Of a DNA stretch of 64,000 nucleotides, positions 1 to 64,000 are shown one piece after another. The position numbers and the translations under genes are program-made. Position 1 is the first letter of the stretch; each line of letters begins with the position of its first letter. This DNA is from Candidatus Marinacidobacterium sp. (GTDB lineage: Bacteria; Acidobacteriota; Vicinamibacteria; Marinacidobacterales; Marinacidobacteraceae), in NCBI GenBank assembly GCA_965220965.1, contig CBDCRI010000001.1, forward strand, positions 1-64,000, read 5' to 3'. The notes under the pieces were generated by a model that was given only the letters and a program-made list of their open reading frames with translations, ran no database searches and was not told where the DNA came from.

Positions 1-8191: not shown

Positions 8192-11100
8192 TCAGCGCCG
8201 CTGGGCGCCTCCCTTCGGCCGGGCCTTGCGCCCGTCGCGCCACAGCACGTCCTCGTGCCCCATCGGCGATCCCGCCAGCCCCAGCCGCGTCGCCGGGGTC
8301 CGGCCGTCCTCCCCGACGCGGATGAAGTTGTGGACCGTGCGGAACAGCGTCAGGTAAGCCTCCAGCATGGCCGGGTCATGGGGCGCGACGGCGCCCGACG
8401 CCTCCGCCGGGGCGTTGAGCGCGCTGAACGCCCGCCGCGCCTCGGCGAAGGCGGCCTCGACGCCGGCCGTGCCGGCGCCAAGGTGCAGGTCCGCCTCGCG
8501 CCCGACCCCGACGTCGTCGCGCGGGGTGATCCAGCAGACCTCCTTGCCGGCCTCCGACAAGGAGGCGGGCAAGGGGTGCGCGATCCACGGCCCGTCCCCG
8601 CGTCCTTCGGGCCGTCCGGCGGCCCCGAGGCGCTCGGCCAGCAGCAGCCTGGCCGCGGCCCGGTCCCCGTCCGCGCCGCCGTTGCGCTCGCCGGGCGGCA
8701 GCAGCGCCCTCCACTCGGCCAGCTCGCGGGCCGCCTGCGCGTTGCGCTCGCCGCGCTCGGCGTCCGTCTCGCAGGGCGCGTGGCGGACGAGGAAGGCGTG
8801 CGCGCCGCCGTCGCGGACGGCCTCGGCGAAGGCTGCGAGGAAGGCTGAGCGCAGCATGGGATTGACCCCAAGGCCGACCTGCAGGCGGCGCACGCCCGCC
8901 CCCTCCAGCATGCGGCGCAGCAGCAGCCAGTGGGCGTGGGCGGTGTAGGGCAGGTGCACCTGCACGCCGCGCGCCAGCTTCGGCAGGGCGCCGCCGTCGG
9001 GGAGCCCGACGCCCTCGACGTCGCCGGGCCGCTCCGCCCGGACGTACTGGGCCTCGATCCAGCGCAGCAGCGCCTCGCGGTCCGCCTTGGCGGCCCTGGC
9101 CCCGAGCTTGCGGCCCGACCCCAGCTCGTCGCCGACCAGCCAGTGGCGGGCGTGCCTGCGGAACGGCTCGGGCAGGCGGTAGTCGCCGGAGCGGGCGGCG
9201 TCGCGCTGCACGGCGAAGGGGTCGGCGCCGGCGTCGAAGTTGACCGACAGCGCCAGGATGTAGCCGCTTTCGGGCTCCACCGCGCCGCAGGCGGTCAGCA
9301 CGGCGTTGCGGCCGTCGAGACGGGGGCTCCAGTGCACCGAGTGCTCCTGGGTGGCCGCCTCGACCTGCAGCTCCTCGGGAAGCCGCAGCCGGCCGTCGAT
9401 GAGCGCCCGGTCCACGGCGCCGGCGTGGGACCGGCAGCGGCGGTGGATGAAGCGCAGCACGGCGTAGTAGCCGTTGGGCGAGCCGACGTCGAGCTCGCGC
9501 AGCGCGGCGCGCACCGGAGCCCGGTTCGCGACCAGGCGGAAGACGTCGGCCGCCAGGTCCTTGTTGCGGCCGTGCAGGCGCACCGGATCGGAGACCGAGA
9601 AGCGGCGCCCGCAGACGACGCAGCGGTAGCGCCAGCCCTCGCCGTCCGGCGTCCTCCCCTGCCGACGGTAGGCGCCCTTGCGGTGGCGGGCGATCGGGCG
9701 TCCGTGGTTCGCGCAGTTCGGGTTGGGGCAGGAGGCGGTCTCCTCAAGGGTCAGCAGTCCGCCCGACTCGGCCAGCCGGACGGCCTCCTCGACGATGCCG
9801 CGGTTGCTCTTCAACGGCGGGTTGCCGCCGCACGACTTGCACTTGATGGACGGCGAGCGCCCCTTGTTGGTGCTGTGCAGCTTGTAAAGCGCGTCGCGCC
9901 CCGGCGACGGCCCGGGCCTTTGCGGCTCGTGGCGGGCGGGCACGCCGAAGTTGGCGCAGGCCGGGGTCCGGCAGTGGTTGACCTGGACGGACGCCGGCGC
10001 GCCGAAGAGGTCAAGGCCCGCCGGCCGCGGCACCCGGTCGCCCTTCCGGGCGGCGGCCGCCGGGGGACCGCCGGCTTTGGCGGGCTTCGCCGTCCGTCCG
10101 CCGCGCCGGGCGGGCGCGCCCCCCGGGGGCCAGGCGCGCTCCGGCCAGGCCCCGGCCGGCGTTGCCCCCAAGGCGTCCTTGGCGTGCGGGTCGGCCCCCG
10201 CCTTGACCAGCTCGTCGGCGGCCGCGCCCCAGCGGCCCTCGGCCGCGAGGTGCAGCGCCGTCCGTCCCATGGCGTCGACCCGTCGCACGGCGGCCGGATC
10301 GGCGCGCAGGGCCGCCCGCACGCGCCCCGGGTCGCCCGCGGCGGCCTCCAGGTGCAGGGGCAGGCCGTCGGCCGCCGCGAGGGAGTCGAGCCCGGGCACC
10401 GGGCAGGACCAAGCGCCAAGGCCAGCCCCGCGCGGGTCGGGGGCCTGCTGCAGGAACCCGGCGGCCACGAGCTCACGGCGCCAGGCCCCCTCCTCCCCGA
10501 AGGCGGACCGGATCGTCTCGGCCAGCCCGGCGCGCGACTGCGGCCCGGCGGCGCGCAGGCGGGCCATGAGGCGGGCGACGCCGGCGCGGCCCTGCCAGAT
10601 GAGGCCGCCCTCATGCCCGAACATGCGGGCGTGGCGGCGCAGCCGGCGCCGGGCGGCGGCCATGCGGACGGCATCGAGGCCGACGCCCGAGAGGCTGCGG
10701 GGACGGGGCAGTTCGGCCAGGGCGCCCGCCAAGGGGGCCAGGAAGTCGTGGACGTGCATGGGCCAGCCTTGGGCGTCGTGCCGCAGGGCGGCCTGCCAAA
10801 GGGCGAGCTCATCCGTCCCGGCGCGCACCCCGAAGTCCGCCAGCCAGCCCTCGAGCAGCGCATCGCTCTCGACGGGCTCCAGGCCCGCAAGGACGTGGAA
10901 GCACTCCGGCCCGGCGAAGGGGCCCAGGCCGATGCCCTCCCGCCCGAAGCGCTGCCGCAGGTCGCCGCGGCCGGCGAAGACCGGCAGCACGGGGAGGGCG
11001 TGGGGGCCGCGGTGCAGCGCGCGCATCGCATGTGCCGCGGGCGATCCAGGGTCCGCCAAGTGCGCGTCGTCGACCAGCGCCAGCACCACGCCTTGGAACG

Positions 11101-11584
11101 GGGGGTTGAGGGCCGGGCCGCCGCCGGACGCCTCGCCGTCCAGCGGCCGGGCGACGGCCCTGGCGATGGCTGCGCGATGGCCCGCCGGGCCGGCGGAGGG
11201 CAGCTGGGCGGCGATGCGCCCGGCGATGCCGCGGGGCCGCGATAGGTCGTCCACCGAGAGGCGGACCGGGAGGCGCGGGGTTGCGTCGGGGGATTCGCCC
11301 TGCCCCGCCCGCTCGCCGATGTGCCCAAGCAATGCGGTCTTGCCCGCTCCGGGGGCGCCCTGCACCACGCGGGCCATCGCGTGCGCTTGTGGCGCGCCGC
11401 CCGCCTCCAGCCAGCGGGCGCGGACGCGCTCGGCGGCCCGGAGGACGTCGGAGACGACCGCCCCGCGCCCGGCGAGGAACGGCGGCGCAACGCCGTCGCC
11501 GGCCTCGCTGAACGCGACCAGGCGCCGGCGCTGGCCGCCGCCGTCGATCGGTCCGCGTCCTCCTGAGGCGCCGGAGCCGCTCAA
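8192..11584 (-). CDS. Fusion protein: P-loop (AAA/STAND-like) ATPase, ankyrin repeats, and Zn-finger/transposase-like domain
   Basis: Walker A VVQGAPGAGKT; Walker B-like LALVDDAH; ankyrin motifs GLPLHLEAAAG and GRTALHLAAEGR..GADPHAKDALGATP; four Cys clusters (CRTPAC, CKSC, CPNPNC, CVVC); C-terminal TPATRLGLA typical of IS-type transposases. TTG start overlaps the upstream stop (TTGA). Confidence 0.75.
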   Translation of the reverse strand: MSGSGASGGRGPIDGGGQRRRLVAFSEAGDGVAPPFLAGRGAVVSDVLRAAERVRARWLEAGGAPQAHAMARVVQGAPGAGKTALLGHIGERAGQGESPDATPRLPVRLSVDDLSRPRGIAGRIAAQLPSAGPAGHRAAIARAVARPLDGEASGGGPALNPPFQGVVLALVDDAHLADPGSPAAHAMRALHRGPHALPVLPVFAGRGDLRQRFGREGIGLGPFAGPECFHVLAGLEPVESDALLEGWLADFGVRAGTDELALWQAALRHDAQGWPMHVHDFLAPLAGALAELPRPRSLSGVGLDAVRMAAARRRLRRHARMFGHEGGLIWQGRAGVARLMARLRAAGPQSRAGLAETIRSAFGEEGAWRRELVAAGFLQQAPDPRGAGLGAWSCPVPGLDSLAAADGLPLHLEAAAGDPGRVRAALRADPAAVRRVDAMGRTALHLAAEGRWGAAADELVKAGADPHAKDALGATPAGAWPERAWPPGGAPARRGGRTAKPAKAGGPPAAAARKGDRVPRPAGLDLFGAPASVQVNHCRTPACANFGVPARHEPQRPGPSPGRDALYKLHSTNKGRSPSIKCKSCGGNPPLKSNRGIVEEAVRLAESGGLLTLEETASCPNPNCANHGRPIARHRKGAYRRQGRTPDGEGWRYRCVVCGRRFSVSDPVRLHGRNKDLAADVFRLVANRAPVRAALRELDVGSPNGYYAVLRFIHRRCRSHAGAVDRALIDGRLRLPEELQVEAATQEHSVHWSPRLDGRNAVLTACGAVEPESGYILALSVNFDAGADPFAVQRDAARSGDYRLPEPFRRHARHWLVGDELGSGRKLGARAAKADREALLRWIEAQYVRAERPGDVEGVGLPDGGALPKLARGVQVHLPYTAHAHWLLLRRMLEGAGVRRLQVGLGVNPMLRSAFLAAFAEAVRDGGAHAFLVRHAPCETDAERGERNAQAARELAEWRALLPPGERNGGADGDRAAARLLLAERLGAAGRPEGRGDGPWIAHPLPASLSEAGKEVCWITPRDDVGVGREADLHLGAGTAGVEAAFAEARRAFSALNAPAEASGAVAPHDPAMLEAYLTLFRTVHNFIRVGEDGRTPATRLGLAGSPMGHEDVLWRDGRKARPKGGAQRR

Positions 11585-11817
11585 GGCGCCCAAGCCCGCG
11601 TCGGCCAGAGCGCGGCGTGCAGGCAGCCCCAAGCGTAGCCGTGCCAGAACTCGGGGTCGTCGGCCCCGCGCCCCAAGCACTCCAGTTCGGCGCGGCGCGG
11701 CGACTCGCCGTCCGCGGCGTAGCGGAACCCCGAGGCGAATGCGCGCGAATGCTCCGCCAGCGGCGCATCGGCCGCGCAAGGCCTGGCCGTCGCCCCGCCG
11801 TCAATCAGGCCCTTCAC
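11581..11817 (-). CDS. Small hypothetical protein
   Basis: GTG start overlaps the upstream stop (GTGA), and its own stop overlaps the next start, suggesting translational coupling. Confidence 0.5.
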   Translation of the reverse strand: MKGLIDGGATARPCAADAPLAEHSRAFASGFRYAADGESPRRAELECLGRGADDPEFWHGYAWGCLHAALWPTRAWAP

Positions 11818-12167
11818 GGGCCGATGGCCGAGTAGTAGCCCTCGGCTGTGACCGTGCACCAGCCGTCCTCCTCCTCGCTGAATGCGGGCTTCGAGCCGTT
11901 GTGGAACTCGATCGCCGCCGCGATGGCGTTGCGGTTGCGCCACAGCACCTTGGCGCGGATCGGGGCCTTCCAGTTGTCCGGGTCGGCCACCAGGAGGAAG
12001 GCCTGGCGGAGGTGCGCCACCGTGAAGGTGCCGTAGCGGGTCTCGACCTTCCGCTTGGCGAAGGCCCTTTCCTGCTCTTCCAGCTCGGCTTGGATGCCCT
12101 CCATGATCCCCGTCGCGCCCCCTCCCAAGCGCGCCTTGCCCGACACGGCCCTGCCGCCCTTCTCCAT
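11814..12167 (-). CDS. Small hypothetical protein (phage/plasmid type)
   Basis: Protein-like composition (AFLLVADPDNWKAPIRA..AIEFHNG..VTAEGYY), RBS GGAGG, upstream TGGTATAAT. Confidence 0.7.
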   Translation of the reverse strand: MEKGGRAVSGKARLGGGATGIMEGIQAELEEQERAFAKRKVETRYGTFTVAHLRQAFLLVADPDNWKAPIRAKVLWRNRNAIAAAIEFHNGSKPAFSEEEDGWCTVTAEGYYSAIGP

Positions 12168-12230
12168 GCCTCCAACGCCTCCGGCTGGTTCAATCGACTC
12201 CCCGCGGCCCGTCCGGGGGATTGCACATGT

Positions 12231-12239
12231 ATTATACCA
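12231..12239 (-). promoter_or_regulatory. Extended -10 promoter TGGTATAAT
   Basis: Perfect TGnTATAAT about 65 bp upstream of the 12167 start in otherwise GC-rich DNA. The same 13-mer (tattataccatag) occurs at 31587. Confidence 0.7.
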
Positions 12240-12282
12240 TAGACGATGCCGCCGGGCCGGGCCGGGGACGCGCAAGGCAGGG

Positions 12283-12499
12283 TCAGCCGCCGTCGCCGCG
12301 GCGTTCGCCCGCGCGCCGGCCGGCCGGCCCCTCCGCGGGCGGCGGCGGGGGGGCGCAGCACGACCTCGCGGCCGTCGGGGAAGACCTCGACCACCGCGCC
12401 GTCGGCTCGGCCGACGATGGCGCTCAGGCCCAGCTGCAGCCGCCGGGCCGCCGGGTTGACCCCGCGGGTGCGGGCGATGCCCTCCCCGTCAGGCTTCAT
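12283..12499 (-). CDS. Possible small hypothetical protein (3' end uncertain, possible homopolymer frameshift)
   Basis: The first ~50 aa (AARRLQLGLSAIVGRADGAVVEVFPDGREVVL) look protein-like. The frame becomes low-complexity after a G-run at ~12347-12353. Confidence 0.3.
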
Positions 12500-12573
12500 C
12501 GGCGAGCGCCTTCAAGCCGGCGGCCGGCAGGTCCGGCGAGGGGGCCCGTCGCCATGGGGTGCGTGTGAGGCCA

Positions 12574-13518
12574 TCAAGGGCGTCCGCGCCATCCCGCCGC
12601 TGCGGCCCTGCGCGTTATGGCGTCAACGCGCCGCCGCTCCGTGAGCTTGGCCTGCGACCCCGCCAAAAGGGGCCGGACCGCATCGACGCAAGCCTGCGAC
12701 CGGCTTGACTTCCAGGTTCGCAACGCCGAGTCGGCGCATGCAACGAAGGTCCCTGAATTCCCCATGCCGTCGACAAACCCCTCCACGATCCCGTCAAGGC
12801 GGCTGGCGGCCACGTCGCGTACGGGCATCGCCGCCAGCAGAGCGGCCTTGAGGGAGAATTCGTCGCCCGGCCCAATTCCGTCGTTGGCCTCGCGTTCGGG
12901 AGCCGCGTCGGCCGCGATGGCCTGCACGAAGTCGTCGGCCTCTTGGAGCAAGTCGCCGTTCAGGGCATGGGCTTCTCGGCACCAGCGGTTCGACTTCGTT
13001 CGCTTGACCGGGCTTCGCTTCCTTGAAACAAGCAAGTGGAGGTCGCTGACGATGGCTTCGCCAATGATTGCACGGTCGCCCCAATGGCCAAGCCTCGGCT
13101 GTCCGCGGAAGCAGAAGCCCGGGATTCCAGTGGCGATTGCCAACGCCTTGCCGCGCTCCGCCTCAGTCAGCGTGCGCAGGGAGAGCGCGGATGCGCCCTC
13201 CGCAGGCGCCTGCCCTGATGCCTGCGCGTCAATTTCCGAACGGACCCAATCCTTGAGGCCCTCGCCAGCGGCTTGGGCAATGCGGCCCTTGTCGCCGTCG
13301 GGGTAACGGCGCATCTGGCGCCGATCCTGCCGCTTGAGGGCCTTAAACCAATGGTGGGTGACGCGGAGGGAAAAAAAGTCGCTCATCTCGCGCGCAACTG
13401 CGGGGAGCACGACCGCCCTGCCCCCGCCCAACTCGCATGCGGCCATGATGAAGCGCCGGTCGAAGGAGTCGAACAGCGTGGAGGAATCCCAAGCCACGCC
13501 GTTCCAATCCAGGCGCAT
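12574..13518 (-). CDS. PIN-like domain protein (putative toxin/RNase)
   Basis: N-terminal VAWDSSTL, VVLPAVAREM and GDRAIIGEA..LLVS give a PIN-type acidic-residue pattern. TGATG coupling to the small upstream gene. Confidence 0.55.
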   Translation of the reverse strand: MRLDWNGVAWDSSTLFDSFDRRFIMAACELGGGRAVVLPAVAREMSDFFSLRVTHHWFKALKRQDRRQMRRYPDGDKGRIAQAAGEGLKDWVRSEIDAQASGQAPAEGASALSLRTLTEAERGKALAIATGIPGFCFRGQPRLGHWGDRAIIGEAIVSDLHLLVSRKRSPVKRTKSNRWCREAHALNGDLLQEADDFVQAIAADAAPEREANDGIGPGDEFSLKAALLAAMPVRDVAASRLDGIVEGFVDGMGNSGTFVACADSALRTWKSSRSQACVDAVRPLLAGSQAKLTERRRVDAITRRAAAAGWRGRP

Positions 13519-13763
13519 CAGACGAACTCGACGTCACTGAACGTCTTGGCGCGGCGCAGCCGCTCCCGCCCTTGGGGCGTTCTGCGGGGGCGGCGAACCT
13601 TGAGCGCCAAGGGCTCCGGCTCAACGGGCTGCCTGGCGAGGCGGGCCTCGTGCTCCGCCGCCACACGCATCAGGCGCGCAGCCTCCTCCGCGCCCTCGGC
13701 CTTGGCCAATGACGCCTCGACGTGGGCCCGCCTTCTGGCTTCGGTCTCCCTGGCGACGGACAT
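13518..13763 (-). CDS. Small protein, putative antitoxin of the PIN-like gene
   Basis: 81 aa; its stop overlaps the PIN start; RBS GGGAG; TGCTACAAT upstream. Confidence 0.55.
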   Translation of the reverse strand: MSVARETEARRRAHVEASLAKAEGAEEAARLMRVAAEHEARLARQPVEPEPLALKVRRPRRTPQGRERLRRAKTFSDVEFV

Positions 13764-13805
13764 GCCTGCATCTCCCGGTGTTGGCGCCCTTGGGCCATGC
13801 CGGCA

Positions 13806-13814
13806 ATTGTAGCA
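13806..13814 (-). promoter_or_regulatory. Extended -10 promoter TGCTACAAT
   Basis: TGn-TACAAT about 43 bp upstream of the 13763 start. Confidence 0.55.
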
Positions 13815-13848
13815 GCGGGACGGGCGACTGCGTACCGGCCCGCGTGCG

Positions 13849-14388
13849 TCAAGGGTGCAGGGCGCGAACGTCCTCGGCGGCCGGTCGAGCAGGCGGGCCG
13901 TGGCCCGGACGGCCCTCCGGCGCCGGGAGCAAGCCGGCCGCGCAGCCGCCGGGAACGTGCTGGGCCTGGCGCTTGAACGCCTCCAGCCAGCGAAGCTCGC
14001 TTCCCTTCGCGTGCCGCCAGGACTGCGGGGGACGGAATTCCGGCAGCTCCCGCCGAATCGCCGCGAGCGAAACCGGTGCGTCATGCTCCCAGACGCGGGA
14101 CACGCGCAAGGCGCAAGCCACGCTGGAGCCGCTGTAGTAGGCATCGTACTCAGCGCGCCCCACCCCGGCCTTTGCCGCCACCCGCAGCCACAGGCCCTCC
14201 GGCGTGCCGTTCCAGACCTCATCCACCCGAAGGCCGCCCCAGAGCCTGCGCACCGGACTGGAAACGTACACGAACGCCTCGCGCCCCTTAAGGCCCGTGG
14301 TGAATCGCCGCCGCAGCTCCACGGTCTTGACCCCCATGAACAGCATGTTCGCGTAGCGGGGCTTCATGGAGATCAGGAGAGGCGTCAT
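13849..14388 (-). CDS. ASCH/PUA-like domain protein
   Basis: LLISMKPRYANMLFMGVKTVELRR, VYVSSPV and FRPPQSW are the ASCH signature. Confidence 0.85.
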   Translation of the reverse strand: MTPLLISMKPRYANMLFMGVKTVELRRRFTTGLKGREAFVYVSSPVRRLWGGLRVDEVWNGTPEGLWLRVAAKAGVGRAEYDAYYSGSSVACALRVSRVWEHDAPVSLAAIRRELPEFRPPQSWRHAKGSELRWLEAFKRQAQHVPGGCAAGLLPAPEGRPGHGPPARPAAEDVRALHP

Positions 14389-14599
14389 GCCAATCCCCTC
14401 AAGGGGCTTGCGAGCCCGTTCGGATTCCCGAGCGGCGCGTCCCGGCATGGGGCCGGCGTGGGGGCTTCGGGGACGGGGGCCGATGGGGCGGCGCTGCAAA
14501 GCCAAGCCTCCCCGCCGCCCAGCCTCGCGAGGCCGGTCGCGTAAAGCTCGATGCGCATCACCCTGCCCCGTCGCTGCCGTGCGCGCATTCTAGCAGGGC

Positions 14600-16100
14600 C
14601 AAGGCAACGGGAGCCGTGACGGGACGAAGCGAGGATTGCGCCCTCCCCCGCTCCGGGACGCTGTCGGCAAGGCGGCGGGGGGGGCTGAAGCGCCGCGCAG
14701 TGGTGTCTCGACGGTTGCGGACGGCCACCGGTCCTGCCCCGATGGGGGGGGGAGTTCCGACGGAGCCCGGCGTGCCGTCACGGCGTGGAGGCAAGCTGGC
14801 GTGGCTGCGCCTAGGAATGGTTGCGCCGCAGCGGCACCACGGCGCAGCGCATCGGGGTGTGGGCGGTTAGCGGGATCGAAAAGCGGACGGCGTGCCGTTA
14901 GAGCATTCTGGCGTCGTGCCGACCTCATGTTTTCATGTTGAGCCGAGGTCGCGTGCGGACGTGCTGCCATACCATTGGCATGCCGTGATGCCGATGCGGA
15001 TATGTGACGGCATTACGTCACAAAGCACCGGCGGTGCGCCGTTAACGCAAATCGACGTGTCGCTTTAAGGAAATAGCCTAGGGGCACCGCGGCGCCGCGC
15101 ATGCGATGTTGCGGCGCCACGGTGAGCCGTCGGAGTGAGGCACCGTCGGCACAGCAGGCCTTGTTCCAGTGTTGAAGGCTACGCTTGACTGCGTAGCCAC
15201 GGTGTCGCGTGGCAGTGGCGCGACGCAACACCGGTAGAACGTCGGAGCGCGACTGTGTGGGGACGGCGTGCTGCTTCGACGCGTTGACGTAGCCGCACGC
15301 AGGCTGCTCCGCCCACGTTGCTTCCGCGACCACCCGTGGCGGAGCCTTCACGCAATGGACAGTCCGGCGCAAGGAACCGGGCACTGGAGCCCTCCCGGAG
15401 ATCCGCCCATGGCGGGGCGAGCGCCAGCGGGGATCTCGAGCCGGGAGCGTGCGGACTTTGCGAGCTTCGGAGGCCATTCGGCGGGGGCCGGCGAAGCGAG
15501 CGCGCCGCACGACGCGCCGACGCGGAAGCCTCCCCCTTCAGGAAGCGCTTCAGGCACGGTCCCAGGGCAGCGCCAGGGCTCGCTTGAGCAAAGCCCTTCG
15601 CAGTTCGGGCTGGCCTTCGAACGCCGTCCCACGGCAAGCGGTGCTGACGTGCGTGAGCGCGGCCAGCAGGCCGCCATCACAGCGTGACGGGCGGGCGTGG
15701 TGTCGGCAACATGGGCCGGCGGACGGGCGGGGGTTGTGGAGCTGCGGGGCGTGGAGGCATCGAAGACGCGGGAGGGCGGCACCGCGTTGCGCCGATGGTC
15801 GGAACCGCCCTACCCGCCCGACATCGCGGATGGGTCCATGCGAGCGTTGCCGGTGCCGTTGCGGCTTCAAGTGCACAATGCGCTTTGAAGGCCTGCCGGC
15901 ATCACGACCGCGCTCTGTGACGGGGATGCGTGCATGTTTGAAGTTAAATGCGCGTCGGCGTTGATTGGCGTCGTGGGTGGCAGACGCTGCGACGGCGTGC
16001 CGTGATGGCCCTTTCACGTCACAGCGTCAGCACGGTGCAGCCGGTTTGCGGCCTTCTTGGATACGCGCCCAATTCGAAGGACGGCGCACCGTCGCGCTGT
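14600..16100. repeat. Apparently non-coding tract with dispersed ACGGC-GT-GCCGT and TGACG motifs
   Basis: ACGGCGTGCCGT at 14887 and 15992, CGGCGTGCCGT at 14768, a variant at 15263, many TGACG/CGTCA pentamers. No credible ORF. Confidence 0.45.
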
Positions 16101-16269
16101 TCAAGGTAGGCTCAGTCCCCCCGACGACGGCATTGGCTGACTGCGCGGACGCAGAATGCGCCATCGGAGCTCCGCCCTGTGAAATCGCCCCTGCGAGCCC
16201 GGGACGGGCGGACCAGTCCAATGCGAGCACGCCCCTTGCGGATGATGGGCTATACTCCCGCACCAAGCT

Positions 16270-16689
16270 TTGTCCCTGGGACGGCACGTCATGGAGACCC
16301 CCGAAGAGGCCGAACGTTGGCGCAGGCGAGTCGTCGGCTTCGCCCTGCGCAAGCACTTGGCGGGCTGCCCGACCAAGATCAGCGTGCAGGACTTCATCGA
16401 CTGGTCCAATTCGGGTGGGGCGCCTGACATCGAGCGGCTGGCCGCTTTGCGCGAGGCGCTTTGCAGCATGAACGCCATTGAGGCGCGAGCGCTGCTGTTC
16501 CTGCCGGGCACGGACGTGCAGCGCAACGCCGAGTTGGTCGTCTTGAGCGGCGCCGACACGGGCCGCATGTGGAACGGAATGCTGACCGCGATGTGCCCGG
16601 ACCTCAAGGTGGCGGAAATTCGGCCGAGCGTCGTCTGGGACAAGAACCTGGTCATTGACCACATGGTGCCGTCCGGCCTTGGCGGCTGA
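16270..16689 (+). CDS. Hypothetical protein, partner of AbiEii-like gene (start uncertain, possibly ATG 16291)
   Basis: ALRKHLAGCPTKISVQDF resembles FLHKHCAGLAHDLRITVADF in 20516..21160. Overlaps the AbiEii-like gene. Confidence 0.6.
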   Translation: MSLGRHVMETPEEAERWRRRVVGFALRKHLAGCPTKISVQDFIDWSNSGGAPDIERLAALREALCSMNAIEARALLFLPGTDVQRNAELVVLSGADTGRMWNGMLTAMCPDLKVAEIRPSVVWDKNLVIDHMVPSGLGG

Positions 16690-17461
16690 GCGCGCAGCGG
16701 CGCACGCGCTGCAAGGGCAGGTCGGCGCCGCGCTAGGCCGAGCGGATGCCGCGATCAGGGCGCTCAGCGGGAAGCGTCCACCGTCACTGTCGCTTGGGGG
16801 AGGCACCGCGCTGGCCTTGCGCTGGCAGCACAGGCTTAGCACGGATGTGGACATGTTCATCGATTTCGGCGAAGGGCGGGCATTCCTTGCCGCGCACGGG
16901 GCCGCCTTGAAAGAGCAACTGCTGGCGGACCCGCTGGTCGCCGATGACGTCAGGACCTTGCAGGAGGGAGCAAGCTGGACCTACCTAAACATGGCTCCCG
17001 TTAGCCTTGCGCCCTGTATCATTCGCTATCCGGATTGGAGCCCCGCGATTGAATCGCGCACAGGCATGCCCCTGCTGCCTGTCGCCCAAACACTGCACGG
17101 CAAACTGATAGGCCGGATGCTCCACCATGGCCAGACGCTCTCCCGGGATGCCTACGACTTGGCTTGCGCGCGCTTGTGCGCACCGATCGAGCTGCGCGAA
17201 GTTGCCGCAACGGCAATGGCGGGATACCCGGAAGAGCTTGCCGACCTTCAGCATGCCTTGGACCGACTCTCCGAGTCGGGCCGCGTCTTAGGCAGGGAGA
17301 TCATCGATCCGCACTATGCAAAGATCGCGAAAAATCCCTGGCGGCCCTTGTCCGAATGGGTGAAGGATCTCGTAACCTCAGCAAACCGCAAGAAATCGCC
17401 GGACCACAGGCCGCCCACCGAACGCGAAGGACCCCGACCTCCTGAACCACCCACCTCGTAG
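16655..17461 (+). CDS. AbiEii-family nucleotidyltransferase
   Basis: LGGGTALALRWQHRLSTDVDMF plus K..GR...RDAYD motifs. Confidence 0.85.
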   Translation: MTTWCRPALAAERAAAHALQGQVGAALGRADAAIRALSGKRPPSLSLGGGTALALRWQHRLSTDVDMFIDFGEGRAFLAAHGAALKEQLLADPLVADDVRTLQEGASWTYLNMAPVSLAPCIIRYPDWSPAIESRTGMPLLPVAQTLHGKLIGRMLHHGQTLSRDAYDLACARLCAPIELREVAATAMAGYPEELADLQHALDRLSESGRVLGREIIDPHYAKIAKNPWRPLSEWVKDLVTSANRKKSPDHRPPTEREGPRPPEPPTS

Positions 17462-17479
17462 GGCCGAGCCACATGAGAA

Positions 17480-19130
17480 ATAGGACGCTGGGCAAGACAG
17501 GGAGGCGTTGAGGGATAGCTCCCCAGACACCGGAACGGTGGGCACAGCTGGCCGGTTCGCGACAGCCCAGCCGGCACGCTCCGGCGCGGGCGCGATGTGG
17601 CGCGCCCGCGCGGGGACGCATCAACCAGTTCACGTCAACGCGTCCCGTGGCGCGCCTATCGCCCAGCTCAACCTGAATTGCTTCGGACGCACCAGGCAGC
17701 CAGGTGGCGCACCGGCCATGCCGCGTCCGCTTGACCAGCCCTTTTGCGTGGTGACGGCGTGCCGTGTCAACGCGCTGCCGAATGCACGGCTGTTGCCTGA
17801 TGCGGCGCGCCGTCCCGCCGATGAGCCTTGCAGTGCGCTTGGCGTCAGTAGGGCTTTGATGCGGTTGGAAACCGAGAGCGTGCGTGCCGCCGCAAAGCCG
17901 AAACCACGCATGAGCGTAGCGGCAGCAGGGCGCCGCGGCGGTGTTGGGTGATACCGTCTGCGCGTGGCGACAACCCGGCGTGGATATCCAATGCCTGTGT
18001 GACGCATGGCTTTGAATGCCTTGCCCCGTCAAAGCGCTACGCCGAAACCGCTCCACTGCGCCGCACCGCCGTGACGTGCACGCGGCACCTCGACGAGCAT
18101 GCTTGGCGTCATGGAGCCACATCGAGAACACGTAAGGCTTGCAAGGGATTCCGGGAACCCGCCAGGACCAGCGATGTGCCAGCGATGCGGTCGCGGATCA
18201 ACAAACGGTCGAACGCCGCGAGCCGCTGTGACGGGCGGGCCCATGTCCGCAGCCGCGCCCGGGACGGGCAGCCACGGGCAGGCCATGCCGGCATGTGGCG
18301 GCACGCTTGAGCGGTGAAGCGCCAAAGCGCCGTTTCAGCGAATCGGCGCCCCGGTGCGCCCAGGTGGCGCCTCACCAGTACGCCTTGTCGCCGGACCGCC
18401 GTCAATCCGCCTGGCCGGCGCTGCGGTGTGACGTATCCACGGCACAGCGAAAGGACTCATGGCAGCGCGTGCAGTCCAGCCTCGAAACGGTTTTGGGGCG
18501 GGAAGGGCAAGGCGCTGGATCGGCCGAACGCTCCGCGTCAGATCGCTAGGGCGGTGAAGGCTTCAAAAGCGCCGCACGGCTGGGGCGTCGCGAAGCGCAT
18601 GGCGCTCGACCGCTGACGCCACTGCCTGCCCAAGCCGACGGCAAGCCTCTTCGACGGGGGCGCGCAAGTTCGGCGTGACAAATGCACGATGCGTCCGGTT
18701 GCCGCTTGCCCGAGAAGCCGTTGCAACGGCAGAGCGTGGGAGCGCGTTGCCGTCACACCATGGCCTTGTGTTGACATATCTCCGGCGGGCCGCAGATGCG
18801 AAAAGCCTGAATGCTGCATTGACGTGAATGCATGTCGACGTATGACTATGCACACGTCCATGCGTGGAACCGTTGCGCCATCTCCGAAGAACACAAGCTT
18901 CGCGTTGCTACGCTATTTCGTCGATCCGTTGAATCCCTGTGACGGCGTAGCGCTACATTACATCGAATCAGTGCCATTGGAACGCGTTCACGTCGATTTG
19001 CGAAAGTCAATCGACGGACGAGGGGAGCGGCGTGGCCCCGCCCGCCTTGCCTGACGCAACGGCGTTGCCGCTTAGTGCCGCAAGCCATGCCTTGCGTCAC
19101 TGCGCAAAGCCGCGTTCGCGGCGTGGTACA
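17480..19130. repeat. Second non-coding tract with the same motif family, directly upstream of parA
   Basis: ACGGCGTGCCGT at 17754, variants at ~18942 and 19059, many TGACG/CGTCA. Lower GC; no credible ORF. Confidence 0.45.
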
Positions 19131-19174
19131 CTGTGGGCCCAACGCGTCACCGCGCGCGAGCGGAATCCCCGACT

Positions 19175-19819
19175 ATGCTAACCCTTGCAGTCATCTCGCA
19201 GAAGGGCGGGGCCGGGAAGACAACCCTGTCGATCAACATGGCCGTGGCCGCCCACCTGAAGGGGCAGAGCGTCCTGCTGGTCGACCTGGACCCGCAGGGC
19301 AGCGCGGCAGGCTGGGCGGAAGGCCGCGACCAGGACGAGCCCACCGTGACCGCGGAGCAGGCGCACCGGCTCCCGGCCGTGCTGGAGCTGGCGGCCGAGC
19401 ACGGCGCCGACCTGGTGGTGCTCGACACCGCCCCCCACTCCGAGTCCACCGCCCTGGCGGCCGCGCGGGCGGCCGACTTGGTGCTGATCCCATGCCGGCC
19501 CGCCATCTTCGACCTGCGCGCCATTTCCGCCTCCTTCGACCTCGCGGCGCTGGCCGGAACCCCCGCGGCCGCGGTCCTGAACGCGGTGCCGCCGCAGGGG
19601 TCGCTCGCCGACGAGGCGGCTGCGGCGATCGAGAGGGCCGGGCGCGCCGTGGCGCCGGTGCGAATCGGCAGCCGCGTCGCCTTCGTGCACGCGGCGACCT
19701 CCGGCCTGGCGCCGATGGAGTCGGACCCGAACGGCAAGGCCGCCCGGGAGGCCGCGGCGCTCCACGAGTGGGCGGTCGCCCACGCCGAAGACCAACGCAA
19801 TGCTGAGGAAAGTCCATGA
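19175..19819 (+). CDS. parA: ParA-family partition ATPase (short type Ib)
   Basis: SQKGGAGKTT, LVDLDPQGSA, VLDTAP, LVLIPCRP. TGGTACACT extended -10 at 19124-19132. Confidence 0.95.
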   Translation: MLTLAVISQKGGAGKTTLSINMAVAAHLKGQSVLLVDLDPQGSAAGWAEGRDQDEPTVTAEQAHRLPAVLELAAEHGADLVVLDTAPHSESTALAAARAADLVLIPCRPAIFDLRAISASFDLAALAGTPAAAVLNAVPPQGSLADEAAAAIERAGRAVAPVRIGSRVAFVHAATSGLAPMESDPNGKAAREAAALHEWAVAHAEDQRNAEESP

Positions 19820-20136
19820 AAGGAAAGAAGCCATCCTTGGGATCCGCACTGGAGGCCAGCAAGGCGGCCGAACGCGAAGAGGCGCCGTCGGCGGGGGAGG
19901 GGACCGCCCTGGCCAAGGCGCCGGTCCCGCCCAATCCCCGCGCCGACCTTGACGGAGGCTACGTGGCCCCGAGCCGCAAGGGCCGGCGCAAGGTGCAGGT
20001 GGTGCTTGCGCCCGAGGTCCTGATGACGCTCAAGCGGATGGCGCTCGACCAGGGGGAGCGCACCCTTCAGGAGCTGATGGTCGAGGCGGTCAACGACCTG
20101 CTGGTCAAGCACGGAAAGGCGCCCATCGCGTCCTAG
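19816..20136 (+). CDS. Ribbon-helix-helix partition protein (ParG-like)
   Basis: ATGA-coupled to parA. Disordered N-terminus then PSRKGRRKVQVVL..LKRMAL..TLQELMVEAVNDLLVKHGK. Confidence 0.85.
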   Translation: MKGKKPSLGSALEASKAAEREEAPSAGEGTALAKAPVPPNPRADLDGGYVAPSRKGRRKVQVVLAPEVLMTLKRMALDQGERTLQELMVEAVNDLLVKHGKAPIAS

Positions 20137-20515
20137 GCAGGATGGGGCCGCGGCGAGGCCTGCCTTGCCCGGAGGTGACGGCGCCGGCCCGAAAGCCGGA
20201 ACAGGCAGCCGCCCACGCGCGGATTCGTCCGAGCCGGATTCATCACGTCATGCCGCCGCTGCCGCACATGGCGCCACGTTGGGGGGCTTTGTGAGGCCGG
20301 AGGGCAAAGCGGCGTCCAAACACAGGCCGACGCGTCCCAAGGCTTTCGGATGTTTGGGCAACATGCCCCGAACCCCTCGCTGTTTTGCCTAGCGGCCTTT
20401 CCGCATTCGGTTCGGCCCGTGAGGCAGGGCGTTCAGGGGGCTGCGGGCGCTTTGCGCTTGGTGCGCAGGCGGTGGTCTCGGCAACTTCCTGGTGGCATAA
20501 GGCACATGCGGCCAG

Positions 20516-21160
20516 TCAATTGGGCGGTCCGACGAACGGGTCCCACTTCAGGTCGGGGGGCCAAGGGAAGCGCTTGAGGTCCGACTCCGCGCGCTCCCGG
20601 CTGATCAGCCCCTGTCGGTAGTGCTGCGATATCCGTGCGGGGACCGCCAGCGTCCGGGTCAGCTCCGACACGGCTGGCAGTGGGTGGCTGGGGTCGTCGG
20701 CCCATTGGTTCAAGTAGGCATGCGCACCAAATGCCGCGCCGTCGAACACGTTCCAGAACAGTCGGGCCATTTGGTAAATGGTGACCCTCGTTCCGCACAT
20801 TAGGGTCGGGGCGAAGACGTGGTCCGCCCGCATGCCGCAGAAGGCCCAGTCTAGGGCGAACCATTCCTTTTGCGTGAACTCGCCCGTGTCGAGAATGCGG
20901 CGGAAGTCGGCCACAGTGATACGCAGGTCGTGCGCCAGTCCCGCGCAGTGCTTGTGCAGGAACCAGTCCGGTCCGCCGTTGGCGAGGTAGTCGGGCAAAT
21001 CGGCATCCGCAAACCGTTTCAGCTCCGCTCGGTCGAAGTCGGCAAGGGGCCTCAGTGGGCGCATCATCAACGGGTGGTCGTGGCTCTCGACGCCGTCAGG
21101 CAGTATGTCGTCGGGGGGATACATCCAGGCGCCCTGATCATTCGATGGGGCAGCGCTCAT
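20516..21160 (-). CDS. Hypothetical protein, partner of AbiEii-like gene
   Basis: ATGA-coupled downstream of 21157..21972. Shares the L.KH.AG...I.V.DF motif with 16270..16689. Confidence 0.75.
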   Translation of the reverse strand: MSAAPSNDQGAWMYPPDDILPDGVESHDHPLMMRPLRPLADFDRAELKRFADADLPDYLANGGPDWFLHKHCAGLAHDLRITVADFRRILDTGEFTQKEWFALDWAFCGMRADHVFAPTLMCGTRVTIYQMARLFWNVFDGAAFGAHAYLNQWADDPSHPLPAVSELTRTLAVPARISQHYRQGLISRERAESDLKRFPWPPDLKWDPFVGPPN

Positions 21161-21972
21161 GGCGAGGCTCCACGCGACGGCAAGTGCCGCGGGATGCGCT
21201 TTGCCACAGGAATCAGGGAGATATCCCGCGCCTCAAGAGCTTCGGCGATGCGCTCGCCCAAGCCCACCATCTCGACGCGGTAGGCGCCTTGGATTATGGG
21301 GCGCCCGCTCGCCCCCGTTGTCGGGTCGCGCGGCCCTTCACGCAGGTTCTGGGCGACCTGCCGCAGCATCTGCTCCGGTTTGCCCTTGAGCACCTCGTTG
21401 ATGACGCAGGGATCCACCGCCATGCAGACGGCGATGTCGTACAGGTCACGCTGCGGCGTGCGCAGGCCGGGGCTGCCCACGGGCGCGCGCACGCGGCCCA
21501 TGCGACCGAACAGCTTGCCTTGCATGATGTGTCGAATGGGCGAGGCAACGATGGGCGTGCCCTCGATACGCCGGACGGAGCCGTCTTCCGCAGGATCCCG
21601 CCTTGCCGAAATGCTGGTGCATAGGCTCCACGACGCGGAGTCCCCAATCTGTTCGCCAAACAGTTGAAGGCTGGTTCCGATTCGCAGCGTGGCTGGATCT
21701 GGGAGGCTCGATGGCGATGTCAGCGCTTGGTCAAGCAGCGCTCCCGCCATTTTGCTGAAGATGTCGGGATCGCTCCGTTGCGCCTGCATCCAAGAGGCCA
21801 AAGGCATGGACAGGTCGATGTCCGTCGACAGCCTGTGTTGCCAAAGCGCAGCAAGGACGGAGCCTCCGCCCATTCGAAGCGCGCCTTCCGGGAACAGCGG
21901 CGAAAGCGCCCTGTCGAGCTTGCGGAACGTCTCGCGCAGGGATTCGTGAAGTTGTATGTCGGGCTCGGACAT
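21157..21972 (-). CDS. AbiEii-family nucleotidyltransferase
   Basis: MGGGSVLAALWQHRLSTDIDL, GKLFGR, RDLYDIA. Confidence 0.85.
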   Translation of the reverse strand: MSEPDIQLHESLRETFRKLDRALSPLFPEGALRMGGGSVLAALWQHRLSTDIDLSMPLASWMQAQRSDPDIFSKMAGALLDQALTSPSSLPDPATLRIGTSLQLFGEQIGDSASWSLCTSISARRDPAEDGSVRRIEGTPIVASPIRHIMQGKLFGRMGRVRAPVGSPGLRTPQRDLYDIAVCMAVDPCVINEVLKGKPEQMLRQVAQNLREGPRDPTTGASGRPIIQGAYRVEMVGLGERIAEALEARDISLIPVAKRIPRHLPSRGASP

Positions 21973-22129
21973 GGGGGATTCGCTGCAAGCGCCGCCTCCC
22001 TCCGATGATATCACCGCACCGAAAGGGACTGAGCCGCTCACTTGCAGGTTGCCTGCCGGCGCGCATGATGTCCGCATGCGGAGGCCAAATCCGGGGCGGC
22101 TTCAAGACCGCAGTGAACCGGGCACCCCG

Positions 22130-22265
22130 AGCCGCGCTTGATTCTGGCACAGGGCTGCCCCTTCCGCCCGTCGCCCAGGCACTGCGCTCCCAAACGATGG
22201 GCCGGATGCGCCAGCAAGGCCGGATGCCCATCCGCGACGCTCACGGCCTGGCAGGCGCCCCCTGA
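22130..22265 (+). pseudogene. Degenerate AbiEii fragment
   Basis: ALDSGTGLPLPPVAQALRSQTMGRMRQQGRMPIRDAHGLAGA aligns with AIESRTGMPLLPVAQTLHGKLIGRMLHHGQTLSRDAYDLACA of 16655..17461. Confidence 0.7.
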
Positions 22266-22469
22266 CGGCGCACAAGGCCGTGGCCATCTTTTTCTCTTGC
22301 TGTTCGCCCTCCACGTGATCGGTGAACGGCTAGAGGACGCCCGCACCGCAGAGCCCGGGAGGACGCGGCGGCCACGGGGCGCATGCGGGAGGCTGGCCAG
22401 GTCCACGGGCCGCACAGCCCGGCAGCCGGCGCGCCCGCAATGCTCCGGCGCGGTTGCGGCGGCACGGAT

Positions 22470-22499
22470 TTGACAGGGGGCGCGCCGCCCGCGCATGAT
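22470..22499 (+). promoter_or_regulatory. sigma70-type promoter TTGACA-18 bp-CATGAT
   Basis: Consensus -35 at 22470-22475 and -10-like hexamer at 22494-22499. Predicted +1 falls at the first CRISPR-like repeat. Confidence 0.6.
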
Positions 22500-22503
22500 G
22501 GAA

Positions 22504-22588
22504 GCGTTCCCGCGAAGCGGGATGACCCGACTATCGTACGCAGTACGGCGGTCGAGACCTTACGTTCCCCGCCTTGCGGGGATGCCCG
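22504..22588 (+). CRISPR. Orphan degenerate type I-E-like mini-array (repeat, 32-nt spacer, repeat)
   Basis: GCGTTCCCGCGAAGCGGGATGACCCG (22504-22529) and ACGTTCCCCGCCTTGCGGGGATGCCCG (22562-22588) resemble the I-E repeat GTGTTCCCCGCnnnnGCGGGGATnAACCG, each with a hairpin. Spacer is 32 nt. No cas genes in the window. Confidence 0.6.
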
Positions 22589-22689
22589 GGCGGGCCAGAG
22601 GCCAGGTGGCCCAGCCCGCCTCATCCTCCATGGAGGACGAGACGCGTGCGATGCCCTGAGCCGCAACCCAGCCACGGAGGCGCCAAGCG

Positions 22690-23313
22690 ATGAGCGACCA
22701 AGGGCGGCCCACGCGCAAGCATCCCATGGCGGCCGCGGAGCAGGCCATTCCCGTCCGCATAGGCCCCACCAGCGTGCGCCATTACATCTCCGGGCACCAG
22801 GCGCTCAACCTGATCGACCCGGACTGCCCGTCAAGCGGCGACTCGCAAAGCGACGGAGCATGGTTCGTCCCACACCAGGGGCGCACGCGCGACGGCATGG
22901 ACGCGTTGATCGCCAACAGGACGCAGGACGGCTACCTGTTCCGAACGCCGCACGAGCTTCTGGGCTGGGACCGGCTGTTCGACGCCAGGCCGTCCCTGCG
23001 CTTCATCGGGCACCCCGAGGGCGAGGCCGACGTGCCCGTTTGGGCGGCGCACCACGACCGGGCCATCATCGACGGCGGATGGTCGTGGCTCACCGAACAG
23101 CCCTCGGGCTTCCCGGGATCCTACGACGGGCCATCGGTGGCCGAGTGGCTCTGGACCGACGTGCAGTTCGGGCACGTCCACCGGCTGGCCCGCAAGCTGG
23201 AGACGTCCCTTGACGGCGAGGCGAGACGCCTGTGGCGGCGCTGGATGCGAGACCTGACGCCGGACGCCGAGTGGGAGCGGGGCACGCACATGCGTCGTGG
23301 AATTTCGGCTTGA
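22690..23313 (+). CDS. Putative antitoxin/regulator partner of AbiEii (AbiEi-like position)
   Basis: RBS GGAGG; HYISGHQALNL...AAHHDRAIID; its stop overlaps the AbiEii start (TTGA). Confidence 0.7.
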   Translation: MSDQGRPTRKHPMAAAEQAIPVRIGPTSVRHYISGHQALNLIDPDCPSSGDSQSDGAWFVPHQGRTRDGMDALIANRTQDGYLFRTPHELLGWDRLFDARPSLRFIGHPEGEADVPVWAAHHDRAIIDGGWSWLTEQPSGFPGSYDGPSVAEWLWTDVQFGHVHRLARKLETSLDGEARRLWRRWMRDLTPDAEWERGTHMRRGISA

Positions 23314-24092
23314 CCGACCGCACGCCACCGCCGAAGGTTGAACTCTCGCCCCGCGAGCGCATGCAGCATGACGTGCTGGTCCATGTCGCCCGGGGGCTGT
23401 CCCTCGGCCCGCCGCGGCGTGAAAGGTGGTTTGCCATCAAGGGCGGCATGGCATTGGCGGCCGCCTACGGGCTGACCCGCCCATCCGACGACCTTGACAT
23501 CGACGTAGCCCAAAAGATCGATGCGGTGGCAAGGATCGGACGCACGCTGGAGCATCGCAAGGACCTGCAAGTCGAGCGGCTTGACGTCAAGCAGCGCGGG
23601 CGCGGCTACGTCCGCCTTTGGTTCCGCCACGTCGATTACCCCGAGCCGTTCCGAACGAAGGTCGACGTCAACGTCCGCGACGGTCTCCTCAAGCCCGCCC
23701 TCGACAGGGACCGAATCGTCACGGTGGACGGGCTCGCCGTCTATGACATGCCCACTCTCGCCAACCTCAAGCTCAACCCGCTGGTGGGCGAGGACTGCCG
23801 CGTCAAGGCCGGGGATCTCTACGACGCCGCCTGGCTGACGGCCGCCCACCCCGACGCGATCACGTTGGAGAACAAGCTCCGCCTGCACGAATGGACCGGA
23901 GCCTTCCATGGAAGTGTGGAGGAGGAGTGGCGCCAAGCCTTCGCCCAGGACAAAAACCTCGGTTCGTCGAGGTGCAGCTGCGACGACGTGGTGCTGGCGC
24001 TCATGGCCAACCTGGAGGCGGACGCTGAGCTGCAAAGCCACCTAAGGTCGCAGCAGCCAGCGCCGGCGCCCGGATCGGCAATGCGCCCCTGA
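23310..24092 (+). CDS. AbiEii-family nucleotidyltransferase toxin
   Basis: IKGGMALAAAYGLTRPSDDLDID, LANLKL, RVKAGDLYDA. Confidence 0.9.
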   Translation: MTDRTPPPKVELSPRERMQHDVLVHVARGLSLGPPRRERWFAIKGGMALAAAYGLTRPSDDLDIDVAQKIDAVARIGRTLEHRKDLQVERLDVKQRGRGYVRLWFRHVDYPEPFRTKVDVNVRDGLLKPALDRDRIVTVDGLAVYDMPTLANLKLNPLVGEDCRVKAGDLYDAAWLTAAHPDAITLENKLRLHEWTGAFHGSVEEEWRQAFAQDKNLGSSRCSCDDVVLALMANLEADAELQSHLRSQQPAPAPGSAMRP

Positions 24093-24491
24093 CCGCCCGC
24101 CGCCCCCCCGCGTCGCGCAACCCCCCGACATGCCCTTGCGGGCGGTCGGTTCCAACCAAGGCAAGGGGACGGATACACAGCCCCGGCATGCCGAGGGGAG
24201 CTTAGCCCATGCCGCCCGTCCCGGACGCCCGCCGGACGCAGGCCCCGACGGCCCAAGCAGTGGCCGGGGAGGGGAGGGCGGCCGGGCTTCCCACCGCCCC
24301 GCGGGACGCATTTGCTTTTTGGGCGGCCATGCGCCTACATTAGGCGTCGACATGGGCCACAGGCATCGCAGCAGCGCCATGCGGCGAATGGGCGGCGGCA
24401 CGCCGCCCGACGCGCTGTCCAAGGCCAAGGCCCCCAGCCGACCCAGGCTGCATGCGCCCATGCCAACCCCACCCGCAAGCGGAGCGCCGCC

Positions 24492-25139
24492 GTGCCGTCC
24501 CTCCTAGGCATCGTGATCGCCATCGCACTGGTCGCGGCCCTTTCCGCCGCCGTGATCGACGCCGCCGTGGACCAGCGCGACGCCATCGAGGCCGAGTGGG
24601 CCACCGCCTACCTGAGGGACGCCGTGCTCGCCGCCGTCGCCGCCCACCCCACCGCCTGCCGCGGCGCCGACGAGTTCGGCGCCTACGACGCCGTGGACCC
24701 GTGGGACTGGGGCGACATCAGCGCCGCCGGACGCATCCTCCCCGGCAGCCGCCTCGAGGCCATCCTGGCCGGCGACGACGCGGCCGACCCCATGCTGCGC
24801 AGCGCCACCCTCCACGAGCAGAGCGGCTTGGTCACCGTCGAGCTGGTCGCCGACCAGCCCGAGGAGCGCGAGCTGCTGGCGCGCATGGCCGCCACCGGCG
24901 GCTGGGAGTTCGCCAAGCGCCTGACCGCCAACGGCCTGGAGATCACCTTCCCGGTCGCCCCCGTGGCCGACAGCCCGCACGCCGCCGAGGGCCTGTACGG
25001 CCACGGCGCCCGGCGGCTCGACGCCCCCTCGCACGTCATCGGCCCGCCGTGCTCCGCCCACCCGGAGGACGATGCGGTGAGCCGCGACTACCTGCTGCCC
25101 GAAGCCTCCGGCGGCGAGTGGAGCCACCCGTGGAAATGA
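24492..25139 (+). CDS. Pilin-like membrane-anchored protein (PilM-like position)
   Basis: GTG start after GGAG; N-terminal hydrophobic helix then amphipathic helix; ATGA-coupled to the prepilin gene. Confidence 0.55.
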   Translation: MPSLLGIVIAIALVAALSAAVIDAAVDQRDAIEAEWATAYLRDAVLAAVAAHPTACRGADEFGAYDAVDPWDWGDISAAGRILPGSRLEAILAGDDAADPMLRSATLHEQSGLVTVELVADQPEERELLARMAATGGWEFAKRLTANGLEITFPVAPVADSPHAAEGLYGHGARRLDAPSHVIGPPCSAHPEDDAVSRDYLLPEASGGEWSHPWK

Positions 25140-26083
25140 CCCCATCGGCGGCCGACGCCCGGCAGGCGGGATACACGCTGCTGGAGATGGCCGCCGTGCT
25201 CGGCATCGCCGCCGCGATGGCCCTCGCCGCCACGCCCGCCCTCGTGGACCGCGCCGCCCAGCAGCGCGTGGACCTCACCGTCGAGGGGCTGCGCACGCTG
25301 GTCAGCGCCGCCGTCAGCTACCGGACCGACGGCGGGCAGATCACCGAGCCGGACCACGGCCACTACGGGACCTGGCCGGAGCGCGCCGCCGACCTGCTCG
25401 GCGCCGACACCAGCACGCCGCCGGACGGCGTGCCCGACGAGGCCATCTACCTCGGCCACTTCCGCAACGACGGCGCCGCGCTCGCCACCCGCGACCTGCT
25501 CAACGCCATGGGCCTGCCCATCGAGTTCGGCTTCGCGGCCGGGGACGCGGACCGCGAGGGCGTGCTGCGCATCCAAACCTCGTTCCGCGCCCAGGAGCAC
25601 GCGCGGATGGCCGCCACCCGGTTCGGCCCGACCGCCTGCGCCTCCGCCGACGCCGCCTGCGTCGCCGCCGGCTGCGCCGCGGACACGCCGGCCACCACGC
25701 CGCCCGCCTTCCACACCTGCGCGTTCGTGCCGCCCCCCGCCCACGAGTCCGTGCTCGACGCCTTCGCGCTGCTCGACGGCTCCCGCCCCTTCGTGCTCGA
25801 CGCCGCCGCGCAGCTGCAGATACTCAACGGCGCGGACGTCAGCGTCGCCATCGACAGCGACGGCAACATCACCGCGGAAGGGCTGCTGACCGCCGATGAG
25901 GGCTTCGAGGTGACCGGCGACCTGGAGATCACCGACGGCAACCTCGACATCGACGGCCGCGTGGCGGCGGACATCGTGGTCGCCCGGGAGATCGACACCG
26001 CCGAGCTGCAGTACCTGACCGCCACCAGCTGCCCGACGGGATCCACCATCACGATCCCGGCCAAGACCATCACCTGCCCATGA
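25136..26083 (+). CDS. Type IV prepilin-like protein resembling the PilV constant region
   Basis: QAG/YTLLEM cleavage-methylation motif. C-terminal beta-rich GNITAEGLLTA..GDLEI..GRVAAD..ELQYL..C segment recalls PilV. Confidence 0.75.
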   Translation: MTPSAADARQAGYTLLEMAAVLGIAAAMALAATPALVDRAAQQRVDLTVEGLRTLVSAAVSYRTDGGQITEPDHGHYGTWPERAADLLGADTSTPPDGVPDEAIYLGHFRNDGAALATRDLLNAMGLPIEFGFAAGDADREGVLRIQTSFRAQEHARMAATRFGPTACASADAACVAAGCAADTPATTPPAFHTCAFVPPPAHESVLDAFALLDGSRPFVLDAAAQLQILNGADVSVAIDSDGNITAEGLLTADEGFEVTGDLEITDGNLDIDGRVAADIVVAREIDTAELQYLTATSCPTGSTITIPAKTITCP

Positions 26084-26973
26084 GGCGCCAGGCGGGCTTC
26101 ACCCTGCTGCACCTGGTGGTGGGCGTCGCCCTCCTCGCCTACTTCCTCAGCTTCAGCGTGCCCGTCGGCTTCGAGCGGGCCGGCCTGGAACGCAGCGTGG
26201 CGGGCACGCAGGCCGGCATCCACACCCTCTCCGCGGCCGCGCGCGCCCACTTCCTGACGCAGGCCCAGTGGCCCACCCTGGCCGAGGCGCGGGAGTCGGT
26301 CTCGACGCAGACCGGGGGTTTCCTCAGCGAGGCCCACCCCCTCGGCGGCGCCTACCAGCTGACGCCAAGGGCGACGGCCGGGGCCAACTGGCGGGCCGGC
26401 GGGCTGTCCATCGCCGCGTGCGGCATCACTCTGCAGCGCCACCGAACGGCGCTCGCCGTGCGCCTTGGCCACCGGGCGGCCATCGACGGCGACTGCGTGC
26501 GCCTGGAGATCGCCCCGTTCGGAGCCGAGCCGGCCCACCTGGCGAGCGCCGACGACGGGGGAGGGCGCCTGTTCGCCGACGTGGGCATCGACGGCGCGGC
26601 CGCGGCGCACGGGCCGGCGCCCTGGACGGGCGGCATGAGCATTGAGGCCAGCAACGTCCCAGGGGGCGCGGGCTCCTTCGTCGAGCGCTCCGCCCTGCGC
26701 GGGAACGGCGACCTCGAGTTCGCGGGCACGGTCTCCTCGGCCGGCGGGGCGTTCGGCACCGAGCGGCCCGCCTGGACGCCAACGCCGCCGCACGCCAAGC
26801 CGAACCCCTACCCGTCGGGCGCTGACGCGACCGTCGGCACGGTGGAGGGAGACCTGCGGCTGGTCACCGACGACCCGTTGAGCGGCCGCGTGCCGGGCGA
26901 CCTCACGCGCGAGGTCGATTGGGAGGTCGATGCGATTTACGCCAAGAGCATCTGCGGAGGGGAGAGCTGCTGA
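26080..26973 (+). CDS. Second type IV prepilin-like protein (non-Glu at +5)
   Basis: MRRQAG/FTLLHLVVG; ATGA-coupled; QWP..LA..GGFL..HPLGGAY pilin-like helix and loop. Confidence 0.75.
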   Translation: MRRQAGFTLLHLVVGVALLAYFLSFSVPVGFERAGLERSVAGTQAGIHTLSAAARAHFLTQAQWPTLAEARESVSTQTGGFLSEAHPLGGAYQLTPRATAGANWRAGGLSIAACGITLQRHRTALAVRLGHRAAIDGDCVRLEIAPFGAEPAHLASADDGGGRLFADVGIDGAAAAHGPAPWTGGMSIEASNVPGGAGSFVERSALRGNGDLEFAGTVSSAGGAFGTERPAWTPTPPHAKPNPYPSGADATVGTVEGDLRLVTDDPLSGRVPGDLTREVDWEVDAIYAKSICGGESC

Positions 26974-27025
26974 AACGAGGCCGCCGAGGACGGCCAATCA
27001 ATCCCATTGGGGAAGGACGAGAAAC

Positions 27026-28861
27026 ATGAGCGCAAAACGACAAATGGCACTGGGAACGGTCCTGCTGGTGGCCACGCTGGGATTCGCGCTGGCGGTGGCC
27101 CAGGAGAACGAGTGCCCGCCAGGGAGCCTGGGGGGCTTCATCGTCGCGCAGGAGGGTCCGGCGGGCTCCTCGCACTGCCTCACCGACCCGAAGATCATGC
27201 GCTTCGGCGCCGGCGGCGACCTGCACCTGCGCGCCACCGCCGACTACCCGATGCCGCCGTACCCCATCGGCACCGAGTTGGAGATAAAGGCGCTGCCGGC
27301 CTGGGGCGACGCCGGCCGGCCGCTGCTGTTCGGCGGCGAGAGCAGCGACGTGGAGAGCCCGCCCGCCAACCAGGGGCGGATCGACTGGCCGCCCCGGTGG
27401 GAGGAGGTGAAGCGCTGGGAGGCCCGCGGCCTCGTTTCGATCACGCCGGTCACCGCGGCCCCGAACGCGCCGCGCTCGCTCGGCCCCTGGGGGGCGTGCT
27501 CCGCCTCCTGCGGGGCGCAGGACAACTGCGGCGCGGCGCAGGGCCAGCAGACGCGGACCTGCACGCCGGGGACCGGCAGCCACGCCTCGGAGACCTGCGA
27601 CGGGCAGGTGCTGTCGCGGGCGTGCAGCGTGAGCTGCCCCTGCACGTGCGACTGGCAGGTGGGGGCCTGGAACCCGAACCCGGCGACGCTCTGCCCGCAG
27701 TACTCCGCCACCCGCACGGTGCGCTCGAGCGCATCTGGCTGCACGCCGGCCGCGCCGAAGCCGGCCACCTCCACGCCCGGCACGAAGCAGAACTGCCCCA
27801 CCCCGACCTGCCGCTGGCAGACGGGGTCGTGGAGCCCGAACCCCTCGACCCTGTGCCCGGAGGAGACCGCTACCCGCCCCGTGTGGGAGAGCCCGGCGGG
27901 CTGCTCCCCGGCGGGTCAGAAGCCGGCCACCTCCACGCCTGGCACCAGGACGGACTGCACATGCAGCTACGGGAGCTGGAGCCCTTCCGCGAGCACGCGC
28001 TGCGCGGGCACAACGTTCACGCAGACGCGCTCCGCGTCCCCCGCCAGCTGCACGAAGACCAGCCGGGAGGCCACCGGCACGAATCCCGGTCAGAAGGGCA
28101 CGTGGTCGAACTGGTCGTGCGGCAACTGGTCGAGCTGCGGGAACAACGGAAAGAGGACGCGCACCTGCCACGGAACCTGCAGCGGCGCCACCTGCGGGGC
28201 GGGCTGCGACGGCTCCCCGACCAAGACCGAGCAGGAGACGTGCACCTGCTACATCAGTGCATGGACGCCGGCGAGGAGCACCGTCTGCGTCGGCACGCAG
28301 ATGATCCAGACGCGGACGATCACGCCCTCCTACTGCCTCGGAACGACGCTCAGGACGGTCGGCGGAACCAAGCCCAAAACGAACGGAGTCTTTGGCCCGT
28401 GGGGAGAATGGGGCCCCTGGTCGGACTGCGAGAATGGCCAGAAGTCGCGAAGCCGCAGCCGGATCTGCACGCCAGGGGATTGCGGGGGCAGCTGCGTCGG
28501 CCACCCCAGCCAGACCCAAACCGCCGACTGCGGCGGTCCCGAACCTCCGCCCTGCACCTACGCGTGGTCCCCGGAAACGAACACCGTCTGCGATGGCCAG
28601 CACTTCACGCAGTACGGAACGCGGACGAACGCCCCCTGCGATGGCTCGCCAAACCCAACCCGGCCAGCGAACGGGAGCAAGAGCTGTCCCGTTGCGAAAG
28701 TTTGGCGCTTCTGCGGCAGCGTCTTCGGCAACTACTGCGCCCTATTCGACGCAGACGCACAGAGTTTTTGCTTGGGATCGTGGTCAACACAAGATTCTTG
28801 CCTGCAAGCAAATTGCACACCTACAGGATCGCCTCCACCTTGGCCCCAATGGTCTTGCTGA
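27026..28861 (+). CDS. Secreted Cys-rich thrombospondin type-1 repeat protein A
   Basis: Signal peptide ending AVA/QENEC. TSP1-type motifs GPWGACSASCG..GQQTRTC, WSNWSCGNWSSC..GKRTRTC and WGEWGPWSDC..GQKSRSRSRIC. Confidence 0.85.
   Translation: MSAKRQMALGTVLLVATLGFALAVAQENECPPGSLGGFIVAQEGPAGSSHCLTDPKIMRFGAGGDLHLRATADYPMPPYPIGTELEIKALPAWGDAGRPLLFGGESSDVESPPANQGRIDWPPRWEEVKRWEARGLVSITPVTAAPNAPRSLGPWGACSASCGAQDNCGAAQGQQTRTCTPGTGSHASETCDGQVLSRACSVSCPCTCDWQVGAWNPNPATLCPQYSATRTVRSSASGCTPAAPKPATSTPGTKQNCPTPTCRWQTGSWSPNPSTLCPEETATRPVWESPAGCSPAGQKPATSTPGTRTDCTCSYGSWSPSASTRCAGTTFTQTRSASPASCTKTSREATGTNPGQKGTWSNWSCGNWSSCGNNGKRTRTCHGTCSGATCGAGCDGSPTKTEQETCTCYISAWTPARSTVCVGTQMIQTRTITPSYCLGTTLRTVGGTKPKTNGVFGPWGEWGPWSDCENGQKSRSRSRICTPGDCGGSCVGHPSQTQTADCGGPEPPPCTYAWSPETNTVCDGQHFTQYGTRTNAPCDGSPNPTRPANGSKSCPVAKVWRFCGSVFGNYCALFDADAQSFCLGSWSTQDSCLQANCTPTGSPPPWPQWSC
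27098..28085 (+). repeat. ~1-kb direct repeat, copy 1 (shared 5' part of the TSP1 genes)
   Basis: Colinear with 32228-33215 (offset 5130). Near-identical for the first ~560 bp, then more divergent. Confidence 0.9.
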
Positions 28862-29082
28862 GAGCATGGCGAGAACTTCCCAGCGCCGTGCCCTACATCT
28901 GCATTGCCCTTGAGATGAGCGTCAAGGCCCTTTTCCCCCCTTGGTCGCTGACGGCGGGCGGGGGGGGGCCGAAGATGTTGGCCAATGGCGTGACGGGGCT
29001 CCCAAAGTGCGACTTTGGCACAGCTTCCGCCTATGGGACAAACGGAGCGAGATGACTCGACAGGAGCCCACACCCTAGGGTG

Positions 29083-31386
29083 TCACTCCGCGAACAGCCA
29101 TTCCTGCCACACGGCCCGGCCCTCCGGGTCCACGATGGTCACCGAGGTAGGCGCCCGGCCGGCCGGGGCAGGCACCCGGTCGATCCAGAAGCCGTCGTTT
29201 TCCCCGTCCAAGTCGTGCGCTGGATAGGCGGGGGCCAGTGGGCGCTCGAAGCGAATCCCGTCGCCAGGCACCTCGACGATGAGCCGGTGTCGTCCCTCGC
29301 CGTCCCGGACCGCGCGCTTCGGCGCCTTGTCAAGCAGACGGTGGCGGGTAAGGCTGTAGCGGCCGTGCCCGTCCACGCGGCCCGCGAGCAGCAGGGACTT
29401 GGCGACTGGGGGGGGCGTTGCCGCGTCCTTTGACAGAGTGCTTTGATCCGCCGAGGTGTCCGGCAGCGGATCGTGGCGGATGCGCCAGCGCTGCACCTCC
29501 CGGTAGCTGTGGTCAGAGGCGAATCTCGGCCAGCAGTAGCTCATGATGTCTTTGGCTGCCTCTTCGCCGGTGCCGGGAACGCCGGGCACGAAGCCTCCAG
29601 CTCCGTCGTTGAGGCGCGCATCCCAGACGCGGTTGGGGCCGAGGCCCCCGTCCGTGTGCGGGAATGCCTCGTGCGGTGCCGACGATCCGCAGCCGGCGTC
29701 TACGTGGAAAACGCCCAAGTTGTGTCCGAGTTCGTGGGGCAAGGCGTTTGGGCAGTCTCCCCTAACAAGCACTGAGCGGTTCTGGGCAATTATGTCGTCG
29801 GGAGTTCTCCGTTTGATGAGGTAAGCGAGGCCGCAGGCGGCCTGTGCAGCACCGGACTCATCCGGCCAGTCCACATAACCAACCCAGACCTCGTTTGGGC
29901 TTTCCGTAGCTTGCGAGGTCCGGTAGACCGTCAGTTCATGCAGTGCATCCTCCCAAGCGCTAAGTCCTGCCTCGACGTCGATGCCGCGAAGTGCGAACAC
30001 GTCGGGCTCGCCGGTGGAGCTCTCGTGATTGCGCACGGCCACCGTCGGCGCCGGCCAGAAAGCATCCGCCACAGCCGTGATCTCCGCTTCGGAGGGCACG
30101 TCCTCCGGGGGGATGAGGCCGCTGGGCGGCGGGGTCTCGCCAGCTGAGGGCTCCCTGTGGACGGGAACCACCACGAGCTCCAAGGGGCGCGTTCGGTGCA
30201 TCCCCGCGTCTGGAAGAGGAACCGTGACGATGTTGTCATCCTCGTCCGACTCCTTTAGCCGATTGTCGGGGTCGACCTCAAGGCGCACGTCGAGGCCCGC
30301 CTGGTAGTGCTCCGGGGGCACGCGGTAGAGCAGCTCGGAGACGAACGGGGACTCGCCGTAGACCTCCGGGGTCTCCAGCCGATTGGGACCATCGCCGGCC
30401 TGCTCCAGGCCCGCCCCGTCGCCGGTGCCGTCGCGGGCGACAAGGCGCGCGGCGACCTCCGGAACGGTTTCGTAGCCGTGCTCCACGTGCACCGAGACGA
30501 TGGCGAAGCGGCCGGCCTGCGGATGCACGTCCACGCCGCCGCGGTTGTCCGTCTCGCCGGTCTCGACGACGTGGCGCGACACCAGCGGCCCTTGGTAGGT
30601 TTCAACCAGCGTGATCGTGGGATTGCCCGCATCGCACTCCCACACCCATTCGGCCTCGATGTCGTCGGCGTGCTGGACCTCGATGGCGATGGCGGTCGTG
30701 ATCGGCTCCCGGGTGCCGTGCAGGCAGTTCTCCACGCTCAATTGGACGGAAACCGCCTCGCCGACCGTCAGCTCCCCGGATTCCGGTGAGGCCAGCACGG
30801 TGCCGGCAGTAACGCCGTCGTTATCGGGCGTGAGTTTGTAGTCGAGCTTGGGCGGGTCTGCCCAGTCGGAGGCGGCGGTGAACTTCAAGGTGGCCGTGGG
30901 CGGGTCGAGGGCTCCGCCGGAGGCTTGGTCGGGCGTGGTGTCGACGGTGACCTCCACGTCGGGGTAGACGCACTCAATGCTGACGGCGACGGTCTCGGTG
31001 TGCCCGCCGCCGGTGGCGGTGACGTCGGCGCTGGCCTCGCCGGCCTCGCCGCAGCTGGCGTCCACGGCGAAGGCCGCGCTGCCGTTGGCGGGCACGTCAA
31101 GGCTATTGGGCTCGACGGTCGCCCAGTCGGCCCCGCTGTTCAGGGAGACGGTGAGCTGGGAGTCCCTGCGGTTGGTGACGCGGACTTCGGTGCCGTCGAC
31201 GGCGAGCCCGCCCAGCTGGCCGGACCCCTCGATGGCGTTGGTGGAAACGCTGAACGCGGGGCCGGATGGCTGCGTGGTGCCGGTGCCGCCCCCGCCGCTG
31301 CCGCTTCCGCCACCACCGCCGCAGCCGGCGGCGAGCAGCGCCAGCGCGAGCAGGGCAGGCATTGTGAGAGCTTGGTGGTTGGCCAT
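29083..31386 (-). CDS. Lipoprotein zinc metalloprotease (metzincin, M66-like) with Ig-like/CARDB-like domains
   Basis: Lipobox LAAGC plus Gly linker; EVDPDNRLKESDEDDN; HELGHNLGVFH (HExxHxxGxxH); Met-turn DIMSYC. Confidence 0.85.
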   Translation of the reverse strand: MANHQALTMPALLALALLAAGCGGGGGSGSGGGGTGTTQPSGPAFSVSTNAIEGSGQLGGLAVDGTEVRVTNRRDSQLTVSLNSGADWATVEPNSLDVPANGSAAFAVDASCGEAGEASADVTATGGGHTETVAVSIECVYPDVEVTVDTTPDQASGGALDPPTATLKFTAASDWADPPKLDYKLTPDNDGVTAGTVLASPESGELTVGEAVSVQLSVENCLHGTREPITTAIAIEVQHADDIEAEWVWECDAGNPTITLVETYQGPLVSRHVVETGETDNRGGVDVHPQAGRFAIVSVHVEHGYETVPEVAARLVARDGTGDGAGLEQAGDGPNRLETPEVYGESPFVSELLYRVPPEHYQAGLDVRLEVDPDNRLKESDEDDNIVTVPLPDAGMHRTRPLELVVVPVHREPSAGETPPPSGLIPPEDVPSEAEITAVADAFWPAPTVAVRNHESSTGEPDVFALRGIDVEAGLSAWEDALHELTVYRTSQATESPNEVWVGYVDWPDESGAAQAACGLAYLIKRRTPDDIIAQNRSVLVRGDCPNALPHELGHNLGVFHVDAGCGSSAPHEAFPHTDGGLGPNRVWDARLNDGAGGFVPGVPGTGEEAAKDIMSYCWPRFASDHSYREVQRWRIRHDPLPDTSADQSTLSKDAATPPPVAKSLLLAGRVDGHGRYSLTRHRLLDKAPKRAVRDGEGRHRLIVEVPGDGIRFERPLAPAYPAHDLDGENDGFWIDRVPAPAGRAPTSVTIVDPEGRAVWQEWLFAE

Positions 31387-31587
31387 CGTGGTCTCCTTTC
31401 GTGGCGTTTCCTTGGGGACGTTCATGGGGATGGGGGCATTGCGGCCGCGAGCCAATGATCCCTATTCCCTTGGCAGTGGATGGTGAGGATTTACGGCGTG
31501 AACCGCTTGCCAATCCCCCCGACCCGCAGCCCTAGTCATTGGTCCCTCGCTGAGGGCCTAGTTCAGCGAGGCCTCAAATCTATTCAT

Positions 31588-31596
31588 ATTATACCA
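31588..31596 (-). promoter_or_regulatory. Extended -10 promoter TGGTATAAT for the metalloprotease gene
   Basis: Perfect TGnTATAAT, followed on the transcript by a 9-bp inverted repeat (31545-31553/31563-31571). Confidence 0.55.
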
Positions 31597-32152
31597 TAGC
31601 GGCTCAAGCCATGCGAAGAACTAGGGATTCGGCAGAGCGGGGCAAGCTGAACTCGTCATCCTTCCCCGAAAGTAATGCCAAGGCTGGGCGGGAGAGGCAA
31701 TGGGGAGAGCCATCCTGTTTTGTCGTTGTGGACACACCATAGCTTCGAAGCTGGTTGGAAACGCACTCCGGCGTTAACCTTTCCTTCGCTTGACCCTTTG
31801 GCTTACCAGTTTCGCCAGCCCGGCTCATATCACGTAACCGCTCGCACTGCGATGCGTGTTGAAGTGCGCACTGCGATGCAACTTATGGGAAGTTCACCCC
31901 GCCCTCGATGAGGGTCTTCTACGTGTTTTGCTTGGAGCATGAAACGTTCTTCGCCCAGACTTGGCACGGACAGCACGGTTGGCGAGTGAGCCTTCGCTGC
32001 TCTTGCTAGGCCGGGCGAGTCTTCTCTTGGAGCGGGGGGTAGCGGTTGCTATGCTGGCCGCTGGAGCCTGAGGGCAGAAAGCAAACAAGTTGGCAGAGTT
32101 CGGGAGGAATTCACCTCCGCAATCAGCCAGAGTGAGGGACTAAGGGGGGGTC

Positions 32153-33883
32153 ATGGGCAACAAGGCCATTCTTACGTGGAGTCTGCCCGCCCTCCTAGTG
32201 TGTTTGTTGGCCCCTTCCCCTGCCTATGCCCAGGAGAACGAGTGCCCGCCGGGCAGCTTGGGCGGCTTCATCGTCGCGCAGGAGGGTCCGGCGGGCTCCT
32301 CGCACTGCCTCACCGACCCGAAGATCATGCGCTTCGGCGCGGGCGGCGACCTGCACCTGCGCGCCACCGCCGACTACCCGATGCCGCCGTACCCGATCGG
32401 CACCGAGCTGGAGATAAAGGCGCTGCCGGCCTGGGGCGACGCCGGCCGGCCGCTGCTGTTCGGCGGCGAGAGCAGCGACGTGGAGAGCCCGCCCGCCAAT
32501 CAGGGCCGCATCGACTGGCCGCCCCGGTGGGAGGAGGTGAAGCGCTGGGAGGCCCGCGGCCTGGTCTCGATCACGCCGGTCACCGCGGCCCCCAACGCGC
32601 CGCGCTCGCTCGGCCCCTGGGGGGCGTGCTCCGCCTCCTGCGGGGCGCAGGACAACTGCGGCACGGCGCAGGGCCAGCAGACGCGGACCTGCACGGCGGG
32701 GACCGGCAGCCACGCCTCGGAGACCTGCGACGGGCAGGTGCTGTCGCGGGCGTGCAGCGTGAGCTGCCCCTGCACGTGCACCTGGCAGGTTGGGGCTTGG
32801 AATCCTGACCCGGCGACGCTCTGCCCGCAGTACTCGGCGACCCGCACGGTGCGCTCGAGCGCCGCCGGCTGCACGCCGGCCGCGTCGCAGCCGGCGACTT
32901 CCACGCCCGGCACGAAGCAGAACTGCCCCACCCAGACCTGCCGCTGGCAGACCTCGGCGTGGAGCCCCGACCCGTCGACCATCTGCCCGCACGAATCGGC
33001 GAGCCGCTCCGTGTGGGAGAGCCCGTCGGGTTGCTCGCCGGCCGGTGAGAAGCCGGCCACCTCCACGGCGGGCACCAGGACGGACTGCACGTGCAGCTAC
33101 GGGAGCTGGAGACCTTCCGCGAGCACGCGCTGCATAGGCACAGCGTTCACGCAGACGCGCTCCGCGTCCCCCGCCGGCTGCACGGAGACCAGCCGGCAGG
33201 CCACCGGGACGAAGCCTCAAGGCCGAGGAACGCTCGGGCCGTGGGGAGATTGGGGCTCCTGGTCGGCCTGCGAGAATGGCCAGAAATCGCGAAGCCGCAG
33301 CCGGAGCTGCACGCCAGGGGATTGCGGGGGCAGCTGCGTTGGCCCCACCAGCCAAACCCAAACCGCGGACTGCGGCGGTCCCGAACCCCCGCCCTGCACC
33401 TACGCGTGGTCCCCGGCAACGAACACCGTGTGCGCCGGCGTGCCCTTCAAGCAGCACGGGACGAGGACGAACTCTCCCTGCGATGGATCACCAAACCCGG
33501 AGCGGGACGCCACCGGGACCAAGCCCCAAACGCCGGGGTCTTGGTCAGCATGGTCCTGTGGGCCATGGTCACCTTGGTCAGCGTGTTCGAACGGGCAGAA
33601 GACCAGGACCGCAAGCTGCACAAGAAGCTGTCAAGAAGGCACGTGTGGAGGCAGCTGCTCAGGGGCCTCATCAAAAACAAACACCGAAAGCGAGGCCTGT
33701 GCCACGCTCGCTTTGTACGATTGCTGGTACATGAACCCCTTCGATACACGCGAAAAGTCGCAACGGGCGTATGACTGCTGCTCGGAGCCTTCTCAGCCGA
33801 CGATTCAGGATTGCGGGCTCCCGACGTACATGCGCTGCTTCCGCGTGCCGGGCCACCAATGCTGGCAACGAGGCATACAGTGA
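32153..33883 (+). CDS. Secreted Cys-rich thrombospondin type-1 repeat protein B
   Basis: Different signal peptide (AYA/QENEC), same mature N-terminus as protein A, TSP1 motifs, different C-terminal tip. Confidence 0.85.
   Translation: MGNKAILTWSLPALLVCLLAPSPAYAQENECPPGSLGGFIVAQEGPAGSSHCLTDPKIMRFGAGGDLHLRATADYPMPPYPIGTELEIKALPAWGDAGRPLLFGGESSDVESPPANQGRIDWPPRWEEVKRWEARGLVSITPVTAAPNAPRSLGPWGACSASCGAQDNCGTAQGQQTRTCTAGTGSHASETCDGQVLSRACSVSCPCTCTWQVGAWNPDPATLCPQYSATRTVRSSAAGCTPAASQPATSTPGTKQNCPTQTCRWQTSAWSPDPSTICPHESASRSVWESPSGCSPAGEKPATSTAGTRTDCTCSYGSWRPSASTRCIGTAFTQTRSASPAGCTETSRQATGTKPQGRGTLGPWGDWGSWSACENGQKSRSRSRSCTPGDCGGSCVGPTSQTQTADCGGPEPPPCTYAWSPATNTVCAGVPFKQHGTRTNSPCDGSPNPERDATGTKPQTPGSWSAWSCGPWSPWSACSNGQKTRTASCTRSCQEGTCGGSCSGASSKTNTESEACATLALYDCWYMNPFDTREKSQRAYDCCSEPSQPTIQDCGLPTYMRCFRVPGHQCWQRGIQ
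32228..33215 (+). repeat. ~1-kb direct repeat, copy 2
   Basis: Matches 27098-28085. Confidence 0.9.
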
Positions 33884-34157
33884 TCGGCAGCCCGATTGGC
33901 TGCGGACAATCCGGATGCGTGACGTGCTCTCCCTATGGCGCCATTGGGTTGTTGATAGCTTCTGCACGCAGAACGTTGAGTTGCCGTTTCGCAGGCTTAG
34001 GCTAGGGGCTTCAGAGGAGCTGGCCCATTCGCCGGACTTGCTCACCAAGGCCTTTGCGAGCGGCGCCGCCCGGCTCCTCTCCGGCGGACGCTGCTGTCAA
34101 GGGGCCACGTTATAATTCGGGCGCACTGAACAGCCATCCCGTGAGCCGACCGACCCA

Positions 34158-34667
34158 ATGCAACGTCTCCTGCCCGCCCTCTGCCTCGCCTTCGCCTTGG
34201 CCGCCGCCCCCGACGCGTATGGACAGGGCTGCCCGCCCCCCGATTGCCGGTGGGCCGAGGTCATCCGCGTGGTGGACGGCGACACCGTCACGGCCTCCGT
34301 CGCGTCGCCGGAAGGGAAGGGGCTTGAGCGCCTTCGCGTGCGCCTCGCCGGCATCGACGCCCCGGAGTCCGACCAGCCCTGGGGCGGCAGGGCCGGCGCG
34401 GCCCTCAGGTCGCTCGCCTTGGGCAGGACCGTCGCCCTTCACGTTGACGGCACGGACCGCTACGGCCGGACCATCGCCGTTCTGGTGATCGGCGGCGTGG
34501 ACCTCAACCAGGAAATGGTCAGGACCGGCAACGCCTGGGTGTACCGGCGCTACGCGCCGGCCGGCTGGCTGCCGATCGAGACGGAGGCGCGCGCGGCGCG
34601 GCGCGGGCTCTGGGCGCAGGACGCCCCCGTGCCGCCCTGGCAGTGGCGCCGCGGTGAGCGGCCCTAG
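34158..34667 (+). CDS. Thermonuclease (SNase family), secreted
   Basis: VIRVVDGDT, VRLAGIDAPE.DQPWG, DRYGRTIA, ARAARRGLW..PPWQWR; signal peptide; TATAAT at 34111. Confidence 0.95.
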   Translation: MQRLLPALCLAFALAAAPDAYGQGCPPPDCRWAEVIRVVDGDTVTASVASPEGKGLERLRVRLAGIDAPESDQPWGGRAGAALRSLALGRTVALHVDGTDRYGRTIAVLVIGGVDLNQEMVRTGNAWVYRRYAPAGWLPIETEARAARRGLWAQDAPVPPWQWRRGERP

Positions 34668-34785
34668 GAGGCCGCAGGAGGGCCGCAGCGGCCCGCCCGC
34701 TCCCTTTGGGCGGGCCAGACGGGAAAAGGCCGTGAGCGGCCCCACGTTGCGCCACAGGGCCTGATCGGCGCACGCCGGCCTTCCG

Positions 34786-35262
34786 ATGCCCGCCCTGCCG
34801 ACGCCCCGGACCCCCGATGACTGGTCGCCCGATGGCAACCCGACCGTGCGCACCCTGCTCGCGGTCGGCGCGAACCGGGCCGTCGGGGCCCGCTACCGCC
34901 GCCGCCTGGAGCGGGCCTTCGGCGCCCTGCACCTCGAGCGGGAGTTCTGCGAGGCGACGGCGATGCGCATCGCCCAGGGCATCTGGCTCGACGAGTGGCG
35001 GGCGCAGCGGCCCGGGCGGGCCGGCCCTCCGGAGGTCGAGTGGATCCCGAACGCCACCCACCTGGTCGGCTGCCTGACGCTCCCCCACGGCGGGGAGGAC
35101 GGGGATGAGGCCGCGCCGGAGGCCGCCAGGGGCTTCACGCTGGTGCCGGAGGCCGGGGTCTGGATACGCCCGATCATGGCCGTGCCGCACCGCATGGCCC
35201 GCCTGACCCCGGCGTTGACCGTGGCCCTGCGCCTTGCGCGCCGGCTCGGCGGCTTTGGTTAG
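34786..35262 (+). CDS. Hypothetical protein
   Basis: 158-aa ORF with protein-like composition. No family recognised. Confidence 0.5.
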   Translation: MPALPTPRTPDDWSPDGNPTVRTLLAVGANRAVGARYRRRLERAFGALHLEREFCEATAMRIAQGIWLDEWRAQRPGRAGPPEVEWIPNATHLVGCLTLPHGGEDGDEAAPEAARGFTLVPEAGVWIRPIMAVPHRMARLTPALTVALRLARRLGGFG

Positions 35263-35323
35263 GGGCGGGGGAGGGGCCGGCGCCGGCCCTGGAGGGAGGC
35301 CCCGCCCGTGGCGGATGGGGACA

Positions 35324-35902
35324 TCACTGCCTCGGGGGCTTGCCGTATCGCCACTCCCACTCGACCCCGCGCATGGCCTCCAGCTTGGCGCCGTAGGCGG
35401 ACCAGTCAATGGGCACGTCGTACTCCCACCATTCCGTGCCGTAGGGCCTGGCGAGCAGCAGCGCGAAGAGCCACCAGAATACGAAGATCGAGTGCAGGCG
35501 GATGTCCGGCGGGGTGGCGATCGCGACCGCCACGGTCAGCGCCAGGAGGATGAACGTCCACATCCCGATGCGGTACCACTGCAGGCTGCGGCAGCGCCGC
35601 ACGAGGCAGGCGAACAGCGGGAGGGCCGGAACCCAGTCGATGAGCGCCTGCACGGGGCCGACCCACGCTTCCGGGACCTCCATGCCGTGCTGAGCGGCCG
35701 AGTGCCGGATGAAGACCATCACGCTCCACCACGCCCAAGCGAAGGCCACGACGCAGAGCAGCTCGCGAAGCCATCCCCGGACGGTGGGCGTTGGGGTGAA
35801 GTCCAGGCACCGGCGCCAGACGTCCATGCTGACCCGCGGGTTGTCGAAGAACAGCGGGAAGGGACGCCACGCCCGCGGCTCGGGAACCCGTTCTTCGTCC
35901 AT
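35324..35902 (-). CDS. Hypothetical membrane protein (about 4 TM)
   Basis: Several hydrophobic segments; LVRRCRSL recalls the DUF805-type VRR motif; AT-rich upstream region. Confidence 0.65.
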   Translation of the reverse strand: MDEERVPEPRAWRPFPLFFDNPRVSMDVWRRCLDFTPTPTVRGWLRELLCVVAFAWAWWSVMVFIRHSAAQHGMEVPEAWVGPVQALIDWVPALPLFACLVRRCRSLQWYRIGMWTFILLALTVAVAIATPPDIRLHSIFVFWWLFALLLARPYGTEWWEYDVPIDWSAYGAKLEAMRGVEWEWRYGKPPRQ

Positions 35903-35914
35903 GGGCGCTTTCCG

Positions 35915-35960
35915 TTATAACTTTATAAATTTATAAATATTATAGCATTATAAATATATA
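35915..35960. other. Extremely AT-rich patch (promoter and/or DNA-unwinding element)
   Basis: ttataactttataaatttataaatattatagcattataaatatata in a GC-rich background. Confidence 0.7.
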
Positions 35961-36076
35961 CTGACCCCCGATTCGCGAACTTGGCCTTTCGGACGAGGGG
36001 CGAAGCCATGGAGGGGTGGAAACTGCCCCTCCCAGGGGCCTCCTGGAGCCCCCAATGGACAGTGGATTTGCACGAA

Positions 36077-36157
36077 ACGCCACTAAGACGCCACTAAGAC
36101 GCCACTAAGACGCCACTAAGACGCCACTAAGTGGCCACTGAGTGGCCACTCAGTGGC
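36077..36157. repeat. 11-bp tandem repeats (ACGCCACTAAG x5) running into a 24-bp perfect palindrome
   Basis: Five exact units at 36077-36131, then GCCACTGAGTGGCCACTCAGTGGC at 36134-36157. The GCCACTNAG core recurs 7 times at 11-bp pitch. Confidence 0.95.
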
Positions 36158-36379
36158 AAAGAGCCTTCCTCCTCCCCCCGCCAGCTTCCCATTTCGAGGA
36201 GAAAGGGGGCAGCCATCTCAACGGGAAGTTGCCGCGCGATTCCAGGGCCAAGTTCCCGTCCCTGAGCGGCCATGGCGGAAGACGGACTGAGTGAGCTGCC
36301 GCTTCAGCTCCCCAGAGGCGGGGGTCGGCGCGTGGCGGACGTGTGCGTTCATGACCCGGCGCAAGCGCACATGATGGCG

Positions 36380-36838
36380 TCAATAGCCCATGTCCAGCTG
36401 CTGGGCATCCGCGGCCAGTTCGTCGAGCGCCCGGCGTCGGGCCGCGTCCGTCGCGTTCCTGTGGCGGAGGACGGCGTCGGAGCGCACGCGCCGGTGCGTT
36501 CCGACCTTGCGATGGGGAATGGCGCCCGTTTCGAGAAGCCCGACGAGGAAGGGGTGCGAGACGTTGAGCAAATCGGCCGCCTGCTGGGTGGTCAGCTCCG
36601 CGTCCTTGCGGATCACCGCAACCGAACTGCCCGAAGCCATCCCCTCAAGGGCGTCCAGCAGGACGACGCCGAGCGATGCGGGCAGCTCAATTGCGTACCG
36701 CCCGCCAGCGTCGCTGACCTGGAGCGACGGTGCGGGCTTTGCGTCGAGCAAGGCACGCAGGCGCTCGCTGGAGGCCCGGGCGAGGTCGACGTCCGCTTTC
36801 GAAGGCAGGGGCGGGCGTGTCTGCGCATCCATCCTCAT
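36380..36838 (-). CDS. Excisionase-type helix-turn-helix DNA-binding protein
   Basis: ELTTQQAADLLNVSHPFLVGLLETGAIPHRKVGTHRRV...LDELAADAQQLDMGY. Confidence 0.9.
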   Translation of the reverse strand: MRMDAQTRPPLPSKADVDLARASSERLRALLDAKPAPSLQVSDAGGRYAIELPASLGVVLLDALEGMASGSSVAVIRKDAELTTQQAADLLNVSHPFLVGLLETGAIPHRKVGTHRRVRSDAVLRHRNATDAARRRALDELAADAQQLDMGY

Positions 36839-37567
36839 GACGCCTCGACTTGCTTTGCGGGCAACCCTAGCGGCCCATTCCACCCAACGCAACATCCGAA
36901 ACGGCGGGCGGGAGGGCAACGGGCAGAGGGGCATTGGGGATCGTCACGTGCCCCTCGGCTTTGAGCGCCGGCAAGCGCGACGGCGCCCCGTCGCGAGCTC
37001 CATCCGGCCAGCGGTCGAGCCGGGGCTTCCTCTTGCCCTCAACCCCCCTCCCCAAACACGTGGTTCGGCACGAACTCGCAGGGGGCTGGAGTGCCTGCCC
37101 GGCCGCAAGGTGCGGCAAGGCGCGGTCCATCGACACGCCCTTCGCGAAGGCGGGCCATCCGCGCGCCTCGCCCGTCGGGATCGCGGAAGCGGCCACGGCG
37201 CTTCGACATGCCCTCGTTCAATTCGATCAAGGGCGCGTTTCGAACGCCGCGGTGGGCCTTGCCCGCAGGCCCGGGTTCGGCCCGCCATTCCCGGGCATCC
37301 GAAAAAGGCAATGCAAGGAGGGCCTTCGCCGGGCGGCGGGCAAGCGCGTCAGCGTAACCGGGCGCGGTTCGGAAGCTCGCGCTGCGCAACGCTCTGGAGC
37401 GGCTTAGCAGGGTGCCGAACGCCCCCCCCCGACCGTCGATTGGGCACGGCTCAGCCGGGCGCCGCCGGCCCAGGCGCGGGCGTGCGACAGGCCGCCCCGG
37501 TCGGCAGCGCCACGCCCTGCCTTGGCGTCATTCTCCGGACCGCGGGCGGCGCGCCCTCGATTGCGCA

Positions 37568-38770
37568 TCAAGCGGCGGACGGCCGGGGCAGGGTGCAGGA
37601 CTTCAACTCGCCGACGTAGTCCCGCAGCGCTTGGATGCCGGTGGCCTCGGCGTCCCGGCACCAGTCGCGCAGGGCCGCCAGCAGGTCGTCGGCGTTGCCG
37701 CCGCGCTTGGCCCAGATGCCATGCAGGCGCAGGCGCAGGCTGTGGGCAGCGGCGAGGGCTTGGCTGGCGTCCACGGCCGCCTCAATGCGCCGCATGCCGC
37801 TGGCGCTCACTCGGGCCTGCTCCCGGCACAGCGCCGCCCGCGCCCGCCGGAACAGCTTGACGGTGGCCTGGTCGGCATTGGCGCACTCAAGCTTGATGAG
37901 CGGCTTGACCACTTGGCTCCTGTACTTGGCCATCAGCCGGAAGCGGTCGTTGAGCACCGCCCAAGCGGTGTCAATGTCCAGCGTGGTCTTGCCGGGCACC
38001 TGCTTGACGATGGGGCCGGTGCTCTTCGGTTTCGCGAGCCCGAACGCCTGGAAAAGACGGATCCACATCCATCCGATGTCGAACTCCCACCACTTTTGCG
38101 AGAGCTTCGCGGAATTGGGGTAGGCGTGATGGTTGTTGTGCAGCTCCTCGCCGCCAATGACGATGCCCCAAGGCAGCATGTTGGCGCTGGCGTCAGGGGA
38201 CTCATAGTTGCGGTAGCCCCAAAAGTGGCCGATGCCATTGACCACGCCGGCCCCCAGCACCGGGATCCAGAGCATCTGCACGGCCCAGACCGTCAGGCCA
38301 ATGAAGCCGAACAGAAGGATGTTGATGGCGGCGAGAATGGTCACGCCCGCCGTGGGGTGGCGGGAGTAAAGGTTGCGCTCCACCCAGTCGTCCGGGCAGC
38401 CGGCGCCGTAGCGCTCAACGGAGGCGCGGTCCGCGGCGGCCTCCCGGTAGGCTTCCGTGCCTTTCCAGAAGATCGCCCCCAATCCCCGCCTCTGCGGGCT
38501 GTGCGGGTCGTCGTCGGTCTCGGTGGCGGCGTGGTGCTTGCGGTGCACGGCCACCCATTCCCGGGTGATCATGCCCGTGGTGAGCCACGACCAGAAGCGG
38601 AGGAAGTGCTGCAGCGCCGGATGCAGGTCCAGCGCCCGATGCGCGGCGTGCCGGTGCAGGTAGACCGTCACGGTGACGATGGTGACGTGCGTGGTTGCCA
38701 GGACGTAGGCAACGACGCCCCAAGTTGAGGGGTTCGCAAGTCCATGGCCAAGCCAATGCAATGTGTCCAA
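37568..38770 (-). CDS. Membrane fatty-acid (delta-9 acyl-lipid/CoA) desaturase
   Basis: His boxes HRHAAH, HRKHH and HNNHH; DDPHSP; TTG start after GGGAG. Confidence 0.92.
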   Translation of the reverse strand: MDTLHWLGHGLANPSTWGVVAYVLATTHVTIVTVTVYLHRHAAHRALDLHPALQHFLRFWSWLTTGMITREWVAVHRKHHAATETDDDPHSPQRRGLGAIFWKGTEAYREAAADRASVERYGAGCPDDWVERNLYSRHPTAGVTILAAINILLFGFIGLTVWAVQMLWIPVLGAGVVNGIGHFWGYRNYESPDASANMLPWGIVIGGEELHNNHHAYPNSAKLSQKWWEFDIGWMWIRLFQAFGLAKPKSTGPIVKQVPGKTTLDIDTAWAVLNDRFRLMAKYRSQVVKPLIKLECANADQATVKLFRRARAALCREQARVSASGMRRIEAAVDASQALAAAHSLRLRLHGIWAKRGGNADDLLAALRDWCRDAEATGIQALRDYVGELKSCTLPRPSAA

Positions 38771-39022
38771 CGGCGTTCGCTCCCTTACCTTGTTGTTGTG
38801 TGTCGCCTTCCCTTGGGCCCGGTTGCCGGGCCGCCCTCCCGATCCCGGGGGCGGCCTCCTTGCTGGCGCCATTGCGCGCATCGATCGCGGGCGCAGGGGA
38901 ACTCTGGCGACAACGACCGCCCATTGCAAGCCCGCGCGACGGCTCAGGGCCTTGCGGGGTTCGGGCCTGCCGGATCAGGTGGCGTCCCCGATTCCGACAG
39001 GATCCTGAGCCGCCGCAGCGGT

Positions 39023-39051
39023 TTGACTTTTCCGGGGCCGCTAGGTACGTT
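39023..39051 (+). promoter_or_regulatory. sigma70-type promoter TTGACT-17 bp-TACGTT for the icm/dot operon
   Basis: Canonical spacing. The ATG at 39059 lies 7 nt downstream with no RBS. Confidence 0.6.
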
Positions 39052-39058
39052 TTTTCGC

Positions 39059-39391
39059 ATGGCGGCTCGACGCGACAAGGGGTTCAGGCCCGGCCCGGCG
39101 CCGGCCGACCCGGCCGCGCAGCGCGGCCAGCTGCTCCGGCTCCGAACGGCCGCCATCCGCGGCGGCAGCCGCCACGCGCTGGCCAGGCGCGTGCGCCGGA
39201 CGCTGTGGCTGTTCATGGCGCTGAACCTGGCGACCTTCGCCGCGCTGCTGGCGACGACGCTGCTGCGGGCGGCCAACGCGCAGACCGAGTACCGGATCGA
39301 GCTCTCGGCCGGCGGCACCGCCCCGCTGCGCCCGCTGCCGGAGGCGGAGGCCCGCGCCCTGGCCGCGGCCCGCCAGGGCGCCGCGGACTGA
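39059..39391 (+). CDS. Small single-TM protein (DotJ/IcmM-like position)
   Basis: One TM helix followed by YRIELSAGGTAPLRPL. First gene of the dot/icm-like operon. Confidence 0.5.
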   Translation: MAARRDKGFRPGPAPADPAAQRGQLLRLRTAAIRGGSRHALARRVRRTLWLFMALNLATFAALLATTLLRAANAQTEYRIELSAGGTAPLRPLPEAEARALAAARQGAAD

Positions 39392-39396
39392 CCCGC

Positions 39397-40140
39397 ATGG
39401 CCGCCGCCCGCGAGGGCGGGGAGCGCCGGCGGCGCCTGCCCCGGCTCTTCGCCCGCAAGCCCACCGAGACCTCCTCGGAGGCGCCGCCCTCGGAGCGGGT
39501 GGCGGCCACCGCCTCGGCGACGCTGGCCTCGCAGTCGCTGCTCACGGTCGGCTGCGTCCTGTCGGCGGTGGCGCTGTGCGTCTCGCTGGCGGCGCTCACC
39601 ATGGAGCTCAACAGGCTGCCGGAGCGCGTGTACTTCTCCGGCGACAGCGAGGGCCGCCTGCTGCCCCTCGCCCCCTTGGGCCGGCCGCACTACAGCCGGG
39701 CGTTCGTCTCCGACTGGCTGGTCGGGAGCCTGACCGAGCTGTGGACCTTCCACCACGGCAACTGGCGCAGCCACCTGACCCGGAGCACCCAGGAGTCCTT
39801 CACCGACGGCGGGCGCCTGCTGTTCCTGGAGGCGCTCGCCAGCACGGTCGACCTCGGGGAGCTTGAGCGCAACCGCAACTGGGTCTCGATCGAGTGGTCG
39901 TCGAACCCCGTGCTGGTGGAGGAGGGGCTGCGGCGGCGCCCGGACGGCAGCTACTTCTCGGCCTGGGACTGGGTGTGGCGCATCGACGCCGTGCTGACGG
40001 TCGCCAACGACGACCTGGCCAGCCGGACGCCGATGGAGGTGACGGCGGTGGTCACCCGCACCGGGATGCGCTCCGGGGGGCTGGGCCTGGCGCTGCGCAG
40101 CCTGGTGATGGCGCCGGCCCGGGGGGACGGCCCCGAATGA
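39397..40140 (+). CDS. dotI: DotI/IcmL (TraM)-like T4BSS protein
   Basis: TM helix then YFSGDSEGRLLPLAPLGRP..VSDWL..LWTF..NWRSHL..FTDGG..FLEAL. Confidence 0.8.
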   Translation: MAAAREGGERRRRLPRLFARKPTETSSEAPPSERVAATASATLASQSLLTVGCVLSAVALCVSLAALTMELNRLPERVYFSGDSEGRLLPLAPLGRPHYSRAFVSDWLVGSLTELWTFHHGNWRSHLTRSTQESFTDGGRLLFLEALASTVDLGELERNRNWVSIEWSSNPVLVEEGLRRRPDGSYFSAWDWVWRIDAVLTVANDDLASRTPMEVTAVVTRTGMRSGGLGLALRSLVMAPARGDGPE

Positions 40141-40712
40141 GGGGGCGGGCGGCGCTGGTGCTCGCCACGCCGCTGGCCCTGCTGGCGGCCGCGGCGCTGC
40201 AGACCTGCGCCTCGACCCACCGCGCCGCCCCCGCCCACCTGTACATCGACCCCGCCGGCGCCCCCGTGCGGATGATCCCCTTCCGGCGACCCGCGCAGGC
40301 CAACCGCCAAGTCTCGGACTGGCTGCGGGTGGCCCTGGTGGAGCTGTGGTCGTACAGCTACCGCGACTACGACGAGCACCTGCTGCGGGTCGGCGGCGGC
40401 ATCCTCTCGCCGGCGGCGCTGGTCTCCTTCGAGGCGGCCAACGGCGGCTTCGTCGAGGGGCTGAGGCGCGTGCGCGGCTGGACCTCGTTCGTCGCGCTCG
40501 GCGAGCCTTTGCTGCTTGACAGGAAAAGTCAAGTCAATCAAATTGAGGAATGGTTGTTCGAGGTGGTCGGCCAATGGCAGATTTCGCGCAGGGACGCCGC
40601 GCCCCAGGTCCACGACATGGTCCTGCACGTGCGCGTGGCGTCCGACCCGGCGGCGGGCCACGAGCTGCGCATCACCGCGATGGACCTGCGCTCCAATGAC
40701 CGGCGCACCTGA
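40137..40712 (+). CDS. Second DotI/IcmL-like protein
   Basis: MIPFRRP..QVSDWLRVALVELWSYSYRDYDEHL parallels the preceding gene. ATGA-coupled. Confidence 0.65.
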   Translation: MRGRAALVLATPLALLAAAALQTCASTHRAAPAHLYIDPAGAPVRMIPFRRPAQANRQVSDWLRVALVELWSYSYRDYDEHLLRVGGGILSPAALVSFEAANGGFVEGLRRVRGWTSFVALGEPLLLDRKSQVNQIEEWLFEVVGQWQISRRDAAPQVHDMVLHVRVASDPAAGHELRITAMDLRSNDRRT

Positions 40713-41928
40713 GGCGCGGCGCGCGCCCCGGCGCGCCGCCGCGCTGCTTCTGGCCTGCCTGCCGCTGGCGGGCCCGGCCCTGGCGCAGCCGTCGTGGTCC
40801 GGGGAGCCCGCCGCGGGCCAGGGCCAGGCCGGCGAGGGGCCGCCGCCGCTGCCGGCCCGCGCCAGCGAGCCCTCCAGGGTGCTCTACACCGACGAGCAGC
40901 GCCAGGTGGTGGCGGACGTGTTCGGCGAGGAGGCCACCCTCAGCCTGACCCAGGACGAGGCCGCCCTGCTCGCCGCCCGCATCGCCGAGCTGGCCCGCCA
41001 GAGGAAGGAGATGGAGACCATGGCCCCGGAGCGGCGCCGGCTGATGGAGGCCATGATGAAGCAGATCGAGGAGGAGGCGCTGGTCCGCCAGCGGCCGCCG
41101 CCGCCGGAGCTGATCCGCGAGATGCGCCGCACGCAGCGCGACTCGGAAGCGGCCACCGAGCGGCCGCTGGCCCCGGTGCACCTGGCGATGCGCACCGTCC
41201 ACCACGAGCTCGGCAGCGTCCACGCGGTCGACCTGCGCGTCTCCCCCTCCTACGTCTCGACCTTGATTTTCGTGGACGCCGCGGGCGCGCCCTGGCCGGT
41301 CGCCCACCGCGTGCTCGGCGACAGCTCGGCCGTCTCCTCGGAGGTCCTGGACGACGGCAACGGCAACGTGGTGGTGGTGCAGAACAGCCAGCAGGCGCGC
41401 TTCCGGGAGAGCAGCGCGATGTTCATGCTGCGCGGGGCGCAGGCGCCGATCACCGTGCGCATCCTCGGCGACGACCGGGTGGTCGACGCCCGGCTGACCG
41501 TGCAGGTGCCGTCCTTCGGCCCGCTGTCCGGCGGCCGGCGCGACGTGGGCGACGGCCTCACGCACCGCGACTCGCGGATCATGGACATGCTCGGCGACCC
41601 CAACCAGGACTACGTCACGGCGCGCTTCCGCCTCGTCGCCCACGAGGGGACGGCGGACGGGCTGGCCCGGGTCGAGGCGCTGCGCACGGACGACGGCCGG
41701 GTGTTCGTGCGCGGCCCGATGCGGCTGGTGTCGCCGTCCTGGACCCAGCAGGCGGTGTCGGAGACCGGCATGCGGATCTACGAGGTGCCGCCGGTCCACC
41801 AGTACATCTTCGCGGTGGAGGGCGAGCGCGCCGGCCACGGCTTCGTGCACGCCCGCCTGGAGGCGCAGCTGCCGGTCCAGGTGCGCCTCGAGCCGCCGCC
41901 CCCCGAGCTCGCCGGCGCGGGGGGCTGA
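40696..41928 (+). CDS. dotH: DotH/IcmK (TraN)-like T4BSS core protein
   Basis: Signal peptide; PELIREMRR; LRVSPSYVSTLIFVDAAGAPWPV; VDARLTVQVPSFGP; LVSPSW. Confidence 0.85.
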   Translation: MTGAPEARRAPRRAAALLLACLPLAGPALAQPSWSGEPAAGQGQAGEGPPPLPARASEPSRVLYTDEQRQVVADVFGEEATLSLTQDEAALLAARIAELARQRKEMETMAPERRRLMEAMMKQIEEEALVRQRPPPPELIREMRRTQRDSEAATERPLAPVHLAMRTVHHELGSVHAVDLRVSPSYVSTLIFVDAAGAPWPVAHRVLGDSSAVSSEVLDDGNGNVVVVQNSQQARFRESSAMFMLRGAQAPITVRILGDDRVVDARLTVQVPSFGPLSGGRRDVGDGLTHRDSRIMDMLGDPNQDYVTARFRLVAHEGTADGLARVEALRTDDGRVFVRGPMRLVSPSWTQQAVSETGMRIYEVPPVHQYIFAVEGERAGHGFVHARLEAQLPVQVRLEPPPPELAGAGG

Positions 41929-41930
41929 GC

Positions 41931-43337
41931 GTGGCCGGCGTGGTCGAGGGCCTGTCGAACCTCCGCTCGCGGATGTCCGGGCGGACGGTGCTGATGATGG
42001 GCCTGACGTTCATCCTGGTGGTCGTCATGGGCGGCTACATGCTCCTCAACTACGGCGGCGACGGCGGGGCGGAGGCGCCGGCGGCGCTGCCCGACCTCGA
42101 GGACGACGGCAGCGCCCGGCTGCGCGGCCTGCCCGAGCTGGAGGTCCGGCCGCCCTCCCTGACCGAGGCCGTCGAGACGGGCGGCGCGGGGCTGGTCGAG
42201 CGGGAGGAGGCGGAGATCGCCCGGGAGGAGGTGGAGCGGATCGCCGAGCGGGCCGCCGAGTCGCCCGCCGACGAGGCCTTCGTGGCCCAGCTGGAACGCA
42301 TGGTGCCGGTGGCCGGCCCGGCCGTGGAGGTGCGCGAGCCGGCCGCGCCGACCCCGCTCGACGGCGCCCTGCCGCCCCTCGGGGCCGACGGCGGGCCGGC
42401 GCTGCCCACGGTCCCGCCCGAGCCCGACGGCGAGGCCCCGGCGGGGCTGCCGCCCGGCGTGTCCGCGGAGCGCGAGCTGTTCGCGCGCGAGCCGAACCAG
42501 CACTTCGACCCCAGCCGCGTCAGGACGCCGAGCGCCAACGTGCAGGCGGAGTTCGACCGGCTGGCGGACTTCCGCGCGGCCTACCAGGCGAGGATCGCCG
42601 AGAGCCTGGCCAAGGGCGCCGACGGCGGCGCCTTCTCGATCGCCTCCTTCGACGGCGGCGAGGCGCCGCCGGCCGGGGGCGCGGACCCGCTGGCCGACCT
42701 GCCGCCGGCCGACGTGCTCTGGCGCGGCCTGCCCGGGGACATCCTCTACGGCTTCCTCGACGCCGACGTCAACTCCGACCACCTGCACCAGGTGGTCGCC
42801 ACGGTCGGCGACGGCGGGCCGCTCGACGGCGCCGTGCTGGTCGGGCAGCCGGCCCTGCTCGGCGCCAAGCGCATCATCATCGAGTTCTCCTCCATGCACT
42901 TCGGCGGCCGCGAGCTGCCGATCGACGCGGTGGCGGTGAACCCGCGCACCCTGGAGGTGGCGATGGCCGACTCGGTCAACTCCCACGTGCTCGACCGCTA
43001 CGGCTCCATCGTGCTGGCCTCGCTGATGCGCGGCTACGCGGAGTCGCTGCGCCAGGACGTGATCGTGCACACCCAGGCCGGGCCGGTCGTCTACAGCAGC
43101 GTCGGCCCGACGTCCACGGGCGACGGCGACGGCGGCGACGGGCAGCCGGTGACGCAGATCGTCACCCGGCCCGACCCGTCCACCGAGGACCGCCTGGTCA
43201 CCGCCGCCGGGGAGGTGGCGGACGTGCTGATCCCGACGCTGCGGGACCGGCTGTCGCGGCCGCCGACGGTGAAGGTCTTCGCCCGGTCCGGCGTCGGCAT
43301 CAAGCTGCTCTCCCCGCTCACCGTCCCGCGCCGCTGA
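41931..43337 (+). CDS. dotG: DotG/IcmE (TraO, VirB10-like) T4BSS core protein
   Basis: N-terminal TM and Pro-rich linker; GDILYGFLDADVNSD..VVATV..GPLDGAVLVG; AMADSVNSHVLDRYG; RPPTVKV. Confidence 0.85.
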   Translation: MAGVVEGLSNLRSRMSGRTVLMMGLTFILVVVMGGYMLLNYGGDGGAEAPAALPDLEDDGSARLRGLPELEVRPPSLTEAVETGGAGLVEREEAEIAREEVERIAERAAESPADEAFVAQLERMVPVAGPAVEVREPAAPTPLDGALPPLGADGGPALPTVPPEPDGEAPAGLPPGVSAERELFAREPNQHFDPSRVRTPSANVQAEFDRLADFRAAYQARIAESLAKGADGGAFSIASFDGGEAPPAGGADPLADLPPADVLWRGLPGDILYGFLDADVNSDHLHQVVATVGDGGPLDGAVLVGQPALLGAKRIIIEFSSMHFGGRELPIDAVAVNPRTLEVAMADSVNSHVLDRYGSIVLASLMRGYAESLRQDVIVHTQAGPVVYSSVGPTSTGDGDGGDGQPVTQIVTRPDPSTEDRLVTAAGEVADVLIPTLRDRLSRPPTVKVFARSGVGIKLLSPLTVPRR

Positions 43338-43349
43338 CGCGCCAGGCCC

Positions 43350-45527
43350 GTGACCGAGTACAGGGAGTTCCTCGAGGGGGTCTCGGCCACCCACGCGCTG
43401 AACCCGGAGGCGCGCCGCCACCTCGCCGACATCCTCGCCGAGGAGGCGGCCGGGCGGACGGCGTCCTTCGAGGCCGGCGCCTCCAGCGCCGACGCGGTGC
43501 ACTCCGAGGCCGCCAAGCGCCTCCTGGCCCAGCCGGCGGCGTTCGCCGCCGAGGAGCCGGACGGCGGGGAGCCGGCGGCCCCGGAGCCTCCGGAGGCCCC
43601 GGGCGCCGCCGCCCTGGCCGCCGCTGCGACCCGGCTGTTCGCGATGGAGGACGCGGCGCGGGCTGACGGGGGCGACGCCGCGGCCGGTGGGGCGCCGGAC
43701 CCGAACGGGGCGGACCCGGCCCACGAGGCCGCGGGGCTTGGGGCGGAGGCGGCGCGCGCCCCCGCCGCGGGCCGGGCCGGCGACGGCGACCAAGTCCTTG
43801 CCGGCATACGGTTCGAGCTGGCGGGGGAGGGGGAGGCCCTGCCCGGGGCCGCGGAAGGGGCGCCGGAGGGCGCGTCCGAGGAGCCCGGCCCCGACGGGGC
43901 GGCGGACCGGGGGCTGGACGCCTCCCGCCTCGACGCCCTGCTCGGCGGGCCCCGCCGGGCCGGCGCGCCGCAGCCGGCGCCCGCCCCGGACCCGGAGGCG
44001 ACGGCCCTCCCGGATCCGGACCCGGACGCGGATCCGCGCGAGGCCCCGGACGCCGCGGCGGCGCCGGAGGGCGCGGAGACCGGCGCCGAGGCCGTGGGTT
44101 CCGGGCGGGAGGCGGCGGGTCCGCCCCCGGACCGGGCAGGCGGCCCGCCGGAGGCCGACGGCGGCGCGCCCCCAGGCCCGCCCCCGCCGTTGGCGCCCGA
44201 CCCGCCCGCGGACGTGGGCGCGGACGCGGACGTTGAGGCGGGGCCGGCGCCTGGCGCCGGGGACGGCGCGGCGCTGCTCGAGTGGGAGGCGGACGCCGCG
44301 GACCTGGCCCCGCCCGCCGCGGCGGAGGCGCCCGCGCCGCCGGGGGCCGCCCCAGCGGCGGATCCCGGGGAGGCCGAGGCCTCCCCAGACGGCCCGGCCG
44401 GCCCGGAGGAGGCGGATGCCGAACCAAGGACAAGCGCAACGGAGGGACACCCCATGAAAACACTGCTCAAGTGGACGCTCGGCAGCGCCGTGCTGGCGGC
44501 CTGCGCCTACGGGGGGTACGTGCTGCTCGGCGGCTTCGCCGGCGGCGGCGCGCCCGCCGGCCCCGACCCGTTGGCGGCCGCCGCCGGGAGCGCGCTCGAC
44601 CCCCTGGGCGACCCGGCGCCCCCCTCGGGGCCGCTGGCGCCGCCGGGCGTGGAGGACGGCGCCGCCGCCCCCGCGGACCCGCTGGCGGCGGGCGACGGGA
44701 CGGGCCTGGCGGAGCTCCTGCCACCGTCCGCCGGCCCCGCGGAGGCCGTGCCGGCGCCGCCTCCAGGCGGCGGCCCCGAGGACGGCCTGGCCGGCCGCAT
44801 GGAGGCGCTGGCCGAGCGGATGGACGGGCTGGACCGGGAGCTGGCGGAGCGCGCCGACGCCTTGGCGGGTGCCATCGACGGCCTGGTGGCGGACATGGCC
44901 GGCATCCGCGAGCGCCAGGGCCTGATCCTGCAGTCGATCGAGGGGGTGGTCGAGGCGGTCGACCTGGCGCGCGCCGAGCTCGACCCCGCCCGCGCGCCCC
45001 GGCCCGGCGCGCCGGCCCAAGCGGGGGGCGCCTCCCAGCCGGCCGCCCCGCGGGTCCCGTCCTTCGAGCCGTGGGCCGAGTACCAGCTGCTGGGGGCGGC
45101 CGGCCGCCCGGAGGACGGGCTGTTCTTCCTGCACGTCCCCTCGCAGCGGGCCTTCGTCCACCGGCCGGGCGACGCCCTGTTCGACGGCCGCCAGGACGTC
45201 GCCGTGGCGCTGGTCCATCCCGGCGGCATCGTCTTCGAGGGCGGGCGCTACATCGGGGCGGCGCCCGTCGCGGGGGCCGCCCCGTCCCCCGGGGCCCCGG
45301 CGGCGTCCGGCCGCCGCCTGCTGGCGGAGTGGCAGTACCTCGGCACGGCCGCCGGGGCGTCCGGGGGCGGCGTCCTGCACATCTTCCAGTCGCCGGCCTC
45401 CGAGGTGGTCATGCTCGGCGAGGGCGAGCAGCTGCGCGGCCACGGCGCGGTGATGGGCGTGGGCCCGGACGGGCGCATGCTGATCGGCGGCGAGCACTAC
45501 CTGCCCGCGCCTGGGGGGCCGCGGTGA
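43350..45527 (+). CDS. DotF/IcmG-like protein: long acidic Pro/Ala-rich N-terminus, TM, coiled coil, C-terminal beta domains
   Basis: Position after dotG; TM near aa 370-395; coiled coil RMEALAERMDGLDRELAE. In-frame internal ATG at 44454 with RBS GGAGG. Confidence 0.5.
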   Translation: MTEYREFLEGVSATHALNPEARRHLADILAEEAAGRTASFEAGASSADAVHSEAAKRLLAQPAAFAAEEPDGGEPAAPEPPEAPGAAALAAAATRLFAMEDAARADGGDAAAGGAPDPNGADPAHEAAGLGAEAARAPAAGRAGDGDQVLAGIRFELAGEGEALPGAAEGAPEGASEEPGPDGAADRGLDASRLDALLGGPRRAGAPQPAPAPDPEATALPDPDPDADPREAPDAAAAPEGAETGAEAVGSGREAAGPPPDRAGGPPEADGGAPPGPPPPLAPDPPADVGADADVEAGPAPGAGDGAALLEWEADAADLAPPAAAEAPAPPGAAPAADPGEAEASPDGPAGPEEADAEPRTSATEGHPMKTLLKWTLGSAVLAACAYGGYVLLGGFAGGGAPAGPDPLAAAAGSALDPLGDPAPPSGPLAPPGVEDGAAAPADPLAAGDGTGLAELLPPSAGPAEAVPAPPPGGGPEDGLAGRMEALAERMDGLDRELAERADALAGAIDGLVADMAGIRERQGLILQSIEGVVEAVDLARAELDPARAPRPGAPAQAGGASQPAAPRVPSFEPWAEYQLLGAAGRPEDGLFFLHVPSQRAFVHRPGDALFDGRQDVAVALVHPGGIVFEGGRYIGAAPVAGAAPSPGAPAASGRRLLAEWQYLGTAAGASGGGVLHIFQSPASEVVMLGEGEQLRGHGAVMGVGPDGRMLIGGEHYLPAPGGPR

Positions 45528-45538
45528 GGCCCGCGCCC

Positions 45539-45808
45539 CTACTCGAACCAGAGGACGATGCGCAGGAGCAGCGCGAGGAAGGCGCGCAGCGCCCACATGG
45601 AGTAGCCCGCGGCGTTGTGCGCGGCGGCGTCCGCCACCGGCAGCACCCAGTGGTACCAGAGCACGACCAGCAGCAGGCCGACGGGAATCTTGAACGCGAG
45701 CAGGGACGCCACCTGGGCCGTGGCGCGCAGCGCGGAGGCCACGCCGGGCCGGCCCGCGCTCCTGAGCCGGGCCAAGCCTGCCAACACATAACCGGAGAAC
45801 CCAATCAT
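45539..45808 (-). CDS. Small membrane protein
   Basis: 89 aa with 2-3 hydrophobic segments. Divergent from, and abutting, 45807. Confidence 0.4.
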   Translation of the reverse strand: MIGFSGYVLAGLARLRSAGRPGVASALRATAQVASLLAFKIPVGLLLVVLWYHWVLPVADAAAHNAAGYSMWALRAFLALLLRIVLWFE

Positions 45809-46370
45809 GCCTTCACATTATAACCCGAAAGCCCCGTCCCGCGGCGGGGCGGCCGGCGGGCGCCGGCTCCTCCTCCTGGGCGCCCTCGCGGCGCTGTGCG
45901 CCGCGCCCGCCCCCGACGCCCAGGCGCGCCTGTACGTGCACGTCGAGCCCGGGCAGGAGGCGGCGGCGGAGCCGGGCGGCTGGCCGGGCGCGGCCGGCCT
46001 GCCGGACGGCGGCGCGGCGGCCGCCGAGCCGCGGCCGGTGGACCGCTCGCGGGTCCACGTGCTGCCCACCGACCGCTCCGTGGCGGAGAGCATCGAGGCG
46101 TGGGCGCTGGCCGAGGGCTGGCGCATCCGCTGGGAGGCGACGATGCCGCCGATCCGCCCGCGGCGCACGACGCGCTACTTCGGCTCGGTGGACCATCCCG
46201 ACGGGGCGCTGGCCATGGTGCTCGACCGCATCTCGCCCATCGTCGACCTGTCCGCGGAGGTGCATCCGGAGGACCGCGTCATCGCGATACGGGAGTGGCG
46301 CGCGCCTAAGTGGGAGGGGCAGGAGTTCCGTCTGGTCGATCCGGAGACGGGGATGACGCTAGATTTCTGA
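45807..46370 (+). CDS. Secreted TcpQ-domain (PilL-like) protein
   Basis: Signal peptide; SVAESIEAWALAEGWRIRWEA fits the TcpQ-domain pattern. Confidence 0.6.
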   Translation: MPSHYNPKAPSRGGAAGGRRLLLLGALAALCAAPAPDAQARLYVHVEPGQEAAAEPGGWPGAAGLPDGGAAAAEPRPVDRSRVHVLPTDRSVAESIEAWALAEGWRIRWEATMPPIRPRRTTRYFGSVDHPDGALAMVLDRISPIVDLSAEVHPEDRVIAIREWRAPKWEGQEFRLVDPETGMTLDF

Positions 46371-47202
46371 AGTGGCGCGCGAGCACGGCGCTGTCGGTCG
46401 ACAGCCGCCAGCCGCCAGCCGCCCGCCCCACCGAAGGCCGCAGCGCGCGCAGCTCGCGCAGCCGCTCCCGGTGGCCGGGCACCCGGTGCGGGGCGACGCC
46501 GGCCTGCCCGGCGAACAGCGCCATGCCCTCAAGCTCCTGCTCCAGCCGCGCCTCGCGGTCCACGTCGGCCAGCTTGCGCACCACCCCGACCACGCCGCCG
46601 CCGGGGGCCGGCCAGAGCGCGACCAGGGGACGGCCCGGCCGGTTGACCGGGCAGAAGGCGAGCCGGACGTCGTCCGCGCCCCCGAACGACAGCTCGCCGA
46701 GCAGGGTGCCGGTGACCGCCTCGCCGTCCTCCAGGCTGGTGGACTTCAGGAACGCCTGGGTGTCCGGGTACTGCGTCACCGTCAGGCGCGACTCCAGCCG
46801 GACCAGCGGCACCGCGCCGCCCTCGCCGACCAGCAGCCCGGGCTTGCGCAGCAGCAGGCGCCCCAGGGCGGGGTGCGGCTCCGCGGCTGACCACAGGCGG
46901 TCGGCGCCGTCCGGCGCCCGGACCAGGTGCGCGCCCTTGCGGTAGGCGGGGTAGGCCAGGAAGCCGGGGCGCAGGGCGGCGCCTTCGGCTGGGCCGTCAA
47001 CGATCTGCACGGGGCCGTCGAGGCCGTCGGCGAGCAGGCGGCCGCGCTCGTGCAGGGGCGCCGGGTTGGACGCCGCCCAGCTCCGGCCGCCGGCGTGCAC
47101 GCGCCACCCGCCGCCGGCCTCGCGGCAGGCGAAGGCGCCGGGCCGCGGGGCCGGCTCGTGGGCCTCGCGGATGGCGATGACCGTTGAGCCCTTCAGGTCC
47201 AT
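46306..47202 (-). CDS. Hypothetical protein, last gene of the replication operon
   Basis: Starts 16 bp after the dnaE stop; protein-like composition; 3' end overlaps the convergent gene. Confidence 0.6.
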   Translation of the reverse strand: MDLKGSTVIAIREAHEPAPRPGAFACREAGGGWRVHAGGRSWAASNPAPLHERGRLLADGLDGPVQIVDGPAEGAALRPGFLAYPAYRKGAHLVRAPDGADRLWSAAEPHPALGRLLLRKPGLLVGEGGAVPLVRLESRLTVTQYPDTQAFLKSTSLEDGEAVTGTLLGELSFGGADDVRLAFCPVNRPGRPLVALWPAPGGGVVGVVRKLADVDREARLEQELEGMALFAGQAGVAPHRVPGHRERLRELRALRPSVGRAAGGWRLSTDSAVLARHFRNLASSPSPDRPDGTPAPPT

Positions 47203-47218
47203 GCGCCGCCCGCCCGCC

Positions 47219-50200
47219 TCAGGCGGCCGGCTCGAAGGCCTCGCGGAGCCGCCGCTCCGAGGCCTCGAGCCGTTCGCGCGCCTGGCGCACCTGGTCGACG
47301 GTGGCGGCGGCCGAGGCGGCCGCCGGGCCGCCCGCGGGCGGGCCGTCCGCGGGCTCCCCGTGGCTGAAGGCGACGCGCGCCTCGCCGCCGGCGGCCTCGG
47401 CGATGGCCTCGCAGAAGTCCTGGGTGGGCAGCACGTGCCAGGTCTCGCCGCCCATCGACAGCGGGGTCGGCCCGCGCTCGGCGCCCTCGAGGAACGCCCT
47501 TACCGCCGCCGCGCGCTCCGCCGGCGGGTCCACGCGAATGGCTGCGGTGCGCTCCAGCCGGAGCTGCGCCAGCCCCGCCAGGGCGGAGGCGCGCGCCACC
47601 GGCAGGCCGTCGTTGCGCGGGTCGGGCCTGACGGTGACCTCGGCGCGCACGCACTGGTCCACCGCCAGCGCCGCCTCGCAGCCCTCCGCGACGCTGTCCG
47701 GCACCTCCACCGAAATCGCCCCGGTGCCGTCGTCGAGGGTGATGCGGCAGGCCACCGGGCCGTTGCCGCGGCTCCGCTCCACGCTGGAGACGGCGCCGAT
47801 GAAGGTCGCCTGGCGGCGGCCCTCCGGGCGCCCCACCGCGCCGATGGCGTCGGGGCGCAGGTGCTTCGCGAACGAGCGGTACAGGTCCATGGGGTGGTGG
47901 TCGAGGTAGACGCCGAGCGCGCCGAGCTGCGCGCGGCGCCGCTCCTTGGCCGTCCAGGGCCGGGCCTCGCCGTCGAAGAAGCCGCCGCCGCCCTCGATGG
48001 CCCGCGCCACGGCGCCCTGCTCGCCGAAGCCGCGCAGTGCCCCCGCCTCGTTGAGCGAGGCGGCCACCCGGCGGTTGATGCCGGTCCGGGCCATGAGGTC
48101 CTCCAGCGAGGCGTAGGGGCCGTTGGCGGCGCGCTCGTCGAGCAGCTTGCCCAGGGCCACCTTGCCGACGTTGCGCACCGCGCCGAGCCCGAACGCGATG
48201 CGCCCGTCGCGGGTCGGCTCGAAGCCGGCCTTCGAGGCGTTGACGTCGGGGGCGAGGATGGCCACCCCGCAGCGCCTGGCCTCGGCCAGCGCGGGCATCA
48301 GCCGGTCGTTGCGGCCCGCGGAGCAGCTCAGCACCGCGGCGAAGTGGATGTGCGGGTGGCGCGCCTTGAGGAAGGCGGTCTCGCAGCTCAGCTTGGCGTA
48401 GGCCACCGAGTGGCTCTTGTTGAACCCGTAGCCGGCGAAGTTGGCCATCAGGTCGAAGACCGCCGCCGCGTCGGCCTCGCCGAGGACGCCGGCCGCCCGC
48501 GCGCCGGCCATGAAGCGCTGGCGCTCCTCGGCCATGATCTCCGGGCGCTTCTTGCCCATCGCCTTGCGCAGCGAGTCCGCCTCGCCGGCGCTGTAGCCGG
48601 CCAGCAGGCGGGCGGCGTCCATGACCTGCTCCTGGTAGAGGAATATGCCCTGGGTGTCGCGCAGCACGCCCTCCAGCGCCGGGTGCGGGTAGGCGGTCGC
48701 CGCCTGGCCGCGCTTGCGCTTGATGGCGTCCTCCACCATGCCCGACTGCAGCGGCCCCGGCCGGTACATGGCCACCGCCGCGCACAGGTCGGCGAAGCGC
48801 TCCGGCCGGTACTGGCGCAGCAGGTTCTGCATGCCGGCCTCCTCGAGCTGGAACACCGTGCGGGTGGCGCCGCTGGCGAGCAGCTCGTAGATGGCCGGGT
48901 CCTCGAGGTCGAAGGCCTCGTCGAAGTCCACCCCCGCCACCTGGCCGAGCATGGCCTTCGCCACCTGCAGGATGCGCAGGGTGCGCAGCCCCAGGAAGTC
49001 GAACTTGACCAGCCCCGCCCGCTCCGCGTCGTCGCCGGTGATCTGCAGGGTCGGCAGCCCGCCGTCGGAGCGCACCGGCGCCACCTCGGAGACCGGGAAG
49101 GGGGCGATGACCACCCCCGCCGGGTGCGTGCCGGCCTGCCGGGCGGTGCCGGCGAGGGACGCGGCGCGCTCGATCAGCAGCCTGGCCTCGCGGTCGCGCT
49201 CCACCACCCGGGCGAGCGCCTCCTCGTCGTCGGAGGCCTGCGCCAGGCGGTGGGCGGTGGCGTGCGGCACGCCCAGCGCGCGCGCCACGTCCTTGATCGC
49301 CGTCTTGGTCCGCGCCGTGGCCACCGTGGCCAGGCTGGCCACCCGGTCCGCCCCGTAGCGCTCGCGGACGTAGGCGATCACCTCGTGGCGCCGCTCCGGG
49401 TCGAAGTCGATGTCGAAGTCGGGGAGCGCCTCGCGCTCCGGGTTGAGGAAGCGCTCGAAGATCAGCCCGTGCTCCAAGGGGTCCACGTCGGTGATGCCGA
49501 GCGCCCAGGCCACCAGCGAGCCGGCCCCGGAGCCGCGGCCCGGGCCGACGGCGATGCCCTCGCGCCGGGCGTGCTCCACGAAGTCCAGGACGATCAGGAA
49601 GTAGGGCGCGAAGCCCTTGCCGACGATCACCCGCAGCTCGTGGACGGCCCGCTCCCGGTAGTTGGCGGGGACGGCGCCGAGGCGGGCCGCCAGCCCCTGC
49701 CCGACCCGCTCCTTGAGCGCCGCCACAGGGTCCGCGCCGCCGACGTCGGTGGGCAGCCGCGGGGCCGACAGCGGGAACGGGGCGCGGCAGGCGCCGACCA
49801 CCGCCAGGGTGTTGGCGACCGCCTCCGGCAGGTCCGCGAAGATGCGCGCCATCTCCTCCGGGGGCTTGAGCCAATGGTGCTGCGAGCCCCGCGCCAGCAG
49901 CTGCTGCGCCACCTCCGCGGCCGGCGCCTTGCGGCGCACGGCGACCGACAGGATGTGCCCGGCGTGGTCGCGGTCGCGCAGGTAGCGCACCGGGTTGGTG
50001 GCCACCAGGGGCAGCCCGGCGGCGTCCGCCAGGCGCACCAGCGCCCGGTTGGCCGCCCGCTCGCCGGGCACCCCGACCCGCTGCACCTCGACCAGCAGCC
50101 GGCCCGGCGCCGCCTGGCCGACGCCGTCGAGCCAGGCCCGCGCCTCGGCCTCCGCCCCGCGCCCCAGGGCCTGGGGCAGGAAGGCGCCGGGGCCGGCCCC

Positions 50201-50551
50201 GGAGAGCAGCACCCAGTCGCGGCCGCGCTCGGCGAGGTCGGAGAGCCGCAGGCCCAGCGGGGCCTCCAGCGTGCGGCACAGCGCCACGCGCCCCTCGGGC
50301 GTGGTCGGGTAGGCCTTCACCTCCCCGTCGCCCCAGGGCGTGGCCAGCGCCAGCCGGGCGCCGACCGGCGCCCGCAGGCCGGCGGCCTTTGCCGCGTCCT
50401 GCACCGCCAGGGCGCCGAGCAGGTTGCGGTCGGCGACGCCCACGGAAGCCATTCCCAGAGCCCGGCACTGCTCGGCCAGGCGCTCGGCGGTGGCGGTGGA
50501 GCCGCCGAAGCCGCGGTCCGTCTCCACGTCCAGGTGGGCGAAGCCGGCCAC
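47219..50551 (-). CDS. dnaE: DNA polymerase III alpha subunit
   Basis: YFLIV.DFV, VGPGRGSGAGSLVA, FERFLNPER, PDFDIDF, HPAGVVI, KFDFLGL, YRPGP, YQEQVM, GYGFNKSHS; degenerate PHP domain. Confidence 0.97.
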   Translation of the reverse strand: MAGFAHLDVETDRGFGGSTATAERLAEQCRALGMASVGVADRNLLGALAVQDAAKAAGLRAPVGARLALATPWGDGEVKAYPTTPEGRVALCRTLEAPLGLRLSDLAERGRDWVLLSGAGPGAFLPQALGRGAEAEARAWLDGVGQAAPGRLLVEVQRVGVPGERAANRALVRLADAAGLPLVATNPVRYLRDRDHAGHILSVAVRRKAPAAEVAQQLLARGSQHHWLKPPEEMARIFADLPEAVANTLAVVGACRAPFPLSAPRLPTDVGGADPVAALKERVGQGLAARLGAVPANYRERAVHELRVIVGKGFAPYFLIVLDFVEHARREGIAVGPGRGSGAGSLVAWALGITDVDPLEHGLIFERFLNPEREALPDFDIDFDPERRHEVIAYVRERYGADRVASLATVATARTKTAIKDVARALGVPHATAHRLAQASDDEEALARVVERDREARLLIERAASLAGTARQAGTHPAGVVIAPFPVSEVAPVRSDGGLPTLQITGDDAERAGLVKFDFLGLRTLRILQVAKAMLGQVAGVDFDEAFDLEDPAIYELLASGATRTVFQLEEAGMQNLLRQYRPERFADLCAAVAMYRPGPLQSGMVEDAIKRKRGQAATAYPHPALEGVLRDTQGIFLYQEQVMDAARLLAGYSAGEADSLRKAMGKKRPEIMAEERQRFMAGARAAGVLGEADAAAVFDLMANFAGYGFNKSHSVAYAKLSCETAFLKARHPHIHFAAVLSCSAGRNDRLMPALAEARRCGVAILAPDVNASKAGFEPTRDGRIAFGLGAVRNVGKVALGKLLDERAANGPYASLEDLMARTGINRRVAASLNEAGALRGFGEQGAVARAIEGGGGFFDGEARPWTAKERRRAQLGALGVYLDHHPMDLYRSFAKHLRPDAIGAVGRPEGRRQATFIGAVSSVERSRGNGPVACRITLDDGTGAISVEVPDSVAEGCEAALAVDQCVRAEVTVRPDPRNDGLPVARASALAGLAQLRLERTAAIRVDPPAERAAAVRAFLEGAERGPTPLSMGGETWHVLPTQDFCEAIAEAAGGEARVAFSHGEPADGPPAGGPAAASAAATVDQVRQARERLEASERRLREAFEPAA

Positions 50552-50552
50552 C

Positions 50553-52529
50553 TCAGAAGCCCATCTCGACCTGCCGGGGCGCGCGCCACGGCGAGGCGGC
50601 GTCCCGGCGCCCGCGGTCCGCGTCCGGCGCCGGCTCCGCGGGCGCCGCCGGCGCGCCGGCCCTCGGCGGCCGGAACGGCTGGCGGATCGGCCCGTGCGAC
50701 GGTGACAGCAGGCCGACCCCGGCCTCCACCATCCCCGCCAGCTTCTCGCGGATGCCGCCGTCGAGCTCGCCGGGCAGGGGGTAGGGGTAGGAGTCGGCGC
50801 CCTCGCGCTCCTCCCAGAACGCGGTTGGGCAGGACTCCGGGCTGGAGAAGAGCACCAGCAGGTGGTTGCGCCGGCCGGCCCCCTCCAGCGCCTCGGCCAC
50901 GGCGCCCTCGAAGGCGCGGGCGGCGATCTCGGCGGCGGTGCCGTAGTAGGGCTTGCGGGCGCCCTTGTCCATCTCGCGGCTGCGCCGGGCGAGCGCCGAG
51001 TGGCCGGTGAGCGTGGCCAGCCTGGCCACGACGAGCGCGAACTCATCGCCCGCCTGGCCCGGCGCGCTGGCGAGCTCGCTCAGCATGGCGTCGGGGCGCC
51101 CGGTGAGGGCTCGGCCGACGTGCGAGTCGAGGGCGTGCAGCCACTCGTGGGCCAGGGTGCCGTAGCCGTTGCCCTTGGTCAGGTTGATGACCCGCTCGAG
51201 GCGCTCGTAGTGCGCGTAGGGCGCCTTGGTCCCGCCTCGGCCGCGGGCGCCGAAGGCGATGCCCAGCGACTCGCCGAGAGACAGCGCCCGCGGCGGCAGG
51301 CCCAGCGCGTCGGCCAGGTCCATCAGGGCGTCGTGCCCGTGGTTGAGGAAGTCCTGGCGCTCCGCCTGCCGCACCCAGTTGCCCCACTGGATGCCGCGGA
51401 AGCCGAACTTGCTCAGGAACGCCTCCGGGGTGATCGACGCCCCCGGCGGCCGGTGGTCCGGGCCGAGCCGCACCTGGGGCGTCGCCTGGCGCAGCGCCGG
51501 CACCCGCCGCAGCCGGTCCGCCCGCTTGCACAGCCGCCCGTAGTGCGCGCGCACGTGCGCCCGCGCCGCATCGATGCCCGCGTCGGGGATGCGCTCCAAG
51601 GGCAGGTGCAGGCCGTTGGGCAGCGGCACGCCGATGACCGCCTCCCCGCCGTGGCGCACGTAGCCGATCTCGCCGTGCTGAAGGCGCCGGCGCTGGGCCA
51701 GCGCGCCCTCGGCGGCCGCCAGCGCGCGGCAGGCCGCGTCGCCGGCCGGGAAGCCGTCCGCCCTCGCCAGCCGGACCACGCGGCCCGGTGCAAGCATGCG
51801 CCCGTCGTCGACCGGGTCGTCGGCCACGCCGTGGCGCACGGTCGCCAGCGACCAGGCGCCGCCGTCCCCGCGCGCCGCTACGGCGCGGGCGCGCATCGGG
51901 CCGTCCTGGCCGGCCATGAGCTGGCCCAGCGCCCTGCAGACGACGTCGAGGGCGGGCCGGTCGAGCTCCTCCAGGGGCACGCCGGCGGCCTCGCCCGGAC
52001 CCTGGCCGTTGAACGGGCTGTCCGGGTCGAGCGCCGGGAACAGCCGCTCCACGGTGGCCTCAAGGGACGCGCCCAGGTGCGCCTTCGACCAGGCGGCGAG
52101 GGCGGCGCTGGCCCCCCAGGTCCGGTTGCCGTCGCGCTCGACGCACAGCGCCTCGGCCGGCAGCGGGCCGGCCCGCAGGATGGCGTCGACGGCGTCGAGC
52201 CCGCGCAGGGCGGCGCTGGCGCGAGTGTAGCGGTGCAGGGCGAGCCCGCCCTCGGGGAGCCGCGCCGCCCGCCGCTCCAAGGCGCGCAGGGCGGCCCGGT
52301 AGTGCGCCGCGACGTGCTCCGCCAGCGCCCGCGCCAGGGCGACGTTGGCCGCCGGGGCGGCCTGGGCCGCCCACGGCCGGCCGGCCAGGGCGTCGAGGCG
52401 GCGCGGCGGCAGCAGCCGTCCGGCCGCCGGGGGCGCCTCCCGGGCCTCCGGCCGGTCGGCGCGCAGCGCCGCCAGCTCCTTGCGCGAGCCCGGGATCACC
52501 GCCCCGGCGTCGGCGATCGCCGCCCTCAC
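50553..52529 (-). CDS. Polyvalent-protein-type zincin metallopeptidase (LPD1-associated)
   Basis: IADAGAVIPGSRK N-terminus; FGFRGIQWGNWV..ERQ..DALMDLA..LSL..LGIAFGARG..AHYE..INLTK..GTLAHEWLHALD; YYGTAAEIAARAFE; YPYP. Confidence 0.85.
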   Translation of the reverse strand: MRAAIADAGAVIPGSRKELAALRADRPEAREAPPAAGRLLPPRRLDALAGRPWAAQAAPAANVALARALAEHVAAHYRAALRALERRAARLPEGGLALHRYTRASAALRGLDAVDAILRAGPLPAEALCVERDGNRTWGASAALAAWSKAHLGASLEATVERLFPALDPDSPFNGQGPGEAAGVPLEELDRPALDVVCRALGQLMAGQDGPMRARAVAARGDGGAWSLATVRHGVADDPVDDGRMLAPGRVVRLARADGFPAGDAACRALAAAEGALAQRRRLQHGEIGYVRHGGEAVIGVPLPNGLHLPLERIPDAGIDAARAHVRAHYGRLCKRADRLRRVPALRQATPQVRLGPDHRPPGASITPEAFLSKFGFRGIQWGNWVRQAERQDFLNHGHDALMDLADALGLPPRALSLGESLGIAFGARGRGGTKAPYAHYERLERVINLTKGNGYGTLAHEWLHALDSHVGRALTGRPDAMLSELASAPGQAGDEFALVVARLATLTGHSALARRSREMDKGARKPYYGTAAEIAARAFEGAVAEALEGAGRRNHLLVLFSSPESCPTAFWEEREGADSYPYPLPGELDGGIREKLAGMVEAGVGLLSPSHGPIRQPFRPPRAGAPAAPAEPAPDADRGRRDAASPWRAPRQVEMGF

Positions 52530-54307
52530 GGCGCCGCTCCGGGCCCCGGGCGCGCCGGCACGGCCCCGGCGAGGTGCGCCCGCGCCTGGGCCAGCAGCGC
52601 CTCGGCGCGCTCGCGCACCGCCTCGCCGGTTCCGTTGCCCAGGGCGGCCTTGGCGAGCTCCCCGCCCGCGCCGCCGTCGGCGGGGAAGGGGTCGGGGCCG
52701 TCGGGGACGAACCCCGCCAGCTCGTCGATCCGGGCGTTGTGCGCGCGGACCGCGCGCAGCATGTCGCCGCGGCCCATCAGGCGGCGGCCGCCGCGGTCCT
52801 CCTCCCGCGCCACCTCGGCGTCGCCGGCGGCCAGCGCGCCCCCGTCCGGCAGCCCGGCGCGCAGGCTGCGCAGCCACGACTCCGCCTCCAGCCAGCGGCT
52901 GGCGAGCGCGTCGGCGTCGGCGTCCGTGAGCAGGGCGGCGACGCCCGACAGCATGCGCGGCAGCGTCACCGGCTCCGGGTAGGAGGCGACCATCTGGCGC
53001 CACTTGAGGTCGGCCAGCTTGCGGCCGACCGCCAGCTGCCCCGCCGCCGGGCAGTCGAACAGGCGGGCCGCGCGGAAGGGGTTGAAGGCGTGCAGCTTGC
53101 GCATCGGCATGGCCGCGGCGAGATCGGCGCACAGGGTCTCGAGGCGGGCGGCGTCCTTGGCGGAAAGCCCGATGCGGCGCGCGCTCTGGCGGCGCGGGTG
53201 CGGGTCACGGCGCACGCGCGCGCCGTTGGCGAACAGGGCCTCCATGGCGGCCTGCGCCCGGTCCGGCTCGGCGTCGAGCAGCCGCTGCCCGGCCGCGTGG
53301 TCGCCGCGCTTCGCGGGCAGGATGCAGCGCGCGTCCCAGTGCAGGTTCATGAGCCCCGGGTAGAGCACGCCGACCGGCGGGGCGGCGCCGAGCGCCGCCT
53401 TGCGCTCCTCCTCGGGCAGCGCCATCGCCCCCTCGAGGGCGGCCGGCTCCATGGCCAGCAGGCGCTCGATGGCCTTCGGCGCGGTGGTCTTCCACGCCGG
53501 CCAGCCGCCCTGCGCGGTGGCCGGCAGGCGCGCCACCCGGTAGCCGGTGGCGTAGGGGCGGCCGGGCCCGACCACGCCGACCCCCACGGGCTGCGGGGCG
53601 TGGGGGGACTCCGCGGCGGCCTCGAGCAGGGGGCGGGCGCGCTCGCGGTTGTCGGCCAGGGCGGCGCGCACCGCGGCCAGCGGCCCGGCGCAGTGCCGGG
53701 CCACCGCCAGCGTCTGGCGGGCGTCGGCGTCGGCGCGGTGGGCGTCGCCGCCGAAGGGGAACCCGAAGTGCCGCGCCACCGCCTCCAGGGCGAAGGTCGG
53801 CAGCCCGCGCTCGTTCAGGGGCAGGGCGATGCCGAGGTCGCTGCGCACCTCCGGGTCCGGGTGCGCCTGCAGCCAGTGCGCGTACTGCAGCAGCGCCATG
53901 AGGTCGTTGGCCGGCGCCGCCAGCGCCGCCGCCGACTCCTGCCCGTGGTCGAGGGCGAAGCCGCGGATCGCCCGGCTGTCGAAGCGGTCGGAGTTGTAGC
54001 CCCAGCTCTCCCGCGGGTCCGCCGTCTGGGCGTGGCCGGCCAGCGCGGTCACCATCTCGACGGCCAGCTCCAGCGGCGTGAGGGCGCGCCCGCCGCGCGG
54101 GTCGGCCGCCTTGCGCACGTGGGGCGCGATGCCGTGCACGCAGCAGGCCACCGGGGAGGCGTGCTCCGGCCCCAGCACGCCCTCCAGGGTGCCCGACCGC
54201 GGCATCTCGCCGTCGAGCGCCGCCTCGTCGTGGGACCAGCCGAACTGCAGCACCGCCAGGTGCGCGTCCAGCTCCGTGCCGTTGGTTTCGACGTCGATGG
54301 CGAGCAT
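52526..54307 (-). CDS. Exonuclease I-like DEDD 3'-5' exonuclease
   Basis: IDVETNG..LQFG, SPVACCVHGI, GYNSDRFD, GLPTFALE, AHRADADA match the SbcB-like N-terminal domain. C-terminal half divergent. Confidence 0.75.
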   Translation of the reverse strand: MLAIDVETNGTELDAHLAVLQFGWSHDEAALDGEMPRSGTLEGVLGPEHASPVACCVHGIAPHVRKAADPRGGRALTPLELAVEMVTALAGHAQTADPRESWGYNSDRFDSRAIRGFALDHGQESAAALAAPANDLMALLQYAHWLQAHPDPEVRSDLGIALPLNERGLPTFALEAVARHFGFPFGGDAHRADADARQTLAVARHCAGPLAAVRAALADNRERARPLLEAAAESPHAPQPVGVGVVGPGRPYATGYRVARLPATAQGGWPAWKTTAPKAIERLLAMEPAALEGAMALPEEERKAALGAAPPVGVLYPGLMNLHWDARCILPAKRGDHAAGQRLLDAEPDRAQAAMEALFANGARVRRDPHPRRQSARRIGLSAKDAARLETLCADLAAAMPMRKLHAFNPFRAARLFDCPAAGQLAVGRKLADLKWRQMVASYPEPVTLPRMLSGVAALLTDADADALASRWLEAESWLRSLRAGLPDGGALAAGDAEVAREEDRGGRRLMGRGDMLRAVRAHNARIDELAGFVPDGPDPFPADGGAGGELAKAALGNGTGEAVRERAEALLAQARAHLAGAVPARPGPGAAP

Positions 54308-54356
54308 GTGCAGCGCTCCTTGTGGCTCCGTGCGGGCGGCCGTCGCCGGCCGGGGG

Positions 54357-55049
54357 TCAGGCCGCCTTCGGGCGCCCCTCGGCCAGCCAGGCCTGCAGCG
54401 ATTGTACTAACCCGAACTCGGTTCGCTCCCGCGTGGGGTCCAGGCCGCGCAGCAGGCAGGAGGCGGCCTTGCGCCCCATGCGGCGCCACTCGTCGCCCTC
54501 CGGCAGCCGGTTGAGCACCCAGATCGCCGTGCAGGGGTCGTCGGCGATGCCGGCCCGCGGGTAGCGCAGCATGCGCAGCCAGCGCTCCTCGAGGCCCGGG
54601 TGCAGCGAGGCCAGGCAGCCGAGGCTGTTGCGCCAGGTGGCGTCGGACAGGCCGGCGACGCGCCTGGCCGCGGCCGGGGTCAGGGACTCCTCGCCGGTGG
54701 CGGGGGAGGCCGGCGTCAGGTGCGCCATCCAGTGGCTGAGGACCTCGGCGATCTTCACCTCGCCCTCGCGCTTGCCGACCGCCAGCGCGACCTCCGCCAC
54801 CCGGTCCACCCAGTGCGCCGCCAGCCGCACGTCGTGCAGCCCCTGGCACCAGGCGTAGACGGTCTCCGGGCGGGCGCGCATCGAGGCGACCCCGCCGGGC
54901 GCCTCCCCCTCCCTGAGGCGGGCCACCTTGAGCCGGTCGCAGGCCGCGTAGGGCGGCCGCGCCGCCCAGACCTCGCCGTCCATGGCCAGGCGCACGTCGC
55001 CGAGCGGGCCGCCGGCCGCCAGCAGCGCCGCCCGGACCCGCTCAGCCAT
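54357..55049 (-). CDS. Hypothetical protein
   Basis: 230-aa ORF packed between dnaQ and the exonuclease on the same strand. Confidence 0.65.
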   Translation of the reverse strand: MAERVRAALLAAGGPLGDVRLAMDGEVWAARPPYAACDRLKVARLREGEAPGGVASMRARPETVYAWCQGLHDVRLAAHWVDRVAEVALAVGKREGEVKIAEVLSHWMAHLTPASPATGEESLTPAAARRVAGLSDATWRNSLGCLASLHPGLEERWLRMLRYPRAGIADDPCTAIWVLNRLPEGDEWRRMGRKAASCLLRGLDPTRERTEFGLVQSLQAWLAEGRPKAA

Positions 55050-55064
55050 GGCCGGCGGGCGCCC

Positions 55065-55790
55065 TCACGGCGCCGTCCACGCGAGCCTTTGGCGCGGCTC
55101 GGTGTCCGGGTCCGGGCCGGGCTCCTCGATGTCCCGGCTGGCCGTGGGCACCTCCATGCGCGACCCCGGCCCGCCCGCCGCCAGCGCCGGCCCCTGGCGG
55201 AACAGGTGCAGCATCAGCGTGGCGAGCAGGCGGGCGTCGCCGAGCGCCTCGTGGGCGCCGGCGCGGGCCTCGAACCCGTGGCGCAGGAGCAGCTGGTCCA
55301 GGCCGTACTGGCCGCGCCGCGGCGGCCCTCCGGAGGGGTAGTGGCGCTGGACGTGGGCCTGCGTGTCCACCCAGGAGGCGTGGCTGGAGAGGACGCCCGC
55401 CCGGCCCGCCCGCCGGCACTCCGCGTCGATGAAGGCGGCGTCGAAGGGGGCGTTGTGCGCCATCAGGATCGGCCGCGCCCCGCCGGGCGCCACGAAGGCC
55501 CAGAAGTCGGGGAGCCGGTCGCCGAAGGACAGGCCCTGGGCGCGCTGGCGCAGGAACTCGGGCGTCAGGCCGTGGGTGCGGAACGCGCCCTCGTCGCTCT
55601 CCGCGCCCTCCGGGGCGAACCAATGCTGCCACTCGCGGCCGGTCAGCCGCCCGCCGTCCACCTCGACGGCGGCCAGGGCCACCACCCGGTGGAGCTCCGG
55701 CTTGAGCCCGGTGGTCTCCACGTCCACCGCGCACCAGCGGTCCGCCAGCGGGTCGCAGGCGGGCAGGGCGAATGCGGGGTTCTCTCTCAT
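55065..55790 (-). CDS. dnaQ: DNA polymerase III epsilon-like exonuclease
   Basis: VDVETTGL, THGLT.EFL, AHNAPFD, VDT, HEALGDARLLA. TGCTACAGT extended -10 at 55831-55823. Confidence 0.85.
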   Translation of the reverse strand: MRENPAFALPACDPLADRWCAVDVETTGLKPELHRVVALAAVEVDGGRLTGREWQHWFAPEGAESDEGAFRTHGLTPEFLRQRAQGLSFGDRLPDFWAFVAPGGARPILMAHNAPFDAAFIDAECRRAGRAGVLSSHASWVDTQAHVQRHYPSGGPPRRGQYGLDQLLLRHGFEARAGAHEALGDARLLATLMLHLFRQGPALAAGGPGSRMEVPTASRDIEEPGPDPDTEPRQRLAWTAP

Positions 55791-55863
55791 GGCCGCGCTC
55801 CAGGCGCCTGTGGTGGCCCCCTACTGTAGCATTCGCGCGCCGCCGCGGGCCGCAGGCGGCGGG

Positions 55864-56895
55864 TCAGCCGACCACGCCGATGCCCATGATGAAGGGGAAG
55901 ACCTGGTAGATGACCCAGACCGCCACGACCCAGCAGACCACCTGCACGGCGAGGGCCACGTTGCCGTAGATGTCCTCCAGGTCCTCCTCGATCTTGATGA
56001 TGCCGACCTCGAAGCCCTTGCTGAGGACCTGCGGGTCCATCGTCGGGGCGCCCTCGCGCACGGCGGCGGCCTCCTCCGACCGGAGCATGTGGTGCTCCAT
56101 GCTCGCCACCAGGTCGTAGCCCTCCTCGACGAGGTGCGAGACGCGGTGCGTCATCAGGCTGTGCCAGGGGTTCTGGCGGAAGGCCTGCCGCCAGACGTCG
56201 ATCACGGCGGCCGGGGAGGCGCCGAGCCCGATCAGGACCTTCCCGAGGCGCAGGCACTCGGCGCCGAACAGGCGGTCCGAGATGCGGAACATCCCGTACT
56301 TGGCGGCCAGCAGCCGGTAGGGCTCGGGCAGCGAACGCCCCATCCAGGCGACCGCCGCCCAAAGGGCGAGCGGCACGCCGAGCGCAAGGTGCCAGTTGGC
56401 GACCAGCGCCTCCCCGTAGCCCACCCAGGCCGGCGCCTCCGACGCCAGCGCCAGCAGCAGCTCGCGCTGCGTGGCCATGCCCCCCAGGATGAGCAGCGAG
56501 ATCAGCGCCGCCATGATCGGGTTGCGGCTCGGCTCGATGACCTTGTGCCACATGTTGAGGCGCGCCCGGGTCTCGTCCACCAGGATGTTCAGGATGTCCG
56601 TGAGCCGCTCGTTCTCCTCCCCGATGGCGAGCATCGCGGCCTCGACCTCGGTGAAGTAGCCGTCGTCGCCCAGCCCCGGCATGTACAGGCCAGTCGTCGG
56701 CTGCTGGGCGATGCAGTGCGAGCAGAGCTTCCTGGACACCGGATGGGAGGCGTCGCGGGCCAGCATGGCGAGCGTTCGCCCGATGGGGATGCCCGCGTTG
56801 AGGTACCTGAGCACGGCCTGCAGGAGCCGCCGCCGCTCCTTCCGGTCGAACCGGACGCCCCTGCGCCAAAGCACGGCCAGCGGCCTGAGGATCAT
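55864..56895 (-). CDS. pilR: Type IVB pilus platform protein (GspF/PilR family)
   Basis: YLNAGIPIGRTL, EAAMLAIGEENERL, 3 TM segments. ATGA-coupled to pilQ. Confidence 0.8.
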   Translation of the reverse strand: MILRPLAVLWRRGVRFDRKERRRLLQAVLRYLNAGIPIGRTLAMLARDASHPVSRKLCSHCIAQQPTTGLYMPGLGDDGYFTEVEAAMLAIGEENERLTDILNILVDETRARLNMWHKVIEPSRNPIMAALISLLILGGMATQRELLLALASEAPAWVGYGEALVANWHLALGVPLALWAAVAWMGRSLPEPYRLLAAKYGMFRISDRLFGAECLRLGKVLIGLGASPAAVIDVWRQAFRQNPWHSLMTHRVSHLVEEGYDLVASMEHHMLRSEEAAAVREGAPTMDPQVLSKGFEVGIIKIEEDLEDIYGNVALAVQVVCWVVAVWVIYQVFPFIMGIGVVG

Positions 56896-58526
56896 GCGGC
56901 CATGGGCTCCCTGCGCTCGTGCGGGAAGGCGTCCGCGGTGATTCGCTCCGTTCGGATCTCTACCTGCTCCGGGTCGAGGGCGCCGGTCACGATCTTGGAG
57001 AAGCCGTGGGCGCGCATGGTGACCATGCCGCACTCGTCGATGAGGTAGCGGTCCATGGTCGAGAAGTCCCCGCGGGCGTAGAACTTCCGGATCTGGGCGT
57101 CGACCGTCATCACCTCCGCAACCAGCGTTTGCCCTTCGAATCCCTCGAGGCACCGCGGGCAGCCGTCCGGGTTGCGGAAGCGCATGTTCTCCGCCGACGG
57201 GTGGATGCCGGTGAGCCGCTCCACCAGCCGCCGCCTGCGGTCCCCAAGGTGTTTCAGGCTGCGCATCGGCACGCTGCAGTGCCGGCAGCTCACCGGAATC
57301 AGCTTCTGCGCGACGCCGCCGCGCAGGAAGTTCGGCAGGGTCAGCAGGTGCTCCTTCATGCCGAGCGTGACCAGCCGGGCGTGAATGCCGACGACGCCCT
57401 CGGTGTGCAGGGTCGACAGCACCACCTTGCCCTGCTCCGCAAGGATGCCCGCCGAGAGGATCGTGTCCTCGTCGCGGATCTCGCCGAGCACCAGCACGTC
57501 GGTGTCCTGGCGGACGGTGGCGCCCATCAGCAGCTTGGCCAGATCGCGCTCCCGTTCGTTGTTCGACGGCACCGGCACGTGGATGCAGTTCGGCAGGTAG
57601 GCCTCGACCGGATCGGCCATCTCCAGCACGCAGCGCTCCTCGGGGATCGCGCTCATCACCGCGTTGAGGCTCGTGCTCTTGCCGGAGTTGGTGGGGCCCA
57701 CGAACAGGAAGATGCCCTGGGCGTAGGCGCTCACCTCCCGGATCACCTCCAGATGCGACTCATGGTAGCCGGCCTCGTCCAGGTTCTGCACGTCGGTCGG
57801 CGAGCGCAGCCGCGCCACCAGCTTCATGCCGCCGTGCACCAAGGGCAGGGTGTTGAGGCGGACGGTGTACATCTTGCGCTCGCCGCCGGCCGGCGCGTGC
57901 TCGTACTCGAACATGCCGTCGCCAGGCCCGTCGCTGGGCATGTTGCCGGCGCCGAACGACGGGCCGGTGAAGTAGGAGCGGATCAGCTTGGCGGCCTGCT
58001 CCTCGGTGATGTCGCTGACGTCCACCAGCATGCCGTGGATGCGCAGCCGGATGCGGCTGACGAAGCCGCGCTCGCGGCGCGCCTCGATGTGGATGTCGGA
58101 GGCGTTGCGCTCGATCGCCTGCTGCAGGATCGAGTTGCCGTCGAGCTTGCCGACTTTGTGGCCCTCCACGACGGCCGCCGACCGATAGCCCAGGTCGCGG
58201 TGGTCGCGGCCCTCCAGCGTGCGCTGCAGCACGGTCTGGAACACCGGCGAGGAAACGACCCGCAGGCGCCCTCCCAAGCCGCCGGAGGCGACGCCGAGCT
58301 CCTGCAGTATGTCGTTGATCCGGGCGAACTCCTGCGTCCCGGAGGTGGTCTCCGGCACGTAGACCAGCCCGTCGACGTCGACCACGAACAGTTGGCGCGC
58401 CTGCCCGCGCTTGGCGTGCTCCGCGCGCAGCCACTCCAGCAACGGGCCGTTCGAGAGCAGTTGAACCCGATCGAAGTGGTCGATCGAGCGGATGGCGGCG
58501 CGCGCGCCGTTGGCGGCGCCCTTCAC
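56892..58526 (-). CDS. pilQ: Type IV pilus assembly ATPase (GspE/PilQ family)
   Basis: ASDIHIE, RLRIHG, GPTNSGKST, DPVE, RQDTDVLVLGEIRD, STLH, AQKLIP, CxxC pairs. Confidence 0.92.
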   Translation of the reverse strand: MKGAANGARAAIRSIDHFDRVQLLSNGPLLEWLRAEHAKRGQARQLFVVDVDGLVYVPETTSGTQEFARINDILQELGVASGGLGGRLRVVSSPVFQTVLQRTLEGRDHRDLGYRSAAVVEGHKVGKLDGNSILQQAIERNASDIHIEARRERGFVSRIRLRIHGMLVDVSDITEEQAAKLIRSYFTGPSFGAGNMPSDGPGDGMFEYEHAPAGGERKMYTVRLNTLPLVHGGMKLVARLRSPTDVQNLDEAGYHESHLEVIREVSAYAQGIFLFVGPTNSGKSTSLNAVMSAIPEERCVLEMADPVEAYLPNCIHVPVPSNNERERDLAKLLMGATVRQDTDVLVLGEIRDEDTILSAGILAEQGKVVLSTLHTEGVVGIHARLVTLGMKEHLLTLPNFLRGGVAQKLIPVSCRHCSVPMRSLKHLGDRRRRLVERLTGIHPSAENMRFRNPDGCPRCLEGFEGQTLVAEVMTVDAQIRKFYARGDFSTMDRYLIDECGMVTMRAHGFSKIVTGALDPEQVEIRTERITADAFPHERREPMAA

Positions 58527-59293
58527 GCGCGCCCCCCGGGCGCGGCCGCGCCGCGCCTGGCCTGGCCGGGCGAGTAGCGCAGCTCGAACTGCTCGCCGGT
58601 GGTGACGTTCTCCATCTCCATCTGCCAGCCGGCGGCCTGCGGCTCCGCGCTCAGGACCCGGTACAGGTTGCCGTCGTGGCGGAACTCCTCGCCCCGGCGG
58701 ACGATGGTGACCTGCGCGGTGACGCCGTCGTCGAGCAGGCGCATCACGGCGATGCGCACCGGCTCCACCACGGTCATGCTGACCACGCTCAGGGCCGCGT
58801 TGCGGCCGCGGTCGAGCGTCACCAGGCTGTCAATCCGCTCCCCGCCCGGCCCGCCCGCCGCCGGGCCGCCGGCCTGCGGCTGGGCCGCCGTCCCCGCGCC
58901 GCCGGCCACGGCCCGCTCGGCGATCATCTCGGAGACGACCGCCTCCACGCGCGACTCGAGCAGCGCAAGGATGCCGTCCTCGTCGCGCTCCCCCTTCTCG
59001 CGGATGGCCTCAAGGGCCTTGCGCAGCATCTCGGTCTCCGCCCCGTCGCCCATGATGGCCAGGGCGGCCTCCGGCGAGAGGCTGTTGGCCGCCTCCAGCT
59101 GGTTCATTATCTCCAGCACGTCGGACAGGATGCGCTTGGACTGCTCGCGCTCGAGGTGGCGCTGGCTCTCCATGGGGTCGATGGTGATCGGCGGGGCGGC
59201 GGGGGAGGGGCCGTCGACCTCCTGCGCCCGGCCCGCGGCGGCCAGCGCCAGCGCCAGCGCCGCGGCCAGCGCCCCCCGCATCGCGGCCGTCAC
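58523..59293 (-). CDS. pilP: PilP-like pilus assembly protein
   Basis: Signal peptide, helical/coiled region and C-terminal beta domain. Lies between pilO and pilQ with GTGA overlaps. Confidence 0.55.
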   Translation of the reverse strand: MTAAMRGALAAALALALAAAGRAQEVDGPSPAAPPITIDPMESQRHLEREQSKRILSDVLEIMNQLEAANSLSPEAALAIMGDGAETEMLRKALEAIREKGERDEDGILALLESRVEAVVSEMIAERAVAGGAGTAAQPQAGGPAAGGPGGERIDSLVTLDRGRNAALSVVSMTVVEPVRIAVMRLLDDGVTAQVTIVRRGEEFRHDGNLYRVLSAEPQAAGWQMEMENVTTGEQFELRYSPGQARRGAAAPGGRA

Positions 59294-60519
59294 GACGCCC
59301 CCCCCAGCGCGGAGGGGCCGAAGGCGGTGATCTGCACGTCGAGGTTGCGCCTCTGGCCGTCCGCCTGGTAGGTGACGGAGGCGGCGTCCATGCGGCACTG
59401 CATGTCGGCCAGCAGCGTCTCGAACAGGTGCAGCGCGTGGCCGTCGCCGCTGCTGTGCGCGAAGGAGACCTTGTACTCCTTGCCGCCCTCCATGTCCTCG
59501 ATGCTGCCGAGGCGAAGCGTGCCGCCGCGCTGCTCCACCGGGATGCGCCAGCGGCTGTACCAGAGCTCCATGTCCAGCCCCTCCGAGGCCAGCGCCTCCT
59601 CCGGCGCCCAGCGCTCGTCCATCTCCACCGTCCAGCCGCCCACGTCGTGGCGCAGGCGGCCGCCCTCGCGCGCCGCGAAGTCCCGCAGCGCCTCGACCCG
59701 GCGCCCGACGCTCCAGTCGCCGCCCGACCACGTCGCCAGCCCGTCGGCGTCCATGTGCAGGGCGCTGACGCCCTGCCCGCGGACCGCCCAGTCCTTGGCG
59801 AGCAGGCGCTTGAACCCGGCCCACTGGACCGGGCAGAGGTTGCGGCGGCTGTCCAGGATCGCCCGCTGGACCTGCAGGCGCGCCTGCTCGGCGAGGCGCT
59901 CCAGGCGCAGCCGCTCCTCGGCGCCGTCGTCCTGGAGCTGCGCGTGCACGCCCCAGGCGGCGAGCAGCAGCGCCGGGACGGTGAGCTGGGCCGGGTGCAG
60001 CCAGCCCTGGGCCAGGAACGCCAGGCCCGGACGGCGGTAGCGCGAGCGCTCGATGTCGTCGAAGGGCAGGTCCACCGCGAGGTCGTCGCTGTCGCAGACC
60101 GCCTGGCGGTGCTCGCCCTCCAGCACCCGGGCGCTCTCGCCGAGCGTCCTGACCTCGGCCTTCACCCGGTCGGCGCCGTCGAGCATGCCCTCCTCGCTCA
60201 CCGAGCCGTACTCGATCCGGGCGCGGTAGGCCCTGGCGCGCTGGGGGATGAACAGTTCGCAGATCTCCGGCAGCTCGGCCCATCCCGGCGCCTCGGCGCG
60301 CACGCTGCGCTCGATGTGCGCGGCCAGCGAGTAGCCGGGGTTGCGGGAGTAGCGCACCCGGTTGCCGCCGACCACGACCACGTACTTGGCGCGCGCGCGC
60401 AGCGCCTCCCGGTAAGGCTTCCAGAGCCGGTCCATGCCGGACAGGGACTGCACCCGCGGCTGGATGCGGATCACGCAGTCAAGCGTGCGGCCGGCGCCCA
60501 CGGACAGCGTCTGGATCAT
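59290..60519 (-). CDS. pilO: PilO-like pilus accessory protein
   Basis: YSLAAHI motif, central TM and periplasmic domain. Position after the secretin. Confidence 0.6.
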   Translation of the reverse strand: MIQTLSVGAGRTLDCVIRIQPRVQSLSGMDRLWKPYREALRARAKYVVVVGGNRVRYSRNPGYSLAAHIERSVRAEAPGWAELPEICELFIPQRARAYRARIEYGSVSEEGMLDGADRVKAEVRTLGESARVLEGEHRQAVCDSDDLAVDLPFDDIERSRYRRPGLAFLAQGWLHPAQLTVPALLLAAWGVHAQLQDDGAEERLRLERLAEQARLQVQRAILDSRRNLCPVQWAGFKRLLAKDWAVRGQGVSALHMDADGLATWSGGDWSVGRRVEALRDFAAREGGRLRHDVGGWTVEMDERWAPEEALASEGLDMELWYSRWRIPVEQRGGTLRLGSIEDMEGGKEYKVSFAHSSGDGHALHLFETLLADMQCRMDAASVTYQADGQRRNLDVQITAFGPSALGGAS

Positions 60520-60526
60520 GGCGCCC

Positions 60527-62077
60527 TCACCACCCGGCGATGCTCATCTGCAGCAGCATCAGGGTCTCCACCACGCGGCCCTCCTTGGAGCCGGTCCGGC
60601 CCCAGCGCCCGATGCCGGCGATGCGCGTCGCCGAGTCGAGCACCGTCCGGCGGGCGATGTTGGTCGCCAGCTTCGGCTCGCCCGAGGCCAGGTTCATGCT
60701 GATCAGGTGGTTCGGCCCGCTGATCGTCGGCAGCGTCAGGAAGTCCTCGCCGATGGTGACCCGCTCCAGCGCCGTCAGCTCGGCCAGCGACAGCGCGATC
60801 TGCAGGTGCCCCTCGTCGTCCTGCAGGGTCGGCAGGATCGAGAGGGCCACCCCCTCCTTGACCTGCTTGATCTCCACCTCCGGGCTCTGCGGCACCGTGA
60901 AGTCGGACCGGCGGGGATAGGTGATCTTGGCCACGTAATCGCGGGTGCGCACGTCCTCGATGTTCGCCACCTGGCCGTTGATCACCTCCAGCGAGAACTC
61001 CGACACGATGGCGGCGTCGGAGAAGGTGCGCAGGGCGTCTAGCAGGCCGTTCACCGTGGCGCTCCACGAGGGGCGCTCCGCGGTGCCGGTGAGGATGTAC
61101 TGGGAGGGCGCGGCCAGGCCGCTGACCTCGCCGGCCTGGGTCAGCGCGCCCTCCGCCGCCGCGTCGGCCGCCCCCGCCAGCGGGCCGAAGCTCAGCCCCT
61201 CGCGGCCCGCCCCCCAGATGCGCGACAGGTTGGCGTCCACGTCGATGCGGGTGGCGGACCGCTCGTCGCTGCGCACCTCGTAGAGCACGATCTGGACGTA
61301 GGCGCGCCGGGCGACGGCGGCGTTGTGGCGGGCGACCAGCCGGCGCGCCTCGCGCACCAGGCTCGGCGAGCCGCGCACCACGATCGAGCGGCTGCCCTCG
61401 GGGAACAGGAACTGGAAGCGCTTGCGGTCCACGCTGCGGGCGGCCGCCGCCGTCCGCCGGGCGCGCTCCTCGATCGCCCCCAGCGCCGCTTCCAGGTCGG
61501 CCAGGGCCGAGCCGTCGAGGGACACCGAGGCGCCCTGGGCGCCGGACGAGACGTCGTTCAGGCTGTTCAGGGTCAGCGAGGCGCTGCGGGTGCCCAGCGG
61601 GCTCTTCAAGGGCAGCACGTCGGACTCCTCGGCGGTGACCGTCAGGTGCGCGTCGCGCACCGTGTAGGCCCAGTCGAGCTGCGCCAGCAGGGCGTCGAGG
61701 GCGTCCGCCACCGTGAACACCCCGGGATTGCCGAGCACCGCGCCGCTCACCTCGCGGGCCTCGGGCGGGTCGTCGCCGCGGGCCTCCGGGTCGAGCGACC
61801 AGGTGGCGTCGACCAGCATCAGGTCGAGCAGGGTGTCGAGCGCCAGCCGGCCGGCCGGCGCCAGCCCGTGCTGGCGCAGCAGCCACGGCGGGGAGTCGCG
61901 CCGCAGCACCAGCTTGGGCGGCGTGACGCTGCCCATCTCCACGTGCCCGCCCCAGGCGTCGCGGGCCTCGCGCATCTCGGCGGCCGCCCCTTGCGTCTGC
62001 GAGGGCCGGTTCGGGTCGACGGCGCAGCCGGCCAGGCCGCAGAGCGCCGCCGCCCAAAGCAGGGCGCGCGCGCTCAC
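60527..62077 (-). CDS. pilN: Type IVB pilus secretin lipoprotein
   Basis: Lipobox LAGC; SIVVRGSP; VQIVLYEV; LLDAL; INGQVA..RDYVAKI; GVALSILP; LPTI. Confidence 0.85.
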   Translation of the reverse strand: MSARALLWAAALCGLAGCAVDPNRPSQTQGAAAEMREARDAWGGHVEMGSVTPPKLVLRRDSPPWLLRQHGLAPAGRLALDTLLDLMLVDATWSLDPEARGDDPPEAREVSGAVLGNPGVFTVADALDALLAQLDWAYTVRDAHLTVTAEESDVLPLKSPLGTRSASLTLNSLNDVSSGAQGASVSLDGSALADLEAALGAIEERARRTAAAARSVDRKRFQFLFPEGSRSIVVRGSPSLVREARRLVARHNAAVARRAYVQIVLYEVRSDERSATRIDVDANLSRIWGAGREGLSFGPLAGAADAAAEGALTQAGEVSGLAAPSQYILTGTAERPSWSATVNGLLDALRTFSDAAIVSEFSLEVINGQVANIEDVRTRDYVAKITYPRRSDFTVPQSPEVEIKQVKEGVALSILPTLQDDEGHLQIALSLAELTALERVTIGEDFLTLPTISGPNHLISMNLASGEPKLATNIARRTVLDSATRIAGIGRWGRTGSKEGRVVETLMLLQMSIAGW

Positions 62078-63360
62078 CGCCCGCCCCCCGCGGCCGGCCG
62101 CGCCAGCCTGGCGCCCTGGGCGGGCTGGAAGTCCAGGGTGCGGTCGAGCGCGTTGACGCGGATGTGGAAGCCGAACAGGCGCCCCAGGTCACGCAGCATG
62201 GCGGTCAGGTCCGGCGGCGACAGGTGCAGCGCGGAGCGCCGCACCTCGTAGTCGAAGCGCGGGTTGCCGTCGCCGTCCATGGCCTCCAGCTCGTTGTGGC
62301 CGAACCGCCAGCGCCCGACCGAGTGCCGGTAGTCCGAGGCGATGGCGCCGATGGCCTCGCGCAGCGACCCCCGGGGGGCCATGATGGGGTAGAGCATCTG
62401 CGGGCCCGGCACGCCGGCCGGCCGGTCCACGTCGAGCTCCAGCCAGCGCCCGCGCTCGCGCCCGCGGCCGCCGACGCGCTCCAGCAGGCGCGCCATCCAG
62501 TCGCAGACGGTGTGCGGCGCGGCGCCGGCGGCGCCGCCGGCCCCGATGTCCAGCCCGGCGATGCCGGAGCCGTCGAGAGCGGCGATGAAGTCGGCGGACA
62601 CCCGCATCGGGATGTCCGACACGGTGCGGAACCGGTCGAGGAGCAGCCATGAGGGGGTGGGGCGCTCGGCGATGGCGTAGGCGTTCAGCTCGGCGGCGCT
62701 GCGCTGCCAGCGCGGCGCCAGCAGGTCGCCGTCGAGCCGCGCCGCGCAGGCGAGGGCGCCGCCCGGCGCGCGCCCGCCCGGCGGGCCGGCGACGCTGACG
62801 CGCTCCCTGCCCAGCGGCCGCGGGGGCTCCACCGCGGGGCCGACCCGGCCGGTGCCCGGCTTGGTGGGGGCCTCGAGGACGTCGCTGACGCGGCCCTCGC
62901 CGTAGGGCGACTCGCTGCCCCCGGGATCCTTGCCGACCGGCCAGGCCTCGTCCCACTCGTCGCGCCCGTCGGCGCCCCGGACGTCCTCCCGGGCCGCCGC
63001 GGCGCCGCCCGCGCCCTCGACTTCCGGCCCCTCGGCCCGCTCGCCGTCCGCGGGGCCGGGGTCCTTGCCGACCGGCCAGCCGTCGTCCCACTCGTCGCTC
63101 GCCGGGCCGGCGGCCAAGCCGACGAAGCGGATGCGGTCGCGGCCCGACTCGCCGGGCCGGCGCTGGCCCTCGGAGCCGGCGGCGGCGGGCGCCGAGGCCA
63201 GCGCCACGAAGCCGCCGTCGGGCGGCGGCCCGAGCGCCAGGCAGGCCTGCGCCGACTCGCTCCACAAGCCCCCGGGGCAGCGCCCGTCGGGGCCCGGCTG
63301 CGCCGCCGCGGACGCCGCCAGCAGGGCGGCCAGAGCGGCGGCGGCCCGAGGCGCGCTCAC
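62074..63360 (-). CDS. Secreted PilL-like protein with internal peptide repeat
   Basis: Signal peptide; position before pilN; C-terminal GSLREAIGAIASDY..W..DY resembles a TcpQ-like domain; DEWD..WPVGKDPG occurs twice. Confidence 0.5.
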   Translation of the reverse strand: MSAPRAAAALAALLAASAAAQPGPDGRCPGGLWSESAQACLALGPPPDGGFVALASAPAAAGSEGQRRPGESGRDRIRFVGLAAGPASDEWDDGWPVGKDPGPADGERAEGPEVEGAGGAAAAREDVRGADGRDEWDEAWPVGKDPGGSESPYGEGRVSDVLEAPTKPGTGRVGPAVEPPRPLGRERVSVAGPPGGRAPGGALACAARLDGDLLAPRWQRSAAELNAYAIAERPTPSWLLLDRFRTVSDIPMRVSADFIAALDGSGIAGLDIGAGGAAGAAPHTVCDWMARLLERVGGRGRERGRWLELDVDRPAGVPGPQMLYPIMAPRGSLREAIGAIASDYRHSVGRWRFGHNELEAMDGDGNPRFDYEVRRSALHLSPPDLTAMLRDLGRLFGFHIRVNALDRTLDFQPAQGARLARPAAGGGR

Positions 63361-64000
63361 GGGGCGGGCTCCGGAGGGAACCCGTCGGCCGGGTCGATGG
63401 CGAACAGGCGCCAGGCGTCCGGCTCGGCGAACGCCGACCTCGACCGGATGCTGTGCCGCTCGGTGACCTCGGCCAGCACGGCGCCGTCGATGCGCGCGTG
63501 GATGACCTCGCCCTCGACCTCCGGCGGCGAGATGCGCCCCTCGAGGAGCAGGCGCAGGTAGCGCACGCGGCCGGCGTAGGCGCCCTGCAGGCCGGTCATC
63601 CGCGAGACCATCTCGTAGCGGGCCTGGGCGGTGCCGGCGTCCCAGCCCTCGCGGGCGCCGGCCTCCCACTGGCGCCGCTCCCAGCGCCCCTTGGGCAGCT
63701 GCGAGGGGTGCGGGTCGGCGACCGAGGCGCGGTCGCTGAGGATCAGCCAGCTGCGCCAGTTGGGCGGCTGCGGCACCAGCCGGGCCGGCTCGGCGATCTC
63801 CCAGACGCCGCTCTCGCGCACGATGCGGGTGCCGTCGGGCAGCGCGTCCGTGCGCTCGTCCATGTGGCGGACGGCCGGCGGCAGCAGGTGCGCGCCGCGG
63901 TCCTGCTGCGGAAACGCCTTCATCAGCAGCCCGAAGTCGTAGACCTTGTCGATCTCCGGGCCGTGGGCGATGAGCTCGGCCTCCAGGCGGCGCATCTCCC
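63357..64000 (-). CDS. dotC: DotC (TraI)-like T4BSS protein (5' end outside window)
   Basis: IDKVYDF..LM, LLPPAV, WEIAEPARLV..PPNWRSWL, W..G.REGW.AG..QA, Y.GRVRY..LL..G.IS.P.V. Confidence 0.88.
   Translation of the reverse strand, partial: EMRRLEAELIAHGPEIDKVYDFGLLMKAFPQQDRGAHLLPPAVRHMDERTDALPDGTRIVRESGVWEIAEPARLVPQPPNWRSWLILSDRASVADPHPSQLPKGRWERRQWEAGAREGWDAGTAQARYEMVSRMTGLQGAYAGRVRYLRLLLEGRISPPEVEGEVIHARIDGAVLAEVTERHSIRSRSAFAEPDAWRLFAIDPADGFPPEPAP

Follow-up and report, generated by a model that had tools for sequence, protein, structure and literature searches.

Organization of the locus

We analyzed a 64,000-nt stretch of DNA (the window), which is part of a 363-kb ParA-bearing replicon (C2). 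The element described here lies at 22470-22589, between plasmid partition genes and a pair of AbiE-like genes. The features of the region are as follows (window coordinates):

19133..20136, + strand: plasmid partition pair, a ParA-type ATPase and a ribbon-helix-helix protein
21157..22077, - strand: divergent gene with a weak AbiEii-like N-terminus (PF08843, 21.9 bits, cut-off 22.5)
22470..22499, + strand: predicted sigma-70-type promoter, TTGACA-18-CATGAT, predicted start at repeat 1 or just 5' of it
22504-22529, + strand: repeat-like sequence 1, GCGTTCCCGCGAAGCGGGATGACCCG, with a shortened stem and an 8-nt handle 3' of the stem
22530..22561, + strand: spacer-like sequence, exactly 32 nt
22562-22589, + strand: repeat-like sequence 2, ACGTTCCCCGCCTTGCGGGGATGCCCGG, with a perfect 7-bp hairpin
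22588..22622, + strand: G+C-rich hairpin after repeat 2, from folding, without a T-run
22624..22637, no strand assigned: 14-nt perfect palindrome TCCTCCATGGAGGA, containing neither CCCCGC nor GCGGGG
22690..23313, + strand: rare-family protein of 207 aa, placed where the antitoxin of an AbiE-like pair would be (assigned by position)
23232..24092, + strand: AbiEii-family nucleotidyltransferase (toxin), Pfam PF08843, E 3.4e-10, 40.7 bits, cut-off 22.5

A first-pass annotation had proposed a promoter followed by two type I-E-like hairpin repeats around an exactly 32-nt spacer, and all of these parts are present. In a scan of 21900-22900 on both strands, TTGACA-18-CATGAT was the sole sigma-70-like site, with 10/12 matches (mean over 50 shuffles, 0.0 sites), and the repeats with their spacer occupy 22504-22589. 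Repeat 1 forms a perfect hairpin of 6 bp (TCCCGC/GCGGGA) with a 3-nt GAA loop, followed by the handle ATGACCCG; the stem of repeat 2 (TCCCCGC/GCGGGGA, 3-nt CTT loop) is one pair longer. No terminator-like site was called at the hairpin 22588..22622 or between repeat 2 and the start of the AbiE-like genes. A search of 21000-24000 against Rfam (E up to 10) gave three chance-level matches and no CRISPR repeat family. The palindrome TCCTCCATGGAGGA may serve the downstream operon as an operator. It had been suggested to be a decayed third repeat; the palindrome is real, but it lacks both stem motifs and has no counterpart near the second copy of the unit described below.

Upstream, the ParA-type ATPase (19133-19819) matches AAA_31, CbiA and ParA, and the ribbon-helix-helix protein (19816-20136) matches Antitox_RHH (E 8e-13). 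Downstream, an AbiE toxin-antitoxin operon had been annotated, and its toxin half is borne out by the PF08843 match, with the true start of the AbiEii gene probably later than 23232. The antitoxin half is a matter of position: the 207-aa protein at 22690-23313 has no Pfam or NCBIfam family match and no AbiEi family match, and the label is thus positional only. Its family comprises 5 clusters among 5.8 billion proteins, and homologues were found in 0/60 relatives and 0/400 genomes of the phylum. A paralogous AbiE-like pair is located at C2:327.7-329.1 kb, where the 207-aa paralogue (C2:328479-329105) is 65% identical; the stretch upstream of that pair, inspected by eye, contains no such hairpins. 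No match to window positions 20000-27000 was found in a plasmid collection.

A second copy of the unit

The unit occurs twice in the genome, as the window element (copy a) and at C2:283535-283620 (copy b). A loose I-E core pattern gave 34 matches genome-wide, and pairs spaced by 58 nt were observed only in the window element and at C2:283537/283595. A covariance model of the unit scored 116 bits for each copy, while the next match elsewhere in the genome scored 14.5 bits (a 27-bit match is the reverse strand of copy a). Exactly two copies in 3.25 Mb exclude a dispersed REP-like family, an origin of the hairpins that the first-pass annotation had left open.

The two copies differ unevenly along their length. 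Only 1 of 50 positions differs in the guide-forming repeat parts, versus 10 of 36 in the spacer plus the tail of repeat 2 (Fisher p=5e-4), although a conservation argument from two sequences alone is thin. The single difference in repeat 1 is in the loop, and the 8-nt 5' handle ATGACCCG is invariant. Repeat 2 is likewise invariant over its first 24 nt, with two differences among its last 4 nt. The spacers are both 32 nt long and differ at 8/32 positions; their seeds are unlike, with 3 of the first 5 nt different. The hairpins are perfect in both copies. Repeat 1 has thus kept the 5' handle and repeat 2 the 3' stem-loop, an asymmetric degeneration of the kind that Liu et al. (10.1101/2023.03.10.532045) describe for CreA/CreR mini-arrays.

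The promoter-like sequence accompanies both copies. TTGACA-N16-19-CATGAT occurs at two sites in the 3.25-Mb genome (both strands counted), one 5' of each copy and on the same strand, and the site of copy b (C2:283308) lies ~200 nt upstream of the copy. Copies a and b are out of frame with each other because of an indel that separates them between the -10 box and repeat 1, and the element is therefore not coding. Outside the unit the copies are unrelated: the upstream flanks show no homology, and the downstream sequences show none above shuffled controls (score 17; null mean 19). The idea of a shared reversed repeat was dropped, together with that of a third repeat, because no homology exists outside the unit on either side. 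At the position of the 22588..22622 hairpin of copy a, the hairpin found in copy b is unrelated and has a TTCG loop. Copy b also adjoins three reversed array-type repeats, and it has no AbiE-like neighbour and no comparable gene downstream. Among contigs from four sequencing runs (X1-X4), those of run X2 match 21800-22788 without differences and also contain the flanks of copy b; run X2 probably comes from the same strain, or from one nearly identical to it, and therefore adds no independent support.

The type I-E Cascade and arrays of the replicon

No cas genes had been reported for the window, and this is true for the seven families searched: Cas7e, Cas6e, Cas5, Cse2, Cas1, Cas3 core and Cas3 HD have no match in 1-64000, all matches being outside. 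The description of the element as an orphan is therefore apt for the window and wrong for the replicon, which has cas genes. A search for I-E cas genes in the host had been recommended, and a complete cognate I-E Cascade with Cas6e (Cse1, Cse2, Cas7e, Cas5e, Cas6e) was found on the same replicon at C2:155.5-160.3 kb, ~133 kb from the element. The replicon also carries six I-E arrays with 53 array repeats. I-E cas3, cas1 and cas2 were not found in the genome. Further cas regions are located at C2:320-326 kb and at C1:1451-1457 kb (type I-G, chromosomal). The three delimited cas regions make up ~0.7% of the genome, and both element copies, at 22.5 kb and 283.5 kb, are outside them.

Position 5 is a G and the loop is 4 nt long in all 53 array repeats, whereas both repeats of both element copies have a T instead of this G before the stem and a 3-nt loop. 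By these characters the element repeats are a class of their own. The array repeats themselves are heterogeneous, with 21 to 29 of 29 positions identical to the consensus, and the arrays are partly duplicated, with common spacers and repeated leaders. The handle of the element agrees with the host consensus ATGGACCC at 5/8 positions (ungapped, counted by hand); handle variants such as ATGACCCC and ATGAACCC are present in the replicon's own arrays.

Relatives of the repeats and of the unit

Compared with natural I-E repeats, repeat 1 is identical at 25-26/26 positions (gapped) and repeat 2 at 22-24/28, and the handle ATGACCCG is identical to that of a natural I-E repeat class. Two such repeats are separated by ~32 nt, as in an I-E mini-array. 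The element is derived from a type I-E CRISPR, and its repeats are of the classical I-E class.

Across a collection covering 185,579 species, the pattern GGGATGACCCG-N30-34-CGTTCCCCGC matched 41 stretches. True I-E arrays with a 61-nt period, or the edges of such arrays, account for most of them, and at least 9 are stand-alone two-repeat mini-arrays. For five single matches the flanking proteins were scanned (L027, L031, L032, L037, L042), and Cse1 was found downstream in 5/5. Cas3 was found upstream in 4/4 loci with a scanned upstream ORF; L027, with only ~450 nt upstream and no upstream ORF scanned, was left out of this count. CreR-like mini-arrays between cas3 and cse1 were observed in Xanthobacter, Gemmobacter, Jannaschia and two metagenome-assembled genomes. 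In these mini-arrays the handle is the same as in the element, and so is repeat 2 in its 5' half; the CreR examples have an AAG-flanked target directly 3' of repeat 2.

Closer relatives gave no such unit. The covariance model found no relative of the unit in 149 related genomes; the best matches reached at most ~30 bits, and the four best loci, which were read, are ordinary I-E arrays. BLAST of the unit against 60 relatives returned only short matches, and the 7 of 19 loci that were read look like ordinary sequence, not repeats. Cas7e is present in seven relatives, and a hairpin-pattern scan around cas7e in six of them found no like element (6/6). ORFs were listed for the I-E locus of one relative (G020, L084), in which cas3 and cse1 are directly adjacent and a short, ordinary array of 3 repeats precedes cas3. 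The relatives searched include one unpublished genome (G036), which is counted only in the negative tallies. The repeat 1 pattern had 0 matches in metagenome contigs and in viral contigs, and the repeat 2 pattern matched two solitary hairpins without repeat 1 in the metagenome contigs.

Search for a target

A search of the spacer against the replicon, the host and viromes had also been recommended; it yielded no convincing self-target and no convincing phage or plasmid protospacer. Full-length and seed-weighted scans with both spacers, on both replicons and both strands, stayed at chance level except for one site in csb2. The first 11 nt of the copy a spacer (spacer A) have no match elsewhere in the genome, and seven non-self sites match at least 9/10 seed positions. 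One of these seven, C1:1453185 on the minus strand, has a canonical AAG alongside. It is the best PAM-flanked site, with 10 of the first 11 nt matching and a mismatch at seed position 3, and it lies within the csb2 coding region, 375 nt upstream of the type I-G cas3 start. The site was found post hoc and is a weak lead.

Neither the AbiE region (21000-24500) nor the stretch upstream of cse1 (155300-155700) has a site with at least 8/10 spacer seed positions, and no PAM-flanked partial target was found beside the element or at the cse1 promoter. At the start of cse1, CTATGGTATAAT agrees with spacer A at 7/10 seed positions; this match, noticed by eye, was rejected as chance-level. In phage and plasmid collections, which were searched with spacer A, the best E was 0.3, and exact patterns built from the spacer core, or from the leading 20 nt of either spacer, had 0 matches in viral contigs.

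Interpretation of the element

We tentatively favour reading the element as a degenerate type I-E mini-array that has a promoter of its own and encodes a single crRNA-like RNA. Transcription would begin at repeat 1 from the TTGACA-18-CATGAT promoter, and the plasmid's own Cas6e would cut at the 3' base of each hairpin to release a 60-nt RNA (22522-22581), made up of the 8-nt handle AUGACCCG, a 32-nt guide and a 20-nt hairpin handle. This RNA would join the plasmid's I-E Cascade; as the searches turned up no I-E Cas3, the loaded complex would bind DNA without cutting it, and might silence a target or just occupy Cascade. At recognisable complementarity, such a target would be outside this genome. 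The copy a transcript probably continues into the AbiE-like operon, in which case processing of repeat 2 would split the guide from the mRNA, but this link between guide and AbiE mRNA is positional and not common to copy b. Transcription, Cas6e processing, loading and DNA binding are all steps that we infer from sequence. Against this explanation stand the 3-nt loops, one base shorter than in every host repeat, the handle with its 5/8 agreement to the host consensus, the lack of a target in our searches and the absence of the unit from 149 related genomes.

The last two observations would also suit a non-functional fragment of an old, decaying I-E array that was copied once by recombination and is now inert, as would the failure to find I-E cas1 and cas2 in the genome, the heterogeneous and partly duplicated plasmid arrays, and the three reversed array-type repeats next to copy b. 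Neutral decay, however, is expected to be equal in repeats and spacer, yet the copies differ at 1/50 and 10/36 positions, respectively. Perfect hairpins have been retained in both copies, the asymmetric conservation is as expected of a single-guide RNA, and the genome's two TTGACA-N16-19-CATGAT sites are both upstream of the copies. We consider an inert fragment doubtful, although more probable than the alternatives below.

It is unlikely that the RNA acts like CreA or CreR, leading Cascade to a partly matching site and repressing AbiE or a cas operon. The build agrees with the CreR type, the mini-array promoter is the sole promoter-like site upstream of the AbiE-like genes, and the AAG-flanked seed site in csb2 falls within cas regions that are only ~0.7% of the genome. 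That site, however, has its mismatch in the seed, a coding location and a post hoc discovery; the AbiE and cse1 regions lack seed sites, copy b has a different seed and no AbiE neighbour, and the element is without the AAG target that follows repeat 2 in the CreR examples. CreTA-type control or coupling of AbiE, which the first-pass annotation had put forward, is not supported: copy b has no AbiE-like gene beside it, the paralogous AbiE-like pair lacks such hairpins in the upstream stretch inspected, and no link to the toxin-antitoxin neighbours could be demonstrated.

Also unlikely is a decoy, in which the hairpins alone would soak up Cas6e or Cascade subunits, as an RNA anti-CRISPR might, or buffer Cascade, the spacer being irrelevant. 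Conserved hairpins, a drifting spacer and the lack of a target in our searches are in keeping with it. On the other hand, the Cascade to be inhibited is encoded on the same replicon, a decoy would not need the exact 32-nt spacing and the 5' handle kept in both copies, and RNA anti-CRISPRs are described in PMC10651486 as solitary viral repeat units. Finally, a cis-acting 5' leader that sets the stability or translation of the AbiE mRNA, with its CRISPR-repeat origin incidental, would fit the strong fold (z = -3.95) and the absence of a terminator from repeat 2 to the AbiE start, but is highly improbable given that no comparable gene follows copy b and that the long-range pairing is generic to any two CRISPR repeats.

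Returning to a crRNA-like RNA gene, one could extend the argument to the whole megaplasmid as a natural CRISPR-interference system: a Cascade for which the searches yielded neither Cas3 nor Cas1 nor Cas2, together with a two-copy non-array guide gene with its own promoter. Copy a would double as the leader of an AbiE-like addiction operon by the partition genes, coupling Cas6e/Cascade activity to plasmid maintenance, and the guide might dampen the chromosomal type I-G system via the csb2 seed match upstream of cas3g. We regard this extended scenario as quite unlikely.

Comparison with known mini-array systems

Regulatory mini-arrays (CreA, CreR and Cracr) are a recent class. To our knowledge, nearly all those described lie in cas loci or on phages and have an identifiable target. 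The element has features in common with several types of crRNA-like or repeat-mimicking RNA and differs from each of them.

Racr are RNA anti-CRISPRs that occur, according to PMC10651486, as solitary repeat units in viral genomes. As with the RNA predicted here, a small non-coding RNA encoded outside arrays mimics a repeat. Unlike a single virus-borne repeat mimic, the element combines two repeats at the exact crRNA spacing with a handle, and it is located on a cas-bearing replicon.

In CreTA, according to Shmakov et al. (10.1101/2023.03.03.530964), a Cascade-repressed toxin is paired with CreA RNA as the antitoxin in type I-B haloarchaea. The arrangement is similar in that a mini-array adjoins a toxin gene on a Cascade-bearing replicon. 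The CreTA toxin in that account is a small RNA, whereas the neighbour here is a gene for the protein AbiEii with a putative protein partner; the element spacer also lacks complementarity to the toxin promoter, and the element is not among cas genes.

Cracr are crRNA-like anti-defence RNAs of mobile elements, and 16/219 candidates are plasmid-borne in the survey that describes them (10.1101/2024.10.29.618823). Membership there requires 9 or more PAM-proximal matches to the spacer of a known CreA/CreR, and for the repeat of a phage I-E mini-array a one-base-smaller loop is proposed as the cause of poor Cas6 processing. The element is alike in that its mini-array is carried by a mobile replicon, away from any cas locus, and has repeats with a one-base-smaller loop. 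It differs in that its own replicon encodes the Cascade. Neither this genome nor the CreR-like spacers from the 185,579-species pattern search yielded a Cracr-type match of at least 9 PAM-proximal positions, and none of those spacers has the element's seed in register.

The closest resemblance in build is to CreR. As two reports describe it (10.1101/2023.03.10.532045; Shmakov et al., 10.1101/2023.03.03.530964), CreR has two degenerate repeats, one spacer and its own promoter, and repeat 1 retains the 8-nt 5' handle while repeat 2 retains the stem-loop, as in the element. Unlike CreR, neither copy lies within or beside a cas operon, the window element being ~133 kb from the nearest cas gene. 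No spacer has at least 10 nt from its 5' end complementary to a PAM-flanked site in a cas or toxin promoter, and a PAM-flanked partial target is lacking both next to the element and at the cse1 promoter. The element also differs in its two copies with different seeds and in its 3-nt loops.

Overall, the element is probably a functional gene for a crRNA-like RNA, a displaced member of the known mini-array kind. It lies far from cas genes on a Cascade-encoding replicon and has been duplicated, with the hairpins retained in both copies and the seed altered, and the Cascade of the replicon is apparently without a nuclease. If the RNA is not made or loaded, the element is a well-preserved array relic; if it is made and loaded, the replicon would be a compact natural system for nuclease-free I-E Cascade using non-array guides.

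Layout of the Mini-Array and Its Neighborhood

The first-pass annotation described a promoter, two hairpin repeats and a 32-nt spacer at 22470-22589 (copy a), and this layout was borne out on re-reading of the sequence. The features of this region are as follows.

19133-20136, ParA-type ATPase and ribbon-helix-helix protein
22470-22499, promoter-like site TTGACA-18-CATGAT (sequence and promoter scan)
22504-22529, repeat 1, GCGTTCCCGCGAAGCGGGATGACCCG, perfect hairpin with a 3-nt loop
22530-22561, spacer (spacer A), 32 nt
22562-22589, repeat 2, ACGTTCCCCGCCTTGCGGGGATGCCCGG, perfect hairpin with a 3-nt loop
22690-23313, 207-aa gene in the antitoxin position of an AbiE-like pair; no match in family searches
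23232-24092, AbiEii-domain gene (E 3.4e-10)

The palindrome TCCTCCATGGAGGA at 22624-22637, proposed as a third repeat, is real, but it shows no repeat-like sequence and has no counterpart near the second copy described below. Elsewhere in the window, a 453-aa open reading frame on the minus strand (37568-38929) has Pfam matches to both fatty-acid desaturase and ISL3 transposase, which could reflect a fusion or a frame called too long, across two genes.

A Second Copy and Its Conservation

When a loose I-E core pattern was run over the whole genome, the same two hairpins were found again at C2:283537/283595 with the identical 58-nt spacing. This unit (copy b, C2:283535-283620) aligns with copy a gap-free over 86 nt, and on both sides the similarity of the flanks is not above shuffled controls. 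With a covariance model trained on this pair, both copies reach 116 bits, and the rest of the genome, host CRISPR arrays included, stays at or below 14.5 bits, aside from a 27-bit match to copy a read on its opposite strand. With exactly two units and no third detected by the model, a REP-like dispersed family, the origin that could have undone the earlier reading of the hairpins, is ruled out. Searches of relatives' genomes and of metagenome and viral contigs did not recover the mini-array beyond this genome and one near-identical sample.

In the alignment of the two copies, a single one of the 26 positions of repeat 1 is different, in the loop; repeat 2 shows no difference in its first 24 nt and two in its last 4 nt, and the spacer differs at 8 of 32 positions. 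Repeat 1 has kept its 8-nt 5' handle and repeat 2 its stem-loop; the would-be handle parts of a mature guide differ at 1/50 positions vs 10/36 for the remainder (Fisher p = 5e-4). In the stretch from the -10 box to repeat 1, an indel changes the reading frame, thus no open reading frame is common to both copies. Counting both strands, the genome holds exactly two instances of the motif TTGACA-N16-19-CATGAT: at 22470, immediately 5' of copy a, and at C2:283308, ~200 nt 5' of copy b on the same strand. For two sequences, the conservation pattern and the promoters are suggestive of constraint, not conclusive. In copy b, the stretch from the distal promoter to repeat 1 (C2:283378-283560) contains a 61-codon open frame that ends within repeat 1; it is not present in copy a and is probably spurious.

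CRISPR-Cas Systems of the Replicon

The window makes up the initial 64 kb of replicon C2 (363,302 bp, 73% G+C), the other replicon, C1, being 2.88 Mb. C2 resembles a megaplasmid because it carries the ParA-type ATPase and ribbon-helix-helix protein; this pair lies just 5' of two divergent AbiE-like pairs, and the surrounding region looks like a plasmid maintenance region. The earlier remark that cas genes are absent applies to the window, but C2 itself is not cas-less, its I-E cas genes lying outside the window.

C2, within 155.5-160.3 kb, Cse1 (weak match, 32 bits)
C2, within 155.5-160.3 kb, Cse2 (31 bits, above cut-off)
C2, within 155.5-160.3 kb, Cas7e (322 bits)
C2, within 155.5-160.3 kb, Cas5e (112 bits)
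C2, within 155.5-160.3 kb, Cas6e (87 bits, Pfam)
C2:163.45 kb, I-E array
C2:190.8 kb and 330.5-333.8 kb, five further I-E arrays
C2, immediately after copy b, three reversed repeats
C2:320246-327275, type I-D-like module (Csc2, Cas3', Cas4, Cas1) with its own array
C1:1450904-1464933, type I-G locus (Csb1, Csb2, Cas3g at 616 bits) with arrays

I-E cas1 was not found in the genome, no cas3 reached the cut-off on C2, and the I-E locus (C2:155518-163970) has no detectable I-E cas3, cas1, or cas2. The cas6e-to-array interval, the usual position of cas1-cas2, contains genes for a PIN-domain protein and a prepilin peptidase. The locus may encode a binding-only Cascade.

Three type I systems thus share one 3.25-Mb genome, I-G on the chromosome and I-D-like and I-E on the megaplasmid. 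The six I-E arrays (C2:163450-333790) have very heterogeneous repeats, identical to the consensus at 21-29 of 29 positions. Those at C2:330.5-333.8 kb have spacers in common and repeated leaders, which points to segmental duplication and not to spacer acquisition. One array spacer (C2:163845-163880) matches C2:162861-162894, ~0.6-1 kb 5' of its own array (88% over 34 nt, E 0.001). The sequence CTATGGTATAAT, resembling an extended -10 box, is found at the start of the cse1 region (C2:155527-155548) and again at ~C2:260870-260884.

Mini-Array Repeats and Host Repeats

The 53 host array repeats have the consensus GTTGGCCCCGCCTGCGCGGGGATGGACCC, and in all of them position 5 is G and the loop has 4 nt; both repeats of both mini-array copies have T at that position and 3-nt loops. 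The mini-array repeats therefore form a class of their own rather than being a fragment of the arrays now in the genome. At best, repeat 1 is identical to the classical I-E repeat class at 25-26 of 26 positions vs 23 for any host repeat, while repeat 2 is equally close to both; the classical class is present in arrays of relatives from the same order and class. Host arrays hold handles one base off ATGACCCG, for example ATGACCCC at 330554, which makes it plausible, from sequence, that the mini-array RNA is compatible with host Cascade. A proposed cause for the poor processing of one I-E mini-array repeat, from a phage, is a loop one base smaller (10.1101/2024.10.29.618823), and the 3-nt loops would likewise count against efficient processing here.

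We tentatively favor the reading that the mini-array is a gene for a crRNA-like RNA, which would be processed and loaded by the Cas6e and the apparently nuclease-less Cascade of the plasmid. An inert array relic is the strongest of the other explanations, unlikely but deserving real weight. That the repeats serve as a hairpin decoy is improbable.

Candidate Targets

The first 11 nt of spacer A have no matching site in the genome, and seven sites, not counting the spacer, agree with it at 9 or more of the 10 informative seed positions. Only one of the seven is flanked by the canonical AAG: C1:1453154-1453188, with 10/11 of the first nt of spacer A, lies within csb2 and 375 nt 5' of the I-G cas3 (cas3g) start. 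Since the three delimited cas regions make up ~0.7% of the genome, this placement is unusual; the site was noticed post hoc, is in coding sequence and has a mismatch at seed position 3, and as a possible target of spacer A it is a lead only. Sites with 8/10 or more seed positions were found neither in 21000-24500 nor upstream of cse1. The seed of spacer B, the spacer of copy b, is unlike that of spacer A, and spacer B has no placed match with a canonical PAM in any cas locus. Searches of phage, plasmid, and viral-contig sequences for protospacers gave nothing significant. A regulator like CreR or CreTA is about as improbable as the decoy.

Relation to the AbiE-Like Genes

The promoter-like site at 22470-22499 is the sole one on both strands of 21900-22900 (50 shuffles: mean 0.0) and the only one 5' of the AbiE-like genes, and the same scan found no terminator-like site after it, so co-transcription of the mini-array with these genes is plausible. 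No related gene is present downstream of copy b. A 65% identical paralogue of the 207-aa gene, C2:328479-329105, lies in the interval separating the I-D array from the I-E arrays, and by eye no such hairpins stand in the upstream stretch that was read. The family comprises five clusters and occurs in none of 400 phylum genomes and none of 60 relatives, too few members for comparative tests. For these reasons the adjacency is treated as positional, and the proposed coupling to AbiE is not supported. A cis-acting leader is the least credible explanation. The paralogous pair as a whole (C2:327694-329105), located between the I-D and I-E arrays, has the look of a toxin-antitoxin module carried as cargo in a CRISPR region.

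Comparison With Known Mini-Arrays

One genome per species was scanned for the end of repeat 1, a 30-34-nt gap and the start of repeat 2. The majority of the 41 stretches recovered are ordinary I-E arrays or array edges, and at least nine are stand-alone two-repeat mini-arrays. Downstream lies cse1 in all five mini-arrays with neighbors scanned, and upstream lies cas3 in all four with the upstream open reading frame scanned. By eye, the cas3-cse1 mini-arrays have AAG and a partial copy of the spacer 5' end directly after repeat 2, which is the arrangement reported for CreR (10.1101/2023.03.10.532045; 10.1101/2023.03.03.530964). Six such loci (L027, L031, L032, L037, L038, and L042) are CreR-type, in cas3-cse1 spacers of Gemmobacter, Jannaschia, Xanthobacter, and metagenome-assembled genomes; in Xanthobacter the AAG-flanked partial copy is just 5' of an apparent TTGACT ... 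TAGCAT promoter. The present mini-array has the same handle and repeat 2 stem as the CreR-type mini-arrays, but neither the cas3-cse1 location nor an adjacent target. It also shares with CreA/CreR mini-arrays the reported asymmetric conservation, in which repeat 1 retains its 5' handle and repeat 2 its stem-loop (10.1101/2023.03.10.532045).

Mini-arrays for crRNA-like RNAs are already known as CreA and CreR (10.1101/2023.03.10.532045; 10.1101/2023.03.03.530964) and as Cracr on phages and some plasmids (10.1101/2024.10.29.618823), and the present one is an atypically placed addition to that kind. More unusual is the setting, a megaplasmid without detectable I-E nuclease or adaptation genes that carries a complete I-E Cascade and several decaying arrays.
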